A DNA stretch of 40,786 nucleotides, taken from IMG/VR virus record IMGVR_UViG_3300045988_060257; one strand, 5' to 3'. This stretch comes from a virus. This document shows positions 1 to 40,786 of this stretch, in pieces. Positions within the stretch are counted from its first letter, which is position 1. Each line of letters begins with the position of its first letter. The position numbers were made by a program, and so were the translations under genes. Below the pieces are notes generated by a model that did not search any database, was not told the DNA's origin, and was given only the letters and a program-made list of their open reading frames with translations.

Positions 1-56
1 CACTCAGGGCGCGGCATCTGCTACAGGCACTCAGGGCGCGGCATCTGCTACAGGCA
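1..56 (+). repeat. continuation of the 27-bp coding tandem repeat (GGCGCGGCATCTGCTACAGGCNNNNNN) that also ends the window
   Basis: nt 1-34 are identical to nt 40753-40786. Units encode GAASATGTQ. Confidence 0.9.
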
Positions 57-262
57 CGGAAAGCGTTGCTGCTGCGCTCGGCATTAATAGTAAAGCTAAA
101 GGCGCTTTAGGATGCTGGATTGTGATTGCAGAATGGGAAAGCGACGAGAAATTTAACTGGCATCGTAAAGATGTGCAGTGCTTTAAAGTTGACGGTGAAA
201 ACATCAAGTCCGATACCTGGTACAAGCTGAAAAACGGCGAGCTTGTGGAGGTGTCCGAATGA
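2..262 (+). CDS. 3' part of a wrap-around CDS: DUF7666-like repeat protein (5' part at 40358..40786)
   Basis: The frame is open from nt 2 with no start. It encodes ...GAASATGTESVAAALGINSKAKGALGCWIVIAEWESDEKFNWHRKDVQCFKVDGENIKSDTWYKLKNGELVEVSE. TGA 260-262 overlaps the next ATG. Confidence 0.8.
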   Translation, partial: TQGAASATGTQGAASATGTESVAAALGINSKAKGALGCWIVIAEWESDEKFNWHRKDVQCFKVDGENIKSDTWYKLKNGELVEVSE

Positions 263-456
263 CCAGCTTTTGGGGCCATCAAGATAACCCCTTTCCGCCC
301 GCAGATGATAACTGCCCCATCTGCCCAATCTGCGGCTATGAATGTGAAACCCTGTACCGTCAGGGCAACGAGATTCTCGGCTGCGAGAACTGCATTATAG
401 AAGTCAATGCCTGGGAATGGAAGAACGAACAGGAGGAACCCAATGAATTTATTTGA
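259..456 (+). CDS. small zinc-ribbon protein
   Basis: 65-aa ORF with CPICPICG...CENC cysteine pairs. ATGA overlap with the upstream stop. Confidence 0.6.
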   Translation: MTSFWGHQDNPFPPADDNCPICPICGYECETLYRQGNEILGCENCIIEVNAWEWKNEQEEPNEFI

Positions 457-760
457 ACAACTTTCCGCTGCTGCGGCAGCCGCAAAGGCCCTTAAACAGC
501 CCGATGCACGGTTTTTTGCATGCAACAACAACGGCATCGTTTCCGCTTACTACCCCAACGACCTGTACGCCATCGCATCCTTTACCGGCAGCCGCGTTTA
601 TGGCACGTCGAAGAAACGTTACGTATCCCTTAACACCCCTTATGCAGGGCTGAGAATCGAGGTCCCCATCGTCCGCCCTGTTCCGTTGGAGCACACCTGC
701 CCGCCGGAGTGCTACCGCATCCACTTGACCACACCAGACCCGGAAGGAGAGGAAGTTTGA
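443..760 (+). CDS. hypothetical early protein
   Basis: ATG 443 lies 6 nt after AGGAGG (431-436), in the frame of track ORF 407..760. Confidence 0.6.
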   Translation: MNLFEQLSAAAAAAKALKQPDARFFACNNNGIVSAYYPNDLYAIASFTGSRVYGTSKKRYVSLNTPYAGLRIEVPIVRPVPLEHTCPPECYRIHLTTPDPEGEEV

Positions 761-761
761 T

Positions 762-1412
762 ATGAGCATTTTTGAATCGCTCTCACAGATACAAGTTGAA
801 CTCAAAGTTCCCAAAGGAAGAAAGAACACCTTTGGAAATTACTCATACCGCAATGCGGAGGATATTTTGGAATCCGCAAAGCCTATATGCAATAAACACG
901 GGTGTTTGCTTACGGTTTTCGATGAAATTGTTCAGATTAGCGACAGATTCTACGTTAAAGCAACGGCACGGCTTCAAGATTTTGCAGGAGAATCGGTATT
1001 CACAACTGCCTTCGCGCGGGAATCTGAAACCAAAAAAGGAATGGACGAAAGTCAAATCACCGGCACAGCATCGAGTTATGCCAGAAAATATGCTCTCAAT
1101 GGTCTTTTTTGCATAGATGATGCAAAGGATGCAGACACCTACCAGAAGGAACAAGAAGCGTCCAAAAAGAAGATTGAACGCCAAGAAAAAGAAAAAACTG
1201 TCGAGATTCAGCGTGCAATCAGCTGCGCCAAAAACGGTTGCGTAAATGCTGTACGAAATTACTGCGTCTTAACCAGAAAGCAAGAACGTGATGTGTGGAT
1301 TGAACTGCAAAAGTATTGCGGCGATAAGAGTTCAAAGGATTTTTCGATTGTTGATTGGAATAGCAGTATGAACCTTGTAAATGGATGGATAAAAGAGGCT
1401 CAGGAAAAATGA
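762..1412 (+). CDS. erf: ERF-family single-strand annealing protein
   Basis: The N-terminal half (LKVPKGRKNTFGNYSYRNAEDILESAKP...TGTASSYARKYALNGLF) matches the ERF motif pattern. RBS GGAGAGGAAG is upstream. Confidence 0.75.
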   Translation: MSIFESLSQIQVELKVPKGRKNTFGNYSYRNAEDILESAKPICNKHGCLLTVFDEIVQISDRFYVKATARLQDFAGESVFTTAFARESETKKGMDESQITGTASSYARKYALNGLFCIDDAKDADTYQKEQEASKKKIERQEKEKTVEIQRAISCAKNGCVNAVRNYCVLTRKQERDVWIELQKYCGDKSSKDFSIVDWNSSMNLVNGWIKEAQEK

Positions 1413-1960
1413 AGCAACAAATCTCCATCAAACAGGCCGTTGTTATCGGCAACACAATCACGCTGGAATGTTCCACCGCTGACTGTGATAAAGTCCGCGC
1501 TGTCATCGACGAAAACAAGCCCCTTGCCGCCGTCATCGGCACGGCCACGCAAAAGCGCAGCCTGTCTGCCAACGCTTATGCTTGGACGCTCATGAATCAG
1601 CTTGCCGCCAAAATCAACCGCCCTGTACTGGACATCTACCGCGATTTGATACGCGACATTGGCGGCAGCTCTGCTATTATCACCATTTCAGCCCCCGCCG
1701 CTAAGGCGTTTAAGGTCAGTTGGGAAGCAAAAGGCGATGGCTGGCAGGTGCATAAGTTGGACGAAATGGCAACCCCGCAGGGCGCGTTCTACACCCTGCA
1801 ATGCTGGTACGGTTCCAGCGTGTTTGATACATCCCAGATGCACCGCCTGATTGAGCTGATTGTGCAGGAATGCCAACAGCAGGGCATTCCCACCATGACC
1901 CCGGAAGAAATCGCAAAACTGAAAGGACTGACAGACGATGCGCCGACCGACACGCAATGA
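1409..1960 (+). CDS. NinB/Orf-like recombination mediator (tentative)
   Basis: ATGA overlap with the erf stop. KRSLSANAYAWTLMNQLA resembles the NinB RSLxQNxxxWA motif. Confidence 0.45.
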   Translation: MKQQISIKQAVVIGNTITLECSTADCDKVRAVIDENKPLAAVIGTATQKRSLSANAYAWTLMNQLAAKINRPVLDIYRDLIRDIGGSSAIITISAPAAKAFKVSWEAKGDGWQVHKLDEMATPQGAFYTLQCWYGSSVFDTSQMHRLIELIVQECQQQGIPTMTPEEIAKLKGLTDDAPTDTQ

Positions 1961-2309
1961 ATACGGCGTTCAGCTTGACCGAAACGGTTATGCGCCATCT
2001 ATTATGCCAATTGATGGGTTTAAATGTTACAAATGCCAGCAATGGAAACCGACCGAGCGTCATGAAATCTTTTTTGGCAGCGGAAGCAAATACAATGGCC
2101 GCCGCGATAAAAGCAAGCAATACGGGCTTTGGGTTCCTCTGTGTGCAGATTGCCATAGAAACGCGCCTGACGCTGTACATAACTGTGCCGCTACGCGGCT
2201 GTGGCTTGAACAAGATGGCCAACGCCATGCAATGGCCTACTATCACTGGACGGTGGCAGATTTTCGCAGCCGCTTTTACAAAAACTATCTCGATATTACG
2301 GAGGACTAA
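1938..2309 (+). CDS. NinG/DUF1364-like zinc-binding (HNH-like) protein (tentative)
   Basis: CYKC...HEIFFGSG...RDKSKQYGLWVPLCADCH motif. RBS GAAAGGA is upstream. Confidence 0.45.
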   Translation: MRRPTRNEYGVQLDRNGYAPSIMPIDGFKCYKCQQWKPTERHEIFFGSGSKYNGRRDKSKQYGLWVPLCADCHRNAPDAVHNCAATRLWLEQDGQRHAMAYYHWTVADFRSRFYKNYLDITED

Positions 2310-2312
2310 TCT

Positions 2313-2963
2313 ATGAAAGACCCATCTTGGGAAGAGGCTGAGCTTACAAACCTAAAGAAGTATTATAGCTCGTACACAAATGAAGAACTTGTCAAGATAT
2401 TCCCGAACCGCACTCTCCTTGGCATTTGCAAAAAAGCCAGAAAAATAGGTTTAAAACGTTCTGCACATTCCATTAGCGCCAATCGTTCTGCTGGTCAACG
2501 TAAAAGGAATTTTAACCACGCCCCGAGATATACAGCAAAAGGCTACAAGATTATTTATGCCCCGGATTTTCACCGCGCTGACAAAAATGGGATGGTACTC
2601 GAACACATTTATATCTTTGAAAAGGAAACCGGGGTTGAAATTCCAAAAGGCTATTGCATCCATCACATTAATGGCAAAAAGGACGATAACCGAATCGAGA
2701 ATTTGTGTATGCTGTCTACGTCTGCGCACACAATTCTTTACAACTCCGGTAAAAAATTCTCTGACGAAAGAAAAAGTAAGATTTCAAAGGCTGCTAAAGA
2801 GCGTTTGAAAACAAGGTTAAATCACCCGCGTTACAAAAGCGTTGATTTATCAGAGATTGACAATCTTATAAAATCTGGAGTTACCGTAACTGAGGCCTGC
2901 AAAATGGCCGGCATCGATAAAACCACATATTATCACAAAAAGAAGGTAGAAAGTTATGCTTAA
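2313..2963 (+). CDS. free-standing HNH homing endonuclease with C-terminal HTH
   Basis: HHINGKKDDNRIENLCMLSTSAH (HNH_3-type motif). Visibly AT-rich compared with flanking genes. Confidence 0.8.
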   Translation: MKDPSWEEAELTNLKKYYSSYTNEELVKIFPNRTLLGICKKARKIGLKRSAHSISANRSAGQRKRNFNHAPRYTAKGYKIIYAPDFHRADKNGMVLEHIYIFEKETGVEIPKGYCIHHINGKKDDNRIENLCMLSTSAHTILYNSGKKFSDERKSKISKAAKERLKTRLNHPRYKSVDLSEIDNLIKSGVTVTEACKMAGIDKTTYYHKKKVESYA

Positions 2964-3399
2964 TGTTGTTGCTATTATCGGAAGACTCGCTGCATCGCCG
3001 GAACTCAAAACCACGAACAGCGGTAAATCCGTCTGTTCTTTCCGCATCGCCAACGATTCCGGCTATAAGGATGCCAGCGGCCAGAGCCAGACAAACTGGC
3101 TGGACGTTACTGCCTGGGGCAAAACCGCAGAGTTTGTCTGCAAATACTTCCCCAAAGGTGCGCTGATCGCCATTGATGGCCGCTTACAGACCCGCCAGTA
3201 TCAGGACAAGAACGGCCAGAACCGCACAGCGACCGAAATCGTGGCCCAGAACGCGAATTTCTGCGGCAGTAAGGAAAGTACTAGCCCCACCCCGCAGAAC
3301 GCTGCACAGCGCCCCGCAGCCCACTCACAGCGCACGCAGGGCGAACCCGCTGCAGACTACGCCCCGATTGACGATGACGAGGGCGACCTCCCCTTTTAA
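2956..3399 (+). CDS. ssb: single-stranded DNA-binding protein
   Basis: OB-fold N-terminus NVVAIIGRLAASPELKTT...WLDVTAWGKTAEF and the acidic tail DDDEGDLPF. Confidence 0.9.
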   Translation: MLNVVAIIGRLAASPELKTTNSGKSVCSFRIANDSGYKDASGQSQTNWLDVTAWGKTAEFVCKYFPKGALIAIDGRLQTRQYQDKNGQNRTATEIVAQNANFCGSKESTSPTPQNAAQRPAAHSQRTQGEPAADYAPIDDDEGDLPF

Positions 3400-3427
3400 T
3401 TTTTGAAAGAAAGGCAGGTGATGCACC

Positions 3428-3637
3428 GTGACACAATGTGATAGAATCCTTCGCCACTTAAAGAGCGGCGGCAGCTTGACCGCTGCACAGGCCATGCAGG
3501 AGTACGGAATCTACCGCCTTGCTTCCCGCATCAATGATCTGAAAAAGCGCGGCGTACCCATCCAAAAGCGAACGGCAAGCAGCAAGAACCGCTACGGCGA
3601 AAAAGTCAGCTATGCCGAGTATTACATGGAGTGTTGA
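3428..3637 (+). CDS. winged-helix/HTH DNA-binding protein
   Basis: GTG start 7 nt after AGGTGA. CDRILRHLKSGGSLTAAQAMQEYGIYRLASRINDLKKRG is typical of the HTH_39-like family. Confidence 0.6.
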   Translation: MTQCDRILRHLKSGGSLTAAQAMQEYGIYRLASRINDLKKRGVPIQKRTASSKNRYGEKVSYAEYYMEC

Positions 3638-3640
3638 AAA

Positions 3641-4426
3641 ATGGCAAATGAGGGCTTCATCAAGCTGTACAGAAAAATGCTCGAATGGGGCTGGTATGAT
3701 GACGGCCCCACAAAGGACGTGTTTATTCACCTGCTGCTGATTGCCAGCTATGAGGATAAATTTTATCGTGGTATCCCGCTGGAACGCGGCCAAGTTGTTA
3801 CAACAGTCAAGGAAATGAGCGTAAAGCTTGGCCTGACAACGCAACAAATTCGTACTGCTTTAGGCAAGCTAATTTCAACAAACGAAGTAACAAAGAACGC
3901 AACGTCAAAATTCACCGTTTACACGATAAATAATTATGCCGATTATCAGGCAATCAACAAAGACTCTAACAATCCAGCAACAAACGAGCAACAAACGAGC
4001 AACAAACCCTCTAATACTAAGAAGGTAAGAAATAAAGAAATACCCCCTATACCCCCCACGGGGGTTGACGCGGATTCCCCTTCCTTTGACCGTTTCTGGG
4101 CAGCTTACCCAAAGAAGGTCGGCAAGGCAGATGCCCGTAAAAAATTTGAAAAGCTTGTGCCGGATGAATCCACCCTGTCCGCAATCTTGTCCAGCCTTGA
4201 GTACCTCAAGACCACTGACCAGTGGCAGCGTGAGAATGGCAAGTACATCCCAAACCCGTCTACATGGTTGAATCAAAAGCGCTGGCAGGATGAAGCATCC
4301 CAGCCGCCTACTACTGTCCGCTCTACTGATAACCTGCGGCCTGTGTTTGACCGTGAGTACACGTTTGAAGAACGGATGAATGGAGTTGTCCCGAAAATCG
4401 TGGGATGGGAGGAGGCAAAAGCATGA
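3641..4426 (+). CDS. replisome organizer / DnaD-like replication initiator
   Basis: The N-terminus GFIKLYRKMLEWGWY...HLLLIASY and the FDRFWAAYPKKVGK motif are typical of phage replication proteins. It sits directly upstream of the helicase. Confidence 0.65.
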   Translation: MANEGFIKLYRKMLEWGWYDDGPTKDVFIHLLLIASYEDKFYRGIPLERGQVVTTVKEMSVKLGLTTQQIRTALGKLISTNEVTKNATSKFTVYTINNYADYQAINKDSNNPATNEQQTSNKPSNTKKVRNKEIPPIPPTGVDADSPSFDRFWAAYPKKVGKADARKKFEKLVPDESTLSAILSSLEYLKTTDQWQRENGKYIPNPSTWLNQKRWQDEASQPPTTVRSTDNLRPVFDREYTFEERMNGVVPKIVGWEEAKA

Positions 4427-5682
4427 ATACCATCGTAGCGGAAAAAGCTGTTATCGGCATTATGCTTATGAAACCGGAATTGCAGGACGATGCTTTTTCT
4501 TCCCTGACCTACAAAATGTTTGAGCTGAAAGCGCTCGGGAATATCTTTCTGCTTTGCAAGGATATGGCCGATAAAGGCCATAGGGCTGATACGGTATCGG
4601 TTATTTCCAAATGCGATGACGACACAAAAGTGCTCGCCATGCAGTGCTTTGAAACGGTTCCATCAATATCAGGCTACAACACCTATATCAACTGCGTTAT
4701 GGACGGATGGAGAAAGCGTGAGCTGACAGCGGCATTAACAAAGTTGCTGACCGATGATGGTGATGCCGATGAAATGAGCGCTGCGCTGTTCCACATTGCG
4801 GAACGCCAGCAGTACATCATGGCCCACCAGAAGGAGCGCAGCGCAAAAGATTTTGCCGATGGCATTGATGCGTTCCTTTCCTGGATGAAAAAACCAAGCG
4901 ACAGTATCCAGACCGGGTTTGGCAGCCTGGACACCATGACCGGCGGGCTTGCCCGCAATGGCGTTACCGTAATTGCTGCCCGCCCTGGCAAGGGCAAATC
5001 CACGCTGGCTTTGCAGATGGCCTGCCAGATCTCACAAAACGCGCTGACGCTGTATCAATCCATGGAGATGAGCCGCGAACAGCTTTATACCGCCATCTTC
5101 TCACGCTGGGCACAGATAGACAGCACCCGTATCACAAACCATCGCCTGACGCCGGAGGAAGAATCCGCCATCCGGGAGGCAGCAGATCACCTGAAAAGCA
5201 AGTACCGCCTGATTCTGGATGATTCCAGCATGACCAGCCTTGCCGATGTAGAAACCACGATCAAAGAACGTAAGCCGGAAGTAGTCGTTATTGACCATCT
5301 GGGCCTTGTTGCACCGCCAAACGCTAAAGAAAAGCGTAACGACGAGCTGGCAGCCCTCACACGGGGTTTAAAGCAGCTTGCCATGAAATATCACATCTGC
5401 ATTATCGAGCTCGTACAGGCCGCAAGAGCCGCCGATACGGGCATGATTAAAATGTCGGACATGTTCGGCTCCGCGACTATCGAGCATGATGCAGATATGA
5501 TAATCGCTATCAACCCCGGCATGTACACTAAAAACCGGGAAACGCAAGAAATCAACCCGCCCACCGATGGGGACACCGTGATAGAGGTAGTAAAAAACCG
5601 GCACGGTGCCTGCGGCCAACTGGATTTTGTGTGGGTAAAACCATTTCATCTATTTTGTGAGGTAGAAAAACATGCACGATAA
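4423..5682 (+). CDS. dnaB: replicative DNA helicase DnaB
   Basis: ATGA overlap with the upstream stop. It has a DnaB N-terminal domain and Walker A ARPGKGKST. Confidence 0.85.
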   Translation: MNTIVAEKAVIGIMLMKPELQDDAFSSLTYKMFELKALGNIFLLCKDMADKGHRADTVSVISKCDDDTKVLAMQCFETVPSISGYNTYINCVMDGWRKRELTAALTKLLTDDGDADEMSAALFHIAERQQYIMAHQKERSAKDFADGIDAFLSWMKKPSDSIQTGFGSLDTMTGGLARNGVTVIAARPGKGKSTLALQMACQISQNALTLYQSMEMSREQLYTAIFSRWAQIDSTRITNHRLTPEEESAIREAADHLKSKYRLILDDSSMTSLADVETTIKERKPEVVVIDHLGLVAPPNAKEKRNDELAALTRGLKQLAMKYHICIIELVQAARAADTGMIKMSDMFGSATIEHDADMIIAINPGMYTKNRETQEINPPTDGDTVIEVVKNRHGACGQLDFVWVKPFHLFCEVEKHAR

Positions 5683-5851
5683 ATTTACCGATAAAGAGTT
5701 TTGCGAAAGATTCAGCACAGTAGCTTACAATAAAGCACTTGATTTTTTGAATGAAGCACAGGAACTTATCGGTTCTGCCGCTCAATTGTTCATCATATAC
5801 CAGATTTACGCCGAAATGGCAGAGAGAATGAAAGAGCATGACCCGTTTTGA
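5672..5851 (+). CDS. hypothetical small protein (59 aa, below the ORF-track cutoff)
   Basis: ATG 5672 overlaps the dnaB end. Open to TGA 5849-5851, which overlaps the next ATG. Confidence 0.45.
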   Translation: MHDKFTDKEFCERFSTVAYNKALDFLNEAQELIGSAAQLFIIYQIYAEMAERMKEHDPF

Positions 5852-6026
5852 GATTATCGTATACTCCCGCTCTACCGGCGATGTCCGACATTCCTCTGGC
5901 AACTACCATACGCAGACGGAAGCCGAAAAGGAGCTGCAAAAGGCAGGTTTTACCCAAAATCCCCGCCTGCCGGACATATGGTACAGCGAGAAGTACTACG
6001 CGAAAGTAAAGGAGATTGTACCGTGA
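5838..6026 (+). CDS. hypothetical protein
   Basis: 62-aa ORF chained by start/stop overlaps on both sides. Confidence 0.5.
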   Translation: MTRFEIIVYSRSTGDVRHSSGNYHTQTEAEKELQKAGFTQNPRLPDIWYSEKYYAKVKEIVP

Positions 6027-6421
6027 TACAAAAATACATAATCTCCCTGCCCCCTATCACCAAAAAGAACTCCCAGCAGATACTTACCAACCACCGCACC
6101 GGCAAGCCGTTCATCGCCCCCAGCAAGCAGTACAAGAAGTACGAACAGGCCGCGATGTGGTATCTCACCCCAAAGCCGAAAGCCCCGCTGGCGGGACGCT
6201 ATCGCGTTGCTGCGGTGTTCTACATGCCAACCCGCCGCCGCGTAGATCTGACGAACTTGCTCGAAGCCTGCCATGACACGCTTGTATCCGCCAAAATCCT
6301 TGCAGACGACAATAACACCATCATTGCCAGCGTGGACGGCTCCCGCGTACTGTACGACAAAGCCAATCCACGCACAGAAATTTTTATCGAGGAGATGTCG
6401 GACGATGACCAGCCCCTGTAA
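6023..6421 (+). CDS. rusA: RusA-family Holliday junction resolvase
   Basis: GTG 6023 follows AAGGAG (6008-6013). PPITKKNSQQI...DLTNLLEACHDTLVSAKILADDN is RusA-like. Confidence 0.8.
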   Translation: MIQKYIISLPPITKKNSQQILTNHRTGKPFIAPSKQYKKYEQAAMWYLTPKPKAPLAGRYRVAAVFYMPTRRRVDLTNLLEACHDTLVSAKILADDNNTIIASVDGSRVLYDKANPRTEIFIEEMSDDDQPL

Positions 6422-6611
6422 AGACTGCCCAGACCGCCATTCGCACTGCCACAGCGCTTGCAATCGCTACGGCGAGTATGCGGCCATATTTGAGAAAATC
6501 CGCGCACAGCGGCTTGCAGATGCCGCAGCGGACGCGGCAGATGCAGAGCGCGGAATCAAAATCCGCCGCGATGTCAGAAAATACGGATTATACAAAACAG
6601 GAAAGAGTTGA
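6405..6611 (+). CDS. small Cys/His-rich protein
   Basis: CKDCPDRHSHCHSACNRYGEY. An internal ATG of track ORF 6273..6611 that overlaps the rusA end. Confidence 0.5.
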   Translation: MTSPCKDCPDRHSHCHSACNRYGEYAAIFEKIRAQRLADAAADAADAERGIKIRRDVRKYGLYKTGKS

Positions 6612-6946
6612 AAGACGTGAAAGCAAGACTACACCCTACCCCGGCATTGCAGAAAGCCGTTGACGAATATGCCGAAGAAAAAATCAAGGACATTCAATCC
6701 CGCGCCTATGAAGCGGTAATGAAAGAGCGCAACGACATTGCCACGCGGGCGACATATCTATGCCTGCTGGCCTGCTATCAGGCCGGCCTGTCGCCCAGGA
6801 CCTTAGTCAGAATCCAGAATTACATGACCGGCCCGGTGGCCGACAAATACAATGAGTACCGCAACGAACAGCTTGCAGACCTTTGGGCACAGGTAACACT
6901 ACAGGGCATCGGCATTGATGCCAAAAAGACGGAGGAGCCGCTATGA
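6608..6946 (+). CDS. hypothetical protein
   Basis: TTG start overlapping the previous stop (TTGA). 112-aa ORF. Confidence 0.5.
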   Translation: MKDVKARLHPTPALQKAVDEYAEEKIKDIQSRAYEAVMKERNDIATRATYLCLLACYQAGLSPRTLVRIQNYMTGPVADKYNEYRNEQLADLWAQVTLQGIGIDAKKTEEPL

Positions 6947-7269
6947 CAGTATCTAAATTCTGCGAGAAATGCGGCAAGATGATGTGGGACGTGCAGCCCT
7001 GCAAGCGGTTTTGCGATGCTTGCATAAAAGAAAAAGCAAAGCAAAAGGCGAAGCTGAACTACGAAAAAAAGAAAGCGCAGCAGCAAGGCGTTATTTCCGC
7101 CATGCAGGCAAAGAAGCCGGATAAAAAGGCAGCACTGAAACCCCGCATCAAATCCATTGAACAATGCGTAAGAGAAGCCGCCGCGCTGGACATATCCTAC
7201 GGCCAGTATGTGCAGCGCGGGTATGACAAAATCATATGGGATGAAATTTTGAGATTGGAGGTATTGTAA
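6943..7269 (+). CDS. hypothetical zinc-ribbon protein
   Basis: CEKCGK...CKRFCDAC followed by a Lys-rich linker. Confidence 0.5.
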   Translation: MTVSKFCEKCGKMMWDVQPCKRFCDACIKEKAKQKAKLNYEKKKAQQQGVISAMQAKKPDKKAALKPRIKSIEQCVREAAALDISYGQYVQRGYDKIIWDEILRLEVL

Positions 7270-7640
7270 TGGACGCAGTTGAATTTTTCAAGACGGTAAA
7301 CAGATTATGCGAAAATCAAAGCTGCAGGGAATGTCCTGTTTGTAAAGAGGGCGTGTGCATGGTCATGAACATGGTTAGGATCGACGGCGGTTTAGTTGAA
7401 AGCATTGAGGAAACGGTTTCAAAAGTTGAGCAATGGGCAAAAGACCACCCCGTCAAGACCCGTCAGAGTGAGTTCTTGAAGTTGTTTCCTAATGCAACAA
7501 TAGATGAAGATAATGGAATTTTATGTATTAAACCTTGCACCATTGATGAAAGCATTGGATGCACAAATGGAAAAGGCTGCGACGACTGCTACCGCAAATA
7601 CTGGCTCACGGAGGTAACCGACAATGGTAACGTTTATTGA
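7269..7640 (+). CDS. hypothetical Cys-rich protein
   Basis: 123-aa ORF with several CxxC motifs, tightly packed with its neighbours. Confidence 0.5.
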   Translation: MDAVEFFKTVNRLCENQSCRECPVCKEGVCMVMNMVRIDGGLVESIEETVSKVEQWAKDHPVKTRQSEFLKLFPNATIDEDNGILCIKPCTIDESIGCTNGKGCDDCYRKYWLTEVTDNGNVY

Positions 7641-7833
7641 TGATGATGATATCGAACTAAAGCCTTGCCCGTTCTGTGGTGCCTTCCTAGAAAACGAAGC
7701 GCCCAGCACTATCTGGTGTCATCCGCAAAACAGTTGTTTGCTGAGCCTCCGTGGCATTGTTGGAGCTGACCAAATCGCTCAGTGGAATACGCGCTACGAT
7801 GCAAAGGGAAAGAAGGTGCTTGACAATGACTAA
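7624..7833 (+). CDS. Lar-family restriction-alleviation-like protein
   Basis: LKPCPFCG...QWNTR matches the Lar family hallmark. Confidence 0.55.
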   Translation: MVTFIDDDDIELKPCPFCGAFLENEAPSTIWCHPQNSCLLSLRGIVGADQIAQWNTRYDAKGKKVLDND

Positions 7834-8416
7834 CATTACAACCCTGCGCCCAGGCGAACACTTCATGTTCAAGAATTTTGAGTGGGTCTGCCTTGACCCG
7901 AACCACCCTGACGGCGGCGTGCTGGCTATTATGGCAACGCCGTGGACAAAAGATGTAAAATTCTGCCCAAGTGATAAATTCACAGATGAGAAAGGAAACT
8001 GGAATAACTACCGCACCAGTAATGTACGTGAGATTCTATCTGATATGGCGAACGCTGTTTTTGAGGAAAAGAGTCTGCTGCCACATACCGTTGACCTTGT
8101 TGCCGACAACGGAGACAGAGCTTATGGCACTGTACAGGACTTTGTTTTTATCCTCACTTGTGACGAGTACCGCAAGTACCGTGAGTTCATTCCACACTAC
8201 GATGACTGGATTTGGACTGCTACGCCGTGGTTTTGCGGTTACAAGGATTCCGACACTGGATGCGGCGCGGCTATGGTTCGCGCTGTGGATATTGGTGGTT
8301 GGTTTGGCTGCGTTGGTGCGTGTCTCAACGGCGCTGTTGCCCCGGCTTGTGTTCTCAATCCGAAATCCCTCAATCTGCGCCAGAACATGGCGTATGTAGA
8401 GGAGGTATCAGAATGA
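7826..8416 (+). CDS. DUF6273-like protein
   Basis: ATG 7826 overlaps the previous end. The FEWVCLDPNHPDGGVLAIMA...NWNNYRTSNVREIL pattern fits that family. Confidence 0.5.
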   Translation: MTNITTLRPGEHFMFKNFEWVCLDPNHPDGGVLAIMATPWTKDVKFCPSDKFTDEKGNWNNYRTSNVREILSDMANAVFEEKSLLPHTVDLVADNGDRAYGTVQDFVFILTCDEYRKYREFIPHYDDWIWTATPWFCGYKDSDTGCGAAMVRAVDIGGWFGCVGACLNGAVAPACVLNPKSLNLRQNMAYVEEVSE

Positions 8417-9006
8417 CACAACTTCAAGAAGCAATCCGCGATAAAATCACGAAATACAGCGATGCCTGTGGCATGTGTACGGACATAACAAAAGAGTGCA
8501 ATACATGCGGCATTACATGTATACTTGAAGACCTGAATGAGTTGCAGAAATTGGCAGATAACCCGGACGCGATACGGTCTACGGCGCACATTATGCGCGG
8601 AACCGTGGATCACATGAAAGAGCCAAAACTTGCTTATCGCGGGTACACTGCTACGGTAGAGTATGATGAAGACGATAAACTCTGGCATGGAACATTGGAT
8701 GGCATCAAGGATTTGGTAAATTTTCATGCGTTTGAAATCGAAAATATTGAGAAAGAGTTCCGCAATGCCGTAGATGATTACTTGGACTTCTGCAAGGAAG
8801 TAGGGAAAGAGCCAGAGCGACCGCAAATGAGTGAATGGATAAGCGTTAAAGACAGGCTGCCGGAAAAAGACGAGTATGTATTGTGTTTTTGCAATATCGG
8901 AGATGGATTTCAAGCGATATTTCACTACGGAAAAGAAAGAAAATTTAACGGGACCGCCGTCACCCATTGGATGCCGCTCCCTAAACCCCCGGAGGTGACC
9001 CCATGA
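8413..9006 (+). CDS. fusion protein: Cys-rich N-terminus + HicB-like antitoxin fold + DUF551
   Basis: YRGYTATVEYDEDDKLWHGTLDGIKDLVNFHAFEIENIEKEFRNAVDDYLDFC is HicB-like. WISVKDRLPEKDEYVL...THWMPLPKPP is DUF551-like. Confidence 0.6.
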   Translation: MTQLQEAIRDKITKYSDACGMCTDITKECNTCGITCILEDLNELQKLADNPDAIRSTAHIMRGTVDHMKEPKLAYRGYTATVEYDEDDKLWHGTLDGIKDLVNFHAFEIENIEKEFRNAVDDYLDFCKEVGKEPERPQMSEWISVKDRLPEKDEYVLCFCNIGDGFQAIFHYGKERKFNGTAVTHWMPLPKPPEVTP

Positions 9007-9191
9007 CAAAACAGCAACTAGTTGATGAATACGCCCGCAAACATCTTTGCGCGACATGCGAGTGGGAAAATGGCAATATTTGCACGCTGCCGCGCTGCAT
9101 GAAAGTGGAAGAAAGGAGAAACAATGACCCGAGAAGAATTCAACCAAAAGAAAACGTGGCTGTGGAGATACCAACGCAGCAGGAATCATGA
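9003..9191 (+). CDS. small Cys-rich protein; its 3' third overlaps the next gene
   Basis: ATGA overlap at the start. CATCEWENGNICTLPRC. The real end is uncertain. Confidence 0.4.
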   Translation: MTKQQLVDEYARKHLCATCEWENGNICTLPRCMKVEERRNNDPRRIQPKENVAVEIPTQQES

Positions 9192-9555
9192 ACGACAGCT
9201 GCGCCAGCAGATACAGAGCGAACGTGAACGAGCAGCAGCGACAACTAAAGCATTATCCCCCGTTGTGGTGTCTGCTGGCGGTAAAAATAAAATCGAGGAT
9301 GCCGTTTGCAGAATCATGGAGCGTCAAGAAGCTCTATACAAGCAGATTATTGACACCGAGATGCAAAGGGAAGAAATTGAAACCGTAATAAACTCTGTGC
9401 AAGACCAAATGCAGCGGGACGTTTTGCGGGAGCGGTATATTGTCGGCACCCCGTATTGGTGGAAAATTGCGATAAATTTAAATATTTCCGAGCGATGGGC
9501 AAAGAAATTACACCGCGCTGCAATTGAAAATCTGTGCACTCCAGTTCACTTTTAA
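9124..9555 (+). CDS. RinA/DUF1492-like late transcriptional activator (sigma region-4-like)
   Basis: RBS GAAAGGAG. The C-terminus RDVLRERYIVGTPYWWKIAINLNISERWAKKLHRAAIENL is HTH-like. It lies upstream of the packaging genes. Confidence 0.65.
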   Translation: MTREEFNQKKTWLWRYQRSRNHERQLRQQIQSERERAAATTKALSPVVVSAGGKNKIEDAVCRIMERQEALYKQIIDTEMQREEIETVINSVQDQMQRDVLRERYIVGTPYWWKIAINLNISERWAKKLHRAAIENLCTPVHF

Positions 9556-10391
9556 CCTGCTATTATAGATATGCTGGATGATGTAGGAACGGGACAGCCT
9601 ACTGCATAGCTAAAACCTCCTTTCTTTACCATTTTCATTTCTCCTGTTTTCATAGCTGGCAGCCGGGAAAGACCGGCATTTTATATGCTGCATAGCCGGT
9701 TCTATCTGCAAAGAATAAGGGCGCTGCGTTTCGAAGCAACGGCGCGGCAAAGGTGCAAGACCTATGTGCAGTACCAAGGCCGATGATACGGGTAAAGGTA
9801 GCAGGGCCGGACGCGGCAATTGTGTTCCCCGTTAGGCAACCGCCACGAGCCTACTGACAGTGCGTAACATGTGGCGGATTCTGCAATACAGGGTGGCTCT
9901 CTGCCGTGGAAGTCGGCCAACTTTAGCTGAAACATTGCTATGGATTGCCAAGCCAAACAGGTTCATGCCGATATGCCCCGCTAAAGAAACTTGCAGGGCA
10001 GAGCGCATGAGCCTTATATGCCAACATAGCTTAACTGGTAAAGCCGGGCCTCATGACAGCATAGCTGCGGGTTTAGTTGCGGGTTCAAATCCTGCTGTTG
10101 GCGAAAGCTGGGTCGCTCCCACCGGTGAAAGCCCGGCGCAGGCAAAACGCGATAGATAACCTGAACGCCATATCTGCTTGCGCGGACGCCGTTACTGACG
10201 CCGTTGCGCGTTGTGGCCCTTTTTTAATCAAAGCAGAAACCGCGACCAGCGGACGGGATATAAATAACGCTGGATTACGTTGCAGGTGTGCAGCTGCAAC
10301 GGGTGAGACCGGCACAGCATAAACCGGTAGGGCGGGAACGCGCTTTCCTCCGGCGCAAAGGGGTTTTGGGGGATATAAGCTTACACAAATT
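9556..10391 (+). ncRNA. candidate large structured RNA or long structured late-operon leader
   Basis: 836 nt with no credible ORF in an otherwise gap-free genome. GC-rich with many hairpins (e.g. 9662-9677, nested 9964-10009, 10279-10300). An extended -10 TGCTATTAT lies at 9558-9566. Confidence 0.35.
10020..10103 (+). tRNA. tRNA-like element (possible pseudo- or atypical tRNA; CAT triplet in an aberrant anticodon region)
   Basis: Perfect 7-bp acceptor stem GCCAACA/TGTTGGC. D arm GCTT-AACTGGTA-AAGC. T arm GCGGG-TTCAAAT-CCTGC. The 33 nt between them form no canonical anticodon stem. No encoded CCA. Confidence 0.4.
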
Positions 10392-10404
10392 GTGTGGGCT
10401 TTTT
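10380..10404 (+). terminator. weak terminator-like hairpin plus T-run just upstream of terS
   Basis: CTTACAC-AAATT-GTGTGGG (two G-U pairs) followed by CTTTTTG. Confidence 0.25.
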
Positions 10405-10427
10405 GTGTTGTAAAGCGAGGTGATAAA

Positions 10428-10853
10428 GTGGCATCAAGAAAAAATCCGGTGGGCGCACCACCTAAATACAGAAGCGTAAAGGCAATGCAAGAAAAGATTG
10501 ATGCCTACTTTGAAGCCTGTAAAGGAAAGCCGTTTTTAGACGATAACGGCGAACCGATGCGAAATAAAAACGGCTATATCATCTATGACGATAAAAAGCC
10601 GCCTACTGTGACAGGATTGGCGCTTGCACTTGGTTTTGCATCAAGGCAGGCGCTTTTGAATTATCAAAACAAACCAGAGTTCAATGACACGATTACGCGT
10701 GCAAAGGCTCAGTGCGAACAGTACGCCGAAGAAAGATTATACGACAAAGACGGCTCCGGCGGCGCACAGTTCAGTTTGCGGGCAAATTTTGGATGGCAGG
10801 ATAAGCCGGAACAACAGCAGGATAGCGAGGTGCTAATCATAGATGACTTGTAA
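10428..10853 (+). CDS. terS: terminase small subunit
   Basis: GTG 10428 follows GAGGTGA. KNPVGAPPKY...KPPTVTGLALALGFASRQALLNY is typical of gp3-like small terminases. Confidence 0.75.
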   Translation: MASRKNPVGAPPKYRSVKAMQEKIDAYFEACKGKPFLDDNGEPMRNKNGYIIYDDKKPPTVTGLALALGFASRQALLNYQNKPEFNDTITRAKAQCEQYAEERLYDKDGSGGAQFSLRANFGWQDKPEQQQDSEVLIIDDL

Positions 10854-12114
10854 GTTATCTGGCGTTGTTTCCCCTTGCTTCGCCAAAGTCCACCGTGAAA
10901 TCAAGGCGGGCAATGTGAAAGAACTGCTTGCAAAGGGCGGGCGCGGCAGTACCAAATCCAGCTATATCAGCATAGAGCTGATTTTGCAGCTTATCAAGCA
11001 TCCGCAATGCCACGCGGCAGTTTTCCGCAAGGTCGGCAACACACTGCGCACAAGCGTTTATGCGCAAATCGTCTGGGCAATAAATGAGTTGGGCTTGCAC
11101 GACCATTTCCGATGCACGGTCAGCCCGATGGAATGCACCTATTTGCCGACCGGGCAAAAGGTGCTTTTTTTCGGCGTAGATGACCCCGGCAAGGTAAAGT
11201 CAATCAAAGTGCCGTTTGGCTATATCGGCATCTGCTGGTTTGAAGAACTTGACCAGTTTGACGGTGAAGAGCAAATCCGAAACGTTGAGCAGTCCTGCCT
11301 ACGCGGTGGCGACTGGTTTTTAACGTTTAAGAGTTTCAACCCTCCTGCGATGGCGCGGAACTGGGCAAATGGCTACGCGCTGAAAGCCCGCGAAGGCAAG
11401 CTGGTACATCATTCCACCTACAAAACAACGCCCGCAGAATGGCTCGGAGAGCGGTTCCTGGCCGATGCTGAATACTTGGAGCGCACAAACGAAACAGCAT
11501 ACCGGCATGAGTATCTTGGCGAGGTTGTCGGCAGTGGCACGGCAGTGTTCGAGAATCTGCGCATTGAGAAAATAACCGATGAACAGATTGCCAGCTTTGA
11601 CCGCATCAAGCGCGGCGTGGACTGGGGCTGGTACCCTGACCCTTGGGCATACAATGCTATGCACTATGACGCGGCACGGCGAACACTGTACATCTTTGAT
11701 GAAATGACACGGCGCAGAACCAGCAACAGGGATACTGCACAGCTGCTTTTGGATAGAGGGCTGACGCGCGAGGACAAAGTCTGCGCGGATAGTGCTGAGC
11801 CGAAATCCATTGCGGACTACAACAAGTACGGCGTGAAAACATTCCCTGCCCGTAAAGGACCGAAATCGGTTCGCTATGGAACAAAGTGGTTGCAAATGCT
11901 GGAAGCGATTGTCATTGATCCAGAACGATGCCCGGACACAGCAAAGGAATTCAGCGAGTACGAGTACGAGCGAGACAGCAAGACGGGGGAAGTGCTGGAA
12001 GGCTACCCGGATTTGAACAACCATCACATTGACGCAGTGCGTTATGGGATGGAAAGCACAGCGAACAAAGCCGGAGACAATACGGCAATGAAGTATCAAA
12101 GCATTTACAGATAG
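10843..12114 (+). CDS. terL: terminase large subunit (PBSX-type)
   Basis: Walker A-like KGGRGSTKSS. Size and position fit terL. Confidence 0.85.
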   Translation: MTCKLSGVVSPCFAKVHREIKAGNVKELLAKGGRGSTKSSYISIELILQLIKHPQCHAAVFRKVGNTLRTSVYAQIVWAINELGLHDHFRCTVSPMECTYLPTGQKVLFFGVDDPGKVKSIKVPFGYIGICWFEELDQFDGEEQIRNVEQSCLRGGDWFLTFKSFNPPAMARNWANGYALKAREGKLVHHSTYKTTPAEWLGERFLADAEYLERTNETAYRHEYLGEVVGSGTAVFENLRIEKITDEQIASFDRIKRGVDWGWYPDPWAYNAMHYDAARRTLYIFDEMTRRRTSNRDTAQLLLDRGLTREDKVCADSAEPKSIADYNKYGVKTFPARKGPKSVRYGTKWLQMLEAIVIDPERCPDTAKEFSEYEYERDSKTGEVLEGYPDLNNHHIDAVRYGMESTANKAGDNTAMKYQSIYR

Positions 12115-12148
12115 GCGGTGAGGGAAAATCAGAACATATCAAGACTTT

Positions 12149-13528
12149 GTGGCGGTCGGTGAAGATGAACGTTCCCGCATGGGGTTTGTGTTTGACACCA
12201 TCAACGATTTTAAAGGCCAGAAAAAGACGCGGGACATGCTGGATGCAAAGCTGTACTATTGGGGCGAAAATCCCACAATCAACCGCTACGAAAAAATGGT
12301 GTACGACCTTGAAGGGAAAGCGCATCCCGATATGTACACAGCAAACCACAAGATTGCCAGCAAGTTTTTTGGATTTGTTGTAGACCAGGAAGTTTCTTAC
12401 CTGCTGGGCAACGGCGTTGCGTTTAACAAGGACGCCACAAAAAAGGCGCTTGGCGCCACGTTTGATGAAGATATTATGGATGCTGCCCGCCATGCGTTGA
12501 TTGGTGGGCAGTCTTTCGTATTCTGGAATCTTGACCATATTCAGGTGTTCGCGCCGGAGCAGTTTGTGCCGTTATACGATGAAGAAGACGGCGCGCTAAA
12601 AGCTGGAATCAGGTTCTGGCAGATTGACCCGGACAAGCCGCTGCGGGCAACTCTGTACGAGATGGACGGTTACACTAACTACATCAAGCCGCGCAACGGT
12701 GAAGTGCGCAGTTTGAACGGGAAACTGCCGTACAAGCTGAAAGTGCGGTACTCGGAGATTGACGGCACAGAGATTTATGACGGCGAGAATTATCCCGGAT
12801 TTCCCATTATCCCGCTGAAAAACGGTGAACAAGCAAGAAGCGAACTTTGCGGCAGGAAAAACACCGTTGACGCGCTCGACCTTGCCAGCAGCAACATGGT
12901 AAACAATGTAGATGAGGGCAATCTTATCTATTGGGTATTGACGAACTGCGGCGGCATGGATGAAATTGACGATGCAAAGTTTGTGGAGCGGCTTAAAACT
13001 ACCCACGTTGCCCATGCAGATGGTGACGAAGGAGCGAAAGCAACACCGCAAAGTATTGAAGCGCCGTTTCAGGGCACGCAAGCCACCATTGACATGCTGA
13101 CCAAAAAGCTGTACACGGATTTCCAGGCGTTTGACGCATCTGCCGTAAGCGCTGGAAACCAGACGGCAACAGCTATTAAGGCAAGCTATGTTCCGCTAGA
13201 TTTGAAAACAGACAAATTTGAGAGCTGGGTCTCGCGCTGCATCAAGGGCATTCTGGCAATTGCTGGGCTTGATGATGAACCAACTTACACGCGCAACCAG
13301 ATTATCAATAAGCAGGAAGAAGCGCAGACTGTGCTGCTCGGCGCAGAATACTACGACGCTGAGTACACAACTAGAAAACTTTTGACCATTAACGGTGATG
13401 CAGACCAGTACGAGGATTTGATGCGGCGAAAGGCAGCGGAAGAGCTAGACCGTACAATTACTAACCAACCACCTAACGAGCCACAGAACCAGCCGGGAGA
13501 AGGAATGAACGGCAATGGCGAAACCTGA
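12149..13528 (+). CDS. portal protein (start uncertain: GTG 12149 or ATG 12179)
   Basis: 459-aa ORF directly after terL with an SPP1-type portal-like N-terminus (LYYWGENPTI). Confidence 0.75.
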   Translation: MAVGEDERSRMGFVFDTINDFKGQKKTRDMLDAKLYYWGENPTINRYEKMVYDLEGKAHPDMYTANHKIASKFFGFVVDQEVSYLLGNGVAFNKDATKKALGATFDEDIMDAARHALIGGQSFVFWNLDHIQVFAPEQFVPLYDEEDGALKAGIRFWQIDPDKPLRATLYEMDGYTNYIKPRNGEVRSLNGKLPYKLKVRYSEIDGTEIYDGENYPGFPIIPLKNGEQARSELCGRKNTVDALDLASSNMVNNVDEGNLIYWVLTNCGGMDEIDDAKFVERLKTTHVAHADGDEGAKATPQSIEAPFQGTQATIDMLTKKLYTDFQAFDASAVSAGNQTATAIKASYVPLDLKTDKFESWVSRCIKGILAIAGLDDEPTYTRNQIINKQEEAQTVLLGAEYYDAEYTTRKLLTINGDADQYEDLMRRKAAEELDRTITNQPPNEPQNQPGEGMNGNGET

Positions 13529-15245
13529 TTATGCTCACAAAATGACAGATGCCGAGCTTTCCAAGCTGGAACGGCGCATCGCAAAGCTGTACAAAGAAGC
13601 TGCTGACGAATTGACCGACACGGTGAAAGCCTATTTTGAGCAGTTCGAGAAGCGTGATGCAGCCATGAAAGAAAAGCTCGATGCAGGCGAAATCACCGAA
13701 CAGCAGTACAAGCAATGGCGGCTTGCGCAGATAGGGCGTGGCAAGCGTTTTGAAGCCCTGCGCGATAAAGTGGCAGAAAGATACACCGATGCCAATGCAA
13801 CGGCTGTGGCATACGTCAACGACGCCACGCCGGGCATTTACAGCTTGAATCGCAATTATGCTGCTTACAAAATCGAGCAGGTTTCCGACAAAGCAGATTT
13901 TACGCTGTGGGATGAGCAGACCGTTAAACGTCTGATTGTTGAACAGCCAGACTTGATGCCGTACTACCCGCCAAAGCGGGCATTGCGGCACGGAATTGAC
14001 CTGAAATACGGCAAGCAACAGATTACCGCCAGCGTGACAAGCTCCATCCTGCAAGGCAAAAGCATACCGAAAATCGCCAACGATTTACAAAGCCGTATGC
14101 AGGATATGAACCGCACAAGCGCTATCCGAACCGCTAGAACGGCGGTTACAGCAGCGCAGAACGCCGGTAGAATGGACGCATACACAGCAGCAAAGAAGAT
14201 GGGCATACACGTGCGGAAACAATGGCTTGCAACGCTGGATAACCGCACCAGACACGCACATGCAATGCTTGACGGCCAGACAGTAGACGTTGACAAGCCG
14301 TTTAAAGTTGACGGTTACGAGCTTATGTATCCGGGAGACAGTTCCGCACCGGGTTATCTCGTGTACAATTGCCGATGCACCCAGATTTCGGAGGTTGACG
14401 GCGAGGATACAAGCAGCGGCGGCAGACGCGCCAGAGACCCCGAAACGGGGGAATCTGTGCTTGTAAAAGATATGACCTATGCGGAATGGGCGGGGTGGAA
14501 GAAAGCCAAACCGCCTGACGTGCTGGATATTTCCACGATGGCAGAAGCAAAAGATGCGTTGCTGAACAAAATCGGATTTAACATGGTTGAAGATTCGTTT
14601 ATCAGAAACGTGGATGAACGACTTGCGGTAGAAAATACAAAACGGCTTTATGCGCTTGAACAGAAATTCGGAGCGGTAGGCAAGTCTACAGGTTCCATTT
14701 GTTCTGTGTCAAGCGGCAAAGACACGGTTGCTTATGTAAGAGGTACACTGAAAGACCCTACAAATCAAAACTTGTCTTTGTGCCCCGGTGCCTACCATAG
14801 TTACAAAGATATGGTATCCACAACATTAGGTGAAATTGAAAGAGGCTGGGCAATGCCAGCACAAAAAGAAAATGCCGCAATTTATAACGTTACCCATGAG
14901 TATGGGCATATGCTTGAGAATACTATCATTAAAAAGGCAATGGAAGAATACGGTCTAGATAAGCTGGAGAAATCCATTGATTACACAAAAAAGACTCCAA
15001 AGGCAATATTTAAGCAGTATTATAAGATACAAAGCGAAACTGAGAAAAAATGTTGTGCAGAAATACTTGACATTGCCAAAGAAACGAATGTAAACTTTAG
15101 GTTAAGCGATAACTTGTCACGCTATGGAAAAACAAATTATGCAGAGTTTTTTGCAGAGGTTTTCGCAAATAGCCAACTTGGCGCGCCAAATGAGCTTGGC
15201 AAGGCCATGTTAATTTGGCTTGAAAGGAAGGGGCTTGTAAAATGA
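13515..15245 (+). CDS. MuF/SPP1 gp7-like head morphogenesis protein fused to a C-terminal HExxH zincin domain
   Basis: The N-terminal two thirds are MuF-like (NRTRHAHAMLDGQ, YNCRC). The C-terminus carries HEYGH (14895-14909) and a downstream YAEFFAEVFA, and is AT-rich. Confidence 0.7.
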   Translation: MAKPDYAHKMTDAELSKLERRIAKLYKEAADELTDTVKAYFEQFEKRDAAMKEKLDAGEITEQQYKQWRLAQIGRGKRFEALRDKVAERYTDANATAVAYVNDATPGIYSLNRNYAAYKIEQVSDKADFTLWDEQTVKRLIVEQPDLMPYYPPKRALRHGIDLKYGKQQITASVTSSILQGKSIPKIANDLQSRMQDMNRTSAIRTARTAVTAAQNAGRMDAYTAAKKMGIHVRKQWLATLDNRTRHAHAMLDGQTVDVDKPFKVDGYELMYPGDSSAPGYLVYNCRCTQISEVDGEDTSSGGRRARDPETGESVLVKDMTYAEWAGWKKAKPPDVLDISTMAEAKDALLNKIGFNMVEDSFIRNVDERLAVENTKRLYALEQKFGAVGKSTGSICSVSSGKDTVAYVRGTLKDPTNQNLSLCPGAYHSYKDMVSTTLGEIERGWAMPAQKENAAIYNVTHEYGHMLENTIIKKAMEEYGLDKLEKSIDYTKKTPKAIFKQYYKIQSETEKKCCAEILDIAKETNVNFRLSDNLSRYGKTNYAEFFAEVFANSQLGAPNELGKAMLIWLERKGLVK

Positions 15246-15415
15246 AAACCGAACCATATTTTATGAGAAATAAGGATTGGTACTATTTCGATGAATCGGA
15301 ATTTTGTTACAAACTGACAAAAAAAGCACCTACTAAAGCCGTACAGTCTTACAATGAATTTTACAAAGATGAAATCGTTAAAGACAAGAACGGTGAAGCG
15401 AGAATTGAGCGATGA
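15242..15415 (+). CDS. hypothetical small protein (57 aa)
   Basis: ATGA overlap with the MuF stop. AT-rich. The stop lies inside the 17-bp direct repeat. Confidence 0.45.
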   Translation: MKTEPYFMRNKDWYYFDESEFCYKLTKKAPTKAVQSYNEFYKDEIVKDKNGEARIER

Positions 15416-15426
15416 AAATCACACTT
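15410..15426 (+). repeat. left copy of 17-bp direct repeat CGATGAAAATCACACTT
   Basis: Identical to 15654-15670. Contains ATG AAA ATC ACA CTT, i.e. a duplicated start of the gp10-like gene. Confidence 0.9.
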
Positions 15427-15447
15427 AAAAAGTAGGAGGTAAGAGCC

Positions 15448-15672
15448 ATGAACCCAATAAAAAGATTTTTAGGGGATACATCAAGTGAAAAGTTTACAGC
15501 TTACGACACAGCTGATGAAGCAAAAAAGCACATATCTATGTTCGGATATGATGATGTAATTATTACAGAAGATGACATCAAAAATCTTCGAACTGGGAAA
15601 ACGCTGGTATGCCATATTATGGATGAATATAGCGTTGTTATGCGCTTAGAAAACGATGAAAATCACACTTGA
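15448..15672 (+). CDS. hypothetical protein carried on an inserted 244-bp cassette
   Basis: Its own strong RBS AGGAGGT (15433-15439). AT-rich. The last codons lie in the right repeat copy. Confidence 0.55.
   Translation: MNPIKRFLGDTSSEKFTAYDTADEAKKHISMFGYDDVIITEDDIKNLRTGKTLVCHIMDEYSVVMRLENDENHT
15654..15670 (+). repeat. right copy of 17-bp direct repeat CGATGAAAATCACACTT
   Basis: Identical to 15410-15426. Confidence 0.9.
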
Positions 15673-16054
15673 AGACCACAGCGATGAGGTATTGGAAGCG
15701 CTGGAATCCGCTTGCCAGCGGGCGTTGGAAAAATGCGGGCTTGTGGGCGATGGGTACGCAAAAAAGCTGTGCCCCGTCGACACAGGCAACCTGCGCAACA
15801 GCATTACACATACGGTCAGTGACAGCGAAAAAGCCGCGTACATCGGCACAAACAGCGAGTATGCGGTTTATGTGGAATGCGGTACTGGTATTTACTATCC
15901 GGGTGGCAGACAAACGCCGTGGGTGTACCAAGATGCAAAAGGCAATTGGCATTTGACGCACGGCCAACGGGCAAAGCCTTTTATCAAGCCTGCCGTTGCC
16001 GAGCACGGCGAACAGTACAAAAGAATCATCGAAGCAGAGCTGAAAGGCAAATAA
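15656..16054 (+). CDS. HK97 gp10-family neck/tail-completion protein
   Basis: AKKLCPVDTGNLRNSI...YAVYVECGTG...KPFIKPA motif pattern. Confidence 0.7.
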   Translation: MKITLEDHSDEVLEALESACQRALEKCGLVGDGYAKKLCPVDTGNLRNSITHTVSDSEKAAYIGTNSEYAVYVECGTGIYYPGGRQTPWVYQDAKGNWHLTHGQRAKPFIKPAVAEHGEQYKRIIEAELKGK

Positions 16055-16074
16055 GCCTCTCGGCTCTTTTTATT

Positions 16075-16109
16075 AGCATCTACCGCACTTGCGGCAGGTG
16101 CTATTTTTA
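16075..16109 (+). terminator. intrinsic terminator candidate
   Basis: The AGCATCTACCGC-ACTT-GCGGCAGGTGCT hairpin is followed by ATTTTTAT. A second hairpin AAAACGGC..GCCGTTTT lies at 16116-16139. Confidence 0.5.
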
Positions 16110-16191
16110 TACGCAAAAACGGCGAAGAACTGCCGTTTTGAATAAATGCTAATGCCGAAGGACCGGCACCGAAGAAAAGGAGCAAAACAAC

Positions 16192-16812
16192 ATGGCAATT
16201 ACCCGCAAGCTGCTTAAAGGTATGGGGCTGACCGAAGAGCAGCAGGACACCATTATTGAAGCCCACACTGACACCGTAAACGGTTTGAAAGCGGACGTTG
16301 ACCGCTATAAAGCCGATGCGGAAAAACTTCCCGGCGTTCAAAAGGAACTGGACGACCTGAAAGGAAAGGGCGATGACGGTTACAAGGAAAAGTATGAATC
16401 CGAGCACAAGGCTTTTGAGGATTACAAAACAAGCGTGGCCGCCGAAAAGACTACCGCTGCCAAAGAAAAGGCATTGGAGACCGCCCTAAAGAAAATCGGC
16501 ATTGCCGACAAGCGAATTGCCACTGTTGCCAAGATGGCAAAGGCAGATGGTTTTCTGGATGCTTTGGAGCTGGACGAAAACGGCGCGGCGAAAGACGCTG
16601 CAAAGTTTGAAACCAGCTTGAAAGACGGTTACGGCGAATTTGTTGTAACTACCAGCACCCAAGGCGCAACCACACCGAACCCGCCCTCCAACAATGGCGG
16701 CAGTGGTATTACGGCAGAAGCCTTTAAAAAGATGGGCTATGCCGAACGACTGAAACTCAAGAAAGAAAGCCCGGAGCAGTATTCCGAGCTTGCAAACAGC
16801 AAAGGAGATTAA
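16192..16812 (+). CDS. scaffolding protein
   Basis: LLKGMGLTEEQQDTIIEAHTDTVNGLKADVDRYK is typical of GP20-like scaffolds. It sits directly upstream of the capsid gene. Confidence 0.8.
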   Translation: MAITRKLLKGMGLTEEQQDTIIEAHTDTVNGLKADVDRYKADAEKLPGVQKELDDLKGKGDDGYKEKYESEHKAFEDYKTSVAAEKTTAAKEKALETALKKIGIADKRIATVAKMAKADGFLDALELDENGAAKDAAKFETSLKDGYGEFVVTTSTQGATTPNPPSNNGGSGITAEAFKKMGYAERLKLKKESPEQYSELANSKGD

Positions 16813-16815
16813 CAC

Positions 16816-17814
16816 ATGGCAGATACTATTTTGACCAAGCTTGCAGACCTGATCGACCCGGAAGTCATGGCCGATATGATTTCGGCTAAAATCCCTGACA
16901 AAATCCGCGTGGCACCTTTTGCAAAAATGGATGACACCCTTGCTGGCGTGCCCGGCGATACCATCACTGTGCCGTCTTACGGTTACATTGGTGACGCAGA
17001 GGACGTTGCAGAGGGCGTTGACGTTGACATCGACAAAATGAGCACCAAGGACAAGAAGTACAAGATCAAGAAGGCCATGAAGGGCGTTGGCCTGACCGAT
17101 GAAGCTGTGCTGTCCGGCTACGGCAACCCTGTTGGCGAAGCCAATGCGCAGCTGGCGCTGTCTATCGCTGCTAAAATCGACAATGACTGCATGGAAGCCT
17201 TGCAGGGCGCTACGCTGGTGTATGACGGCACTGCCGCCGCTATCAAATACAGCGGCGTTGTGGACGCTATCGACGTGTTCAACGAGGAGATCAACAGCGA
17301 CAAGGTCATGTTTATCAACCCCAAGCAGATGGCGACACTGCGCAAGGATGCTGATTTTATCAGCGCTGACAAGTATCAGGCTGGCGTTGCTGTCACCGGC
17401 GAAATCGGCAAGATTGCCAACACCCGCGTTGTAGCATCCCGAAAGGTTCCTTCTATCGAGTATGAGAAGGACAACAGCACCGGCACCATTGAGATTGTCG
17501 CTGATACTACCGCCGAAACCTCCACCAAAAAGCATCTGGCGACCATCCAGCCGCATTGCGCTACTGCACTGATTGTCGGTGATAAGGTCAAGGCCGCTGC
17601 TGCCGCCTACTACGCTTGCCCCATCGTCAAGCTGAACGAGGACAGCGAGACCGAGGACGATGTGCCAGCCCTGACCATCTACCGCAAGCGCAATATCAAC
17701 GTGGAGACCGAGCGCAAGCCGCGTAACCGCTCCACCGAGATCACTGCTGACGAGTTCTACGTTGCGGCGCTGACCAACGAAGCCAAAGTCGTGCTGGCAA
17801 AGTTCAAAAAGTAA
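16816..17814 (+). CDS. major capsid protein (N4-gp56-type)
   Basis: 332 aa. The N-terminus TILTKLADLIDPEVMADMISAKIP... and the position after the scaffold fit this type. Confidence 0.8.
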   Translation: MADTILTKLADLIDPEVMADMISAKIPDKIRVAPFAKMDDTLAGVPGDTITVPSYGYIGDAEDVAEGVDVDIDKMSTKDKKYKIKKAMKGVGLTDEAVLSGYGNPVGEANAQLALSIAAKIDNDCMEALQGATLVYDGTAAAIKYSGVVDAIDVFNEEINSDKVMFINPKQMATLRKDADFISADKYQAGVAVTGEIGKIANTRVVASRKVPSIEYEKDNSTGTIEIVADTTAETSTKKHLATIQPHCATALIVGDKVKAAAAAYYACPIVKLNEDSETEDDVPALTIYRKRNINVETERKPRNRSTEITADEFYVAALTNEAKVVLAKFKK

Positions 17815-17829
17815 TAAGGAGGCAGCGAA

Positions 17830-18255
17830 ATGCTTGAAGAATTGATGCGAGAGTGTAGAAACTGGTTTGTTGCGCCGAATGGCGTACATCTGGGCACTTT
17901 TACCGTCAAGGACGGCAGCATTGCGCTGCCTTTTCTTGTTTATGGGCAATATTTCCGCATCGTTGGCAGCGTTTTTAACGACGGCGTTTACGAGTATGGC
18001 AACTTTTATCTGCAGGACGAAACATTTGAGGGAGCTATCTGGGCTTTAAGTGTTCCGCCTGCATTTATAAAGCTTTCCGAAGAAATTAAAAGCTGGCGCG
18101 ACCAGTACGAAAACGCCGCAAACAGCCCATTTCAAAGTGAGAGCTTTGCGGGATATAGTTACACCAAATCGAGCGCGAACGGCAATTCTGGCGGCTCTGT
18201 GACGGGCTGGCAGGGCGTGTTTGCGTCCCGGCTAAACAAATGGAGAAAGCTATGA
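17830..18255 (+). CDS. hypothetical neck protein (head-tail adaptor position)
   Basis: 141-aa ORF with RBS AAGGAGG, between the capsid and head-closure genes. Confidence 0.45.
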   Translation: MLEELMRECRNWFVAPNGVHLGTFTVKDGSIALPFLVYGQYFRIVGSVFNDGVYEYGNFYLQDETFEGAIWALSVPPAFIKLSEEIKSWRDQYENAANSPFQSESFAGYSYTKSSANGNSGGSVTGWQGVFASRLNKWRKL

Positions 18256-18617
18256 GCCTTTTAGATGATTTTTCGCACAGCTGCATCATTATGGACAAGC
18301 TGACAAAGCCTGACGGCGAGGGCGGCTATTCTACCGAGTGGCGCGAGGGCGCAGAGTTTTCAAATTACGTCGCATTTGACAGCAGCCTTGAAGCACGGCA
18401 GGCCGAAGCGCAGGGCGTGACCAGCGTGTATACCGGCATTGTGCGGAAAGATGTGCCTATTGAGTACGGCAGCGTGTACAAGGATGTGACGACCGGGGCA
18501 TATTTCCGGGTCACGAGCCGCCCGAAAGAGAAGCAAGCCCCGGCAAGCGCTTCCCCGATGCTGCAAAACCTAAAAAGTTTTACGGCTGAACGATTACGGG
18601 AGGGATTGCCGACATGA
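18252..18617 (+). CDS. head closure (stopper)-like protein
   Basis: ATGA overlap with the upstream stop. Called on size, position and an SPP1 gp16-like pattern. Confidence 0.5.
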   Translation: MSLLDDFSHSCIIMDKLTKPDGEGGYSTEWREGAEFSNYVAFDSSLEARQAEAQGVTSVYTGIVRKDVPIEYGSVYKDVTTGAYFRVTSRPKEKQAPASASPMLQNLKSFTAERLREGLPT

Positions 18618-18982
18618 CAAAGGGCGCTGCATTACAGCAGTTTTTCGGGCAGTTTATGACCGCATACGCCAGCAACGCCGTGCCGGATGACGCTGTACTC
18701 CCCTACTTGACCTATGATGCTGTGTTTGACGCATGGGGCGGCGGGGCGGTATCGCTGACGGTCAACATGTGGTTCCATACCACGAGCGAAGCGGTGCCCA
18801 ATGCAAAGGCGCTTGAGCTTTCGGACGCGCTTGGCATTGGCGGCGTTACGCTGCCGGTAGATGGCGGCTTGATTTGGTTAAAACGCGGCTCCCCGTTCTG
18901 CCAATCGCTGGCAGATGACACAGACAAAAACCTAAAACGGCGGTACATCAACGTTACCGCCGAATTTTTATGCCTAAATTGA
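18614..18982 (+). CDS. tail terminator/tail completion-like protein
   Basis: ATGA overlap with the upstream stop. It lies immediately upstream of the major tail gene. Confidence 0.45.
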   Translation: MTKGAALQQFFGQFMTAYASNAVPDDAVLPYLTYDAVFDAWGGGAVSLTVNMWFHTTSEAVPNAKALELSDALGIGGVTLPVDGGLIWLKRGSPFCQSLADDTDKNLKRRYINVTAEFLCLN

Positions 18983-18991
18983 GGTGAAAGC

Positions 18992-19585
18992 ATGAAATTT
19001 ACTCGTATTCCCGAATCTGCGTTTAAAGAACTGGTCTTGAACGCGGGCTATCTTGCAACTACGTTTGACCCGGCTGCCGGTACTGCGCCGGAAGAAAGTG
19101 CGCTGCTGGGCGCTACGACCGGCGGCATCAACTTTACGGCTGTGCCGAGCTTTACCGACTTCGGCGAGGATATCGACAACTGCCCCAAGAACATGAAAGA
19201 GCTGAAGCAGATTGAATCATGGGAAGTCAAGTGCAGCGGCACTTATGTTTCGGCATCGGCAGAGAATGCCAAGAGCATGCTTGGCGCTGCGGATGTTACG
19301 ACCACTTCCAAGGTTTCCAAAATCACGCCGCGCAACGACCTGAAAGACAGCGACTTTACCGATTTGTGGCTGCTGTGCGACTATTCGGACAAGCACGGCA
19401 CTACGAGTGGCGGTTTCTGTGCCATTCACATGCTGAATACGCTGTCCACCGGCGGTTTCAGCTTGCAGACCGGCGACAAGAAAAAAGGCCAGATGAGCTT
19501 CGAATACACGGCGCACTACTCCATTACCGCGCAGGACACTGTGCCGTGCGAGGTGTATATCAAGGCCGGAGAGGATGAAGCCTGA
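18992..19585 (+). CDS. major tail protein
   Basis: 197 aa, directly upstream of the G/GT chaperone pair. No sheath gene is present. Confidence 0.7.
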   Translation: MKFTRIPESAFKELVLNAGYLATTFDPAAGTAPEESALLGATTGGINFTAVPSFTDFGEDIDNCPKNMKELKQIESWEVKCSGTYVSASAENAKSMLGAADVTTTSKVSKITPRNDLKDSDFTDLWLLCDYSDKHGTTSGGFCAIHMLNTLSTGGFSLQTGDKKKGQMSFEYTAHYSITAQDTVPCEVYIKAGEDEA

Positions 19586-19956
19586 TGCGGATTTTTTCTG
19601 AACTTAGCACCGATGAAGCACTGGAAGTTGTATTGCAGATCGCGCAGCCCATCACAAACCTGATTGATGATGAAGCGCTTGTGAAAGAGATGCAGAAAGC
19701 GATGCCGAAGGGCGAAACGACCCGCATTGCAATGCAGCGTTTCGGCCTTGCGAAAATCGTTAAGCTGCTGAACATTGCGTTGAAGCAGCACCGCGAGGAT
19801 GTATACGCAATCCTTGCACCGTTCAACGGCCTGACGGTGGAAGAAATCGGCAAACAGAATTTCCTTATCACCTGCAAGCAAGCTGCCGACCTGCTGAACG
19901 ATAAGGGTTTTGTCGATTTTTTCAAATCGTATCTCGCTGGCGGGCAGAACAAGTAA
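19585..19956 (+). CDS. tail assembly chaperone (G)
   Basis: Called on position between the major tail gene and the tape measure gene, and it contains the slippery site. Confidence 0.7.
   Translation: MRIFSELSTDEALEVVLQIAQPITNLIDDEALVKEMQKAMPKGETTRIAMQRFGLAKIVKLLNIALKQHREDVYAILAPFNGLTVEEIGKQNFLITCKQAADLLNDKGFVDFFKSYLAGGQNK
19917..19923 (+). promoter_or_regulatory. -1 programmed ribosomal frameshift slippery heptamer T_TTT_TTC
   Basis: The zero frame reads GAT TTT TTC. The -1 frame is open from here through ATG 19974 to TAA 20258. Confidence 0.65.
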
Positions 19957-19973
19957 TCCCTGTACTACTAAAA

Positions 19974-20258
19974 ATGCCGAAACTGAGCGCAAAAGCGCTT
20001 GTGTCGGCGCTGCCTTACGCTTTAAAAACTGATTTTGAAGAGCAGCTGTACAAGGTGTACATGACAGACAGTGCGTGGAGCCTTGTGGTAGCTGTGACAG
20101 GCGTAACGGACAGGCCAGCGAGATATATTGACATTATCCACCCGCCAAAAGTGGATACGCGGACACCAGAACAGGTGCAGGCGGATTTCAAAGACTTTGC
20201 GGCGCGGCATGGGTTGAAAGAAGCAGAGAAAAAAGCCGCCCAAACAGAGGGCGGCTAA
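19974..20258 (+). CDS. tail assembly chaperone frameshift extension (T part, probably made as a G-T fusion)
   Basis: It is in the -1 frame relative to 19585..19956, with no stop between the slip site and this ORF. Confidence 0.65.
   Translation: MPKLSAKALVSALPYALKTDFEEQLYKVYMTDSAWSLVVAVTGVTDRPARYIDIIHPPKVDTRTPEQVQADFKDFAARHGLKEAEKKAAQTEGG
20226..20256 (-). terminator. intrinsic terminator for the minus-strand moron, embedded in the 3' end of the T ORF
   Basis: AGCCGCCC-AAACAGA-GGGCGGCT hairpin. A T-run follows it only on the minus strand (the + strand reads GAAAAAA upstream). Confidence 0.6.
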
Positions 20259-20260
20259 AC

Positions 20261-20635
20261 TTAGAAACAATTTTTGATAATGGCTTTATAGGTTGGCTCG
20301 TCAACTTCCAACAGGAAGCGCTTGCCGCTGTAACGCCATTGCGGGTCATCTATAAGCTGTATAACAACCTGATAAACGCCTTTTTGCTTGGCAGTCATTG
20401 CACCGGCAACCATGCCAGCACCACCAAACAAAGCACCGCCGACCATGCCGCGCATAACGCCGGAAGCCATAGATGTTTTGTGAGTTTCATCTACCACAGA
20501 GTAACCGGCAACAGTGCGGCTGTTTAGTTCAAGTGCTGATAGACCACCAACGTCCATAGAGACTTTGCCAAATGAAACAGACACCTTTTTGCCCATAAAA
20601 TCACCGGCGATTACCGCATTTTTTGCTTTTGCCAT
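20261..20635 (-). CDS. reverse-oriented moron: glycine-zipper membrane protein
   Basis: ATG lies 8 nt after AGGAGG. It contains GVMRGMVGGALFGGAGMVAGAM. It is the only minus-strand gene in the structural block. Confidence 0.7.
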   Translation of the reverse strand: MAKAKNAVIAGDFMGKKVSVSFGKVSMDVGGLSALELNSRTVAGYSVVDETHKTSMASGVMRGMVGGALFGGAGMVAGAMTAKQKGVYQVVIQLIDDPQWRYSGKRFLLEVDEPTYKAIIKNCF

Positions 20636-20656
20636 AAAAAACACCTCCTATTGCTT

Positions 20657-20685
20657 AGAATACAGCAAATAAAGCAAAAATTCAA
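20657..20685 (-). promoter_or_regulatory. sigma-70-type promoter for the moron (TTGAAT-17-TATTCT on the minus strand)
   Basis: The + strand reads ATTCAA at 20680-20685 and AGAATA at 20657-20662, with a 17-nt spacer. Confidence 0.5.
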
Positions 20686-20700
20686 GAAGGGAGTGATAGA

Positions 20701-21230
20701 TTGGACGTTTTTAACTTATATGCAAAATTAAGTCTGAACACAGACGACTATGAAAAAAGCGTTGAGAAGGCAAAAGGCGGCGCATTGTCTTTGATGGACG
20801 TGTTTAGTGGTACGCTGCTTGGAAATGTCGTTTCGGACGGTTTGCGGACTGTAACCAACGGAATTACGGAAATCGGAAAAATCTCTACAAACATGGCCAT
20901 GTCAATTGGCAAGGCATCGTTGGACAGCTATGCGGACTGCGAGCAGCTTGTAGGAGGCGTAGAAACGCTGTATAAAGACAGCGCGGGAATCATAAAGAGC
21001 TACGCAAAAAGCGCATACAAGAACGTTGGCATGTCCGCAAACGAGTATATGAAAACATCAACATCGTTTGCTGCTTCTCTGGTTTCAAGTTTGGGTGGTG
21101 ACACAGAAAAAGCCGCGCAAATGGCAAATACTGCAATTTCGGATATGTCCGATAATGCGAACAAGATGGGTACGAATATTTCGTCCATTCAAGACGCATA
21201 TAACGGATTCGCGAAGCAGAACTACACGAT
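20701..21230 (+). CDS. tape measure protein, exon 1
   Basis: TTG start after AAGGGAG. Ends ...AYNGFAKQNYT + AT, the conserved TMP motif that continues in exon 2. Confidence 0.8.
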
Positions 21231-22100
21231 AAATCTAATGTCCGCTGCATAAGTGATTATGCAGTGAGCGTGCGTGAACCTACCAGGGGTGTGCAACTGA
21301 AAAGGCGGCAGGAAATGGCTGCATGAGACAGTTGTGCTAACAGGGGAAACCTAAACTGTTTATGGCTTTTACAGCATGGTCATCCTGTGCCAAGCTATGC
21401 TGTATCACAATTACACTTGCAAAGCAGGTGAAATTGTAATATAATACAAAGCATAGAAGGTCAAACGACTATCGGTTCGTCACCGAGTACAACGCCTATT
21501 GGTACGGCGTTGGAAGTGCGCACCAACTTTTTCTGAAAGGATTAAAAGCCGTGGAGATTTGGAAACAGATTCCCGATTTACCGGGATACTCAGTCAGCAA
21601 TAAGGGCAGAGTTAAGAAAGATAGCACCGGACAAATAATGGTGCTTAGTAAAAATGCTGGATATTGCAGGATTACAATATCTAAGCATGTACACCGTCTT
21701 GTTGCTGATGCTTTTCTTGAAAAACCAGAGAACGAAGAAAGGTGCTGGGTTGACCACATAGACGGGAACCGCTCAAACAATGACGTTTCTAATTTAAGAT
21801 GGGTGACACCTTCTGAAAACGCACTGTCGTATGGGTATCATTCCAGAATTAAAAATAAGAAACGCCAGGTAAGGGCAACACATCTCGACGGAAGGACAAT
21901 CCTATTTGAATCCAGACAAGCGGCGGCTGAATACTTCCACTGTTCTGACAGTGAAATTAAGTACAACAGTCGATACCGCAAGAGGAATAAAAAAGGCTGG
22001 ATTTTTGAAAAAGTTGAAGATATAGTCTAATCCCTTAAAAGCCATGTGCGGAAACGCGCGTGGCTTTTTATAATACCGGGAAACCGGGGGTAACGAAATG
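21231..22100 (+). mobile_element. group I-type self-splicing intron carrying an HNH homing endonuclease ORF
   Basis: Joining 21230 to 22101 restores in-frame ...GFAKQNYT-M-LDNLKLGYGGTQAEMKRL. The exon ends in T and the intron ends in G. GNRA-capped hairpins lie at 22037-22068 and 22076-22087. Confidence 0.7.
21551..22030 (+). CDS. intron-encoded HNH homing endonuclease (NUMOD4 + HNH_3-like)
   Basis: WKQIPDLPGYSVSNKGRVKK...HIDGNRSNNDVSNLRWVTPSEN. Confidence 0.8.
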   Translation: MEIWKQIPDLPGYSVSNKGRVKKDSTGQIMVLSKNAGYCRITISKHVHRLVADAFLEKPENEERCWVDHIDGNRSNNDVSNLRWVTPSENALSYGYHSRIKNKKRQVRATHLDGRTILFESRQAAAEYFHCSDSEIKYNSRYRKRNKKGWIFEKVEDIV

Positions 22101-23961
22101 GTTAGACAACCTGAAACTTGGCTACGGCGGTACGCAGGCTGAGATGAAGCGGCTTATCAAAGAAGCTGCTGCCATGAAAGACACGCAGAAAGAGCTTGGC
22201 GTAACGGTCGATTCAACCAGTATGTCCTATGCGAACATTGTACAAGCGATTCATGTCGTGCAGGCCAACATGGGCATCATGGGAACGACCAGCAAGGAAG
22301 CTGCAACTACAATTCAAGGCAGTACAGCGTCGATGAAGAGCGCTTGGGAAAATCTTTTGACTGGAATTGCAGACCCGGAGCAAGACTTTCAATCCTTGGT
22401 GGACAACCTTGTTGACAGTGTTATTACTGCCGGGAACAACATTATACCGCGCATCAAAGAAATTGTGCCTACTTTGATTGATGGCTTGAGCGAACTGGTC
22501 ACACAGCTTGCGCCTTATGTGAGCGGTGTGATTATGGAGCTTGAACCGACTATTGAAGAGGGCTTGCAGGCACTTTTCGGCGGGTTAAGCAGCGTAGCAA
22601 GCGAATTGCAGCCCATTGTTGCCGATGTGTTTTCTTTTTTTGGCGATGCAATTATTTCCGGGCTGACAAGCGCGATTGAAAACTCTGACTTTTCGTTCTT
22701 GCTTGACATTTTTGATAATGTTAAAACAGCAGCTGAAGAAGTCGTGCCTGTAATTGAAGAAATCGCACCAGCACTTGTGACAGTTGGTGCAGCTGTAAAA
22801 GGCTGGCAAATCGGGACGAAAATCCAAAAAATGGCAACGGCCTTTGACGAAGCCAAAGTTGCTGTTTCTTTGTTCAGCATGGGGCTTTCTGACACGGAAA
22901 TTGCACAGGGTGCGCTCAATGGCACATTAAAGGCATCCGAAGTTCTTGCCGGATTGCTTACAGGGAAGATTTCTCTTATGACGTTGGCACAGGCGGCAGC
23001 GGCAAAAGCGCAAGCCGCTTTTAATGCGGTTTTGGCAGCAAACCCAATTACACTGGTTGTGGTTGCAATTGGCGCACTGGTTGGCATTTTGGCTGTGCTG
23101 TATGCGAAGAACGAAGATTTCAGAAATTCTGTAAATGGCGTTATTGAAAGCATCTGGGCAAAAATCCAAGAGCTTGTAGCATGGGTGCAGCCTTATGTTG
23201 AAGCGGCTATGCAGGTTATTGGGCAAGTCGTTACACAGGTCATTACAGATTTGACCCCAGTCATACAGAGCATCGGTGAAGCGTTCAGCGCTGCATGGAG
23301 CCTTGTACAGACTGTATGGGCATGGGCAAGCGCATTCTTTCAGGCTATCTTCCAGGCAATTGTGGTTATCTTTGCGCCGTTTGCACCGATTATCAGCGGA
23401 TTCTTCCAGGGCGCGTGGATCATCATTCAAAGCATCTGGAATGTTGCGGTAAGCTTTTTCCAGACTGTGTTTAATTTGATTACCGGCGTGTTCTCTACGA
23501 TTGACGCTGTGTTGTCTGGTGACTTTCAGGGCGCGTGGGAGTCGATTCAGGGCATCTTTGAAGGTGCGTTTGACTTTTTCTCTACGGTCGGCCAGAACGT
23601 TGTTGAGGGCATCAAGGGTGGCATTGCGGCTGTTTGGGGTGGTCTTGTCAGCTTCGTGCAGGGCTTGTGGGATGGCATCAAGAGCATTTTTGTCATCAAT
23701 GCAAGTGATGTGAAAAACAACACGGGGTCTGACGGCAGCCACGCAGGCGGCATGGATTATGTTCCCTATAACAACTACGTTGCAAATCTGCATCGCGGTG
23801 AGATGGTGCTGACAGCCGATGAAGCGGACAACTACAGACGCGGTAAGGGCAGCAGCAACGGCTTTACCCTGACGCAAAATATTTACGCGGCAAAGCAAAC
23901 GCCGGTTGAACTGGCAGCAAGTACAGCAGCGTATTTTCAGCGGGCGAGGTGGGCGATATGA
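22101..23961 (+). CDS. tape measure protein, exon 2
   Basis: Begins G TTA GAC AAC CTG AAA (..LDNLKLGYGG). Long Ala/Gly/Ile-rich helical protein. Track ORF 22060..23961 is in the same frame. Confidence 0.8.
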
Positions 23962-24812
23962 GTTTTTTAAGCAAGACTTTTAAATACGTCAACTCGCTGA
24001 GGCAGTCTATCGTGTTTGACTATGAGCACGGTTATCTCATCAGTAAGCCGGATGGCATTGATACAATTTCGGTCACTGCCAACACGGCGAAGGGCATCGG
24101 TCAAGTAGGCGCTACTGTGCAATCCAAGGCCATTCAGACGCGGCCTATTACCATCAATGGCAGAGTTATAGGCAATGACGCGCAAGCGCTGAAAGATGCG
24201 CTTATGACCGTTGTACGGCCTGACCTGACCGGGGTGTTATATGCAGGAGACTGGCACATAGACGTTATTGTAACGGCATCGCCTACCATTGGCGCGTCAA
24301 AACGCGGTGCGCCGTTTCAGCTTGGCTTGCTTGCCCCCTACCCGTATTGGGAAAGTGGCGAACGAAAAGCAATGCAGCTGCGCGGCGTGCAAAAAGGTTT
24401 TAAATTCCCATGGAATATCAGCAAAACGTATTATTTTGGCAAAGTCATTGTGCTGAAATACATTGTTTTGCAGAATTTCGGGCAGTTTGATGTGCCGTTT
24501 ATTCTGGAAATCAATTGCGTTGGCGAGACGGCAACAAACGTAGGCATTGAAAACATGCTGACAGGTGAAGTGCTGCGGCTGGAAAAAACGCTTGTGGAAG
24601 ATGAGCGTGTCGTTATCAAGACATCGCACGGGAAAACAACGGTCACAAGCTCTAAGGACGGTGACTGCCGGGGTGCACTTACGCTTGAAAGTACACTGTA
24701 CAGAATCCATACGGGCGATAATGCGTGGAAACCTACTGCGGACAGTGGGCTTGAAAACGTTGAGATGAGTGTTTCGTTTGCGGAAGAAAGTGCGGGTGTA
24801 ACGGTAATATGA
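23958..24812 (+). CDS. distal tail protein (Dit-like)
   Basis: ATGA overlap with the TMP stop. Position and size fit Dit. Confidence 0.6.
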   Translation: MSFLSKTFKYVNSLRQSIVFDYEHGYLISKPDGIDTISVTANTAKGIGQVGATVQSKAIQTRPITINGRVIGNDAQALKDALMTVVRPDLTGVLYAGDWHIDVIVTASPTIGASKRGAPFQLGLLAPYPYWESGERKAMQLRGVQKGFKFPWNISKTYYFGKVIVLKYIVLQNFGQFDVPFILEINCVGETATNVGIENMLTGEVLRLEKTLVEDERVVIKTSHGKTTVTSSKDGDCRGALTLESTLYRIHTGDNAWKPTADSGLENVEMSVSFAEESAGVTVI

Positions 24813-25819
24813 GATTAGAGCTGTTCTCCCCTGACCTTAGTAACCGACACGAAATCACACACGCGATCAGCAGCGAATTCAGCGACTACTATAACGATGT
24901 GGGAAAATTTACGGTAGTTTTGCCGATGGATGAGTACAACATCGGGATAGTGGAACTGGATGCTGTTTTGTACATTGTAGAGCGAAGACTTGCGTATACG
25001 GTGGAAGAAATACAGTTCGATTGCGATAACAGCGAAATCACGTTGAACGGGTACAGCCTGAACAACAAACTGAACCGGCGTGTTATTGCGACAACTTCCA
25101 GCATTGCCAACGTGGAAACAGATGCATACAGCGTTATTACTGCCAACCTGCGCGGGCTGCCTGTACTGCTAGCGAAGAAAAAAGGCTTGACAGAAACCGT
25201 GACGGCAACAGAGGTGTACGGGGATGAACTGTTAAACTGCATACAGCCGATTTTGACAGATGCCGAGATTGGGAACCGGATGGTTTTGGACTACAGAGCC
25301 AAAACGGAAACGTTTGAATTGTATAAGGGCGTTGACCGCACAGAGGGATTAAACGCGGTCCTGTTTGTGCAGGAACGCGGAACTGCGCCCGGGCTAGTAG
25401 TTGACAAGGATATTTCTGAATACAAAAATGTGTGCTACTGTGAAGCGCAGTACAAAGACGGTACAAAGTTTGTGGTGCAGGCTGGCACGGCCATCGATGC
25501 GGAACGGCGCGAACTATGGGCGAGGTTCAGCGGAGACGCACAGCAAGATGGCGAGACAAACGCTGCGTTTCAGACGCGCGTTAAGCAGTATGCAGCGTTG
25601 CAGCTAGGTAGCCATTTGAACCGAAACGGATTTGACATTGACGCGGACGGCGATGAACTGGGCACGGCATATAATGTCGGAGATTTGGTTTGGTGCGTTT
25701 CTTTGCGGCTGGGTGTAAAGTACAAGGCAAGAATAACGGCGGCAAAGTATTCACAGGATGCAAACGGGTCGAGCGTCAAGCTGGTTATTGGCGACCCGAT
25801 TTTAACAGTGTTGAGGTGA
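24809..25819 (+). CDS. tail/baseplate protein (Gp37-like, Tal position)
   Basis: ATGA overlap with the upstream stop. 336 aa, following Dit. Confidence 0.5.
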   Translation: MRLELFSPDLSNRHEITHAISSEFSDYYNDVGKFTVVLPMDEYNIGIVELDAVLYIVERRLAYTVEEIQFDCDNSEITLNGYSLNNKLNRRVIATTSSIANVETDAYSVITANLRGLPVLLAKKKGLTETVTATEVYGDELLNCIQPILTDAEIGNRMVLDYRAKTETFELYKGVDRTEGLNAVLFVQERGTAPGLVVDKDISEYKNVCYCEAQYKDGTKFVVQAGTAIDAERRELWARFSGDAQQDGETNAAFQTRVKQYAALQLGSHLNRNGFDIDADGDELGTAYNVGDLVWCVSLRLGVKYKARITAAKYSQDANGSSVKLVIGDPILTVLR

Positions 25820-25823
25820 GACA

Positions 25824-26819
25824 GTGGCAGAAATTAAAAATTTCCCGAATAATGTTGACGAATACATCGGGGCACAAAATGTCATGAAGTGGCTGCACGG
25901 GCGTACAAGCGGCGTTTTTGGCGCGGATGGCAATTTAAGTGTTACTGCAAACGGCAATATGACGGTAAGGGTATCGGATGGTGTTGGTTGGCTTGCGAAC
26001 GACAAAGCAGACGGTACGGTTTTTTGGAATGATACCAAAGAACAGACCGGCAGCGAGTTACAGCTGACAATCCCGCTGGCGAATGCTGTATCGCCGCGTA
26101 TTGACCGTGTTGTTGTGAGTTGGGACACAGTAGACTATGCAGCAAAACCGCGCATTGAAGTGCTGAAAGGTACGGCGGCTTCTACACCTGTTGCACCGGC
26201 ACTGACAAACAATAGTCTGTTGCGGCAGATTTCGCTTGCACAGATTGCAATTCCCGCGGCAGCAAGCAAAATCACGTCGGCCAATATTACCGATGAACGA
26301 CTTGACAGCACAGTATGCGGGCTTGTGACTGACTGGGTAAGCGTTGATACCAAGGTAATGCAAGAACAATTTGCTGCTTTTCTTACCCAAATTAAAACCG
26401 AGCTGGATCAGCTGCATGCTGGAACGGCTACGATGATGCGATCGACCTACGACCCGCAGGGGCGGCAGACCGATATTTTCAAGGCAATCGACAAGGTCTC
26501 CAACATCTACTACGCCAGGCTTACGCTGAACGGGTGGACGGCTTGCAGCAGCGCCGACCAGGCCAAAGACCTACTGTACCAGCAGACGGCTACGCTGACC
26601 TGCGCGAACAGCCATGCGCCGGTGGTGACGGCTGCCAGCGAGTTTTTGTCCGGCATCGGCTACGACAAGACCGGGGTGCCCGCTACCGATGATGTGCTGA
26701 ATGAAGTGCAGGACATTATCAACGACGGCGTGACGGTCACGGCGTACAATTCGGTGCTGGTTAAGGTGAAAAAAAAGCCCACTGCCGAAATCCGGGCACG
26801 GTGGGTCATTCAAAGCTGA
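25824..26819 (+). CDS. baseplate/receptor-binding-module protein
   Basis: GTG after GAGGTGAG. 331 aa within the fibre block. Confidence 0.4.
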   Translation: MAEIKNFPNNVDEYIGAQNVMKWLHGRTSGVFGADGNLSVTANGNMTVRVSDGVGWLANDKADGTVFWNDTKEQTGSELQLTIPLANAVSPRIDRVVVSWDTVDYAAKPRIEVLKGTAASTPVAPALTNNSLLRQISLAQIAIPAAASKITSANITDERLDSTVCGLVTDWVSVDTKVMQEQFAAFLTQIKTELDQLHAGTATMMRSTYDPQGRQTDIFKAIDKVSNIYYARLTLNGWTACSSADQAKDLLYQQTATLTCANSHAPVVTAASEFLSGIGYDKTGVPATDDVLNEVQDIINDGVTVTAYNSVLVKVKKKPTAEIRARWVIQS

Positions 26820-26926
26820 TGGAGGTTTAGCATGAAACATTGTAATAAATCTGCGGCATGTGCTGCGCGGGGGTACTGCTGATGGGAGTAGCACCGAGGA
26901 TTCCGGGAGAGAACGCAAAAGGGAAA

Positions 26927-27256
26927 ATGCTTGCACAAATCTATGAATACGGGATGGGGTCGGCAAGCATTAAGGCACTTTACTGTAACGAGAAATTGGC
27001 AAGCGCTTCAGATGGCACTTTTGAAATCCATATTAAAAAAGCGGGTACATATCGGCTTATTGGCTGGGTGCAGGCACGGGATTCCGCCTATAAGGCTTAT
27101 TTGAAATGCAATGATGTTACAATCTTCGGCCCTTTTATTAACAGCGGTTTTGACCTTGAAAAAAAATTAAGTGCAGGAGATGTCATCAGTATCCCCAGTC
27201 AGTACATGGATTATTATTCTACAGCATCTGCAACATTGATTATACTTACAACTTAA
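26927..27256 (+). CDS. hypothetical AT-rich fibre-module protein (alternative start 26858)
   Basis: The ORF is visibly AT-rich with a beta-rich sequence. ATG 26927 follows AAAGGGAAA. Confidence 0.4.
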   Translation: MLAQIYEYGMGSASIKALYCNEKLASASDGTFEIHIKKAGTYRLIGWVQARDSAYKAYLKCNDVTIFGPFINSGFDLEKKLSAGDVISIPSQYMDYYSTASATLIILTT

Positions 27257-27358
27257 TGGAAGCGAGTGATTTTATGGGAATGTCGCCGAGAACACCTGGC
27301 GGTAAAAAATTGAAGTTGCTACTGTAGAAATTTACGTCTACAAATAACGAGGTACAAA

Positions 27359-27676
27359 ATGAAAATCTACGATGAAATCACCAACGAGGAACTGACCTCT
27401 CCCGACCTGGCCGCTGGTTATCTTTACACCGCCCGGCGGGTTGCCGAGCATGTGCCGGAGAGCCGGGAAGTTATGCAGGGCACTGTCACCGAGGAGAACC
27501 CGCAGGGTCTTATGCGCATCATTCCTGCCCATGACGTGTACGAGGACTGCCAGTTCTACCACGCTTACACGGCAGAGGAACTGGCCGAGCGGGAAAAACC
27601 CACGCTGCAGGAACAGGTGGACGCCAACGCGGCGGCCATTTTGGAGCTGGCCCAGATGCTGGCTGGAGGTGAATGA
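27359..27676 (+). CDS. hypothetical fibre-module protein
   Basis: 105-aa ORF with RBS ACGAGGT upstream. Confidence 0.5.
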   Translation: MKIYDEITNEELTSPDLAAGYLYTARRVAEHVPESREVMQGTVTEENPQGLMRIIPAHDVYEDCQFYHAYTAEELAEREKPTLQEQVDANAAAILELAQMLAGGE

Positions 27677-27677
27677 T

Positions 27678-27782
27678 ATGGTACAGTTCTATGTCTGCTG
27701 CATCAAGCGCGGGCTGATTACGCTGGACAAAGTGCCGGAGAAATGGCGTGAGGCCGTAATGGCAGAGATGGAGGGAGCATGA
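27678..27782 (+). CDS. small CD1375/XkdX-like protein (34 aa)
   Basis: MVQFYVCCIKRGLITLDKVPEKWREAVMAEMEGA. RBS GGAGGTGA. ATGA overlap with the fibre gene. Confidence 0.4.
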   Translation: MVQFYVCCIKRGLITLDKVPEKWREAVMAEMEGA

Positions 27783-29968
27783 CGCATGAAGTAGTGCTGC
27801 ATGGGTACAACGTAAAGCCTGGCTCTCTGCAGCTTGGAACTTTTGACAGTTACGGTATCGAGGAGCTGCATGTGACGGCAGATGACAGTTGGGATGGGCT
27901 GGACATTCTGGCCGTATTCCACGCGCCGAACGGGACTGCGAAAAAGGTTGTTGTTGGGGCAGACGGTATGCTTGCCGTACCGCCGGAAGCTACGGCGAAG
28001 CAGGCAGGCGTTGGCAGAATTGTTTTTGTTGGGCTTGCGGAAAACGTGCAGCGCATTACTGTGGACATGGGATACAATATCAAGCCGCACTCTGACATCG
28101 AGGGAGACAACCCCGGCACGCCGACGCCGGATGTGGTGCAGCAGATTCTTGCCAACTCGAACAATGCCGTCAGCATTGCCACGGCGGCGCAGGACGCCGC
28201 CGAGAACGCCCGACAAGCCGCTGAGGATGCGGCCAAAAAGGCGGGCGAGGGAGCGGGCGGCGCTGCTGCCAGTGCAGCGGCCGCCAAAAAGAGCGCCGAG
28301 GACGCTGCTGCATCCAGCAAGAGCGCGGCGAGCAAGGCAGAGGAGTCCGCATCCTCCGCCAGTGCGGCCGCTAAGAATGCCAAAGCAGCTCAGACCGCAC
28401 AGGGCAGCGCCGAAAATGCTGCTCAGACAGCCGCTGATGCAGCGGGTGCCGCTAGACAAGCTGCTGGCGTGGCCGACAGTGCCGCTAAGGCTTCCAGCAC
28501 CAGTGCTGGCGAGGCCGCACAGAGTGCAGAGGCGGCTGAAACTGCCAAGCAGAGAGCAGAGGACGCGGCAAAAAAGGCGCTTGAAGCAAAAACGGGCTCG
28601 GAAAACGCCCTGCAAGATGCTGACGCAGCAAAAGATGCCGCAAGTGGCTATGCCGATGCTGCGGCAGAAAAAGCTACAGCAGCATCGAAATCCGAGAAGA
28701 GCGCTGCTGATAGCGCGGCGGCGGCTAAAAAGTCGGCGGATGATGCCAACAACACTGCCAACAGCATCAAGGATTCTATGACACAAATTTCCGAGAACAA
28801 GGAGGCGGTTAGTCAGCTAAAGGAAGATATAGAGAGTACAAATTCTATTCTTGAAGAAAATTTAGTTCGGATTAGCGCAAACCTTATAAACCCAGACAAC
28901 ATGCTTGAAAATACAGCTATTACAATTTCAAATAGAATTTCGACCTCATCAAATACAACGTACAAGTCCTATCTAAACATACCTGTTAAAGCCGGAGAAT
29001 CGTATTATATTGGAAATTCGCATAGGGTGTCTTGCGTTATTGACAGCGCAGAAAATAAGTTGGTCTTGCAGTCTAATACACAAAATAAAACAGGCCCGTT
29101 TATTTTCAATGTAGAAAAAAGTGGCTTGCTATGCGTATGCTTTTACATGACAGAGGAAAAGCCGTGGGTTGCACTTGCTGAAAAAGAAACAGAATACGAA
29201 GAGTACGGAAGTAAGTTGTTGCAGGAATGGCTTAAACTACAAATTGAGAAGTATGGCTATTCAAATCCGTTAAAAGGGAAAACAATATATAATTTCGGTG
29301 ATAGCATATCAAATGGGCAAGGTAATTTGGTAGGCGATAAACGCCTTGGCCCCGCAGAGCTTGTTGCTCTTGATAACGATATGGTCTGCACTGATTTTGC
29401 TGTCAGTGGTTCCACAATGTCTACTGCTGGAGGCGGGAATTATACCTTAAAAAGGATTAACGATGCTATATCGGCGAGCCCTATTACGCCCGACTTTGTG
29501 CTTCTTGCCGGAGGAATCAATGATCTAAAAGTTACATCGGTTGGCGATTTTTCAGAGCCGTCAAGCAACGATGACTTCGGAGAAGAATACATCGGTTTGC
29601 TCGATACATCGAATTTTTCCGGTGCATTTGAAACTGCAATTTATAGAATTTTGAACGCTTGGCCCGGAACACAGTTGATATACATGACGGAGCACAAAAT
29701 GCCAAGCCATTACAATGATGGAACGGAAACTTTATATCAAACTGCGGAAAAAATTTGCAAAAAATGGTGCGTTCCCATATTGGATATGTGGAATAGTGGC
29801 GGGTTAAATATGTCCGTGCTCGCAAATAACAAAGCGTATGGAACGGGTGATGCAAACTTAGATGGTATACACACAGATACAACACACCCTAACGGAGAAG
29901 CATACAGACTATACTATGTTCCAAAATTAAAGTCAAAACTTTTAGAGTGTTGCCCTAAAACCAATTAA
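27779..29968 (+). CDS. tail fibre with Ala-rich coiled coil and C-terminal SGNH/GDSL hydrolase domain
   Basis: GDSIS block at 29297-29311 and a late DGIHTDTTHPN block. About 200 aa of A/S/K/E-rich helix in the middle. Base composition switches to AT-rich from about 28790. Confidence 0.7.
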   Translation: MTHEVVLHGYNVKPGSLQLGTFDSYGIEELHVTADDSWDGLDILAVFHAPNGTAKKVVVGADGMLAVPPEATAKQAGVGRIVFVGLAENVQRITVDMGYNIKPHSDIEGDNPGTPTPDVVQQILANSNNAVSIATAAQDAAENARQAAEDAAKKAGEGAGGAAASAAAAKKSAEDAAASSKSAASKAEESASSASAAAKNAKAAQTAQGSAENAAQTAADAAGAARQAAGVADSAAKASSTSAGEAAQSAEAAETAKQRAEDAAKKALEAKTGSENALQDADAAKDAASGYADAAAEKATAASKSEKSAADSAAAAKKSADDANNTANSIKDSMTQISENKEAVSQLKEDIESTNSILEENLVRISANLINPDNMLENTAITISNRISTSSNTTYKSYLNIPVKAGESYYIGNSHRVSCVIDSAENKLVLQSNTQNKTGPFIFNVEKSGLLCVCFYMTEEKPWVALAEKETEYEEYGSKLLQEWLKLQIEKYGYSNPLKGKTIYNFGDSISNGQGNLVGDKRLGPAELVALDNDMVCTDFAVSGSTMSTAGGGNYTLKRINDAISASPITPDFVLLAGGINDLKVTSVGDFSEPSSNDDFGEEYIGLLDTSNFSGAFETAIYRILNAWPGTQLIYMTEHKMPSHYNDGTETLYQTAEKICKKWCVPILDMWNSGGLNMSVLANNKAYGTGDANLDGIHTDTTHPNGEAYRLYYVPKLKSKLLECCPKTN

Positions 29969-30014
29969 CTAAAGAGGGCTTTAGCTGACTATCAAACAGA
30001 AAGGACAACAAACC

Positions 30015-30125
30015 ATGAGACTTTCAAACGGTGAAGTCCGACTGAAAGACCTACCGGCAGGCCCTACGCGGTGGAGTGGCCTGTGCCGCCTGCTGGTGAT
30101 GAATAATGATGAGGTGATACCTTGA
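30015..30125 (+). CDS. possible 36-aa ORF upstream of the endolysin
   Basis: ATG after GAAAGGA. The stop overlaps the endolysin TTG start (TTGA). Confidence 0.25.
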   Translation: MRLSNGEVRLKDLPAGPTRWSGLCRLLVMNNDEVIP

Positions 30126-31366
30126 CAGGAATTTTTAAAGGACGATTTCGGGTGCGGTACAACTACGCCCGATTTGGTTACACGCGGGGCGGCGGCAAGA
30201 CGTGGCATGGCGGCATTGATCTGGAAGCGCTGGACGATGATACCATTTACATGCCAACCTACAAGGGCAAGAGCATTTCCGGCACGGTGACCCGGGCGCG
30301 GATTGTGACCGACAAAAACAATGCGACGTGGGAGTGGGGATATTACGTCTGTGTCCAGCTGGACGCAAACCAGACGCCGGATGCCGTCAACTACCTGTAT
30401 TTCTGCCACTGCGCCAAGCTGCTGGTCAAGGCTGGGCAGAAAGTCAAGAGCGGCGAAGCGCTGGCCGTTATGGGCAACACCGGCAATGCCGCGTTGGCAG
30501 ACCCGCCCTACAAGCACTGCCATTTCGAGGTGCGTGCCACTGCCACCGGCAAGGGACTTGACCCGACGGCGTATGCGGGCTGCCAGAATGAGGTGGGAAC
30601 CTACGGTAACCATCCTGCGCAGACAAGCGGTGAGGAAGTGCTGATTGATGTATCCCACCACCAGGGCGCTATCGACTGGGCGAGTGTTCCCTACCGCGCC
30701 ATTGTTCGCATTGGCTATCGCGGCTACGGCAGCGGAAAGCTTATGAAAGACGATCAGTACGATGCTAACCTTGCAGGGGCAAAAGCAAGCGGAAAGCTGT
30801 TCGGCTTTTACTTTTTCTCGCAGGCCATCACGGTGGACGAAGCCCGCGAGGAAGCAGACTTCTGCGCAAGCATTGCTCCGGCTGGCTACCCGCTGTTTTT
30901 CGACAGCGAATGGGGGCATACGACCGATGCTGGCATACATGATGGTCGCGCCGACAACTTGACGAAAGACCAGCGAACGGCAATCGCAATGGTGTTTTGT
31001 GAGAGAGCCAAGACGCACGGATTTACGGCAGGCGTCTACACCTTCACATCGTTTGCGAGCACGAATATCGACTACGCTTATATGTGCGAGGATTATATCG
31101 GCTGGCTGGCCGATACGCGCACGAACTACGATAAGACGCTGCCGCGATACATCCACCAATACGGGCAGGGCAGCGTCGCAGGTATCACCGGCGTGGTTGA
31201 CCTTAACCATTTAGTTAAGACCCTGCCTGCAGTGGACAAGCCTGCAAGCAAGTTACAAGTGATTACCATTGGGCCGGTATCGCAGGGAGATGCGGATGCA
31301 ATCTACTTGCTGTGTAGGGAACGCGGCCTGGCGGATGCCGGGCTGTATAAGAGTGAGTGGGCATAA
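30122..31366 (+). CDS. bifunctional endolysin: M23 peptidase + GH25 muramidase
   Basis: WHGGIDL...HCHFEV (M23). VLIDVSHHQGAIDW...FYFFSQA (GH25). TTG start after GAGGTGA. Confidence 0.8.
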   Translation: MTGIFKGRFRVRYNYARFGYTRGGGKTWHGGIDLEALDDDTIYMPTYKGKSISGTVTRARIVTDKNNATWEWGYYVCVQLDANQTPDAVNYLYFCHCAKLLVKAGQKVKSGEALAVMGNTGNAALADPPYKHCHFEVRATATGKGLDPTAYAGCQNEVGTYGNHPAQTSGEEVLIDVSHHQGAIDWASVPYRAIVRIGYRGYGSGKLMKDDQYDANLAGAKASGKLFGFYFFSQAITVDEAREEADFCASIAPAGYPLFFDSEWGHTTDAGIHDGRADNLTKDQRTAIAMVFCERAKTHGFTAGVYTFTSFASTNIDYAYMCEDYIGWLADTRTNYDKTLPRYIHQYGQGSVAGITGVVDLNHLVKTLPAVDKPASKLQVITIGPVSQGDADAIYLLCRERGLADAGLYKSEWA

Positions 31367-31385
31367 AGCCTGGAAAGACGTAAAA

Positions 31386-31637
31386 ATGACGGATTGGGAT
31401 ATCGTAAAAGACATCGTTGTCCTTTTGGGGATCATCGTCACCGTGACGGGGCCACTGCTTAAGCTTAACACAAGCATTGTGGAGTTAAAAACGCTGTTGG
31501 ATAACGTCATCAAGCAGGTGGCGGACAACGATAAGGGCAACACAGAAAGTCATCGCCGCTTGTGGGCGCACAACACCGAGCAAGACAAAATTTTGACAGA
31601 CCACGAGCAGCGTTTACACGACCTTGAGGATAAGTGA
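31386..31637 (+). CDS. BhlA/UviB-type holin-like protein
   Basis: N-terminal TM IVKDIVVLLGIIVTVTGPLL followed by a coiled coil. An internal ATG of track ORF 31269..31637. Confidence 0.5.
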   Translation: MTDWDIVKDIVVLLGIIVTVTGPLLKLNTSIVELKTLLDNVIKQVADNDKGNTESHRRLWAHNTEQDKILTDHEQRLHDLEDK

Positions 31638-31647
31638 GGTAAAATCC

Positions 31648-31842
31648 ATGAACGATTTTTTAAAAAATTTTGCGGCGCTGATTAAGGTGAAAACCATTGT
31701 GACGCTTGTGGTGGTTGCGGTTTTTGCGGTGCTGGCATTGCAGAGCAAATTACAGCCTGACACGGTCATGACCATTGTGACAATGGTCGTGGCTTTTTAT
31801 TTTGGTACACAGACCGAAAGCAAGAACAAGAAGGATGAGTAA
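31648..31842 (+). CDS. holin (two TM segments)
   Basis: RBS GAGGT. TIVTLVVVAVFAVLAL and VMTIVTMVVAFYFG, with a charged C-terminus. Confidence 0.6.
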   Translation: MNDFLKNFAALIKVKTIVTLVVVAVFAVLALQSKLQPDTVMTIVTMVVAFYFGTQTESKNKKDE

Positions 31843-31844
31843 TC

Positions 31845-32009
31845 ATGCCAAAGTTTGATTTTGTCGGCGGTTTGCTGACCGATGAAGAAACGGACGTTTT
31901 GCAGCTTCGGCGGCGCGGCTGGCGCAATGCTGATATTGCGGCAGAACTGAATTGCAGCGAGCGCACGGTAAAACGGCGCGTACACAGCATCAAAAACAAA
32001 ATAGGCTGA
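31845..32009 (+). CDS. small LuxR/sigma region-4-type HTH protein (54 aa)
   Basis: LTDEETDVLQLRRRGWRNADIAAELNCSERTVKRRVHSIKNKIG. Below the ORF-track size cutoff. Confidence 0.55.
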   Translation: MPKFDFVGGLLTDEETDVLQLRRRGWRNADIAAELNCSERTVKRRVHSIKNKIG

Positions 32010-32015
32010 TTTAAA

Positions 32016-32054
32016 GGGCACGGCTGCTTTTGCGGCCGCGCCCTTTTTTCTTTT
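32016..32054 (+). terminator. intrinsic terminator
   Basis: GGGCACGGCTGC-TTTT-GCGGCCGCGCCC stem followed by TTTTTTCTTTT. Confidence 0.7.
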
Positions 32055-32062
32055 GTCCCAAA

Positions 32063-32112
32063 GACGGCACAATGTTGGCACTTTACTGGCCTACGTTGTG
32101 CCGTTTTTTTTT
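32063..32112 (+). terminator. second intrinsic terminator
   Basis: ACGGCACAA...TTGTGCCGT stem followed by T8. Confidence 0.7.
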
Positions 32113-32141
32113 GTACAATTAAGGAAAAAGGAGCGGTGCAG

Positions 32142-32519
32142 ATGGCATATAGGCAAATCAACCTAAACCCAGAGCAAAAGCGCGTTGGCGATTGCACCGT
32201 CAGAGCCATTGCGGCCGCCACGCATCAAGAGTGGGCGGCTGTATATGCGGCGCTTGTGTTGGCAGGATTTGAACTACATGATATGCCGTCTGCAAACTAT
32301 GTTTGGGGCAGCTATCTGCGCCGATGCGGGTGGAAGCGCTACACGTTGCCAAACAGCTGCCCGGATTGTTACACAGTGGCGCAGTTTGCAAAAGACCACC
32401 CGGACGGAACATACATTTTGGCAATGGCTACGCATGTTGTGTGCGTGCAGAATGGGGATTGGCTAGATACATGGGACAGCGGAGATGAAGTGCCGCTGTA
32501 CTACTGGCAGAAAGGATGA
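32142..32519 (+). CDS. hypothetical protein with possible papain-like Cys/His pattern
   Basis: RBS AAGGAAAAAGGAG. GDCTVRAIAAA...THVVCV...DTWD. Confidence 0.35.
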   Translation: MAYRQINLNPEQKRVGDCTVRAIAAATHQEWAAVYAALVLAGFELHDMPSANYVWGSYLRRCGWKRYTLPNSCPDCYTVAQFAKDHPDGTYILAMATHVVCVQNGDWLDTWDSGDEVPLYYWQKG

Positions 32520-32525
32520 TTGACA

Positions 32526-32957
32526 ATGGCGTTTGGCGTACCGTATCAGCCCGGATTTGCGCCGGGATATTACCCGATGGGGCAGCCGTCCGCAATGCCA
32601 GACCAGCTGGCGCAGCTGCGGCAGAACTACCAGCAACCGCAGCAGTCCGCGCCTATCATCTGGGTGCAGGGTGAAGAGGGCGCGAAGGCCTACATGGTGG
32701 CGGCTGGAAACAGTGTGCTACTGATGGACAGCGAAAACAGTGTGTTCTACATCAAGTCTACTGATGCAAGCGGGATGCCGCAACCACTGCGAGTATTTGA
32801 CTACACAGAGCGCGGCAAACAGGCCCCGCAGAAGCCCGAAACAGTAGACGATAAGTTTGTCACGCGAGCAGAGTTTGACGCTCTACGTGCCCGCTTTGAC
32901 GCGCTGACGGCAGATAAGCCGGGAAAGGGTGATAACAATGCCAAATCCACTGTTTAA
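32526..32957 (+). CDS. hypothetical P/Q-rich protein
   Basis: Low-complexity N-terminus (YQPGFAPGYYPMGQP, QQPQQ), then IIWVQGEEGAKAYMVAAGNSVLLMDSENSVFYIKSTD. Confidence 0.5.
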   Translation: MAFGVPYQPGFAPGYYPMGQPSAMPDQLAQLRQNYQQPQQSAPIIWVQGEEGAKAYMVAAGNSVLLMDSENSVFYIKSTDASGMPQPLRVFDYTERGKQAPQKPETVDDKFVTRAEFDALRARFDALTADKPGKGDNNAKSTV

Positions 32958-33156
32958 TGCTCTGGGCGGCGGTAAGCTGCCCGGCCCGATGGGGCAGTTT
33001 CAGCAGATGATGCAGCAGTTTCAGCAATTTCGGCAAAATTTTCAGGGCGACCCAAAACAAGAGGTGCAGAAACTGCTACAGTCCGGGAAGATGAGCCAGC
33101 AGCAGCTTAACCAGTTGCAGACGATGGCGCAGCAGTTTCAAGGATTTCTGAAATAG
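32938..33156 (+). CDS. hypothetical Q-rich small protein
   Basis: MPNPLFNALGGGKLPGPMGQFQQMMQQFQQFRQNFQGDPKQ... ATG after AAAGGGTGA. Confidence 0.5.
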   Translation: MPNPLFNALGGGKLPGPMGQFQQMMQQFQQFRQNFQGDPKQEVQKLLQSGKMSQQQLNQLQTMAQQFQGFLK

Positions 33157-33216
33157 GTTTGACCGTGCGCACGGTGAACATACATTAACTTTGATATTTT
33201 TTGAAAGGAGAATAAC

Positions 33217-33975
33217 ATGAGTCTTTCTTCGGACGGCACTGTAATGACGATGCCTGTTCAGCCCGCAAATACCAACAGCGGCAACGGCTGGGGTTTTGGA
33301 GGCGACGGCGCGTGGTGGATTATTATTCTGTTCTTGTTCGTATTTTGCGGCTGGGGCGGTAACTGGGGTGGCAATGGCGGCTTTGGTGCTGGCAACGGCG
33401 CTGGGGTGGTTGACGGCTATGTGCTGACCTCTGATTTCGCCAACGTTGAGCGAAAAATCGACAGTGTGAACGATGGCCTGTGCAATGGTTTCTACCAGCA
33501 GGCGCAGCTTGTAAACGGTGTGCAGAACGCTATGCAGCAGGGCTTTATGTCGGCTGAAATCAGCCGTGCAAATCAGCAGGCGGCGTTTATGCAGCAGCTG
33601 AATGCCATGCAGATGCAGCAGGCCAACTGCTGCTGCGAGACCCGCGCAGCAATCCAGGGAGTGAATTACAACCTGGCCACGCAGGCATGCGAGACCCGGC
33701 AGAGCATCAACACTGGTACGCGCGACATCATCGACAACCAGAACGCCAACGCAAGAGCGATTCTTGACGCGATGACCGCACAGCGCATCGAAGCTAAGGA
33801 CGCCAAGATTGCCGAGCAGAACCAGCAGATTTTCGCTGCTCAGCTTGCCGCAAGTCAGGCGGCGCAGAACAGCTATCTGCTGAACCAGCTGCGCCCATTG
33901 CCTGTGCCCGCCTACCAGTCTTGCAACCCCTGGGCAGCTGGCACTTATAACGGCTGCAACGGCTGCGGCTGCTAA
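33217..33975 (+). CDS. hypothetical membrane protein: G/W-rich TM region, Q/N-rich coiled coil, Cys-rich tail
   Basis: WWIIILFLFVFCGWGGNWGGNGGFG; CCCETRAAIQGVNYNLATQACETR; C-terminus NGCNGCGC. RBS AAAGGAG. Confidence 0.6.
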   Translation: MSLSSDGTVMTMPVQPANTNSGNGWGFGGDGAWWIIILFLFVFCGWGGNWGGNGGFGAGNGAGVVDGYVLTSDFANVERKIDSVNDGLCNGFYQQAQLVNGVQNAMQQGFMSAEISRANQQAAFMQQLNAMQMQQANCCCETRAAIQGVNYNLATQACETRQSINTGTRDIIDNQNANARAILDAMTAQRIEAKDAKIAEQNQQIFAAQLAASQAAQNSYLLNQLRPLPVPAYQSCNPWAAGTYNGCNGCGC

Positions 33976-34038
33976 AACCGAATACGGCAACTTGTCGGAA
34001 CAGCCGACATGTTCGGCCCCGTGCCGATGATGCAAAAT

Positions 34039-34070
34039 GTGGCGGGGCAATCGTCCCGCCACTATTTTTT
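34039..34070 (+). terminator. intrinsic terminator
   Basis: GTGGCGGG-GCAATCGT-CCCGCCAC followed by TATTTTTT. Confidence 0.65.
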
Positions 34071-34085
34071 GAAAGGAATGATTTT

Positions 34086-34508
34086 ATGGCTGAATTTACA
34101 AACGCCAATACCGTGAGCGTGGCAGCAGGCCAGAACGTGCCACTGACGGAAACGGCAGTAGCGGGTAAGGGCTGTGTCGTACACAGAGAGGGCGCTGGTA
34201 TTGTTACGCTGCGCGGCATTACTAACCAGTGCAAAGCTCGCTTTAAAGTGGGATTTGGTGCAAACGTTGCTATCCCTACCGGCGGCACAGTGGAAGCTAT
34301 TACGGCTGCACTTTCCATCAACGGAGAACCGCTGAACAGTGCGAGTGCAACCGTGACACCGGCAGCAGTAGAAAACTATTTTAATATTTACGTGACGGCG
34401 TTTGTGGAAGTGCCGCGCGGCTGCTGCCTTACCGTTGCCGCCGAAAACACAAGCACACAAACCGTTTTGTTTGCGAACGCAAACTTTATGGTTGAGAGAG
34501 TGAGCTGA
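34086..34508 (+). CDS. hypothetical beta-rich protein, possibly a C1q/TNF-like (BclA C-terminal-domain-like) jelly roll
   Basis: 140 aa, all-beta-looking, with a sequence logic resembling exosporium BclA CTD. This rests on my recollection only. Confidence 0.3.
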   Translation: MAEFTNANTVSVAAGQNVPLTETAVAGKGCVVHREGAGIVTLRGITNQCKARFKVGFGANVAIPTGGTVEAITAALSINGEPLNSASATVTPAAVENYFNIYVTAFVEVPRGCCLTVAAENTSTQTVLFANANFMVERVS

Positions 34509-34521
34509 AAGGAGTGCTATT

Positions 34522-34917
34522 ATGAGTATGAAAGTTATGTACGATTTGAAGGACATGCTGTGCGCAGAGCTGGACGAAATCGGCAAAAAAGGCGAAATGT
34601 CTGCTGGCGACTTGGAAACTGTTCACAAGTTGACCGACACTATAAAAAACATCGACAAAATCACAATGCTGGAAGAAAGCGGTTACAGCCGCGATGAAGA
34701 TTACAGCCGGGATGGTGATTGGAACGCCAACATGCGCGGCAATTATGGACGCGGCAGTAGCTATGCGCGGCGCGGTTCGCATTATGTGCGCGGCCATTAC
34801 AGCCGAGACGATGCGCGAGACAGCATGATGCGAAAGCTGGAAGACATGTTGCGAAACGTCGATGGATACGACCGCGAGACTATCCAGCATTGCATCGATG
34901 AACTGAAAAACACTTGA
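34522..34917 (+). CDS. hypothetical protein with R/G/S/Y/D-rich low-complexity core
   Basis: ELDEIGKKGEMSAGDLETVHKLTDTIKNIDKI, then GYSRDEDYSRDGDW..RGNYGRGSSYARRGSHYVRGHYSRDD. Confidence 0.55.
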   Translation: MSMKVMYDLKDMLCAELDEIGKKGEMSAGDLETVHKLTDTIKNIDKITMLEESGYSRDEDYSRDGDWNANMRGNYGRGSSYARRGSHYVRGHYSRDDARDSMMRKLEDMLRNVDGYDRETIQHCIDELKNT

Positions 34918-34931
34918 CGGGGGTGGCGGCT

Positions 34932-35285
34932 ATGGTGGACGTGCGAGAGATTGACGGCGCTATAGCCGAAATCGAAAATAGCGAACTTACCATGACCAGA
35001 GTTAAAAATCTGGCGGCGCTGTATGTTGTGAAAAATCAGCAACTTGCAGATGTATCCCCTGCCCCACAAAAAGCAGAATGGCAAGAGCCTGCGCGTTACT
35101 ACGAAGCGGCAGAGCCACCCACAAGGGCTGCTGTTGGCGGCAGTGACTTTTTGCAGGCTGTGTCAAACGTAGACACCACAGCAGCGCTGAACGTGCTGGA
35201 TGAGCTTATGTCTGCCTTGTATGTAACAAACCCTAAAGTTTATAATAACGTAATGCGGAAATTGGAGCGTTTACAGGATGAGTGA
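34932..35285 (+). CDS. hypothetical protein (alternative TTG start 34914)
   Basis: ATG lies 6 nt after GGGGGTG. The C-terminus LNVLDELMSALYVTNPKVYNNVMRKLERL is paralogous to the next small ORF. Confidence 0.5.
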   Translation: MVDVREIDGAIAEIENSELTMTRVKNLAALYVVKNQQLADVSPAPQKAEWQEPARYYEAAEPPTRAAVGGSDFLQAVSNVDTTAALNVLDELMSALYVTNPKVYNNVMRKLERLQDE

Positions 35286-35415
35286 ATTTTTGGAAATTGT
35301 AAGCAAGGCCGATACCGGGCGAGTGTGGCGTGTGCTGGATGAGTTTATGGATGCGCTGAAAGAAGCACGGCCGGAAGTGTATAACGATTTGGTACACAGC
35401 TTGCAGAGAAAATAA
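35278..35415 (+). CDS. hypothetical 45-aa protein
   Basis: MSEFLEIVSKADTGRVWRVLDEFMDALKEARPEVYNDLVHSLQRK. It overlaps the previous stop. Below the track cutoff. Confidence 0.45.
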   Translation: MSEFLEIVSKADTGRVWRVLDEFMDALKEARPEVYNDLVHSLQRK

Positions 35416-35418
35416 GCA

Positions 35419-35440
35419 AGTGTGTACTAAAGTGTGTACT
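35419..35440 (+). repeat. tandem decamers AGTGTGTACT-AA-AGTGTGTACT (candidate integrase arm-type site)
   Basis: The same decamer pair recurs at 35615-35637, on the other side of the attP core. Confidence 0.6.
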
Positions 35441-35449
35441 TGAAAAAGG

Positions 35450-35486
35450 AAACACCGTAGATTTCAACGAATCTACGGTGTTTTTT
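35450..35486. terminator. bidirectional intrinsic terminator abutting the attP core
   Basis: 14-bp stem AAACACCGTAGATT/AATCTACGGTGTTT, flanked by an A-rich run on the left and a T-run on the right. Confidence 0.75.
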
Positions 35487-35487
35487 G

Positions 35488-35513
35488 TGGTGGAGGATGG
35501 GGGACTCGAACCC
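35488..35513 (-). other. attP core: 3'-terminal fragment of a tRNA gene (T-loop, acceptor 3' strand, CCA)
   Basis: The minus strand reads GGGTTCGAGTCCCCCATCCTCCACCA. Sequence 5' of it does not fold as a tRNA. The integrase gene is adjacent. Confidence 0.7.
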
Positions 35514-35614
35514 TGACGGATTAAAACCCGCCCGTTCCAAATCATCGTATTGCCGCTATTTATTCAACGCGCCGTTTTGCATTTCCGCCCCTAAAAAACG
35601 TCCCCACAGAAAAA

Positions 35615-35637
35615 AGTGTGTACTAAAAGTGTGTACT
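35615..35637 (+). repeat. tandem decamers AGTGTGTACT-AAA-AGTGTGTACT (candidate integrase arm-type site)
   Basis: Direct-repeat partner of 35419-35440. It overlaps the int stop codon region. Confidence 0.6.
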
Positions 35638-36702
35638 TTTTACAATCTCATCAAAGACGTTTTCAAGGTTGTTTGCAATCGCTCTGTCCTGTCCATTGAT
35701 CGCATGAGAATATACCCCGTAGGTGTCCATGTTTCGGCTGTGTCCTACAGTCTGTTTCAGCTGCCCCATCGGCAGGTTTGCCGCAATGCTGACGAATGTG
35801 TGCCGCAGCTCGTACAAGGTGCATTTTGTAATGCCGTTTGCCTCGCAGTATCGCTCCCACCCCCGCCGGACGTTCCGTTCTTCCTCTTGGATGAACACCC
35901 GTTGCTGCATTCCGGTCAACTCTTTCTGTGCTTCCAGCTCGGCCATCGACCGCGCCGACAGCACGACAGCGCGCGGTGCATTTTCGTTTTTCCCTCTTGT
36001 TTCCCTTTTATATATAGTAACTGATCTGTGTATCAATGCTTTCCCGTCCTGGATGTCGCCCCATTCAAGGCCCAGCAGCTCGCCGGGCCTCATCCCGGTA
36101 AACACTGCCAGCCGGTAATAATGGATGCGTTCATCCGGCACCCTGCGCCCTCTGTATAAGGTAGTATCCACGTTTAAAAGCGTCACAATGTCAGACGGTT
36201 GCAGGATGGTCCGATCTTTATAGCGCGCCCCATCTGGTACATGCAGGTCTTCCGGCTCAAATGTGGACCATCCAGACCGACGGCAGAACTTGAAGAAAGC
36301 CCGGAGATCACCTGCTATATTCTTGATTGTTTTCTTGCTCCGGCCAGCAGCAAAAGCGTCATCAAGGATGTTCTGCACTGTCTGCTCTGTGATTGCAGTC
36401 AATCGCTTGGTTCCGATTCTCGGCCCTATCCAGGCATTATACCGGCCCTGCATGGGCTTCCAGTTTCCCTCAGATGATACTTTCATCTGCCGTGTCATAA
36501 ACTCAGCGTAAGCCGCCTCTACGGTATAGGTTCGCGTCTGCAATCCCTTTTCCAGCCAGTCATCCGCCTTCTTGTTTGCTTCCCTCTGGCCGGTTCTTCC
36601 AGGCTTGGCGCTGGTAAAGGTTTTGCGCACGCCGTCTTTCTGCACGTTTATCTGCCAGCGCTGGGCAGATTCAATCCATCTCGCTGTATTTGTTCTTTTC
36701 AT
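35623..36702 (-). CDS. int: tyrosine recombinase (phage integrase)
   Basis: The C-terminal catalytic region contains LRHTFVS...GHSRNMDTYGVYSH, and the N-terminus has a SAM-like domain. It is adjacent to attP. Confidence 0.85.
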   Translation of the reverse strand: MKRTNTARWIESAQRWQINVQKDGVRKTFTSAKPGRTGQREANKKADDWLEKGLQTRTYTVEAAYAEFMTRQMKVSSEGNWKPMQGRYNAWIGPRIGTKRLTAITEQTVQNILDDAFAAGRSKKTIKNIAGDLRAFFKFCRRSGWSTFEPEDLHVPDGARYKDRTILQPSDIVTLLNVDTTLYRGRRVPDERIHYYRLAVFTGMRPGELLGLEWGDIQDGKALIHRSVTIYKRETRGKNENAPRAVVLSARSMAELEAQKELTGMQQRVFIQEEERNVRRGWERYCEANGITKCTLYELRHTFVSIAANLPMGQLKQTVGHSRNMDTYGVYSHAINGQDRAIANNLENVFDEIVKSTHF

Positions 36703-36735
36703 ATTGCGGCTCCTTTTTTTGTGTGTTATAATAAT

Positions 36736-36760
36736 GCCGTCAACTTTTTATGTTGACGGC
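36736..36760 (-). terminator. hairpin GCCGTCAAC-TTTTTAT-GTTGACGGC, possible terminator insulating int from upstream minus-strand genes
   Basis: Perfect 9-bp stem. On the minus strand it is followed by ATTATTAT. Confidence 0.4.
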
Positions 36761-36766
36761 TCTTTG

Positions 36767-36808
36767 CCCTTGTCGGTGGTACGAACACCGGCAGGGGCTT
36801 TTTTGTTT
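36767..36808 (+). terminator. plus-strand intrinsic terminator with no plus-strand gene upstream
   Basis: 12-bp stem CCCTTGTCGGTG/CACCGGCAGGGG followed by CTTTTTTGTTT. Confidence 0.5.
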
Positions 36809-37101
36809 AGTAGCGGATAAAACCAACAGACCCAATGCAAATATCAATAAGTTGTCGATATTGGTCATTTACAGCCTTTGACAAAAAGCATATTGTGGGT
36901 GCAGTACAATTTTGGTCAAGGGGGCAGACAAATGGAAAGGCTGGTAAACAAGCCGCCGTCCCATCATGGGCGGAAGCGACAAAAAAAGTTGTTGTCAAGT
37001 GCTGAAAATCCGATATATAGGACAGCAAAGACTTGACAAGTAAGAATTTTTGTGAAAGTGTTGAAATACAACTGCGAGTTGTGTAAAATACAATCAACGG
37101 T

Positions 37102-38007
37102 TTATTTGGAAAACAATCTATTGCAATCTATTTTGTAAGATTTTAGAACCCTCTGCGCAATCCCATCTTTTCCAAAAATGTAGGATGTTACAATACCTGC
37201 GGCATCTATCGCAGTAACAGTTGGGGTTTCAACAAGCATCCTACCGTATCTTTCTTTTGCCATATCAAAAATTTGTTCTTCAGTAAAGCCAGCGTTTTTT
37301 TGGGCTTTCTTTAGTTCCTGCATAATTCCAGGAGCTATAAAAGGATATTGGCAATTCATATCATAAAAAGGTATTTCAAGTAGCATAGAAAAAGCCGTTT
37401 CAAACTTTTTTTCGTCTACCAAAAACTCATACATAGAATATCGTAAATCACGACATTTTTTGGGAGACGAAATTGCTCCCATGTATAGTTTATTGTATTT
37501 CTCCCATATTAAATCCCGATACGGGATGTCTCTTCGAGCGTTTACGGCGCGGCAAAACTCTGACAAGGAAAAAGTAGCACGAGCGTAAGTTTTTCTGTGC
37601 CAAAAATAAACATATTCGTTATTTTTTATTTCTTCTTTTCCTTTTTCGGTCAATTTCCCGTTTTTGGCAAAACCCATTGATTCCAATTTTTTGATTATAG
37701 GCCAAACGTCATCAACACCATAATCATAATGCCAGAACTTTGCAACAGGCTTTCCACTGGAATATTTCTCTAAATAAGAAAGCATTAAAATTTCTGTTGG
37801 CTTCAGGCCGTTTTTGTCTGCAAGATCATCAGCGGAAAGCGCCAAGAAATACTCATTTGCACGCTCTTCCTGCTCTGCGTGCCGCTTTTCTGCTTGCGCT
37901 TTGCAGTAATTAGTGTATTGCTTTGCAATTTCATCTTTAGTCGGCTCATGTGTAGTTATGGAAACATTTACTTTTGGTTTCGGCTTCAAAAAGTCAAAAA
38001 AGCCCAT
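37102..38007 (-). CDS. AT-rich orphan protein (301 aa) in the lysogeny module
   Basis: Long ORF, co-oriented with the repressor and 75 nt downstream of it. Markedly AT-rich. I recognise no family. Confidence 0.6.
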   Translation of the reverse strand: MGFFDFLKPKPKVNVSITTHEPTKDEIAKQYTNYCKAQAEKRHAEQEERANEYFLALSADDLADKNGLKPTEILMLSYLEKYSSGKPVAKFWHYDYGVDDVWPIIKKLESMGFAKNGKLTEKGKEEIKNNEYVYFWHRKTYARATFSLSEFCRAVNARRDIPYRDLIWEKYNKLYMGAISSPKKCRDLRYSMYEFLVDEKKFETAFSMLLEIPFYDMNCQYPFIAPGIMQELKKAQKNAGFTEEQIFDMAKERYGRMLVETPTVTAIDAAGIVTSYIFGKDGIAQRVLKSYKIDCNRLFSK

Positions 38008-38082
38008 AGTATCACAACCTTATTTGATTGGAGGAATCAGCAATGACAGACACAGAAAAACTTATAAAAATTATTTCAGAAT

Positions 38083-38448
38083 TTACGCCTGATCAGATGA
38101 CCGATTTTGTAACTGCTGCGCAAGATTTAATAGAGCGCTTGCAAGCTGAGGGTTCTCTTGGCAAAGAGAAATAATTTTTTGTACATCTTGCGGCAAACCA
38201 GATACTAGCCCATCGCCTTGTGCGGTGGGCTTTTTTTCGTTTTTGAAATCCCCGGTCAGGTCGGCAACGGTGACTCCTAGCAAACTGGCAACATCGGCTA
38301 GCATGTGTTCTGGCAAATCGCGCCCGTTTGCTAGCATTTCAGACAAATAGCCCCGACTTTTTCCGAGCTCTGTACTAATATGCGTGAAGGCAATTCCTTT
38401 TTTCTTTGCTATTTTCTTGGCTTTTTCCACGTATCGCACACAAATCAC
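38083..38448 (-). CDS. CI-like XRE-family repressor
   Basis: GTG start. The HTH is IAFTHISTELGKSRGYLSEMLANGRDLPEHMLADVASLLGVTV. It is divergent from cro. Confidence 0.75.
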   Translation of the reverse strand: MICVRYVEKAKKIAKKKGIAFTHISTELGKSRGYLSEMLANGRDLPEHMLADVASLLGVTVADLTGDFKNEKKPTAQGDGLVSGLPQDVQKIISLCQENPQLASALLNLAQQLQNRSSDQA

Positions 38449-38498
38449 ACCGTTTCTTTGTGCATATTGCTAATTCGCTAGAAAATGCTAGAAAGCTA

Positions 38499-38527
38499 TT
38501 TACATCTAGCATAAATGCTAGTATAAT
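38499..38527 (+). promoter_or_regulatory. early rightward promoter TTTACA-17-TATAAT with the operator palindrome CTAGCAT-AA-ATGCTAG (38506-38521) in the spacer
   Basis: Read directly from the sequence. Related GCTAGAAA half-sites lie at 38477-38484, 38487-38494, 38642-38649 (ACTAGAAA) and, inverted, at 38626-38633. Confidence 0.65.
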
Positions 38528-38663
38528 AGATAGCACAGAGGGCAACAAAAAACCAAGCCCCCTAAAATTCAGCGGACTAGCTAAAAATATGCTGTTATAA
38601 ATCTCGCAAGTTCATAGTAGCATATTTTCTAGCAATAGTCAACTAGAAAGGAGCTTTTGCTAG

Positions 38664-38858
38664 GTGAATATTTCGAAAATTGATGCACTGTGCCGAAAAA
38701 ACAATATTTCCCGCACAATCCTTGAGGAACGCGCCGGAATCTCAAACGGCGCACTTGGCAAGTGGGAGAAATCGCCTTACGGCCCCAGCATCACGACGCT
38801 AAAGAAAGTGGCTGATTATTTCGGCGTGCCGGTTGATTATTTGCTAGCCGATAACTAG
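38664..38858 (+). CDS. Cro-like XRE-family HTH protein
   Basis: GTG after AAAGGAG. ISRTILEERAGISNGALGKWEKS...LKKVADYFGVPVDYLL. Confidence 0.75.
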   Translation: MNISKIDALCRKNNISRTILEERAGISNGALGKWEKSPYGPSITTLKKVADYFGVPVDYLLADN

Positions 38859-38876
38859 AAAGGAGGAGTAACCACC

Positions 38877-39176
38877 ATGACAAGCCTCGCCTTTACCGCC
38901 TTTATCAAAACCAAAGGCTATACCACCAAAGGTGCGCTGGCTGATGCCTGCGGCATGGACCGCACCGTCTTTTGTGACCGATGCCGGGGCCGCTCTCCCT
39001 GGCTCTGGAAAGAAGCCTGCAAGGTTTGTTCCGTGCTGGACATCTCCCTGGACGACTTTGCCGCCTACTTCCCCGCCGCCGCCGTCCGCCGGTCAACCCC
39101 CGTCAAGCCCAAATCCGACCGCGAACAGCTGGCCGACGCGCTGCAGCTTGCCGCTGACCTCCTCAAAAAAGCGTAG
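38877..39176 (+). CDS. hypothetical early protein (possible HTH)
   Basis: RBS AAAGGAGG. 99-aa ORF. Confidence 0.5.
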   Translation: MTSLAFTAFIKTKGYTTKGALADACGMDRTVFCDRCRGRSPWLWKEACKVCSVLDISLDDFAAYFPAAAVRRSTPVKPKSDREQLADALQLAADLLKKA

Positions 39177-39513
39177 GAATTGCTTGGAAAGGCGGAGCAA
39201 AGGAAAAGCCATGCTTGCCCATGCAATGGCAAGGCTATGCGATGCTATGAAAGGCAATGGCGATGCTCTGAAAGGCAATGGCGATGCGCAGCTTGGAAAG
39301 GAATGGAGTTGCATTGGAAAAGCACCGTTTAGCATTGTTTTGCAATAGCAAAGAGATGTATGGAGCAGCAAAGGCACAGCTACGCAGAGCACAGCAGTGG
39401 CAAAGCAGGGCGTAGAAGGGCACCGCAAAGGCGTAGCATTTCATTGCGACGCGACGGCAAAGCAAAGACTTGAAGAGCAACCGTAATTTATCAATTAGAA
39501 AGGACGACCACAA
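39177..39513 (+). repeat. purine-rich degenerate repeat tract with GC dinucleotides phased every 5-6 nt
   Basis: GC starts at 39365, 368, 374, 379, 384, 389, 394, 400, 405, 410, 420, 425, 431 and 436. GCAAAG occurs 7 times. C occurs almost only after G. Confidence 0.8.
39246..39287 (+). repeat. 2 x 21-bp tandem repeat T(A/C)TGAAAGGCAATGGCGATGC
   Basis: 39246-39266 and 39267-39287 differ at one position. Degenerate copies flank them. Confidence 0.9.
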
Positions 39514-40119
39514 ATGAAAATCCGTATCACTTTAACCGAAGAGGTTTTAGGTTCCAGCCCCAGCAATGAGGAGCTGCTGGCCGCTTACATCGCCAGCAAG
39601 GCCCCCACCGATGACCTGACCGCGCAGGAAGTCGACAACATCAAAGCGCAGGCGGCAGAGGAAAGAACGACCATTTTTCCCAAGACTGCCGACGGAACGC
39701 CGTTCATCTACGATTATCAGATCAAGGGCATGTTTAAGGACAGCTGCAAGGCCCTTGCCACTGCCGGTAAGGCAGGCTATCCGGGCGGCAAGCACTGTGC
39801 CGCGTTGAAAGCCTACAAGAAAGCCATTGACGGCCTGATTTTCGTTTCCCCGCGTGAGATTCCATACAACCTTCACGGCCTAAAGATGGGCTTCTGTGAG
39901 CGCCCCCTGCGCGCACAGACCCCGATGGGTGAGCGCGTCAGCATCGCCAAGAGCGAGAGCGTGCCCGCCGGAGCAACCGCAGAATTTGAAATCGAATGCC
40001 TGGATGAAAAGCTGGAAGATATGGTACGCGAATGTTTGGACTACGGCGCAAAGCGCGGCTTGGGCCAGTGGCGCAACTCCGGCAAGGGCCGCTTTGAATG
40101 GGAGGAAGTAAAAGAATGA
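39514..40119 (+). CDS. hypothetical protein with RAMP/Cas7-like motif order (tentative)
   Basis: RBS GAAAGGA. KIRITLTEEVLGSSPSN ... PFIYDYQIKGMFKDS ... RPLRAQTPMGERVSIAKSESVPAGATAEFEIEC ... GLGQWRNSGKGRFEW (glycine-rich loop). Confidence 0.35.
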   Translation: MKIRITLTEEVLGSSPSNEELLAAYIASKAPTDDLTAQEVDNIKAQAAEERTTIFPKTADGTPFIYDYQIKGMFKDSCKALATAGKAGYPGGKHCAALKAYKKAIDGLIFVSPREIPYNLHGLKMGFCERPLRAQTPMGERVSIAKSESVPAGATAEFEIECLDEKLEDMVRECLDYGAKRGLGQWRNSGKGRFEWEEVKE

Positions 40120-40361
40120 TGGCGACAGCAACAAAAAAACGCCGCCCCTGTGCTGGCACACAGAGACGGCAGAACGAACAGAGCATCGCAAAAAGCTCTA
40201 ACTATATTCTATCACTTACCAGTGCTGCCGTCAAGCTGGCAATCACCGCAGATTTGGTGCTGCTTCTGGCAGCGCTCGGCAGCCTGAACATTCCCGTAAC
40301 CATCCTCGCACTGCTGGCCCTGAATCCGCTGTGCGGCAATCTTTTGGAGGCAACCAGATGA
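40116..40361 (+). CDS. small membrane protein
   Basis: ATGA overlap with the upstream stop. Basic N-terminus, then hydrophobic LAITADLVLLLAALGSLNIPVTILALLAL. Confidence 0.5.
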   Translation: MMATATKKRRPCAGTQRRQNEQSIAKSSNYILSLTSAAVKLAITADLVLLLAALGSLNIPVTILALLALNPLCGNLLEATR

Positions 40362-40786
40362 AAGCATATAAAGGATTTGATAAAGACCTGAAATGCAAAG
40401 ATTTCCAGTATGAAATCGGCAAGACCTACGAGGAACCCACCGCCGAACTGTGCGAGAAAGGCTTTCACGCCTGCGAGTACCCGTTGGATGTATTTGAATA
40501 CTACGCCCCCGGCAACATGAGCCGCTACTGTGAGGTGGATTTGGACGATGTGAGCGATAAAAAAAGCAACAAAGATAGCAAGCGCTGCGGCAAAAAGATT
40601 GCTGTGAAAGCAGAAATCGGCATTGCTGGGCTTGTAAAAGCTGCCGTTAAGTACACGATGGAGAAAGCCATCCCGGAAAACTCCAAACATGCTACAGGCT
40701 GGCGGGGCGCGGCATCTGCTACAGGCTGGCAGGGCGCGGCATCTGCTACAGGCACTCAGGGCGCGGCATCTGCTACAGGCACTCAG
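40358..40786 (+). CDS. 5' part of the wrap-around DUF7666-like repeat protein (continues at 2..262)
   Basis: ATGA overlap with the upstream stop. KAYKGFDKDLKCKDFQYEIGKTYEE...GFHACEYPLDVFEYY. There is no stop before the window end. Confidence 0.8.
   Translation, partial: MKAYKGFDKDLKCKDFQYEIGKTYEEPTAELCEKGFHACEYPLDVFEYYAPGNMSRYCEVDLDDVSDKKSNKDSKRCGKKIAVKAEIGIAGLVKAAVKYTMEKAIPENSKHATGWRGAASATGWQGAASATGTQGAASATGTQ
40691..40786 (+). repeat. 27-bp in-frame tandem repeats (3.5 units here, continuing at nt 1)
   Basis: GCTACAGGC-NNNNNN-GGCGCGGCATCT units encode ATG(WR/WQ/TQ)GAAS. Confidence 0.9.

What the first reader, a model, noticed from the sequence alone, without database searches (positions are those of the whole stretch)
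39177..39513. 337-bp purine-rich tract with GC dinucleotides phased every 5-6 nt, including a 2 x 21-bp tandem repeat
On the + strand, C occurs almost only as GC, and GC recurs with spacings of 3, 6, 5, 5, 5, 5, 6, 5, 5, 10, 5, 6, 5, 10, 5, 6 and 5 nt (39365-39463). The same rhythm holds in the left half (39208-39292). That is roughly half a helical turn and is not a codon periodicity. Superimposed on it are T(A/C)TGAAAGGCAATGGCGATGC x2, seven GCAAAG motifs and many GGA/AAGG motifs. Arrays of triplets separated by 2-3 nt are how multimeric RNA-binding proteins (TRAP-like rings, filament-forming RAMPs with 6-nt steps) read RNA. Phased repeats are also typical of iteron origins and bent DNA. A 45-aa ORF (39211..39348, with a KGNGDAL/KGNGDAQ repeat) is possible but would cover only part of the tract. 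The tract lies directly upstream of the RAMP-like ORF.
Basis: seen in the sequence. Interest (0 to 1): 0.65.

Follow-up and report, generated by a model that had tools for sequence, protein, structure and literature searches.

The report
Phage Cas7-like gene with G-lattice tract
The purine-rich tract is real: it is a non-coding run of 59 five-or-six-base units that nearly all start with G, and it travels as one cassette with the neighbouring phage gene for a Cas7-type (CRISPR-backbone-like) protein in about 150 related gut prophages, so the two are probably an undescribed protein-nucleic-acid filament system.

Summary
Window 39177-39478 parses into 59 consecutive 5- or 6-nt units, and 58 of them start with G (consensus W-N-G-C-A). 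The mean step is 5.17 nt. The spectral peak is 30, against at most 10.7 in 1000 dinucleotide shuffles. No other place in the window shows this signal.

The adjacent 201-aa ORF (39514-40119) is a Cas7-family RAMP. The AlphaFold2 model has pLDDT 92, and the best Foldseek matches are type VII Cas7 and type III Csm3/Cmr4.

In 153 of 160 loci that encode a homologue (44-100% identity; Oscillospiraceae, Lachnospiraceae, Eggerthellaceae and others), a same-strand G-lattice tract of 150-770 nt directly flanks the gene. It lies upstream in 94, downstream in 53, and on both sides in 6. The background rate is 0.1% of windows.

The tract sequences are hypervariable, but the period is fixed at 5.16 ± 0.03 nt and stays in register for more than 200 nt. 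Lattice G's change about six times less often than the positions between them. Two close relatives lack both the tract and the gene.

The tract is not coding, is not a folded RNA, matches no Rfam family, and is probably not the replication origin.

Best reading (confidence 0.55): the transcribed tract is the assembly track on which the Cas7-like protein polymerises. The non-integer register, and whether the bound form is RNA or DNA, remain open. The biological role is unknown.

The parts
39177..39478 (+). G-lattice tract: 59 consecutive units of 5 nt (mostly) or 6 nt, 58 of which start with G. Consensus W-N-G-C-A. Mean step 5.17 nt. Non-coding.
   Evidence: parse and statistics; lattice composition and purifying selection in relatives.
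39231..39287 (+). 21-nt tandem repeat, 2.8 copies, each copy equal to four lattice units (5+5+5+6). A recent in-register duplication. Close relatives L002 and L004 carry a net 31-nt length difference here.
   Evidence: Tandem Repeats Finder; relatives.
39479..39513 (+). A/T-rich spacer and Shine-Dalgarno sequence (GAAAGGA, 39498-39504) of the Cas7-like gene. This 3' end is conserved among relatives, whereas the lattice body is not.
39514..40119 (+). 201-aa Cas7-family RAMP protein with no CRISPR array and no other cas genes nearby.
   Evidence: Profile against PDB: type VII Cas7 E=2e-6 and Csm4 E=1.6e-3. AlphaFold2 pLDDT 92.4. Foldseek: type VII Cas7 E=7e-8, probability 1.0, TM 0.53-0.56, followed by Csm3/Cmr4. 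PADLOC Cas7_IIId E=8e-5. BFVD 'Cas system-associated RAMP superfamily protein'.
38499..38527 (+). Promoter-like site (TTTACA-17-TATAAT, 11 of 12) upstream of the cro-like gene. It is the likely source of the transcript that runs through the tract. No + strand terminator-like site lies between the last upstream gene and the tract; the only + strand match, 38949-38964, is a weak 5-bp stem inside the HTH-like ORF.
   Evidence: consensus scan only; transcription is inferred.
39144..40229 (.). Cassette (tract plus Cas7-like gene plus a short 3' hairpin region) that is present in the window and replaced by 137 bp in relatives L162 and L163. Their flanks are 94.6% and 93.5% identical to the window.

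Best explanation
The tract and the Cas7-like gene form one module. The tract is transcribed as part of the early lytic operon, from the promoter-like site upstream of the cro-like gene. It is the dedicated assembly track for the Cas7-like protein.

As Cas7 proteins do on crRNA, the protein would polymerise head-to-tail along the single-stranded transcript. Here, however, the register would be set by sequence: one G (usually G-C-A) per protomer, with an average spacing of 5.16 nt. In this phage that gives a ribonucleoprotein filament of about 59 protomers, and 25-150 in relatives. The bases between the G's are free to vary, which would explain why the tract is hypervariable.

In the window's clade the filament would end at the gene's own ribosome-binding site. 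In most distant relatives it would end at the ribosome-binding site of the next gene. A dose-dependent control of translation or mRNA stability is therefore the simplest consequence. A decoy or anti-defence role is an alternative.

**Shown:** the lattice; its conservation and the selection on it; the linkage to the gene; and the Cas7 fold.

**Inferred:** transcription of the tract, binding, polymerisation, that RNA is the bound form, and the biological role.
For: 1. **Linkage.** 153 of 160 loci that encode a homologue (44-100% identity) have a same-strand G-lattice tract within 450 nt of the gene. The background is 50 of 52,470 windows more than 1.3 kb away. Two further metagenomic phages at 44% and 51% identity also have one.
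2. **The tract follows the gene, not its neighbours.** The genes upstream of the tract differ between loci. The tract sits 5' of the gene in 94 loci, 3' in 53 and on both sides in 6, always on the gene's strand.
3. **Co-loss.** L162 and L163 keep both flanks at about 94% identity but lack both the tract and the gene.
4. **Selection on the lattice.** Among related tracts, lattice G differs in 2.3% of comparisons. Intervening positions differ in 12-15%, and off-lattice G in 21%.
5. **Indels keep the phase.** Net indel sizes cluster at lattice multiples (5, 10, 21, 26, 31, 36/37, 52, 57 nt) rather than at multiples of 3, with some off-lattice sizes.
6. **The protein.** It is a confident Cas7-family fold with a long beta-hairpin at residues 126-150. 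In type VII Cas7 the beta-thumb (residues 114-138) sets the RNA register (PMC13069675).
7. **Fusions.** Natural tandem fusions of two such domains exist (P0155, P0246), as expected for subunits that sit side by side.
8. **No folded structure.** The window tract has z = -1.19, and 75 tracts have a mean z of 0.02. This fits a linear protein-binding track.
9. **Transcription context.** No terminator-like site lies between gene and tract in 51 downstream-type loci. One locus (L088) has an intrinsic terminator right after the tract.
Against: - No binding or expression data exist; everything here is comparative.
- Known Cas7 filaments use a strict 6-nt (5+1) register and bind the RNA backbone without base specificity (PMC13069675). 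Here the period is 5.16 nt and is not an integer.
- The lattice keeps long-range order within ±1 nt over 40 units. This is easy to explain on a rigid lattice such as double-stranded DNA (2 x 5.16 = 10.3 bp). It is harder to explain on flexible single-stranded RNA with one anchor per protomer.
- Most genes in these regions share one orientation, so same-strand orientation is weaker evidence for an RNA form than it first looks.
- No phenotype or role can be derived from the sequence.
Confidence: 0.55

Rival explanations
1. The lattice acts on double-stranded DNA. A protein (the Cas7-like protein or another) coats the duplex with two protomers per helical turn on alternating faces. The resulting nucleoprotein structure could act in recombination, replication, transcription blocking or genome organisation.
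For: The period is non-integer and tightly fixed (5.159 ± 0.029 in 97 tracts), whatever the GC content. Register holds within ±1 nt to lag 207. When a lattice point falls between two bases, both tend to be G: the extra base of a 6-nt unit is G in 94% of cases. This is the behaviour of a rigid, incommensurate lattice. 2 x 5.16 = 10.3 bp is close to the B-DNA helical repeat (established knowledge). The module often lies next to recombination genes such as Erf, RecT and SSB.
Against: There is no 10.3-nt sub-harmonic, so every half-turn would have to be equivalent even though the motif is directional. 10.3 is somewhat below the 10.4-10.5 of free B-DNA. Only the G strand is conserved, and +1 is C in only 36-51% of units. 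Cas7-family proteins are known as single-stranded RNA binders. A site every 5 bp is very dense for a 22-kDa protein.
Confidence: 0.2
2. The tract is an RNA sponge or track for a host multimeric RNA-binding protein (TRAP-like, CsrA-like or other). It would be linked to the Cas7-like gene only by shared regulation.
For: Triplet-like motifs with 2-3-nt spacers resemble the TRAP site architecture (established knowledge). The tract is unstructured and purine-rich.
Against: The tight physical and evolutionary linkage is to the Cas7-like gene specifically, across hosts from different phyla. The tract and gene are lost together. No other conserved partner gene was found. Tracts of 25-150 units are far longer than known sponge RNAs, and their long-range register would not be needed.
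Confidence: 0.08
3. The tract is an iteron-type replication origin or intrinsically bent DNA.
For: There is a 21-nt tandem repeat of 2.8 copies, equal to about two helical turns. The phasing is near half a helical turn. GC and AT skew are positive.
Against: The net 31-nt length difference in close relatives L002 and L004 falls in the 21-nt repeat region. No 10.3-nt component exists, and half-turn phasing cancels curvature. The DnaD-like initiator (3641-4426) carries its own 11-bp x3.6 repeats, and DnaB follows it. The tract follows the Cas7-like gene across phages whose neighbouring early genes differ.
Confidence: 0.04
4. The tract is a functionless, slippage-prone pentanucleotide satellite that hitch-hikes next to the gene.
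For: Length and sequence vary greatly between close relatives, and segments are exchanged in a mosaic pattern. In-register duplications occur.
Against: Lattice G's change six-fold less often than the positions between them. The same period is kept across phyla and across GC 0.42-0.64. The tract is present in 153 of 160 loci, both 5' and 3' of the gene. It is lost together with the gene.
Confidence: 0.04
5. The tract is translated (the 45-aa ORF at 39211-39348, or the antisense ORFs).
For: ORFs of 45 aa (+), and 92 and 111 aa (-), overlap the tract.
Against: The period is 5.16 nt, not 3. Net indels between relatives are 5, 10, 26, 31, 52 nt and so on. The ORF is truncated in L002 and L004. There are no Pfam or PHROG hits.
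Confidence: 0.01

Closest known systems
Cas7 backbone filaments on crRNA in class 1 CRISPR effectors (type VII Cas7; type III Csm3/Cmr4)
   Same: The protein fold matches (Foldseek probability 1.0): RRM core, glycine-rich loop and a long beta-hairpin. By analogy, it is expected to polymerise along a single RNA. Tandem-fused double domains exist, as in Cas7 fusion effectors.
   Different: There is no CRISPR array and no Cas5, Cas6, Cas10, Cas8 or Cas14. The gene is phage-encoded, in the early lytic operon. The partner tract is 150-770 nt, hypervariable, and defined by G every 5.16 nt. Known Cas7 filaments instead use a sequence-independent 6-nt '5+1' register (PMC13069675).
TRAP and the trp leader in Bacillus: 11 (G/U)AG triplets separated by 2-3 nt and read by an 11-mer ring (established knowledge)
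   Same: A short motif repeats every 5-6 nt on unstructured RNA and is read by a multimer.
   Different: The motif (G-C-A), the copy number (25-150 rather than 11) and the protein family all differ. TRAP sites do not need long-range quasi-periodic register.
Periodic assembly signals of helical viral nucleocapsids: the TMV origin of assembly with G every third base, and the paramyxovirus 'rule of six' (established knowledge)
   Same: The base periodicity equals the number of nucleotides bound per protein subunit, and the intervening sequence is free.
   Different: Those periods are integers and belong to virion nucleocapsids of RNA viruses. Here the period is non-integer and the element lies inside a dsDNA phage operon.
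Helically phased DNA repeat arrays: plasmid and phage iterons, ParR-parC centromeres (established knowledge)
   Same: Direct repeats keep register with the DNA helix. The window contains a 21-nt duplication.
   Different: The period here is half a turn with no full-turn component. There is no conserved iteron sequence. No initiator or partition gene is linked to the tract, and the initiator gene is elsewhere in the genome.
RNA anti-CRISPRs (Racrs; PMC10651486)
   Same: They are phage-encoded non-coding RNAs that engage Cas-family proteins.
   Different: Racrs mimic CRISPR repeats and use host Cas proteins. This tract has no repeat-like hairpin and comes with its own Cas7-like gene.

Membership tests
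Cas7 / RAMP protein family (for ORF 39514-40119) | RRM (ferredoxin-like) core with a C-terminal glycine-rich loop | tested here: met
   The 71-sequence profile hits type VII Cas7 (E=2e-6) and Csm4 (E=1.6e-3) over the G-rich loop GLGQWRNSGKGRF. Foldseek gives probability 1.0 to Cas7, Csm3 and Cmr4. PADLOC Cas7_IIId E=8e-5.
Cas7 / RAMP protein family (for ORF 39514-40119) | Beta-hairpin 'thumb' that sets the RNA register | tested here: inconclusive
   The AlphaFold2 model has a long beta-hairpin at 126-136/139-150. This is a similar position to the type VII Cas7 beta-thumb at 114-138 (PMC13069675). No residue-level superposition was inspected.
Cas7 / RAMP protein family (for ORF 39514-40119) | Polymerises on RNA with a 6-nt (5+1) periodicity | tested here: not met
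   Binding itself cannot be tested here. The linked tract has its only periodicity at 5.16 nt (with a harmonic at 2.58) and none at 6.0.
CRISPR-Cas system | CRISPR array (20-40-nt direct repeats with unique spacers) and other cas genes (Cas5, Cas6, Cas8, Cas10 and so on) in the locus | tested here: not met
   No such repeats were found. The Cas7-like gene is the only conserved gene across 87 diverse loci. The window neighbours are cro-like and HTH-like genes upstream, then unassigned ORFs followed by the Erf, NinB, SSB and DnaD-like genes across the circular junction.
Iteron-type replication origin | Several conserved 17-22-bp iterons next to or inside the initiator gene, plus an AT-rich unwinding region | tested here: not met
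   The only long repeat is 21 nt x 2.8, and the length difference in L002 and L004 falls in that region. The initiator gene is at 3641-4426 with its own 11-bp repeats. The tract GC is about 0.50, matching the window average of 0.50.
Structured non-coding RNA families (Rfam) | Match to a covariance model, or a conserved secondary structure | tested here: not met
   No Rfam match reaches gathering score, and only chance-level hits appear (E above 1). Folding z-scores are -1.19 for the window and 0.02 on average for 75 tracts.
TRAP-type or CsrB-type protein-binding repeat RNA | The cognate motif ((G/U)AG for TRAP, or GGA in hairpin loops for CsrA) repeated at short spacing, with the cognate protein present | tested here: not met
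   The lattice consensus is W-N-G-C-A. GGA occurs only 9 times and off the lattice. The host proteins were not examined.
Protein-coding sequence | Conserved reading frame, 3-nt periodicity, indels in multiples of 3 | tested here: not met

The most novel reading that the evidence does not exclude
This is a previously undescribed, CRISPR-independent ribonucleoprotein system of temperate phages of gut anaerobes. A solo Cas7-family protein polymerises on its own dedicated, hypervariable 'G-lattice' RNA with a register of about 5.16 nt per protomer. That would be a Cas7 filament whose assembly is programmed by sequence periodicity rather than by a CRISPR repeat handle. The phage could use it to control early gene expression or to counter host RNA-guided or RNA-sensing immunity. 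It could be either an exapted Cas7 or a relic of the pre-CRISPR RAMP lineage.
Probability: 0.5. Interest if true: 0.9.

Novelty: new variant of a known kind. Interest (0 to 1): 0.82.

Why it matters
Cas7 proteins are known only as backbones of CRISPR effector complexes. There they are loaded onto crRNA through a repeat-derived handle and measure RNA in 6-nt steps.

Here a large family (6830 detected homologues, 1577 clusters at 50% identity) is carried by prophages of common human-gut bacteria without any CRISPR component. It is tied to a new type of conserved non-coding element defined only by phase.

If the protein does assemble on this tract, three things follow:
- Sequence periodicity alone can program a Cas7 filament.
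- A second, non-6-nt register exists for this fold.
- A directly testable case of Cas7 exaptation, or ancestry, outside adaptive immunity becomes available.

The strict non-integer lattice, which stays in register for more than 200 nt, is an unexplained physical constraint in its own right. A single cryo-EM or binding experiment could address it.

In practice, the lattice is also a simple and specific signature for annotating this module in viromes.

Tried and rejected
- **Protein coding.** Rejected on the 5.16-nt period, net indels that are not multiples of 3, the truncated ORF in L002 and L004, and the lack of family hits.
- **Known RNA family.** Rfam at gathering score and at E up to 10 found nothing meaningful.
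- **Folded RNA.** Folding z-scores are indistinguishable from shuffles, both in the window and in 75 tracts.
- **Higher-order unit.** The pooled spectrum of 125 tracts has no component at 10.3, 21, 26 or 31 nt, so the 21-nt repeat is a local duplication.
- **Guide-like complementarity.** The best match of any 24-nt tract segment to the rest of the phage genome, on either strand, is 19 of 24, the same as for shuffled tracts.
- **A conserved second protein partner** (Cas5-, Cas6- or Cas11-like). None was found among 87 diverse loci; the recurrent minus-strand 'families' are shadow ORFs.
- **Terminators bracketing downstream tracts.** Only 1 of 51 loci has one, so the tract is usually a spacer inside an operon.
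- **6.0-nt G periodicity in L146.** It first looked like a 6-nt variant, but it is a coding Gly-X dipeptide repeat and is unrelated.
- **Cultured phage carrying the gene.** The phage collection holds only four unannotated metagenomic records.
- **Literature.** Six full-text searches found no description of the module.

Full report
**Setting.** The window is a circularly permuted temperate phage genome of about 40.8 kb. The 27-nt coding repeats at 40690-40780 continue at 1-57. Near the finding lie:
- an integrase (35623-36702, minus strand);
- a cI-like HTH gene (38083-38448, minus strand);
- a divergent cro-like HTH gene (38664-38858, plus strand);
- a second HTH-like gene (38877-39176, plus strand);
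- the tract (39177-39513);
- a 201-aa ORF (39514-40119, plus strand).

Across the circular junction the early operon continues with Erf, a NinB/Orf-like gene, an HNH endonuclease, SSB, a DnaD-like initiator, DnaB and RusA. The closest genome-resident relative is a prophage in a Gemmiger MAG (85% protein identity), followed by Subdoligranulum.

**Checking the observation.** Every factual element is reproduced:
- purine content is 63.5%;
- there are 43 GC dinucleotides;
- the GC spacings from 39365 to 39462 are exactly as listed;
- there are seven GCAAAG motifs;
- a 45-aa ORF lies at 39211-39348.

Two details need correction. The tandem repeat has 2.8 copies of 21 nt at 39231-39287. Only 66% of the C's follow G.

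The periodicity is far beyond chance. The GC indicator peaks at 5.2 nt with power 30.1. Across 1000 dinucleotide-preserving shuffles the mean was 4.5 and the maximum 10.7. Permuting the order of the observed spacings lowers the peak from 33.5 to 13.0 ± 3.9 (0 of 300 reached it). No other part of the window shows the signal.

The underlying regularity lies in G rather than GC. A dynamic-programming parse with 5/6-nt steps covers 39177-39478 with 59 consecutive units. 58 of them begin with G, the mean step is 5.17 nt, and 6-nt steps recur every 20-36 nt apart from one adjacent pair.

**The neighbouring gene is a Cas7-family RAMP.**
- Pfam and PHROGs give nothing.
- A profile of 71 diverse homologues hits the Cas7 of type VII CRISPR complexes (E=2e-6) and Csm4 (E=1.6e-3) in the PDB.
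- The AlphaFold2 model is confident (pLDDT 92.4, pTM 0.85).
- Foldseek ranks type VII Cas7 first (E=7e-8, probability 1.0, TM about 0.55), followed by Csm3/Cmr4 of type III.
- PADLOC's Cas7_IIId model and BFVD's 'Cas system-associated RAMP superfamily protein' agree.
- The family is large: 6830 proteins at E ≤ 1e-3 and 1577 clusters at 50% identity.
- It includes tandem two-domain fusions (P0155, P0246).
- There is no CRISPR array and no other cas gene.

**The tract belongs to the gene.** I collected 80 viral contigs (79-100% protein identity) and 80 loci from bacterial genomes (about 46-85%).

- **Linkage.** In 153 of 160 loci a G-periodic tract of 150-770 nt lies within 450 nt of the gene, on the gene's strand. 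It is upstream in 94, downstream in 53 and on both sides in 6. More than 1.3 kb away, only 50 of 52,470 windows (0.1%) reach the same threshold.
- **Further loci.** Two more metagenomic phages at 44% and 51% identity show the same arrangement.
- **Real genomes.** The tracts also occur in isolate genomes, Eggerthella sp. AM16-19 and Lachnospiraceae bacterium ZAX-1, so they are not assembly artefacts.
- **Neighbours vary.** The gene on the other side of the tract differs between loci, and no other protein family is conserved with the module.
- **Co-loss.** Two close relatives of this phage, L162 and L163, keep the flanks 38864-39143 (94.6%) and 40230-40780 (93.5%). They lack both the tract and the gene: 1086 bp are replaced by 137 bp.

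**What is conserved is the phase, not the sequence.** Tracts next to nearly identical proteins can share only a short 3' part.
- In 97 tracts of at least 300 nt, the period is 5.159 ± 0.029 nt. It is independent of GC content (0.42-0.64).
- The pooled spectrum of 125 distinct tracts (51 kb) has only this fundamental and its 2.58 harmonic. Nothing appears at 6, 10.3, 21, 26 or 31 nt.
- The G-G autocorrelation remains sharp, within ±1 nt, out to lag 207, which is 40 units (identity autocorrelation).
- 5- and 6-nt steps placed at random would lose register within about 10 units (my estimate), so the 6-nt steps are regularly interspersed.
- In 6-nt units the extra base is G in 94% of cases. When a lattice point falls between two bases, both tend to be G.
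- The lattice composition is the same in all clades. Position 0 is G (79-83%). Position +1 is C (36-51%) and rarely T. Position +2 is A (43-50%). Position -2 is A or T. Position -1 is any base.
- Among related tracts, lattice G differs in 2.3% of comparisons and +1 C in 4.8%. The other positions differ in 12-15% and off-lattice G in 21%.
- Net indels cluster at lattice multiples (5, 10, 21, 26, 31, 36/37, 52, 57 nt), with some off-lattice sizes, and they are not multiples of 3.

This is purifying selection on a non-coding phase signal.

**What it is not.**
- It is not translated (see above). The 45-aa ORF is truncated in L002 and L004, whose tracts are about 88% identical to the window's.
- It matches no Rfam family.
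- It is not a folded RNA (z = -1.19 in the window; mean 0.02 over 75 tracts).
- It shows no guide-like complementarity to the rest of the phage genome.
- It is probably not the origin. The DnaD-like initiator gene carries its own 11-bp x3.6 repeats at 3968-4007 and is followed by DnaB. The length difference in close relatives falls in the 21-nt repeat region. Half-turn phasing without a full-turn component would not bend DNA.

**Most likely mechanism.** A promoter-like site at 38499-38527 (TTTACA-17-TATAAT) precedes the cro-like gene. No + strand terminator-like site lies between the last upstream gene and the tract; the only + strand match (38949-38964) is a weak 5-bp stem inside the HTH-like ORF. 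In 51 downstream-type loci none lies between the gene and the tract, and one locus (L088) has a clear intrinsic terminator just after the tract.

I therefore infer that the tract is transcribed together with the gene. I propose that the Cas7-like protein polymerises along this transcript, with one G(C,A) per protomer setting the register.

The analogies are the Cas7 backbone on crRNA, where the beta-thumb sets a '5+1' pattern (PMC13069675), and periodic assembly signals such as the TMV origin of assembly (established knowledge). The model's long beta-hairpin (126-150) and the natural double-domain fusions fit side-by-side assembly.

In this phage the filament would have about 59 protomers and would end at the gene's own Shine-Dalgarno sequence (GAAAGGA, 39498-39504). 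This suggests dose-dependent control of translation or mRNA stability. In downstream-type loci the tract abuts the next gene's ribosome-binding site. A decoy or anti-defence function is equally open.

None of the binding steps has been shown.

**The main unexplained feature.** The register is non-integer (5.16 nt) yet keeps long-range order. Known Cas7 filaments use exactly 6 nt. A flexible RNA anchored once per protomer should not keep cumulative register.

Two readings remain:
- The nucleic acid is held as a uniform stack along a protein helix whose rise is incommensurate with the nucleotide spacing.
- The lattice is read on double-stranded DNA, where 2 x 5.16 = 10.3 bp is near one helical turn, with protomers on alternating faces.

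The DNA reading is the chief rival (0.2). Against it: there is no 10.3-nt component, conservation is strand-specific to G, the sites would be very dense, and the protein family is known to bind RNA.

**Novelty.** Six full-text searches found no description of a phage Cas7-like gene with a periodic partner tract. Public records carry only automatic RAMP- or Csm-type labels.

I file the protein as a Cas7-family member. I do not file the module as a CRISPR-Cas system. It is a new variant of the Cas7-RNA kind. There is about an even chance that it is a distinct, CRISPR-independent ribonucleoprotein system.

Noticed in passing
window 10278-10340 (+) and 10020-10103 (+): A D12-methyl RNA motif (RF02950, 81.8 bits against a gathering score of 57) and a tRNA gene lie just upstream of a 153-aa and a 423-aa ORF (10392-12114; not scanned against any family library).
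   Followed up: no
window 1-57 and 40690-40780; ORF starting near 40359 and running off the end: The window is circularly permuted. A gene starting MKAYKGFDKDLKCKDFQYEIGK... carries 27-nt (9-aa, ATGxQGAAS-like) tandem repeats that continue from the window end into its start. Homologues in L162, L163 and L171 have different repeat units and copy numbers.
   Followed up: partly
window 3968-4007 (inside the DnaD-like initiator gene 3641-4426); also 3290-3333: An 11-bp repeat (AACAAACGAGC x3.6) lies inside the replication-initiator gene, and a 22-bp x2 repeat lies upstream. These are candidate origin iterons.
   Followed up: no
window 40234-40206 (-) and 40171-40140 (-): Just downstream of the Cas7-like gene, on the minus strand, there is a promoter-like site (TTGACG-17-TAGAAT with TG) followed by a strong terminator-like hairpin (14 pairs plus a T-run). 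It could be a roughly 60-nt antisense small RNA or a bidirectional terminator. This hairpin region lies inside the cassette that is missing in L162 and L163; the 137-bp replacement there appears by eye to contain a similar hairpin.
   Followed up: no
window 35418-35440 and 35612-35637: Exact short tandem repeats of AAGTGTGTACTA / AAAAGTGTGTACT flank the 3' end of the integrase gene. They may be attP arm-type sites.
   Followed up: no
proteins P0155 (458 aa) and P0246 (432 aa): These are natural tandem fusions of two Cas7-like domains in one polypeptide. P0154 carries a long Lys/Arg-rich C-terminal tail. P0162 has an N-terminal PLD-nuclease-like region, which could be a gene-calling fusion.
   Followed up: partly
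L146 1270-1460: A strong 6.0-nt G periodicity (power 41.7) turned out to be a coding Gly-X dipeptide repeat (GDGNGYGY...) in an unrelated 258-aa ORF. L146 is one of the few loci with only a short (150-nt) spacer after the Cas7-like gene.
   Followed up: yes
L112 1521-2950; L099 3581-4490; L067 3221-3990: Some loci carry very long lattice tracts, or several consecutive ones (about 0.8-1.4 kb in total). L110, L123, L124, L152 and L156 have tracts on both sides of the gene.
   Followed up: no
window 37102-38007 (-): A 301-aa ORF between the integrase and the cI-like repressor has no Pfam or PHROG hit and lower GC (about 0.35). It may be a lysogeny-expressed moron or defence gene. The only hit is a faint PADLOC match to a DRT-associated model (E=0.015).
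   Followed up: no

Follow-up and report, generated by a model that had tools for sequence, protein, structure and literature searches.

To our knowledge, Cas7 backbones have been regarded as sequence-blind scaffolds that are found only inside CRISPR effectors. What, then, does a protein of this appearance do in a phage genome, encoded by itself and next to a periodic repeat tract? The question arose from the initial annotation of IMG/VR virus record IMGVR_UViG_3300045988_060257 (40,786 nucleotides; the whole stretch of DNA that was analyzed is called the 40.8-kb window here), which had described a stand-alone early protein with a motif order resembling that of a Csm3/Cas7-type RAMP protein. 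Judged by its gene content, the window is a complete temperate siphovirus-like genome. The features needed to follow the argument are these:

35623-36702, minus strand: integrase
38083..38448, minus strand: CI-like HTH repressor, divergent from the early operon (weak Pfam HTH_3 match)
38499..38527, plus strand: promoter-like site of the early rightward operon, TTTACA-17-TATAAT (consensus scan, 11/12 matches)
38664..38858, plus strand: Cro-like HTH protein, gene 1 of the early operon (Pfam HTH_3, 2.6e-11; HTH_26, 1.3e-8)
38877..39176, plus strand: 99-aa HTH-like protein (PHROG 4583 'transcriptional repressor', 5.8e-5)
39171..39478, plus strand: phased non-coding tract, 58 units of 5-6 nt with the consensus A-N-N-G(G)-C, putative cognate RNA of the Cas7-like protein
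39497..39504, plus strand: ribosome-binding site AGAAAGGA, 9 nt 5' of the Cas7-like ATG (read from the sequence)
39514..40119, plus strand: stand-alone Cas7-like RAMP protein, 201 aa (ORF, profile, AF2 and fold search)
40116..40361, plus strand: 81-aa hydrophobic ORF, the start of which overlaps the stop of the Cas7-like gene (ATGA)

The Cas7-like gene is the third ORF after a strong, sigma70-like promoter adjoining the CI/Cro switch, which makes the label "early" a reasonable one. Between this promoter and the gene, only one terminator-like site was found on the plus strand, a weak 5-bp stem inside ORF99, and the TAGAAAGGA motif of the ribosome-binding site of the Cas7-like gene is also present 5' of both upstream genes. 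The stop codon of the 99-aa HTH-like ORF forms the start of the phased tract; the non-coding gap between this ORF and the Cas7-like gene is 337 nt long, and the tract ends about 35 nt 5' of the start codon of the latter. Further downstream, the 81-aa hydrophobic ORF is followed by genes for DUF7666, Erf, NinB/Orf-like, HNH, SSB, and DnaB-type helicase proteins. The two ORFs flanking the tract-gene pair are confined mainly or entirely to close relatives: the 99-aa HTH-like ORF was found in 40 loci, 38 of them close, and the 81-aa ORF, which matched no family in the Pfam, PHROGs, and cas searches, in 37 close and 0 divergent loci. The 81-aa ORF is outside the conserved module. Of 82 related loci, 60 have a leftward gene homologous to the CI-like HTH gene.

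Whether the 201-aa protein is a RAMP protein could not be read from standard searches. With the single sequence, Pfam returned no match at E<=10 and PHROGs nothing, and the weak signals obtained elsewhere were all RAMP: a PDB chain named 'Cas7' (E=0.29), NCBIfam Csm4 (E=0.0017; the sole NCBIfam match, at 17.7 bits versus a cut-off of 55), and PADLOC Cas7_IIId (E=8e-5). The last of these models matches 11 of 84 family members. None of the curated models (Pfam RAMP, NCBIfam Csm3/Cmr4) gave an above-threshold match, and the Pfam matches of the 84 members at E<=0.01 included no RAMP family, which is counted against the reading preferred below. Pfam, PHROGs, and single-sequence PDB searches yielded nothing significant, and the family was resolved only by profile and fold searches. 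A profile built from the 84 diverse members matched type VII Cas7 best (E=2.4e-6), followed by three Csm4 (Csm4, 7e-4). The AF2 model computed from the 84-member alignment (pLDDT 93.7, pTM 0.87) has the element order of a ferredoxin-like RRM core, beta1-alpha1-beta2-beta3-alpha2-beta4. Compared with the PDB by Foldseek, it gave 109 matches at E<=1e-3 (best E=2e-7, probability 1.0), and the best 50 of these were all type VII Cas7 or type III Csm3/Cmr4-type backbone subunits, with TM of about 0.55 over about 210 aligned columns and 12-18% identity (about 15%). By profile and predicted structure, the RAMP/Cas7 fold of the protein, and with it the likeness suggested at the outset, is confirmed.

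The four motif segments that the initial annotation had quoted are present in the ORF in the order given there, at residues 2-18, 63-77, 130-162, and 182-196. Three of them correspond to elements that carry the family's conserved positions:

39712..39738, plus strand: alpha1 RAMP motif D67-Y-Q-I70-K-G72-M73-F-K75 (G72 and K75 invariant in 84 sequences)
39889..39963, plus strand: predicted beta-hairpin, residues 126-150, counterpart of the Cas7 thumb (AF2 strands 126-136 and 139-150)
40057..40095, plus strand: glycine-rich loop G182-L183-G-Q-W-R-N-S-G-K-G192-R-F194 (G182, W186, and G192 invariant)

The assignments made for these segments proved essentially right. PFIYDYQIKGMFK is the alpha1 RAMP motif, where G72 and K75 mark the beginning of the helix, and GLGQWRNSGKGRF forms the glycine-rich loop, in which the pattern G182-x-G-x-x-x-x-x-G-x-G192 is invariant or near-invariant; the HMM alignment places this loop on the G-rich loops of type VII Cas7 (E=2.4e-6) and Csm4. 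What had been called a central strand pair is probably the beta-thumb. In the hairpin of residues 126-150, R130 is invariant and L132, R133, G139, R141, S147, and E148 are near-invariant, and profile positions 131-200 align to residues 120-191 of the type VII Cas7 chain, the thumb of which comprises residues 114-138 (PMC13069675). As placed by this profile alignment, the predicted hairpin matches the thumb region of type VII Cas7. Conservation is highest in the glycine-rich loop and the thumb, suggesting that these parts read bases. The catalytic loop of Csm3/Cmr4, located after beta1, carries an aspartate that cuts target RNA at 6-nt intervals; where Csm3 has this loop, the AF2 model has helices (residues 19-29 and 33-44). 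The Cas7 of the type VII effector is catalytically inactive (PMC13069675), and with its loop region predicted to be helical as in that protein, the Cas7-like protein is probably inactive as well.

The protein stands alone, as had been proposed. The 40.8-kb window contains no CRISPR-like array, none of ten neighboring ORFs matched a cas gene, and when every ORF located up to about 3 kb from the gene was included in a clustering of 82 loci, no Cas5-, Cas6-, Cas10-, or Cas11-like partner, nor a Cas14 or Csf1, was found linked to the family; only the CI-like and Cro-like genes are co-conserved neighbors. By its defining genomic features, the Cas7-like protein is not a CRISPR-Cas component, though it is structurally a Cas7. 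With 6,830 clusters at 90% identity and 1,577 at 50%, the family is a large one, and its carriers are mostly phages of gut Clostridia and Coriobacteriia. When genome contigs were searched for prophages with a 12-sequence alignment, the closest carriers (80-85%) were prophages of Gemmiger and Subdoligranulum, others belonging to other Oscillospiraceae, Lachnospiraceae, and Coriobacteriia (Eggerthella, Collinsella, Olsenella). Megablast of the region against GenBank phages gave nothing, and a homolog was present there in only four unannotated fecal phage records. The fold is not new to the databases, where automated names precede this analysis: two nr homologs are already named after a type III-A Csm structure, and an entry of UniProt/BFVD with 54% identity bears the name 'Cas system-associated RAMP superfamily protein'. 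In the literature searched, we found no account of a phage Cas7 that stands alone next to a phased tract.

The periodicity of the tract, also remarked upon in the initial annotation, is highly significant against shuffles. Its units (for example AAGGC, TATGC, GATGC, AATGGC, and ACAGC on the plus strand) have a mean length of about 5.3 nt and follow one another without spacers, unlike a CRISPR array, where repeats of 24-40 nt alternate with spacers. The GC-to-GC spacing was 5 or 6 nt in 26 of 42 cases, and 5, 6, or multiples thereof in 37 of 42. Dinucleotide shuffles gave 8.4 +/- 2.5 spacings of 5 or 6, with a maximum of 18 in 5,000. By GC spacing, it is the single top-scoring 300-nt stretch of the window. 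Anchored on the G, the chain is nearly unbroken (44 steps of 5, 11 of 6, and 2 of 10), with a phased-chain score of 56.2, compared with 19.6 +/- 5.5 for shuffles (maximum 36) and 11.7 +/- 5 for the rest of the genome. Both measures place the tract at a z of about 7 against shuffles. A Fourier-type spectrum of the GC positions did not reach significance, owing to the drift of the period between 5 and 6; spacing counts and the phased-chain score were used in its place. In 20 diverse tracts pooled, the 5-mers read A-N-N-G-C and the 6-mers A-A-N-G-G-C, and the 10/11-mers are two units, the first of which keeps its G (86-91%) and has lost the C. Rfam contained no match for the tract.

Three properties of the tract are counted against the preferred reading. 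The dominant period is 5 nt, and not the 6 nt (5+1) found in every solved class 1 complex (PMC13069675); a mixed period of 5 and 6 is awkward for a rigid filament; and the tract RNA is not predicted to be unusually unstructured, its fold being neither unusually stable nor unusually unstable (z = -1.46).

If protein and tract belong together, they should be found together in relatives, and mostly they are. When 80 IMG/VR loci were scanned, the statistic reached its locus-wide peak directly up- or downstream of the gene in nearly all. In the clade of the window and several clades with about 52% identity, the tract precedes the gene; in others, it lies directly downstream. In independent prophage loci, 35 of 67 peaks were within 300 nt of the gene, versus about 20% expected, and about a dozen further peaks were within about 520 nt. 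Clustering of the proteins at 70% identity gave 40 clusters, 35 of them with complete flanks; an adjacent tract was detected in 27 of these 35 (113 of 147 loci), whereas only 3 of 2,425 background windows, all more than 1.5 kb away, scored as high. The gene-tract pairing is widespread in gut phages. About 8 of the 35 clusters are without a clear adjacent tract, an observation that is likewise counted against the preferred reading. For these linkage statistics, G-X spacing was used; the G-only chain score had been discarded, since in close relatives it falsely flagged a downstream coding gene of repetitive sequence.

On the sense strand of the gene, all adjacent tracts are rich in purines; downstream tracts start at a median of 4 nt past the stop codon, and upstream tracts end at a median of 30 nt before the start codon. 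In some loci (one clade, plus L181), an intrinsic terminator follows directly 3' of the tract. The sense-strand bias, the tight spacing, and the terminator argue for co-transcription with the gene and for a function as RNA. A terminator as a general element after the tract was rejected (21 of 94 loci versus 16% background), the feature being clade-specific. Tracts of close relatives differ by indels of mostly 1, 5, 6, or 10 nt: events of 5, 6, or 10 nt numbered 33, compared with 8 of 2, 3, 4, 7, 8, or 9 nt, which indicates that tracts grow or shrink by whole units or convert 5-mers to 6-mers.

The base that follows the phased G is specific to the lineage and can be C, A, or T. The unit ends in C in 114 loci and in A in 7; a final T is present in 3 loci and in another 4 that were newly fetched by searching for the Y73 variant of the alpha1 motif (single-protein locus searches for T-type relatives had returned only 1-3 loci). 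The non-C types, often seen in loci that had scored poorly for G-C, occur in several lineages, with G-A units in L046, L085/L086, and the L100 group and G-T units in L114, L154, and L161; the architecture of these tracts is the same, and each A- or T-type protein is closer to a C-type protein than to the other lineages of its own type. Unit types match changes in the two RAMP RNA-contact motifs of the protein. The positions that covary with them are 70 and 73 in the alpha1 motif, the latter directly after the invariant G72, and 183 in the glycine-rich loop. Position 183 is I or L in 111 of 114 C-type proteins, and is neither in 8 of 10 non-C-type proteins versus 3 of 114 C-type ones, while the combination of W70, Y/N73, and T/H/Y183 was found in 7 of 7 T-type loci and in none of more than 150 others; these counts ignore kinship, and the T-type proteins may be one clade. 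Exceptions exist: the GA-type loci L085 and L086 keep L183, so that the association is imperfect for the A type, and L112 (F183) and L137 (W70, K183) have GC tracts. Y73 as the sole T-type specificity residue was rejected, as new loci with Y73 turned out to have GC tracts. An association of this kind is what direct base reading by the Cas7-like protein would predict.

P0155 and P0246, two representatives of the family, consist of two Cas7-like domains joined naturally in tandem, and downstream of each fusion gene come a hairpin and a tract with mixed G-T and G-C units. Fusions of this type imply a side-by-side arrangement of protomers; type III-E Cas7-11 is a known case of fused backbone subunits (PMC8730458). 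An alternation of unit types in the tracts of the fusion proteins was not significant (p about 0.4).

These observations are probably best accounted for by a CRISPR-independent Cas7-fold protein that is paired with the tract and assembles, at the onset of lytic growth, on its own co-transcribed phased RNA. The transcript of the early lytic operon would carry the gene together with dozens of phased 5-6-nt units. The Cas7-like protein would bind this RNA repetitively, with about one protomer per unit, as Cas7 does along crRNA; unlike Cas7, it would read bases, namely the phased G and the base following it, with the alpha1 motif (DYQIKGxFK), the thumb hairpin, and the glycine-rich loop (GxGQWRNSGKG) as the putative reading surfaces. 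This would yield a self-specified ribonucleoprotein filament as soon as lytic growth begins. From the family to which the protein belongs and from the genomics, we infer that the ligand is RNA rather than DNA, and the stoichiometry and the formation of a filament are likewise proposed. That the protein may be an RNA-binding factor for the upstream tract, one of the two roles suggested in the initial annotation, has found strong comparative support in linkage, orientation, covariation, and indels. More tentative is the full version of the idea, namely an exapted Cas7 that polymerizes on an encoded phased RNA as an early-infection filament, with one protomer per unit and the last base of the unit set by residues 70, 73, and 183.

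With regard to the role of such an assembly, we rank control of the early operon first: by coating the transcript cooperatively, in the manner of TRAP or T4 gp32, the protein would time or autoregulate the operon. In the window, the tract is the 5' leader of the gene for the protein itself, so that coating could have such an effect. An anti-defense or host-takeover particle is ranked second; the loci in which a terminator follows a 3' tract suggest an independent RNP with an action in trans, for instance on RNA-sensing defenses.

The other role suggested in the initial annotation, a decoy or inhibitor of host type III/I complexes, received no support. In its broader form, this explanation holds that the protein mimics a Cas subunit and inserts into, caps, or titrates host type III/I/VII complexes or their crRNAs, the tract being bait or irrelevant. 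The Cas7 fold itself would fit, as would the location among the first early-operon genes beside the immunity switch, a typical anti-defense position. Precedents exist in the Racr phage RNAs, anti-CRISPRs made of solitary repeat units that hijack Cas subunits (PMC10651486), and in the array-less type IV-B complexes, which have been proposed to sponge guide RNAs (PMC8175902). Nevertheless, we consider mimicry unlikely. An identity of about 12-18% to every solved Cas7/Csm3 (about 15% overall) is too low for incorporation into a host complex, and the family is very uniform over Oscillospiraceae, Lachnospiraceae, and Coriobacteriia and, judged by the carrier taxa, appears not to track host cas genes. 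Moreover, it has a sequence-specific tract of its own, the unit type of which follows the motif residues of the phage protein, which speaks for a self-contained pair. No homology to any known Acr emerged from the Pfam, PHROGs, PADLOC, profile, or fold searches, in which the matches were Cas7-type proteins only.

A protein paired with its tract could also meet it as DNA, be it an origin, an iteron field, or a packaging or recombination site bound in single- or double-stranded form. Sequence alone cannot tell an RNA from the sense DNA strand, the mean unit of about 5.3 nt equals half a turn of B-DNA, and in the window the module precedes the Erf / NinB-like / SSB / DnaB replication-recombination block. 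Against this, only the CI/Cro region, and not the replication genes, is co-conserved with the family, all characterized Cas7-family subunits hold single-stranded RNA (PMC8175902), and the tract shows a strict strand asymmetry, always in favor of the sense strand of the gene, and is fitted exactly between a stop codon and the next ribosome-binding site or between a stop codon and a terminator. A role of the tract as DNA is thus very improbable. We give equally little credence to the notion that protein and tract are neighbors rather than partners, with the tract sponging a host RNA-binding factor or acting as a cis leader and the protein having an unrelated target. Periodic short motifs are indeed typical of RNA sponges and leaders, as exemplified by CsrB with CsrA and the trp leader with TRAP, and some family members are without a detectable tract. 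Mere neighbors would hardly have stayed adjacent through moves of the tract from the 5' to the 3' side and through about 50% protein divergence, nor would the unit type change together with residues in the RNA-contact motifs of the protein, and a ligand of a host factor is not expected to switch from G-C to G-T or G-A within related hosts.

Should the assembly of the Cas7-like protein on its phased RNA be confirmed, it would represent an early-gene RNP of a new kind among phages, as well as a new viral exaptation of cas genes: a very abundant family uses the Cas7 fold alone, outside CRISPR, apparently with a dedicated, co-evolving periodic RNA. The compact protein-RNA pair would come with a readable recognition code that could serve RNA scaffolding or tagging. 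If the full version of the proposal, including the residues that set the last base, were true, the phages would harbor an unrecognized class of RNP, a re-programmable, sequence-periodic RNA-coating system with a simple, evolvable code, and a missing link that demonstrates the capacity of Cas7 backbones for sequence specificity.

Among known systems, the closest functional analogue may be TRAP, a multi-subunit protein that reads (G/U)AG repeats with 2-3-nt spacers in the Bacillus trp leader and controls downstream expression. The resemblance lies in the 5-6-nt period with variable spacing; the fold is unrelated, TRAP being a closed 11-mer ring on 11 repeats, whereas the phage tracts have 20 to more than 100 units, the protomer would be an open Cas7-type one, and the tract can be 3' of the gene. 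By structure, the relatives are type VII Cas7 and type III Csm3/Cmr4, which have the same size (about 200 aa, as had been noted for Csm3) and share the RRM palm, the beta-thumb hairpin, and the glycine-rich loop before the last strand; as in type VII Cas7, the phage protein is predicted to have helices at the position of the Csm3 catalytic loop (PMC13069675). It differs from the type VII and III systems in lacking Cas5, Cas10, Cas11, Cas6, Cas14, and an array, and in its identity of about 15%, and while those systems grip their guide in a sequence-independent 6-nt (5+1) register, the candidate phage RNA has a sequence-defined period of 5-6 nt. Array-less members of the Cas7 family on mobile elements are also found in type IV-B Csf and in the haloarchaeal HRAMP systems (PMC8175902, PMC8730458). 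Csf2 of type IV-B forms a helical filament on non-CRISPR RNA, and the complex bound heterogeneous RNAs (PMC8175902). Both systems keep Cas5 and Cas11 or nucleases and have no dedicated RNA locus, whereas the phage locus consists of a single protein and a dedicated phased tract that appears to be co-transcribed with it. Finally, the Racr are phage-encoded non-coding RNAs that engage Cas7-type proteins (PMC10651486), as the tract would; they mimic host CRISPR repeats and use host Cas proteins, whereas the phage tract resembles no CRISPR repeat and brings its own protein.

The module, i.e., the Cas7-like gene together with the phased tract of 5–6-nt units, was found twice on one contig of a metagenome-assembled Oscillospiraceae genome (JAGCAN010000001.1). 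The two copies (loci L157 and L160) lie ∼48 kb apart, and their statistics are identical; they are probably two related prophages or the result of a duplication. The cleanest tract seen was that of locus L172 (IMGVR_UViG_3300046804_005041), where 42 of the 50 GC-to-GC distances are either 5 or 6. It is located ∼1,080 nt after the gene, which encodes a divergent member of the family (34% identity; loop GEGQWR). Because L172 sits on a 110-kb viral contig, the module reaches well beyond temperate 40-kb phages.

The family also contains natural fusions of two Cas7-like domains, represented by P0155 and P0246 (loci L181, 4300–4695, and L182, 1429–1665). 3′ of each of them, a hairpin is followed by a tract in which G-T and G-C units are mixed; in L181, there is a clear intrinsic terminator at the end. 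The L181 module does not adjoin a CI/Cro switch; it is flanked by a gene for a 1,448-aa protein and a convergent one for a 597-aa protein.

Long G-phased chains were also observed ∼385–1,300 nt after the gene in five close relatives (L010, L014, L031, L032, and L082). They originate from a repetitive downstream coding gene in the DUF7666 neighborhood, with repeats of the SDDA/GNARV type, and are false positives of the chain score anchored only on the periodic G. This shows that part of the tract signal can be mimicked by coding repeats.

Further features of the window are the following:

40140–40171, GC-rich hairpin of 14 bp, 20 nt past the stop codon of the Cas7-like gene
37102–38007 (−), ORF of 301 aa, flanked by the genes for the integrase and the CI-like repressor
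4405–5682 (+), DnaB-type helicase with a weak PADLOC match to “mad8” (E = 1.3e-5)

The hairpin was scored by the scan as a minus-strand terminator, with a T-run on the minus strand and an A-run ahead of it on the plus strand. The genes on either side are on the plus strand, opposite to the scored one; the hairpin may be an RNA 3′-end or processing element, or a terminator of antisense transcription. The position of the 301-aa ORF, which had no match in PHROGs or PADLOC, is typical of a moron expressed during lysogeny. The “mad8” match of the helicase most likely reflects generic helicase/ATPase similarity. Both ends of the window (1–82 and 40690–40780) carry a 27-nt tandem repeat encoding a 9-aa repeat (...ATGxQGAAS...), which indicates that the record is circularly permuted or terminally redundant. 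The DUF7666 gene starts at 40358 and runs over the junction into the beginning of the window.

Within the tract, ATTGCGAC is present at 39443–39450; some type I and type III crRNAs (e.g., in Thermus) have this sequence as their 8-nt 5′ handle. The match to the crRNA handle is probably due to chance, because the unit structure at this site is ATTGC GACGC.
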